Part shown: in pieces, positions 1 to 16,103 of the stretch
Numbering within the stretch: the stretch's first letter is position 1
How the letters are laid out: every line of letters begins with the position of its first letter
Notes under the pieces: model-generated
Seen by the model: only the letters and a program-made list of their open reading frames with translations
Told to the model about the DNA's origin: nothing
Database searches by the model: none
From: Fonticula alba ATCC 38817
Taxonomy: Eukaryota > Protista > Nucleariida
Assembly: GCA_000388065.2 (NCBI GenBank)
Contig: KB932207.1
DNA: 16,103 bases
Direction: 5' to 3' (one strand)
Position numbers and translations under genes: made by a program

Positions 1-280
1 GGGCGCCGACCAAGGGGAAGGGGGGATCACCGGGAGCCGGGGCCAGGGCGATGGCCGGCGCCTGGATGAAGCAGGCGCCCGGCGGCGCCCGGAGATGAAA
101 GGGGCGCCGCCGCCGGCCCCGGTCCCCATCCCTTCCGCTGGGGGGTGGGGGGCATGGCACAAGCAAGGATATATATTGGCACTCGTCTTCGGAGCGAAGG
201 AGGAAGCCAACTTCACGAATGAGGCTGGCCTCGAATTTGGTGAGCCGTGGCGCGGGGGAGCTCGCGGAGGCGCTGGCCAT
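1..280 (-). CDS. Partial hypothetical protein, 5' end; runs off the left edge
   Basis: ATG at 280 in a gccATGG context, preceded by an AG-free pyrimidine-rich leader. The frame is open to the window edge (MASASASSPAPRLTKFEASLIREVGFLLRSEDECQYISLLVP...). It is absent from the ORF track, presumably because no stop lies in the window. No family recognised. Confidence 0.4.
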   Translation of the reverse strand, partial: MASASASSPAPRLTKFEASLIREVGFLLRSEDECQYISLLVPCPPPPSGRDGDRGRRRRPFHLRAPPGACFIQAPAIALAPAPGDPPFPLVGA

Positions 281-1942
281 GGCGGGGTGGCACACGCGCG
301 GGAACGCCAGGGAAGGGGCAAGACCAAAGGGGGCGAGCGGAGGGGCGCGAGCGCGGTCGGGGAGGGGGAGGGGGGGAGGGGGGAGGGAAGGTAGGGGGAG
401 GAGCGGGATGGTCCTCTCGGTCTGGGCCTTCGCCCTCCGGGGTGGAGGGACATCAATGGGCGGTTCTCGCAGGGCTCGGCCCGGGGAGGGGGGGGGCGGT
501 CGGATGCCCCCTCGGTGTCTATGGCGGCGGCCGATCTCCGGCGCCTGGGGGAGATGGGCCGGCCGGGCGGGCGCGGGAGTTGGGGACTTGCCCCAGCCAT
601 AAGCTCCTGGCAGACCTGCGCCTTGCCCGGCCCGGAGCCCAAAGGCGCTGGCGGGAGAGCTGCACACACAAAAGCCGGCTGGGAAGCCGGCACGGGGGCC
701 GGCGGCGGGGGGGGGGGGGGGGGCGAGGGCCGGGAAAATGGCCCCCGCTGGCCAAGCCGAGACCGCTAGAGCGCCCGCACGCCGCAGCCGGCCCGCCGGG
801 CATCTGTCTCACCCCGTCCCCCGGCGGCGAGGACCGAGGGGCGGGCGGGCGGGCGGGCGGGCGGGGGGGCCAGCAAGGAAGCCTCGGGCCCATATGCGCG
901 CGGACGGGGCTCGCCCGTGTCCACGCCCCCCCCCCCCCCCCCCGCAGTCCGGCCAGTGTGTTTCACCGGGGCGACCCGGGGCCTCGCCGGTCCGCCTCCT
1001 GGCTGTGGCGTGCGCCCCCCACCCCGCGCTCGCCTGGCGGCGGTTAGAAGACGCCACCGGACGGGCAGGACGCGGCCCATTTCGCGTGCTTTTCAGCCGC
1101 CAGGAGCCCCACCCAGGGTGCCCACAGAGCACGCGCCGCCCGCGTAAATCGGCCCACCACACGCACGCATGAATCAGCGGAGATCCCTGGATTTAGGAAA
1201 GACCTCGCTCGCCGGTAACGAAGGCGGCCCCGCCGGGGGGGGGAGGTCGCCGCCGGTGTGTTTCTGCCCCCCCCCCCCCCCCCTGCCACCGCCGGGTGGG
1301 CAGGAGTCCGCGATCCGACCGGCCCTCGCGGAGCGCCGCCCGGGTGGGACACCATGAGGGGGAGGGGGGGGGGGGGAATAACAAATCCAAAGGCCCATCA
1401 TGCCAGCTCCCCGCGTCGGGAGGGCAGGAAGAAGAAGGGCAAGAAGAAGCGAGGTGCCAAGGGGAAGGTCCCCTCTTCCCGCCACCGCCGGGCCGGGGGA
1501 ACAACGGAATGCAGCGCGTCCGGCAGGCTGGCGCCCGGCGGAATTCGCCCCCCGATCCCGAGGGGCCGGCATGTGCCGCGGGGCCGAGCCCTGCCCCCGC
1601 CCGGCCGGGCGCCGGCGCGGCCCGCGGAGCGCGGCGCATCACGCCGGTACACGTGCTTGTCGAGGGCGGGACTGCCGATGCTCTTCTTCGGCCGGGGCTC
1701 CTCCGTGGTCCCGGCGCTCGCGCGCCCCGTCCGTCTTGCCACGGCCAGCCGTCCGCTGCAGGAAGGAGCCAGGGGGGGGGGGGGGGGGAACCGAATGCGC
1801 GGGCCAAATTTCAGGATGCTCGACCCCCGGGCCCGGGCTGCTGCCGGGCCGGTGGACAGAGCACCCTCCCCCGCCCAGCCCTCGCCTTCACTTGCCTGCT
1901 TTTCTGCGTTCCCCCCCCCCTCCTCCTCTCCTCGCCCGAGCC

Positions 1943-2550
1943 ATGTCTGCCCCGACTCCCGCCGCGCGCGCCGCGACCACCGCCGTCGCCGCCTATCGGT
2001 CGATCACCAACCTCACCAAGAAGGTGCGCGCCAGCCGGGTGGGGGGTATGATACCCGGGCGTGGGATCTGGCCGCCTGATGGCCTATATTGACACTCGCC
2101 GCCTGCTCGCCGACCTCTGTCCTCGCCCCCCCCCCCCCTCCCCCCCGGCCGACAACTGCCCAGACCCTGCCGAAGGCCAACCACGACGCGGTGCGGACGA
2201 TGCTCCGGGCGCAGATCGCCGCCGGGCCCCGGCTGGACGGCCGCCTGCCGGAGCCGGGCAAGCCCTTTGTCTTTGCCACGTCCTACCGCGCCGGGGCCAA
2301 CGACATCCAGGACCTGGCGGTGTATCTGGACTCGGTGTACCACCGGGATCGCCTGGTCACCCTCTACAACACGCCCATCGTGTCGGAGGATATGATGGTC
2401 GAGCGGACGGCCGCCCGTGTGGGGCTCTCCCTGCCGCGCCTGACCGGCGAGAACCTGCGCGAGGACCTGACGCACTTCCACAACAAGGGGCAAACCGCCG
2501 CCGAGATGGCCGCCATGGCGGAGGACTTCTCCGAGATGGTCAAGAACTGA
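1943..2550 (+). CDS. FMC1: Mitochondrial ATP synthase (complex V) assembly factor FMC1 homolog, ~155 aa, 2 exons
   Basis: Exons 1943-2023 and 2164-2550; phase-0 intron GTGCGC...CAG (140 nt). N-terminal AYRSITNLTKK resembles yeast Fmc1 TYRGLIKAILK. C-terminal YLDSVYHRDRLVTLYN...VERTAARVGLSLP resembles yeast FLDNQREYEELVDRYN...VKRTANVVGLDVP and human SAGLVGLKLP (recalled sequences). Confidence 0.8.
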
Positions 2551-2862
2551 GCCCGTCTGGCCTGCCTCCTCCGCGTGTCCCCCCGCCCCGGTGGTCTCCT
2601 CTGCTTTGTAGGGACAAGAGTTGCCACCGGAAAGGGGAAGCCCCCCACCCCATCCAATAGACGTCCAACCTCCTGTGCCCCGCCTCCCCGTCCCCCCTGC
2701 ACAGCTTCAGGTGTGTGTGTGTGTGCCTCCGGTGCGCCACTGCCGTGAGCTTCGGCCAGGGCCGGACGGCACACGCATGCGCACATGCGCCTCCATGTCC
2801 TCCGGCCTCCCCCCGGGCTCCATCTCGCCAGCCTGCCCGTTGGATGGCCCTGCGTGGGTGTA

Positions 2863-5325
2863 TTAGACGACGCCGCCGCCCGGCGCCGCGGCCACTGGAC
2901 CCACGTGCGATCGCAGGGCGGCCGCCAGGCGGACGAAGGCCTGCCCGGCGGAGCAGGCCCTGTGGCCGCCGGCCCGCAGGCACCGGAGCACGTCCTCCAA
3001 GGCCCGGCGCAGTGCCGGCGGCCAGGGGGCATCCAGGCGAATGAGGGCCCGGTCGGGGCCGGACCGGCCGGCCGCCGATCCTGCCCCGTCCAGCATCTGG
3101 CCCAGCTGCTGGGTGTCGACGGCCGGCGGGCTGAGGGTCACGCTCGCTAGCAGGCTGGCCAGGTGGGCCAGCTCCCGGGCGATCTCGGCCTCGGGGGCCG
3201 GCGCAACGCCCGGAGCCGCCTCCTCGCGCGTGTCGCGCTTCGGGGTGGGGCACACCTCCGGCCAGCCCCCCTGCAGCGGACTCCGGAAGAGCGGCATCGC
3301 CTCGGCGTCGTTGAGGTAGACGCTGAGCCGGCGGCCCGGGCCCCAGGCCACCTGACCATCCCGGCCGGCGCATCGGCGTCCGCGCCGAGGGAAGACCCCG
3401 CCACCGGGCCCGGGTTGCGTCAGTGTCAATGCCGGGGGCGTGTGGTGCGAGGCAACTTGGCGGGCAGGTGCGCACGAGAAATTGGCTGGGCTTGAAGTCG
3501 TGCTGGAGGAGGGCCCCGCGCAGGGGCGACCGCTCGACCATGCCAACCCCCAAGACCGGGTGCTCGGGGCAGATGGCGGCCACGTCGTCGTGGAGAAAGG
3601 CGTGCAGTCGCAGCAGCTGCAGAGCCAGGGACATGCGGGCGGCCACGTCCAGGTGAATGCCCTGCCATCGCGCGACATGGGCAGACGCGGGGGGGGGGAG
3701 CCGGCCGGGACCGAGGGGGAGCCGGGCGGTCCGAAAGTCGGTGCCACCGCGAGGCGACGTGACACGGGCACCGGTCACGACGAGGCCGTGGCGCGGGGCA
3801 AAGGCAATGCGTCAGCGACAAAGTGCGGCGGGCAGCCGCGCACCAGCCCGGCAGCGTGTATGCATGCGTGTCTGTGCCTCCGGGCCTGTACCTCCAGAAT
3901 GGCCGTAGATTCGAGGTTGTCCAGGGACCCGAGTTCGGCGAAAGGAGCCACCGCGGCTTTGAGGTCCCCGGGGCGGGCCCCCTGCAAGTGGATTGAGTCA
4001 GGCCGTGAGCATGCGCACGCGCATGTGCGAGTGTGTGCGTGTGGGGGCATGAGAGAGAAAGAAAACAGGGGAGAGGAGGGATCATGGAGAGCCCGGGTGT
4101 AGGCATGCGTGGCAGTAGGGCCGTGCCCGATGCGACGAGATGGCTGCACAGGCGAAAGAGCCGTACGCACCGTACGCCGGGCCTCGACGAGCTTGCGACC
4201 CAGCTCCGGCGTGCCGTACCCGGTGAAGCCCTCCCAGCGTGGACACGCGGCCAACAGGGGCCAGACGTTCGGATGTCCGGCGAGGGCACTGGTGTCGATG
4301 TGCCCAGTCGGATATGCATACACACACACACACAGGCACACACACACACACACCCACGACCACACATATGGCCGCGCGCATGTATCGCAGGGGGCGCGCG
4401 CCGGCGGCGGAAAGTGTTAGGGTCCAATTGCATGGCCGAGCAGGCCGAGAGGCGTGTTCCCAGGCTGCCCTGCCGTCGGCCTGGCCGCCTTTTTGAGCCT
4501 TCCCCCCGGGAAGGGGGGGGGGGGGAGGCGGGGGGCCAAATGAGGAAGAGCGCACATTAGTCGGGAGATGCCGCTGGAAAAGTCGCCGATGAGATTTTCC
4601 CGGCGGAGGGCCAGCACCGCCACCGGGACCCGGCGCCCGGAGCCGCGATCCAGCCAAGTGCTTCGATGGATGGATTTGACGGTGCCCTGGGCCACTGGCG
4701 GGTCGGCTCGCCAGTCACCCGCCGGCAGACCCTGGCGCATGTGGTCACAGGAGCTTGGGCCAGTGCGAAGCAGGGGGGCGGGAGCCACCGCGAACGGCGG
4801 CCATGCGTGCTTGAGAGATCAGTCTTCCGGCTTCAGGCGGGCGGGCTGGCGGCAAAGGGGACCGAAGAGGCAGCCGCACCCGACAGCTCTCCCGGCCGGC
4901 CGGTACAGGGGCTGGCCTTCGAAGGCCACCCACCAGCGCAGGGCCAGCGGGAGGACCTCCACCGGGACGCTCTCCACCGGGAGACTCCCCCCGGCCACGG
5001 CACCGGTCCAGCACTCTTCCAGCAGGGGGACATCCTGCAGGGCGTCCAGCATTTCGGCGCACCGGGCCGCGCCCCGGCCGGACCCCGGCAAGCGCACCGA
5101 CCTCGGGTCCGGCAGCGGCGGCTCGGCCTCCTCGGCGGCGGCGGCGGCGGCGGCTGCGCGGCGCTCGGCGGCCCAGGTGCCTCGCCGCCCCGCCAGCAGG
5201 TCCAGCCCTACGGACAGTCCCCCGAGAGCCAGCATGACCAGCATCAGCAGGGTGACCAGGCGCCCGGAGGAGAAGCGCCGCTTGGCGCGGTAGGCCCGGA
5301 GCTCCCGGTATAGTCGATCGGACAT
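2863..5325 (-). CDS. POMK: Type II membrane secretory-pathway kinase of the POMK (SgK196)/PKDCC group, ~508 aa, 6 exons
   Basis: Exons 5325-4880, 4753-4556, 4288-4171, 3981-3892, 3661-3476, 3351-2863. All five introns are GT-AG with matching phases; total CDS 1527 nt. Basic N-terminus followed by a TM helix (LVTLLMLVMLALGGLSVGLDLLA). Motifs: SCDHMR, VAQGTVK, VAVL (no beta3 Lys), DFSSG, HPNVWPLLAAC, LGSLDNLEST, RMSLALQ..FLH, HDFKPSQFL, YLNDAEAMPL. Recalled human POMK has SCEELR, VGEGAVK, VALS, DFLHG, THVVTLLGYC, LGSLSNLEET, RLELAM..YLH, SQYLL, LANDLDALPL. Strict orthology to POMK versus PKDCC is not established, and the first intron's boundaries are the least certain. Confidence 0.8.
4320..4353. 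repeat. Imperfect (CA)n microsatellite in kinase intron 2
   Basis: cacacacacacacaggcacacacacacacacac. Confidence 0.9.
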
Positions 5326-5466
5326 GGGCAGACCATTACCCGGCTCGAAAGGCAGCTGTCAAGAGGGAGGCCGTGGGGGCTCAGGCGACGGTGGAATCGG
5401 GACACGGCCGGCCGGGTCCGCGGAAAGGCGAGCAAGGGAAGCGAGGTGCAGGGGGGGGGGGGGGGG

Positions 5467-5678
5467 NNNNNNNNNNNNNNNNNNNNNNNNNNNNNNNNNN
5501 NNNNNNNNNNNNNNNNNNNNNNNNNNNNNNNNNNNNNNNNNNNNNNNNNNNNNNNNNNNNNNNNNNNNNNNNNNNNNNNNNNNNNNNNNNNNNNNNNNNN
5601 NNNNNNNNNNNNNNNNNNNNNNNNNNNNNNNNNNNNNNNNNNNNNNNNNNNNNNNNNNNNNNNNNNNNNNNNNNNNNN
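5467..5678. other. Assembly gap (212 N)
   Basis: Run of N, directly preceded by a G homopolymer. Confidence 0.99.
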
Positions 5679-6034
5679 CCCCAAGCGCAGCGGGCGGTCA
5701 GGGGGAGCAGCGAAGGAGCAGCAAAGTGGACAGGGAGGGAGGCGGGGGGGGGGGGAGTCCGAGCGCCGGGCTCATCAACAGATGGCAGGCCCGTGGTCGA
5801 GGCACAGGTGCGGAACTGCGCTATGAAACACGTCGGCGCCGGGTGCCGGCCTCGATGCCCCGGGCTCGGTGCCCCCGGCGACGACGCGCAGCCCTCAATC
5901 CCACCGCGGATCCCACCTCTCCCCGGCCCGGGGGCGGAAAACAGGGCACGGAAAAGCGCGCGGGACGCCCATCGAAAATTGACACGGAAGACCCACAATC
6001 GTCGGCACGTGATACGGGTATATTGTGCGCCCCC

Positions 6035-7421
6035 TCACAAGAGGATGCGCCGGATGGCGTCGCGATCGCCCAGCTCCCCGAGGGCGGCCTCGGCGCGGAA
6101 GAGGCAGCCATAGCAGTGGATCCGGGGGTCGGCCGCGGCCGGGGGCCCGGAGGTGACCGGGCCGCGCCGGCCGCCCCGGACGGCGGGGACCTCGGGCGGC
6201 GAAGCACCGCACTCCGGGCAGGCAGCCTCGGCGAGCTTGGTCGAGCCGAAGGGCTGCCATACAAAGGGGCGGGGGGAGCGCAGGGCAAGCGAAGAGCATG
6301 AAAGGGAGCCGGAGGGGGGAGGGGAGCGGGAGAAGGGGGCGCGGGCCCGGTCAGCAGCGGTGCGAAAGGGGCGTGGCCATCGGTCGCGGCGTACCACGCG
6401 CCAGGGGAGGTTGACCGGCGGTGCGGGGGGAACCACGCGCGGCACAGGGGGCTTCGAGAAGGCCGCCGATTCCGAGTGGAGGCTGTGCGAGATCCAAGTT
6501 TGCGCGGCTGAGACGGCGATCGCCACGCCAAACCGGACGGCTCGCGCCCAGCCGGCATCGCTGTCTGGAATGTGTCCCGGCACCTCGAGCTGGGCCGGCG
6601 GCGCCGGCAAGGGGGCGAGGAAGGGAGGGATGAAGGGGCCAGGAGGGGGGGGAGGGGTAAGCAGGCGAGGGGCGGCCCGGGGAGCGGCACAGGGTCCGGG
6701 GCATACCGTCCGATGGAGCTGTTGTCCGGCCAGCCAAGCGGACGCCGAGGTGGGGAAGAGGCGCCGAGGCTTCCACCCGGAGATGTGAAGAAGGGCCAGG
6801 CAAAGGCGCGTCCACTGGGAGGTGTTGAAGCACACTCGCGCGAGAGCGGCGAGCTGGCGGCCGGTAGGGGGAGGGCGGGGGAGACATGTAAGGCGCCTGC
6901 ATTGAGGGAACAGAGCTGAAGATCGCCGATGAAGGCAGCAGAGGGAACAGGAAGAGGAGCAGGGGCGAAGAAAGGGGAAGAGAGAGAGGGAGGACGGGGG
7001 GGGGGGGGGGAAGATGGATACCACACGAAGGGCCACTCGGCCGGCATGCGCCGCCGAGGCGCGCGCTCGTTGCATGCCCGTCAAGGGGCCGGCCGGTGCC
7101 GGCAACGCGGCAGCAACTTCGCCGGCCGTCCCGGGGTCCGACCCGGCCGCCGGGCCGAAGTCCACCCGCATGCCGAGCTCCTCATCCTCGGCCTCATCGG
7201 TGGCGGCGGCGGCGGCGGCGGCTGCCCCGCTGCCGTTGAGCCCCAGCCAGCGCCGGAGCAGGTGCATGGCAATCGGCAACAAGGCCAAGACCGCCAGAGC
7301 CCGGGCGCGCGACCCAACCGTCAACGGCCGGAACCCCTCCGGGGTGTCGGGCGCCCGCTCGAAGCGCCGCAATCCGTGGAGGTGCTCAGCGAAGGACGAA
7401 TCTGTATCCCGCCCCCCGGGC

Positions 7422-7482
<61 letters not shown>

Positions 7483-8172
7483 GCGCACGTACACCGGGAA
7501 CAATGGGGACGCAAAGGGTCAGGAAGGCCGGTGAGCTGAAGCGCGGAAGAAGTGCCCGAAGTGAGGATTCAGCGAGAGGGGGGGGGGGAGGGCGCACCGA
7601 AGGCCAAGAGACAGGGCAGGTCCAGCAGGAAGCCTGTGGCCACCGGCGATAAATACTCGCGGTAGGAGAGGATGAAGTTGCGCACGCCGGTTGGGGTCGA
7701 CTCGAAGAGGGCGTATTTCTGCCATCCGCCAAGCAAGCGCACAGGCAACGCCCAGCGGACCCGGGGGGGGGGGGGGGGGTTAGGCGGCTTGTGGCACACG
7801 GAAAGGAACATCGCATGGGCGTGTGGGCATGGGGGAATGTGGAATTGTGTGCGTGTGTGTGTGTGTGTGTGCATAGGTGCGTGTGAAAGTCGGAACACGC
7901 ACCGCCAACAGACTGGCCATCAGCTGGCGCCCACTGCGGGCCAGGTTCCCTGCTTCGTAGAGCTCCAGAAAGGAGGGCCGCGCAGAGGCCGGGGGCCCGG
8001 CGGTGGGAGCTCCATCGGCAGGGGGATTTGGGGCAGGGGGATCTGTGGCAGGGGGATCTTGCCCGGGGGCCGGCGCGCCCCCGACATCGGCAGGTGCCAC
8101 CTGCTCGGCCATCAGGGACTCGGCTGGACCGGTGCTGGCAAAGCCAAACCCGGGTGCGGTTGCCAGGCTCAT
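6035..8172 (-). CDS. PEX12: Peroxisomal RING peroxin Pex12, ~443 aa, 6 exons
   Basis: Exons 8172-7903 (alternative start 8112, MAEQV), 7718-7598, 7401-7022 (donor uncertain), 6853-6707, 6589-6395, 6253-6035; phases close at 1332 nt. RPSFLELY ~ PEX12 QPSIFEVV; SSFAEHLHGLRR ~ ASFSENFYGLKR; LAGQQLHR ~ LAGVQLGR; PAPPVNL ~ PPPPVHL. C-terminal CPEC...HCYGCLF...IRRILL matches the reduced Pex12 RING. Confidence 0.9.
7427..7480. repeat. (AC)27 microsatellite in PEX12 intron 2
   Basis: Perfect 54-nt AC run. Confidence 0.97.
7849..7871. repeat. Short (GT)n microsatellite in PEX12 intron 1
   Basis: TG/GT run, with approximate boundaries. Confidence 0.85.
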
Positions 8173-8408
8173 GCTTTCTTGAGGGCGCCCCGCGAGAAGA
8201 TACACAAACAGCAAGAGCAGGGAGGCAGAAAGGCACGGGGAAAGGGAGATGTGCGCGCTTGGCCGCAGGGGGAGAGAGGGAGACAGACAGAGGGACAGAG
8301 GAGCCTCGGCGGGAGGGCATTCCCGGGCCATGAAAGGGCGCGGTCAGCCAGCCGATTAAAAAAACCCGCGATCTGCCCCCCCCCCCCCCCCCCCGCCCCT
8401 CAGCCCCC

Positions 8409-8442
8409 TTGGTCGGCGGCCCCCGCACACATCGGAAAAGGG
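8409..8442 (+). repeat. 34-bp dispersed direct repeat, copy 1
   Basis: ttggtcggcggcccccgcacacatcggaaaaggg, identical to 16070-16103 and preceded by a C-rich run. Confidence 0.9.
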
Positions 8443-8498
8443 GGACGGAACACCAACACACATCAACTCAGGCAACCGGCGGTCCATTGGCAGATCGA

Positions 8499-9920
8499 TC
8501 ACTCCTGGAAGACCCAGCCCCCGGGGGCGAAGGGATCGTCGGCCGCCTCGTCGTCGGCCTCCCAGACAAGGTCCCCGCCGGCAGTGAGCAGGGTTCGACG
8601 CCGGCGGGCCGCGACATCCTCCTGGTCCTGGCCGCCGCTGGCCAGATCCTCCGGGCCGGGGGGCAGGAGTTGCCCGCGGGCAAGGGCACCGGCGAGCTCC
8701 TCGCGTGCGGCGCGCACTTCGGCCGACCATGGGGCAGAGAGGGGCCGCCAAAGGCCCCGCGCCGGAGCGCCGGCGCCAGCGGCCTTGAAGCCGCACTCCC
8801 GGAACTTGGACCCGACAAAGTAGCCCGGGCATTCGACCGCCTCGCCGGGCCCGGGGGATTGCCCATGGCCAAGGCGCAGCGTGGCCCGCCGGCAGCGCGG
8901 GCACCGGGCCAGGGTCCCATGGCGGCGCAGCTCGCGGATGCGCTGGCGCAACTCGCCCACCGAGCCGGTTGTCGGCTGCATGTTGCACCTTCGGACATCT
9001 CTCAGGTCAGTGCAAGGGGAGGGGGGGGAGGGGGGAGGGAGGGCAGGGATCGCGCGGCAAGAGGCCAGGACGCAGGGGGGGGGGGGAGAGAAGGGCACGA
9101 CGCCGAGGCGGAGGCGGAGGGCCGCCGCCATCCGGCAGGACGTACGAGAGCATGGCTCGCATGGTGGCTGTCGTGTAGAAGGCCAGGCGCTCGGGCCAGG
9201 GGAGTGCGGGCGAGGGGGCGGCCGCCGGGCCCGCGTCGGCGGCCGACTTCGCCGCGGCCACGCGCCGACGCTTGGGCGCCTGGGAGGAATGCTCATCCGG
9301 ACGGGCGTGGCCGCCGCCCAGCGGGGCGGTGCCGATGTCGGCCACCTTCGGGCACACTGGCGGGCCCGACACCGGCATGGCCAGCTCGATGTCGTCGTCC
9401 GATCCGGCAGCCACGTCGCCCGACAGGGACCGCATCGACAGGGCCAAGGACAGCCACAGGTCGACGGCATCCTCGGCCCCGGGATCCACGGATGCCAAGT
9501 CGGCCGTGGACCGGAGGAAGACCGGTGCCTGCAAGCACTCGGCATGGAAGAAGCTGGCCCGCCCGGGGGCTGCCAAGCAAACTTGAATGGCCATTTCCCG
9601 GAGGAGGCTGGCCGTGGCCTCGTCAGGCCCAGGATTCAGGGCGCTGACCCATGGCGACACCTCGGGGATGCCAAGCAACCAGGAGCTCGGCTGTCCTGGC
9701 CGCTTGGGCCGCGACAGCCGGCCCGAACAGTGCACACACTACATGCAGGGCGTCAGCAAGGCGAGAACAGGGGAGGAAAGGTGGGGAAGAAAAGAAAACC
9801 CAGCGCATGGCTGCAGGGGCCATCAAATGGCGAGCCACCACATACTCGATGGGGCTGGTCTTTGATGCGATCCAGAAGCAGGGCCGACACGGCCGGGTGG
9901 GCGGGAGCCTGTGGGGGCAT
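8499..9920 (-). CDS. PARP1 N-terminus-like zinc protein: putative CCHC finger, basic NLS and PADR1 (Zn3) domain, no catalytic domain, ~385 aa, 3 exons
   Basis: Exons 9920-9846, 9738-9146, 8988-8499 (1158 nt; start codon uncertain). Introns GTATGT..CTGAC..TAG and GTACGT..AAG. Spliced TATMRAMLSCNMQPTTGSVGELRQRIRELRRHGTLARCPRC...ECPGYFVGSKFRECGFK matches the PARP1 Zn3 pattern STNDLKELLIFNKQ..G...LDRVADGMVFGALLPCEEC...YCTG...AWTKC. Upstream CVHC-x60-HAEC; PKRRR near 9261-9276. Confidence 0.7.
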
Positions 9921-9933
9921 GGATGAGGGGGGC

Positions 9934-9935
<2 letters not shown>

Positions 9936-9970
<35 letters not shown>

Positions 9971-10027
9971 AGAGGGAGAGGGAGAGGGAGGGAGGGAGAG
10001 GGAGGGAGGGAGGGAGGGAGAGGGAGA
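9936..10027. repeat. (GA)n followed by a GGGA/GA purine tract upstream of the PADR1 gene
   Basis: About (GA)14 at 9936-9964, then degenerate gagg/gaga units. Confidence 0.92.
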
Positions 10028-10379
10028 CCGAGCGGGCAAGCCACAGCGCCGGGGAGGCAGGAGAAGGATGTGCGATGTGCGATGTGCGGTGTGCAAGCAA
10101 CAAGCAATCGGGACAGGGCGAGAGCGAAAAGGCGGCCAGGAACAGGGGCAGGGGTGGCCAGCGCTTGGCCGCTGGAGGATGGCCGCCTGCCCACCAGGAG
10201 GGGGCACACCCACGCTCAGATCGCGGAAAAGGGGCGATCGGCCAGGATGGTGGCGCCATGGTCATGTGATGTGCGTATATTCGGGCATCGGCCACCAGTA
10301 CACGGTACTTGGTGGCCCACGGCAGGGCGTGGGAGTCAAGGACAGGGAGAAGAACGGAGCGAGCAAGGGGGAAAGACAG

Positions 10380-10430
10380 NNNNNNNNNNNNNNNNNNNNN
10401 NNNNNNNNNNNNNNNNNNNNNNNNNNNNNN
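10380..10430. other. Assembly gap (51 N)
   Basis: Run of N. Confidence 0.99.
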
Positions 10431-10703
10431 ACAGGCGCCAGGGTGGATTTTTCCTCTCCTCCCCCGCTTTCCCTCCCTCCCTCTCTCTCTGCCCCGGAGC
10501 GCCTCTCTCTTCATATCTTTCTCATGGGGGCAATAGCTAGGAGAGAGGGGGAACACAAAGGAAGGCAGAAAATGGGTGTGTGCGTGTGTGCGTGTGTGTG
10601 TGCGTGTGTGGAGGGGGAGGAGGACAGAAACAGGGGAGGGAGTCTTCCTTCAAGTGCGTGTAAGCGTGCACGTCGTCGCCACCATCGTTGCCGCCGTCGT
10701 CGG

Positions 10704-10705
<2 letters not shown>

Positions 10706-10741
<36 letters not shown>
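10706..10741. repeat. (GCA)12 trinucleotide repeat, reading (CTG)n on the RhoGEF transcript strand
   Basis: Perfect 36-nt run starting 3 nt past the TAA stop (10745-10747). Confidence 0.95.
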
Positions 10742-10742
<1 letters not shown>

Positions 10743-10744
10743 TA

Positions 10745-15457
<4,713 letters not shown>

Positions 15458-15722
15458 GGCTGGCACGAGGCTAGAGGGGAGAAAGGGACAACGCAAGCGA
15501 CTGGGCGGGAGGCAAGCGGAGAAAAAGCAGCAGCGCAACAGGCAGGGGGGGGAGGAGGGGGAGTGGGATGGGGGGCCGGGTCCTGGGCGGGGAACAAGGG
15601 GGGGACAAGAAAAAGCTCCCATGCGGGCGGTGCTGTGACCCGCGCCGTGTCTATCGGCCCGGGACCAAACGTGGGAGGGGCACTCTCGTCCAAGGGACAG
15701 AGTCAGAGCAAAAGAGGGAGCC

Positions 15723-15732
<10 letters not shown>

Positions 15733-15770
<38 letters not shown>
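15733..15770. repeat. (GA)n plus G homopolymer upstream of the RhoGEF gene
   Basis: About 14 GA units followed by G10. Confidence 0.92.
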
Positions 15771-15998
15771 ATAATCAAAGGCCTCATACCCTGCAGCACT
15801 GTGACCCGGGAGTCGCGCCGGTCGATCTGCATGTGGGCGCACGCAGTGGCACTGGGCTGCCGGCGCCAACTCGCCCGCCGCCCCCCCCCCCCGCGCCCGC
15901 GCTTCTGGCAGCCCCCCCCCTCCTCAATCACCCCCCCGTCTTCGGACATCGCTGCGGCCTTCCCACCTGCCACCAACCCCCCCTCCTCCCGCCACCCG

Positions 15999-16063
<65 letters not shown>

Positions 16064-16068
16064 CCCCC
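15999..16068. repeat. Long poly-C homopolymer
   Basis: 62 consecutive C (15999-16060), then tccccccc. Confidence 0.92.
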
Positions 16069-16069
16069 G

Positions 16070-16103
16070 TTGGTCGGCGGCCCCCGCACACATCGGAAAA
16101 GGG
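16070..16103 (+). repeat. 34-bp dispersed direct repeat, copy 2 (truncated by the window end)
   Basis: Identical to 8409-8442. Confidence 0.9.

What the first reader, a model, noticed from the sequence alone, without database searches (positions are those of the whole stretch)
2863..5325. POMK/PKDCC-like lumenal kinase in a genome that looks non-animal
Seen: a 6-exon gene that appears only after splicing (the ORF track breaks it into fragments). It encodes a type II membrane kinase with 8 lumenal Cys, a Gly-loop/beta2 Lys (AQGTVK), no beta3 Lys (VAVL), LGSLDNLE, and a DFG equivalent NDAE followed by AMPL. Established: animal POMK is an atypical kinase with these same substitutions and phosphorylates O-mannose (core M3) on alpha-dystroglycan, a pathway usually regarded as animal. 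Inference: if the host is a unicellular opisthokont, lumenal glycan or protein phosphorylation by this family predates dystroglycan and acts on an unknown substrate.
Basis: partly seen in the sequence, partly recalled or inferred. Interest (0 to 1): 0.85.

Follow-up and report, generated by a model that had tools for sequence, protein, structure and literature searches.

The report
Divergent POMK-like lumenal kinase in Fonticula
The amoeba Fonticula alba, a relative of fungi, has a real six-exon gene for a membrane-anchored kinase whose closest known relative is the animal sugar kinase POMK, but it belongs to a small undescribed sister family that has only part of POMK's unusual active site, so its substrate is probably a glycan other than POMK's.

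Summary
Window 2863-5325 (minus strand) is a six-exon GT-AG gene. Its 508-aa product is identical to NCBI H696_04317 of Fonticula alba, an amoeboid opisthokont on the fungal side, not an animal.

Pfam and NCBIfam give no match, and the protein alone does not reach POMK. It has only six relatives among 1.84 billion representative proteins, all from uncultured eukaryotes. A profile of that family hits POMK at E=1e-20, against 1.6e-5 for the next kinase. The structure model also ranks POMK first (Z 16.9 against 14.2). No PKDCC, DIPK or Fam20 protein appears in the top 30.

- **Shared with POMK:** Gly-loop Lys, no beta3 Lys, Gly in place of the alphaC Glu, Gln metal ligand, D-x-E-A in place of DFG, the alphaB-beta4 Cys pair, and type II topology.
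- **Not shared:** the MCD motif, the five-residue catalytic-loop insert, the catalytic-loop/activation-segment disulfide, and the front of the sugar groove.

So it is POMK-like but not POMK proper. It is probably an active lumenal glycan kinase with an unknown substrate.

POMK homologues in choanoflagellates and Capsaspora, and the point that they predate dystroglycan, are already published. Interest is moderate. This scan had not noted the gene on other DNA.

The parts
2863..5325 (-). Whole coding region of H696_04317 (start ATG at 5325-5323, stop TAA at 2865-2863); 508 aa
   Evidence: Exact mapping of P0001 onto the window with GT-AG introns; 100% identity to the NCBI Fonticula alba protein.
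4880..5325 (-). Exon 1: basic cytoplasmic N-terminus, signal-anchor helix (aa 23-45 = 5259-5191), Ala-rich poorly conserved stem with C89 and C105
   Evidence: Hydropathy peak 2.42 at aa 23-41; seven R/K in aa 1-22. Stem has pLDDT below 50.
4556..4753 (-). Exon 2: C151 (4749-4747), Gly-loop with Lys (AQGTVK, 4692-4675), beta3 strand VAVL with Leu at the Lys position (4623-4612), alphaC motif GDFSSG (4587-4570)
   Evidence: Alignment to POMK and to BRI1.
4289..4555 (-). Intron 2 (267 nt, phase 2), with a (GT/CA)n microsatellite at about 4308-4366. Its position and phase are shared with two metagenomic relatives
   Evidence: L002 and L010 donors lie two nt into the codon after ...RL.
4171..4288 (-). 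Exon 3: beta4 strand with invariant A-C-P-x-W (C230 = 4245-4243)
   Evidence: A228, C230, P231 and W233 are invariant in the family. C230 aligns with the POMK beta4 Cys.
3892..3981 (-). Exon 4: hinge and alphaD region with LGSLDNLE (3933-3910)
   Evidence: Aligns with POMK LGSLSNLEE.
3476..3661 (-). Exon 5: alphaE helix, Fonticula-specific insert containing C315, catalytic loop HDFKPSQ (3502-3482; D339, K341, Q344)
   Evidence: Canonical register shown by the BRI1 alignment, HRDMKSSN against QKDFKISQ.
2863..3351 (-). Exon 6: NDAEAMP in place of DFG (3312-3292; D361, E363, A364), Fonticula-specific insert with C380, alphaF onwards, then a roughly 85-aa species-specific C-terminal extension (aa 424-508, C470 and C479)
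   Evidence: pLDDT is low for 368-398 and for most of 420-508.

Best explanation
The gene encodes a type II membrane protein. It has a short basic cytoplasmic tail, one signal-anchor helix, a disordered stem and a kinase domain that faces the ER/Golgi lumen.

It belongs to a small family, not modelled by Pfam, that is the closest known relative of protein O-mannose kinase (POMK/SgK196). The family shares POMK's 'migrated' ATP site:
- a Lys replaces the third Gly of the Gly-loop (K175);
- there is no beta3 Lys (L196);
- Gly replaces the alphaC Glu (G210);
- Gln replaces the catalytic-loop Asn (Q344);
- D-A-E-A replaces D-F-G-x (D361, E363, A364);
- the Cys pair aligns with POMK's alphaB-beta4 disulfide (C151-C230).

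It keeps a canonical-length catalytic loop (D339, K341). It lacks POMK's MCD motif, the alphaCL insert and most of the activation segment.

Because every residue needed for phosphoryl transfer is present and conserved across the family, I infer an active kinase. Three points favour a sugar hydroxyl on a secretory-pathway glycan over a peptide as acceptor: the P+1/APE part of the activation segment is missing; the back wall of POMK's sugar groove is conserved (D206, A364, and Tyr at position 203 in most members); and the domain is lumenal. With the front wall of POMK's trisaccharide groove absent, the glycan is probably not the core-M3 trisaccharide in POMK's binding mode.

Shown here: the gene structure, the host, the topology signals, homology to POMK and the motif map. 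Inferred: catalytic activity, lumenal location, glycan substrate.
For: - **Gene and host:**
- **Topology:** hydropathy, positive-inside charge and all eight Cys beyond the helix. N-terminal hydrophobic anchors are also present in P0002, P0003, L002, L009 and L010.
- **Family:** only six relatives at E<=1e-3 among 1.84e9 representatives. They lie on eukaryote-type contigs. One phase-2 intron is shared by three lineages.
- **Sequence link to POMK:**
  - profile A1 against PDB gives 5gza 1e-20 and 5gz8 2e-17, next BRI1 at 1.6e-5;
  - profile A4 gives 5.5e-20 against 6.2e-5;
  - P0002 alone gives 8.8e-14 against 0.11.
- **Structure link to POMK:**
  - VIA-align against 48,161 PDB representatives gives POMK Z 16.9 at 24% identity, next IRAK1 Z 14.2 at 16%;
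  - the three POMK entries are the top three in pdb_via;
  - seven vertebrate POMKs are in the Foldseek Swiss-Prot top 30, with no PKDCC, DIPK or Fam20;
  - the ESM-atlas structure search gives POMK the best TM by hit, 0.69.
- **Residue equivalences:** HMMER alignments to POMK and BRI1, read against the functional map in Zhu et al. 2016 (PMC5142810).
Against: - No transcript evidence was obtained.
- The Fonticula protein alone matches no Pfam or NCBIfam model. By phmmer it reaches only the MET N-lobe at E 0.03-0.09, so the POMK link is transitive through P0002.
- The AF2 model is mediocre: mean pLDDT 57, with the core at about 60-80. Plain Foldseek does not separate POMK from receptor tyrosine kinases.
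- Fonticula has Leu, not Tyr, at the Y113-equivalent position. It is also the most divergent family member.
- No POMK, PKDCC or DIPK sequence could be obtained, so there is no phylogeny.
- A language-model feature search puts a mollusc 'PKDCC-like' cluster first for both P0001 and P0002 (0.97).
- Nothing here tests activity, location or substrate.
Confidence: 0.6

Rival explanations
1. It is the true Fonticula orthologue of POMK. It phosphorylates the 6-position of O-mannose in a core-M3-type GalNAc-GlcNAc-Man glycan, as in animals, on a substrate other than dystroglycan.
For: POMK is by far the nearest known protein. Two residues that line the back of POMK's trisaccharide groove and matter for activity, D116 and A228 (PMC5142810), are invariant in the family as D206 and A364. 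Y113 is kept in most members. An unchecked first-reader note reports a POMGNT2-like GT61 gene about 1.08 Mb away on the same scaffold. Choanoflagellates are reported to have the full M3 enzyme set (PMC8478517).
Against: The front of the groove has no counterpart: the main chain of the MCD Cys, N204, and C241-G242-H243 with the disulfide the disaccharide arches over. The catalytic loop is five residues shorter and the activation segment is largely missing. MCD is reported as conserved from Capsaspora to Trichoplax (PMC3696010), so this protein lies outside that uniform group. The presence of POMGNT2, B3GALNT2 and the other pathway enzymes in Fonticula was not tested.
Confidence: 0.18
2. It is a secretory-pathway protein kinase, functionally like PKDCC/VLK or Fam20C, that phosphorylates lumenal or secreted proteins.
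For: The fold is closest, after POMK, to TKL/RLK and tyrosine kinases. The feature-based atlas search ranks a 'PKDCC-like' cluster first. One family member gives a faint PIP49_C match at E=0.14.
Against: There is no P+1 loop or APE equivalent. In P0002-type members only about eight residues separate the DFG equivalent from the alphaF helix. No PKDCC, DIPK or Fam20 entry is in the Swiss-Prot structural top 30. P0001 gives no PF12260 match.
Confidence: 0.12
3. It is a catalytically dead pseudokinase that acts as a lumenal scaffold or lectin-like binder.
For: It lacks the beta3 Lys, the alphaC Glu, HRD and DFG as written. It escapes all Pfam kinase models. The Fonticula copy is the most divergent member and carries long low-confidence inserts.
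Against: POMK has the same 'pseudokinase' look and is active (PMC5142810). K175, D339, K341, Q344, D361 and E363 are present and conserved in every family member that covers them, which is the pattern expected under selection for catalysis.
Confidence: 0.08
4. The gene model is an annotation artefact: a chance chain of GC-rich ORFs, or a pseudogene.
For: No RNA evidence was found. At about 70% GC, long spurious ORFs occur on both strands. The roughly 85-aa C-terminal extension has no counterpart in relatives.
Against: Each junction is confirmed by alignment to relatives that are uninterrupted there. One intron position and phase is conserved in two other lineages. There are no in-frame stops or frameshifts.
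Confidence: 0.02

Closest known systems
Protein O-mannose kinase (POMK / SgK196; PDB 5GZA, 5GZ8, 5GZ9)
   Same: Type II anchor with a lumenal kinase domain. Lys replaces the third Gly of the Gly-loop (G-x-G-[TA]-V-K). No beta3 Lys. Gly at the alphaC Glu position (DF..G). LGSL.NLE after the hinge. Very similar alphaE helix (W..RL..AID....FLH). Gln as second metal ligand. N-D-x-[DE]-A-x-P in place of DFG. Cys pair matching the alphaB-beta4 disulfide. Back-of-groove Asp and Ala conserved. Best sequence and structure match by a wide margin.
   Different: The catalytic Asp sits in QHD/QKD with canonical D..K(+2)..Q(+5) spacing, not in MCD with a five-residue alphaCL insert. There is no MCD-Cys/activation-segment disulfide. 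The activation segment is mostly absent, so N204, C241, G242 and H243 of the trisaccharide site have no counterpart. The beta3 position is Leu, not Ser. The Fonticula copy adds two inserts (C315, C380) and a C-terminal extension. Members do not reach Pfam PF07714 significance.
PKDCC/VLK and DIPK/FAM69 (Pfam PIP49_C) secretory-pathway kinases
   Same: Cys-containing kinase domains in the secretory pathway. The literature describes them as the nearest kin of SgK196 (PMC3696010). The atlas feature search ranks a 'PKDCC-like' cluster first.
   Different: P0001 gives no PF12260 hit, and only one of seven family members gives a faint one at E=0.14. None is in the Swiss-Prot Foldseek top 30. There is no EF-hand insert. 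By the literature these are protein kinases or orphans.
RLK/Pelle-IRAK and other TKL kinases (BRI1, RIPK, SYMRK, IRAK1)
   Same: Next-best sequence matches (E about 1e-5) and structure matches (Z about 14). The catalytic loop has the same length and register.
   Different: Those are cytosolic, with beta3 Lys, alphaC Glu, HRD, Asn, DFG and a full activation segment.
WNK kinases
   Same: The catalytic Lys has moved into the Gly-rich loop (noted in PMC5142810).
   Different: WNKs are cytosolic and otherwise canonical. No specific similarity was found here.
Fam20B (xylose kinase) and Fam20C
   Same: A functional analogy only: lumenal kinases, one of which acts on a sugar.
   Different: They belong to a different, distant kinase-like family. 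No hit in any search here.

Membership tests
POMK / SgK196 | Type II transmembrane anchor followed by a lumenal kinase domain | tested here: met
   One hydrophobic helix at aa 23-45 after a basic N-terminus, with all eight Cys beyond it. Other family members have the same layout. Orientation is predicted, not measured.
POMK / SgK196 | Sequence similarity to POMK clearly above that to other kinases | tested here: met
   Met at family level: E=1e-20 against 1.6e-5, and 8.8e-14 against 0.11 for P0002. The Fonticula sequence alone does not meet it.
POMK / SgK196 | [quoted passage not shown] | tested here: met
   K175, L196 and G210 by HMMER alignment to 5gza and 5gz8 and to BRI1. The beta3 residue is Leu instead of Ser.
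POMK / SgK196 | Catalytic Asp in an MCD motif, in a catalytic loop five residues longer than PKA with helix alphaCL (K208, Q212 Dr) | tested here: not met
   The loop reads QHDFKPSQ (QKD.K..Q in relatives) in canonical register with BRI1's HRDMKSSN. Asp, Lys and Gln are present, but there is no Met-Cys and no insert.
POMK / SgK196 | Disulfide between the MCD Cys and an activation-segment Cys (C201-C241 Dr), required for activity | tested here: not met
   No Cys at either aligned position in any family member. C315 and C380 sit in Fonticula-only inserts on either side of the active site and might pair in an analogous way; this is untested.
POMK / SgK196 | DLD in place of DFG, followed by Ala (D225, D227, A228 Dr) | tested here: met
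   N-D361-A-E363-A364-M-P aligns with N-D-L-D-A-L-P. The second acidic residue is Glu.
POMK / SgK196 | alphaB-beta4 disulfide (C72-C139 Dr) | tested here: met
   C151 and C230 align with these two Cys (5gz8 domain 1) and are conserved in every member that covers them. The bond itself was not observed.
POMK / SgK196 | Trisaccharide groove residues Y113, D116, N204, A228, C241, G242, H243 (Dr) | tested here: not met
   Only D116 (D206) and A228 (A364) are kept. Y113 is Leu203 in Fonticula but Tyr in most relatives. N204, C241, G242 and H243 lie in segments the family lacks.
POMK / SgK196 | Phosphorylates Man-O6 of GalNAc-b3-GlcNAc-b4-Man | not testable with these tools
   This needs a biochemical assay.
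PKDCC / DIPK (Pfam PF12260 PIP49_C) | Match to the PIP49_C model, or structural proximity to PKDCC/DIPK | tested here: not met
   P0001 gives no hit at E<=10. One of seven relatives reaches E=0.14. None is in the Swiss-Prot Foldseek top 30. The atlas feature hit is a lead only.
Fam20 kinases | Match to Fam20 sequence or fold | tested here: not met
   No Fam20 hit in Pfam, PDB sequence, PDB structure or Swiss-Prot structure searches.
Canonical eukaryotic protein kinase (Pfam PF00069 / PF07714) | Significant match to the Pfam kinase models; beta3 Lys, alphaC Glu, HRD, DFG, APE | tested here: not met
   P0001 matches no Pfam model. Two of seven relatives match PF07714 weakly, best E=2.3e-4. The fold is a protein-kinase fold, but of these residues only the Asp of the HRD and DFG motifs is kept.

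The most novel reading that the evidence does not exclude
This may be an unrecognised, old family of lumenal sugar kinases, present in the fungal-side opisthokont Fonticula and in several uncultured eukaryotes, one of them AT-rich. It would preserve the intermediate stage of POMK's 'active-site migration'. On this reading the Lys, the alphaC Glu and the DFG had already changed, while the catalytic loop was still canonical and there was no activation-segment disulfide. The family would phosphorylate a glycan unrelated to dystroglycan, for example on the secreted matrix that Fonticula uses to build its stalk. That would date POMK-type glycan phosphorylation to the opisthokont ancestor or earlier, and would give the order in which POMK's odd active site was assembled.
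Probability: 0.3. Interest if true: 0.6.

Novelty: new variant of a known kind. Interest (0 to 1): 0.42.

Why it matters
POMK is the textbook case of a 'pseudokinase' that turned out to be an active glycan kinase with relocated catalytic residues. It is also a muscular-dystrophy gene.

A natural relative with half of those relocations offers three things:
- a way to order the steps of active-site migration;
- a minimal scaffold for structure-function work, since P0002-type members are only about 260 residues beyond the anchor;
- a handle on what POMK-type kinases did before dystroglycan existed.

It also extends the family from Holozoa (published) to the fungal side of the opisthokonts, where it was reported absent from Fungi (PMC3696010).

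The gain is incremental. That the M3 enzymes predate dystroglycan is already in the literature.

Tried and rejected
**Searches that led nowhere**
- Pfam on the exon-wise translations and on the full protein, and NCBIfam, gave no match even at E<=10.
- phmmer of P0001, or of its core 140-420, against PDB gave only a marginal MET N-lobe match.
- The word-indexed homologue search with two family alignments returned only family members, and one search had already used the first of the three searches. No POMK, PKDCC or DIPK sequence could therefore be obtained. A phylogeny and an hhalign comparison against those families could not be run, and I did not type sequences in by hand.
- RNA: the three runs under the species label hold none of the stretch and nothing was laid on it.
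- Foldseek against PDB confirms a kinase fold but does not separate POMK from receptor tyrosine kinases.
- afdb_clusters and the atlas shape search added nothing beyond 'TK/TKL-like kinase, POMK among the best'.
- The first metagenome scan failed because the alignment had no conserved stretch. A three-sequence alignment worked.
- Pfam on ten neighbouring ORFs found only a RhoGEF, so the neighbours give no functional context.

**Readings considered and rejected**
- Animal or bacterial contamination: the gene has introns and lies on a 2.16-Mb Fonticula scaffold.
- Ordinary cytosolic kinase: it has an anchor, a conserved Cys pair and the POMK link.
- PKDCC, DIPK or Fam20 membership: see the membership table.
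- The Lys in VAVLK of some relatives as a displaced beta3 Lys: it is Arg or Ala in other members and lies one residue past the Lys position, where BRI1 has the second Lys of its VAIKKL.
Full report
**What is in the sequence.** The window is about 70% G+C, with two assembly gaps. On the minus strand between 5325 and 2863, the prokaryote-style ORF list shows only fragments. A search with the last fragment returned a 508-aa protein at 100% identity: NCBI 'hypothetical protein H696_04317 [Fonticula alba]', called 'Protein kinase domain-containing protein' in UniRef, on a 2.16-Mb contig.

Mapping that protein back onto the window gives six exons: 5325-4880, 4753-4556, 4288-4171, 3981-3892, 3661-3476 and 3351-2863. 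The five introns are 124-267 nt long and all are GT..AG.

Fonticula alba is an opisthokont of the order Rotosphaerida, on the fungal side and not an animal. An earlier agent's note had named the species; one search confirms it independently.

**Is the gene real?** I could get no transcript evidence. The three runs listed under the species label hold none of the sampled words, and nothing was laid on the stretch. The comparative evidence is good, however.
- Relatives whose genes are uninterrupted (P0002, P0003) align across every one of the five junctions, with at most a 1-4-residue length difference.
- The phase-2 intron directly after the codons for ...GDFSSG-x-x-RL is at the same place and phase in two other lineages, L002-L004 and L009/L010.

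A chance chain of GC-rich ORFs would not show either pattern.

**The protein.** Seven Arg/Lys in the first 22 residues precede a single strong hydrophobic helix at aa 23-45. All eight Cys (89, 105, 151, 230, 315, 380, 470, 479) follow it, and there are no N-glycosylation sequons.

**Database position.**
- Pfam and NCBIfam give no match at all, even at E<=10.
- Against PDB sequences, the protein or its core reaches only the N-lobe of MET, at E 0.03-0.09.
- An exhaustive phmmer scan of 1.84 billion representative proteins found just six relatives at E<=0.001. All are unnamed proteins from metagenomes or SRA assemblies.
- Their contigs look eukaryotic. They carry split cap-methyltransferase ORFs, a CUE-domain gene, an aspartic protease, COX24 and an O-fucosyltransferase.
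- A metagenome scan added two more intron-bearing loci.
- Where the N-terminus is present, every member has the same layout: a hydrophobic anchor, then G-x-C, then the kinase domain.
- Only two of seven members touch PF07714 weakly (best E=2.3e-4), and one touches PIP49_C at E=0.14.

This is therefore a small family outside the curated models.

**Link to POMK.**
- A profile of the family hits the two POMK crystal sequences at E=1e-20 and 2e-17. The next protein, BRI1, is at 1.6e-5. A three-sequence profile gives the same picture.
- P0002 alone gives POMK at 8.8e-14 and 1.1e-9, against 0.11 for the next hit. P0001 matches P0002 at 1.3e-22, so the chain of homology is solid.
- I modelled P0001 with AlphaFold2 on the ten-row family alignment. 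Mean pLDDT was 57, with the core 150-370 mostly at 60-80.
- Plain Foldseek confirms a protein-kinase fold but does not separate POMK from receptor tyrosine kinases.
- VIA-align puts the three POMK entries first: Z 16.9, 16.9 and 15.8 at 24-25% identity, with the next at 14.6.
- An independent pass over 48,161 PDB representatives puts POMK first at Z 16.9, against 14.2 for IRAK1.
- In Swiss-Prot AlphaFold models, seven vertebrate POMKs are in the top 30, five of them at ranks 2-6. No PKDCC, DIPK or Fam20 entry appears.
- The ESM atlas gives POMK the best TM by hit (0.69) and the most shared features. Its top cosine hit for both P0001 and P0002 is a mollusc 'PKDCC-like' cluster. I could not follow that lead.

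**Residue-level comparison.** I used the functional map of Zhu et al. 2016 (PMC5142810) and the printed HMMER alignments.

| DrPOMK feature | Fonticula / family | Status |
|---|---|---|
| Gly-loop Lys K91 | K175 | shared |
| Non-Lys at beta3 (S106) | L196 | shared |
| Back-of-groove Asp D116 | D206, invariant | shared |
| Gly at the alphaC Glu position (G120) | G210, invariant | shared |
| alphaB-beta4 disulfide C72-C139 | C151 and C230, invariant | shared |
| Second metal ligand Q212 | Q344 | shared |
| D225-L-D227-A228 | D361-A-E363-A364 | shared |
| Y113 | Tyr in most relatives, Leu203 in Fonticula | partly shared |
| MCD motif with five-residue alphaCL insert | QHD-F-K-P-S-Q (QKD.K..Q in relatives) | not shared |
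| C201-C241 disulfide | no Cys at the aligned positions | not shared |
| Activation segment with C241, G242, H243; N204 | largely missing | not shared |

The family's catalytic loop aligns position for position with BRI1's HRDMKSSN. The catalytic Asp, Lys and Gln therefore sit at canonical spacing.

The activation segment is also cut down. In P0002-type members only about eight residues separate the DFG equivalent from the alphaF helix.

Fonticula alone has two inserts, one before the catalytic loop and one after NDAEAMP. Each carries one Cys (C315, C380), which might pair in an analogous way; this is speculation.

It also has a roughly 85-aa C-terminal extension with C470 and C479 and no counterpart elsewhere.

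**How it most likely works.** All residues needed for ATP binding and phosphoryl transfer in the POMK scheme are present and conserved family-wide. I therefore infer an active kinase rather than a pseudokinase.

The anchor, the positive-inside charge and a conserved Cys pair matching a POMK disulfide point to a lumenal domain. The family lacks a P+1/APE region but keeps the back wall of POMK's sugar groove (the strongly conserved GDFSSG and NDAEA motifs). This favours a sugar acceptor over a peptide. Loss of the front wall argues against POMK's binding mode for the core-M3 trisaccharide.

I put about 0.6 on 'active lumenal POMK-like kinase acting on a glycan of unknown identity'. The rivals are a true core-M3 O-mannose kinase (about 0.18), a secretory protein kinase (about 0.12), a pseudokinase (about 0.08) and an annotation artefact (about 0.02).

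The nearest canonical outgroups (BRI1, IRAK) have the short catalytic loop. The simplest reading is that the family keeps the ancestral loop and that MCD, alphaCL and the second disulfide are later holozoan additions. Without a rooted tree, secondary loss is not excluded.

**Against what is known.**
- Dudkiewicz et al. 2013 (PMC3696010) reported the SgK196 group in Metazoa, choanoflagellates and Capsaspora, 'but not Fungi'. They noted remote plant homologues and found MCD conserved in those unicellular species.
- Bigotti and Brancaccio 2021 (PMC8478517) concluded that the M3 enzymes, POMK included, predate dystroglycan because choanoflagellates have them.
- Full-text searches found no paper that combines POMK with Fonticula, and none linking POMK/SgK196 to Holomycota, nucleariids or Amoebozoa.
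- What is new is a divergent, unmodelled sister family on the fungal side of the opisthokonts and in uncultured eukaryotes, with a partial version of POMK's active site.

**Limits.** There is therefore no phylogeny and no profile-profile test against those families. Whether Fonticula has POMGNT2-, B3GALNT2-, FKTN- or LARGE-type enzymes, or a second MCD-type POMK, was not tested. One unchecked first-reader note mentions a POMGNT2-like gene about 1.08 Mb away. The organisms behind the metagenomic relatives are unidentified.

**Verdict.** It is a new variant of a known kind, of moderate interest.

Noticed in passing
window 4289-4555; L002 about 3690-3740; L010 about 1853-1950; L009 about 6190-6290: The phase-2 intron directly after the ...GDFSSG-x-x-RL codons is at the same position and phase in Fonticula and in two metagenomic lineages. 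The P0002-type gene (L001, L005-L008) is uninterrupted there.
   Followed up: partly
window 5467-5678 and 10380-10430: Two runs of N (assembly gaps). The first lies only 141 nt upstream of the kinase start codon and is flanked by poly-G, so the promoter and 5' UTR of the gene are not fully represented.
   Followed up: no
window 4308-4366 (intron 2); shorter runs in intron 3 (about 4020-4050): (GT/CA)n microsatellites sit inside the introns. Read laying also flagged 4308-4366, 4497-4540 and 5122-5165 as repeats.
   Followed up: no
window 2089-2550 (+): A 153-aa ORF with ordinary protein-like composition (ending ...EDFSEMVKN) converges on the kinase gene, ending about 300 nt from its stop. It has no Pfam match and is probably part of a neighbouring gene.
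   Followed up: partly
window 12558-15383 (-): Pfam RhoGEF domain (PF00621, E=9e-22) in the long minus-strand ORF.
   Followed up: partly
P0001 aa 309-333 and 367-398 (window about 3589-3515 and 3291-3196): Two Fonticula-only inserts flank the active site, and each contributes a single Cys (C315, C380). They may form a disulfide analogous to POMK's catalytic-loop/activation-segment bridge. Other family members lack both the inserts and the Cys.
   Followed up: no
ESM atlas, queries P0001 and P0002: The same mollusc cluster, auto-named 'extracellular tyrosine-protein kinase PKDCC-like' (419 aa; PIP49_C in 48% of members), is the top feature hit (0.97) for both proteins. Exhaustive phmmer did not find it. 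It may be an animal relative worth including in a phylogeny.
   Followed up: no
L001 18109-20583 (-): On the 48-kb metagenomic contig that carries the P0002-type homologue, an 824-aa O-fucosyltransferase-family gene (PF10250) lies about 7 kb away. This is probably coincidental in a eukaryote.
   Followed up: no
P0003 (JGI metagenome, 592 aa): One family member is AT-rich, with long Ser/Gln/Thr low-complexity N-terminal regions unlike the GC-rich Fonticula type. This hints that the family spans quite different eukaryotes. The organism is unidentified.
   Followed up: no
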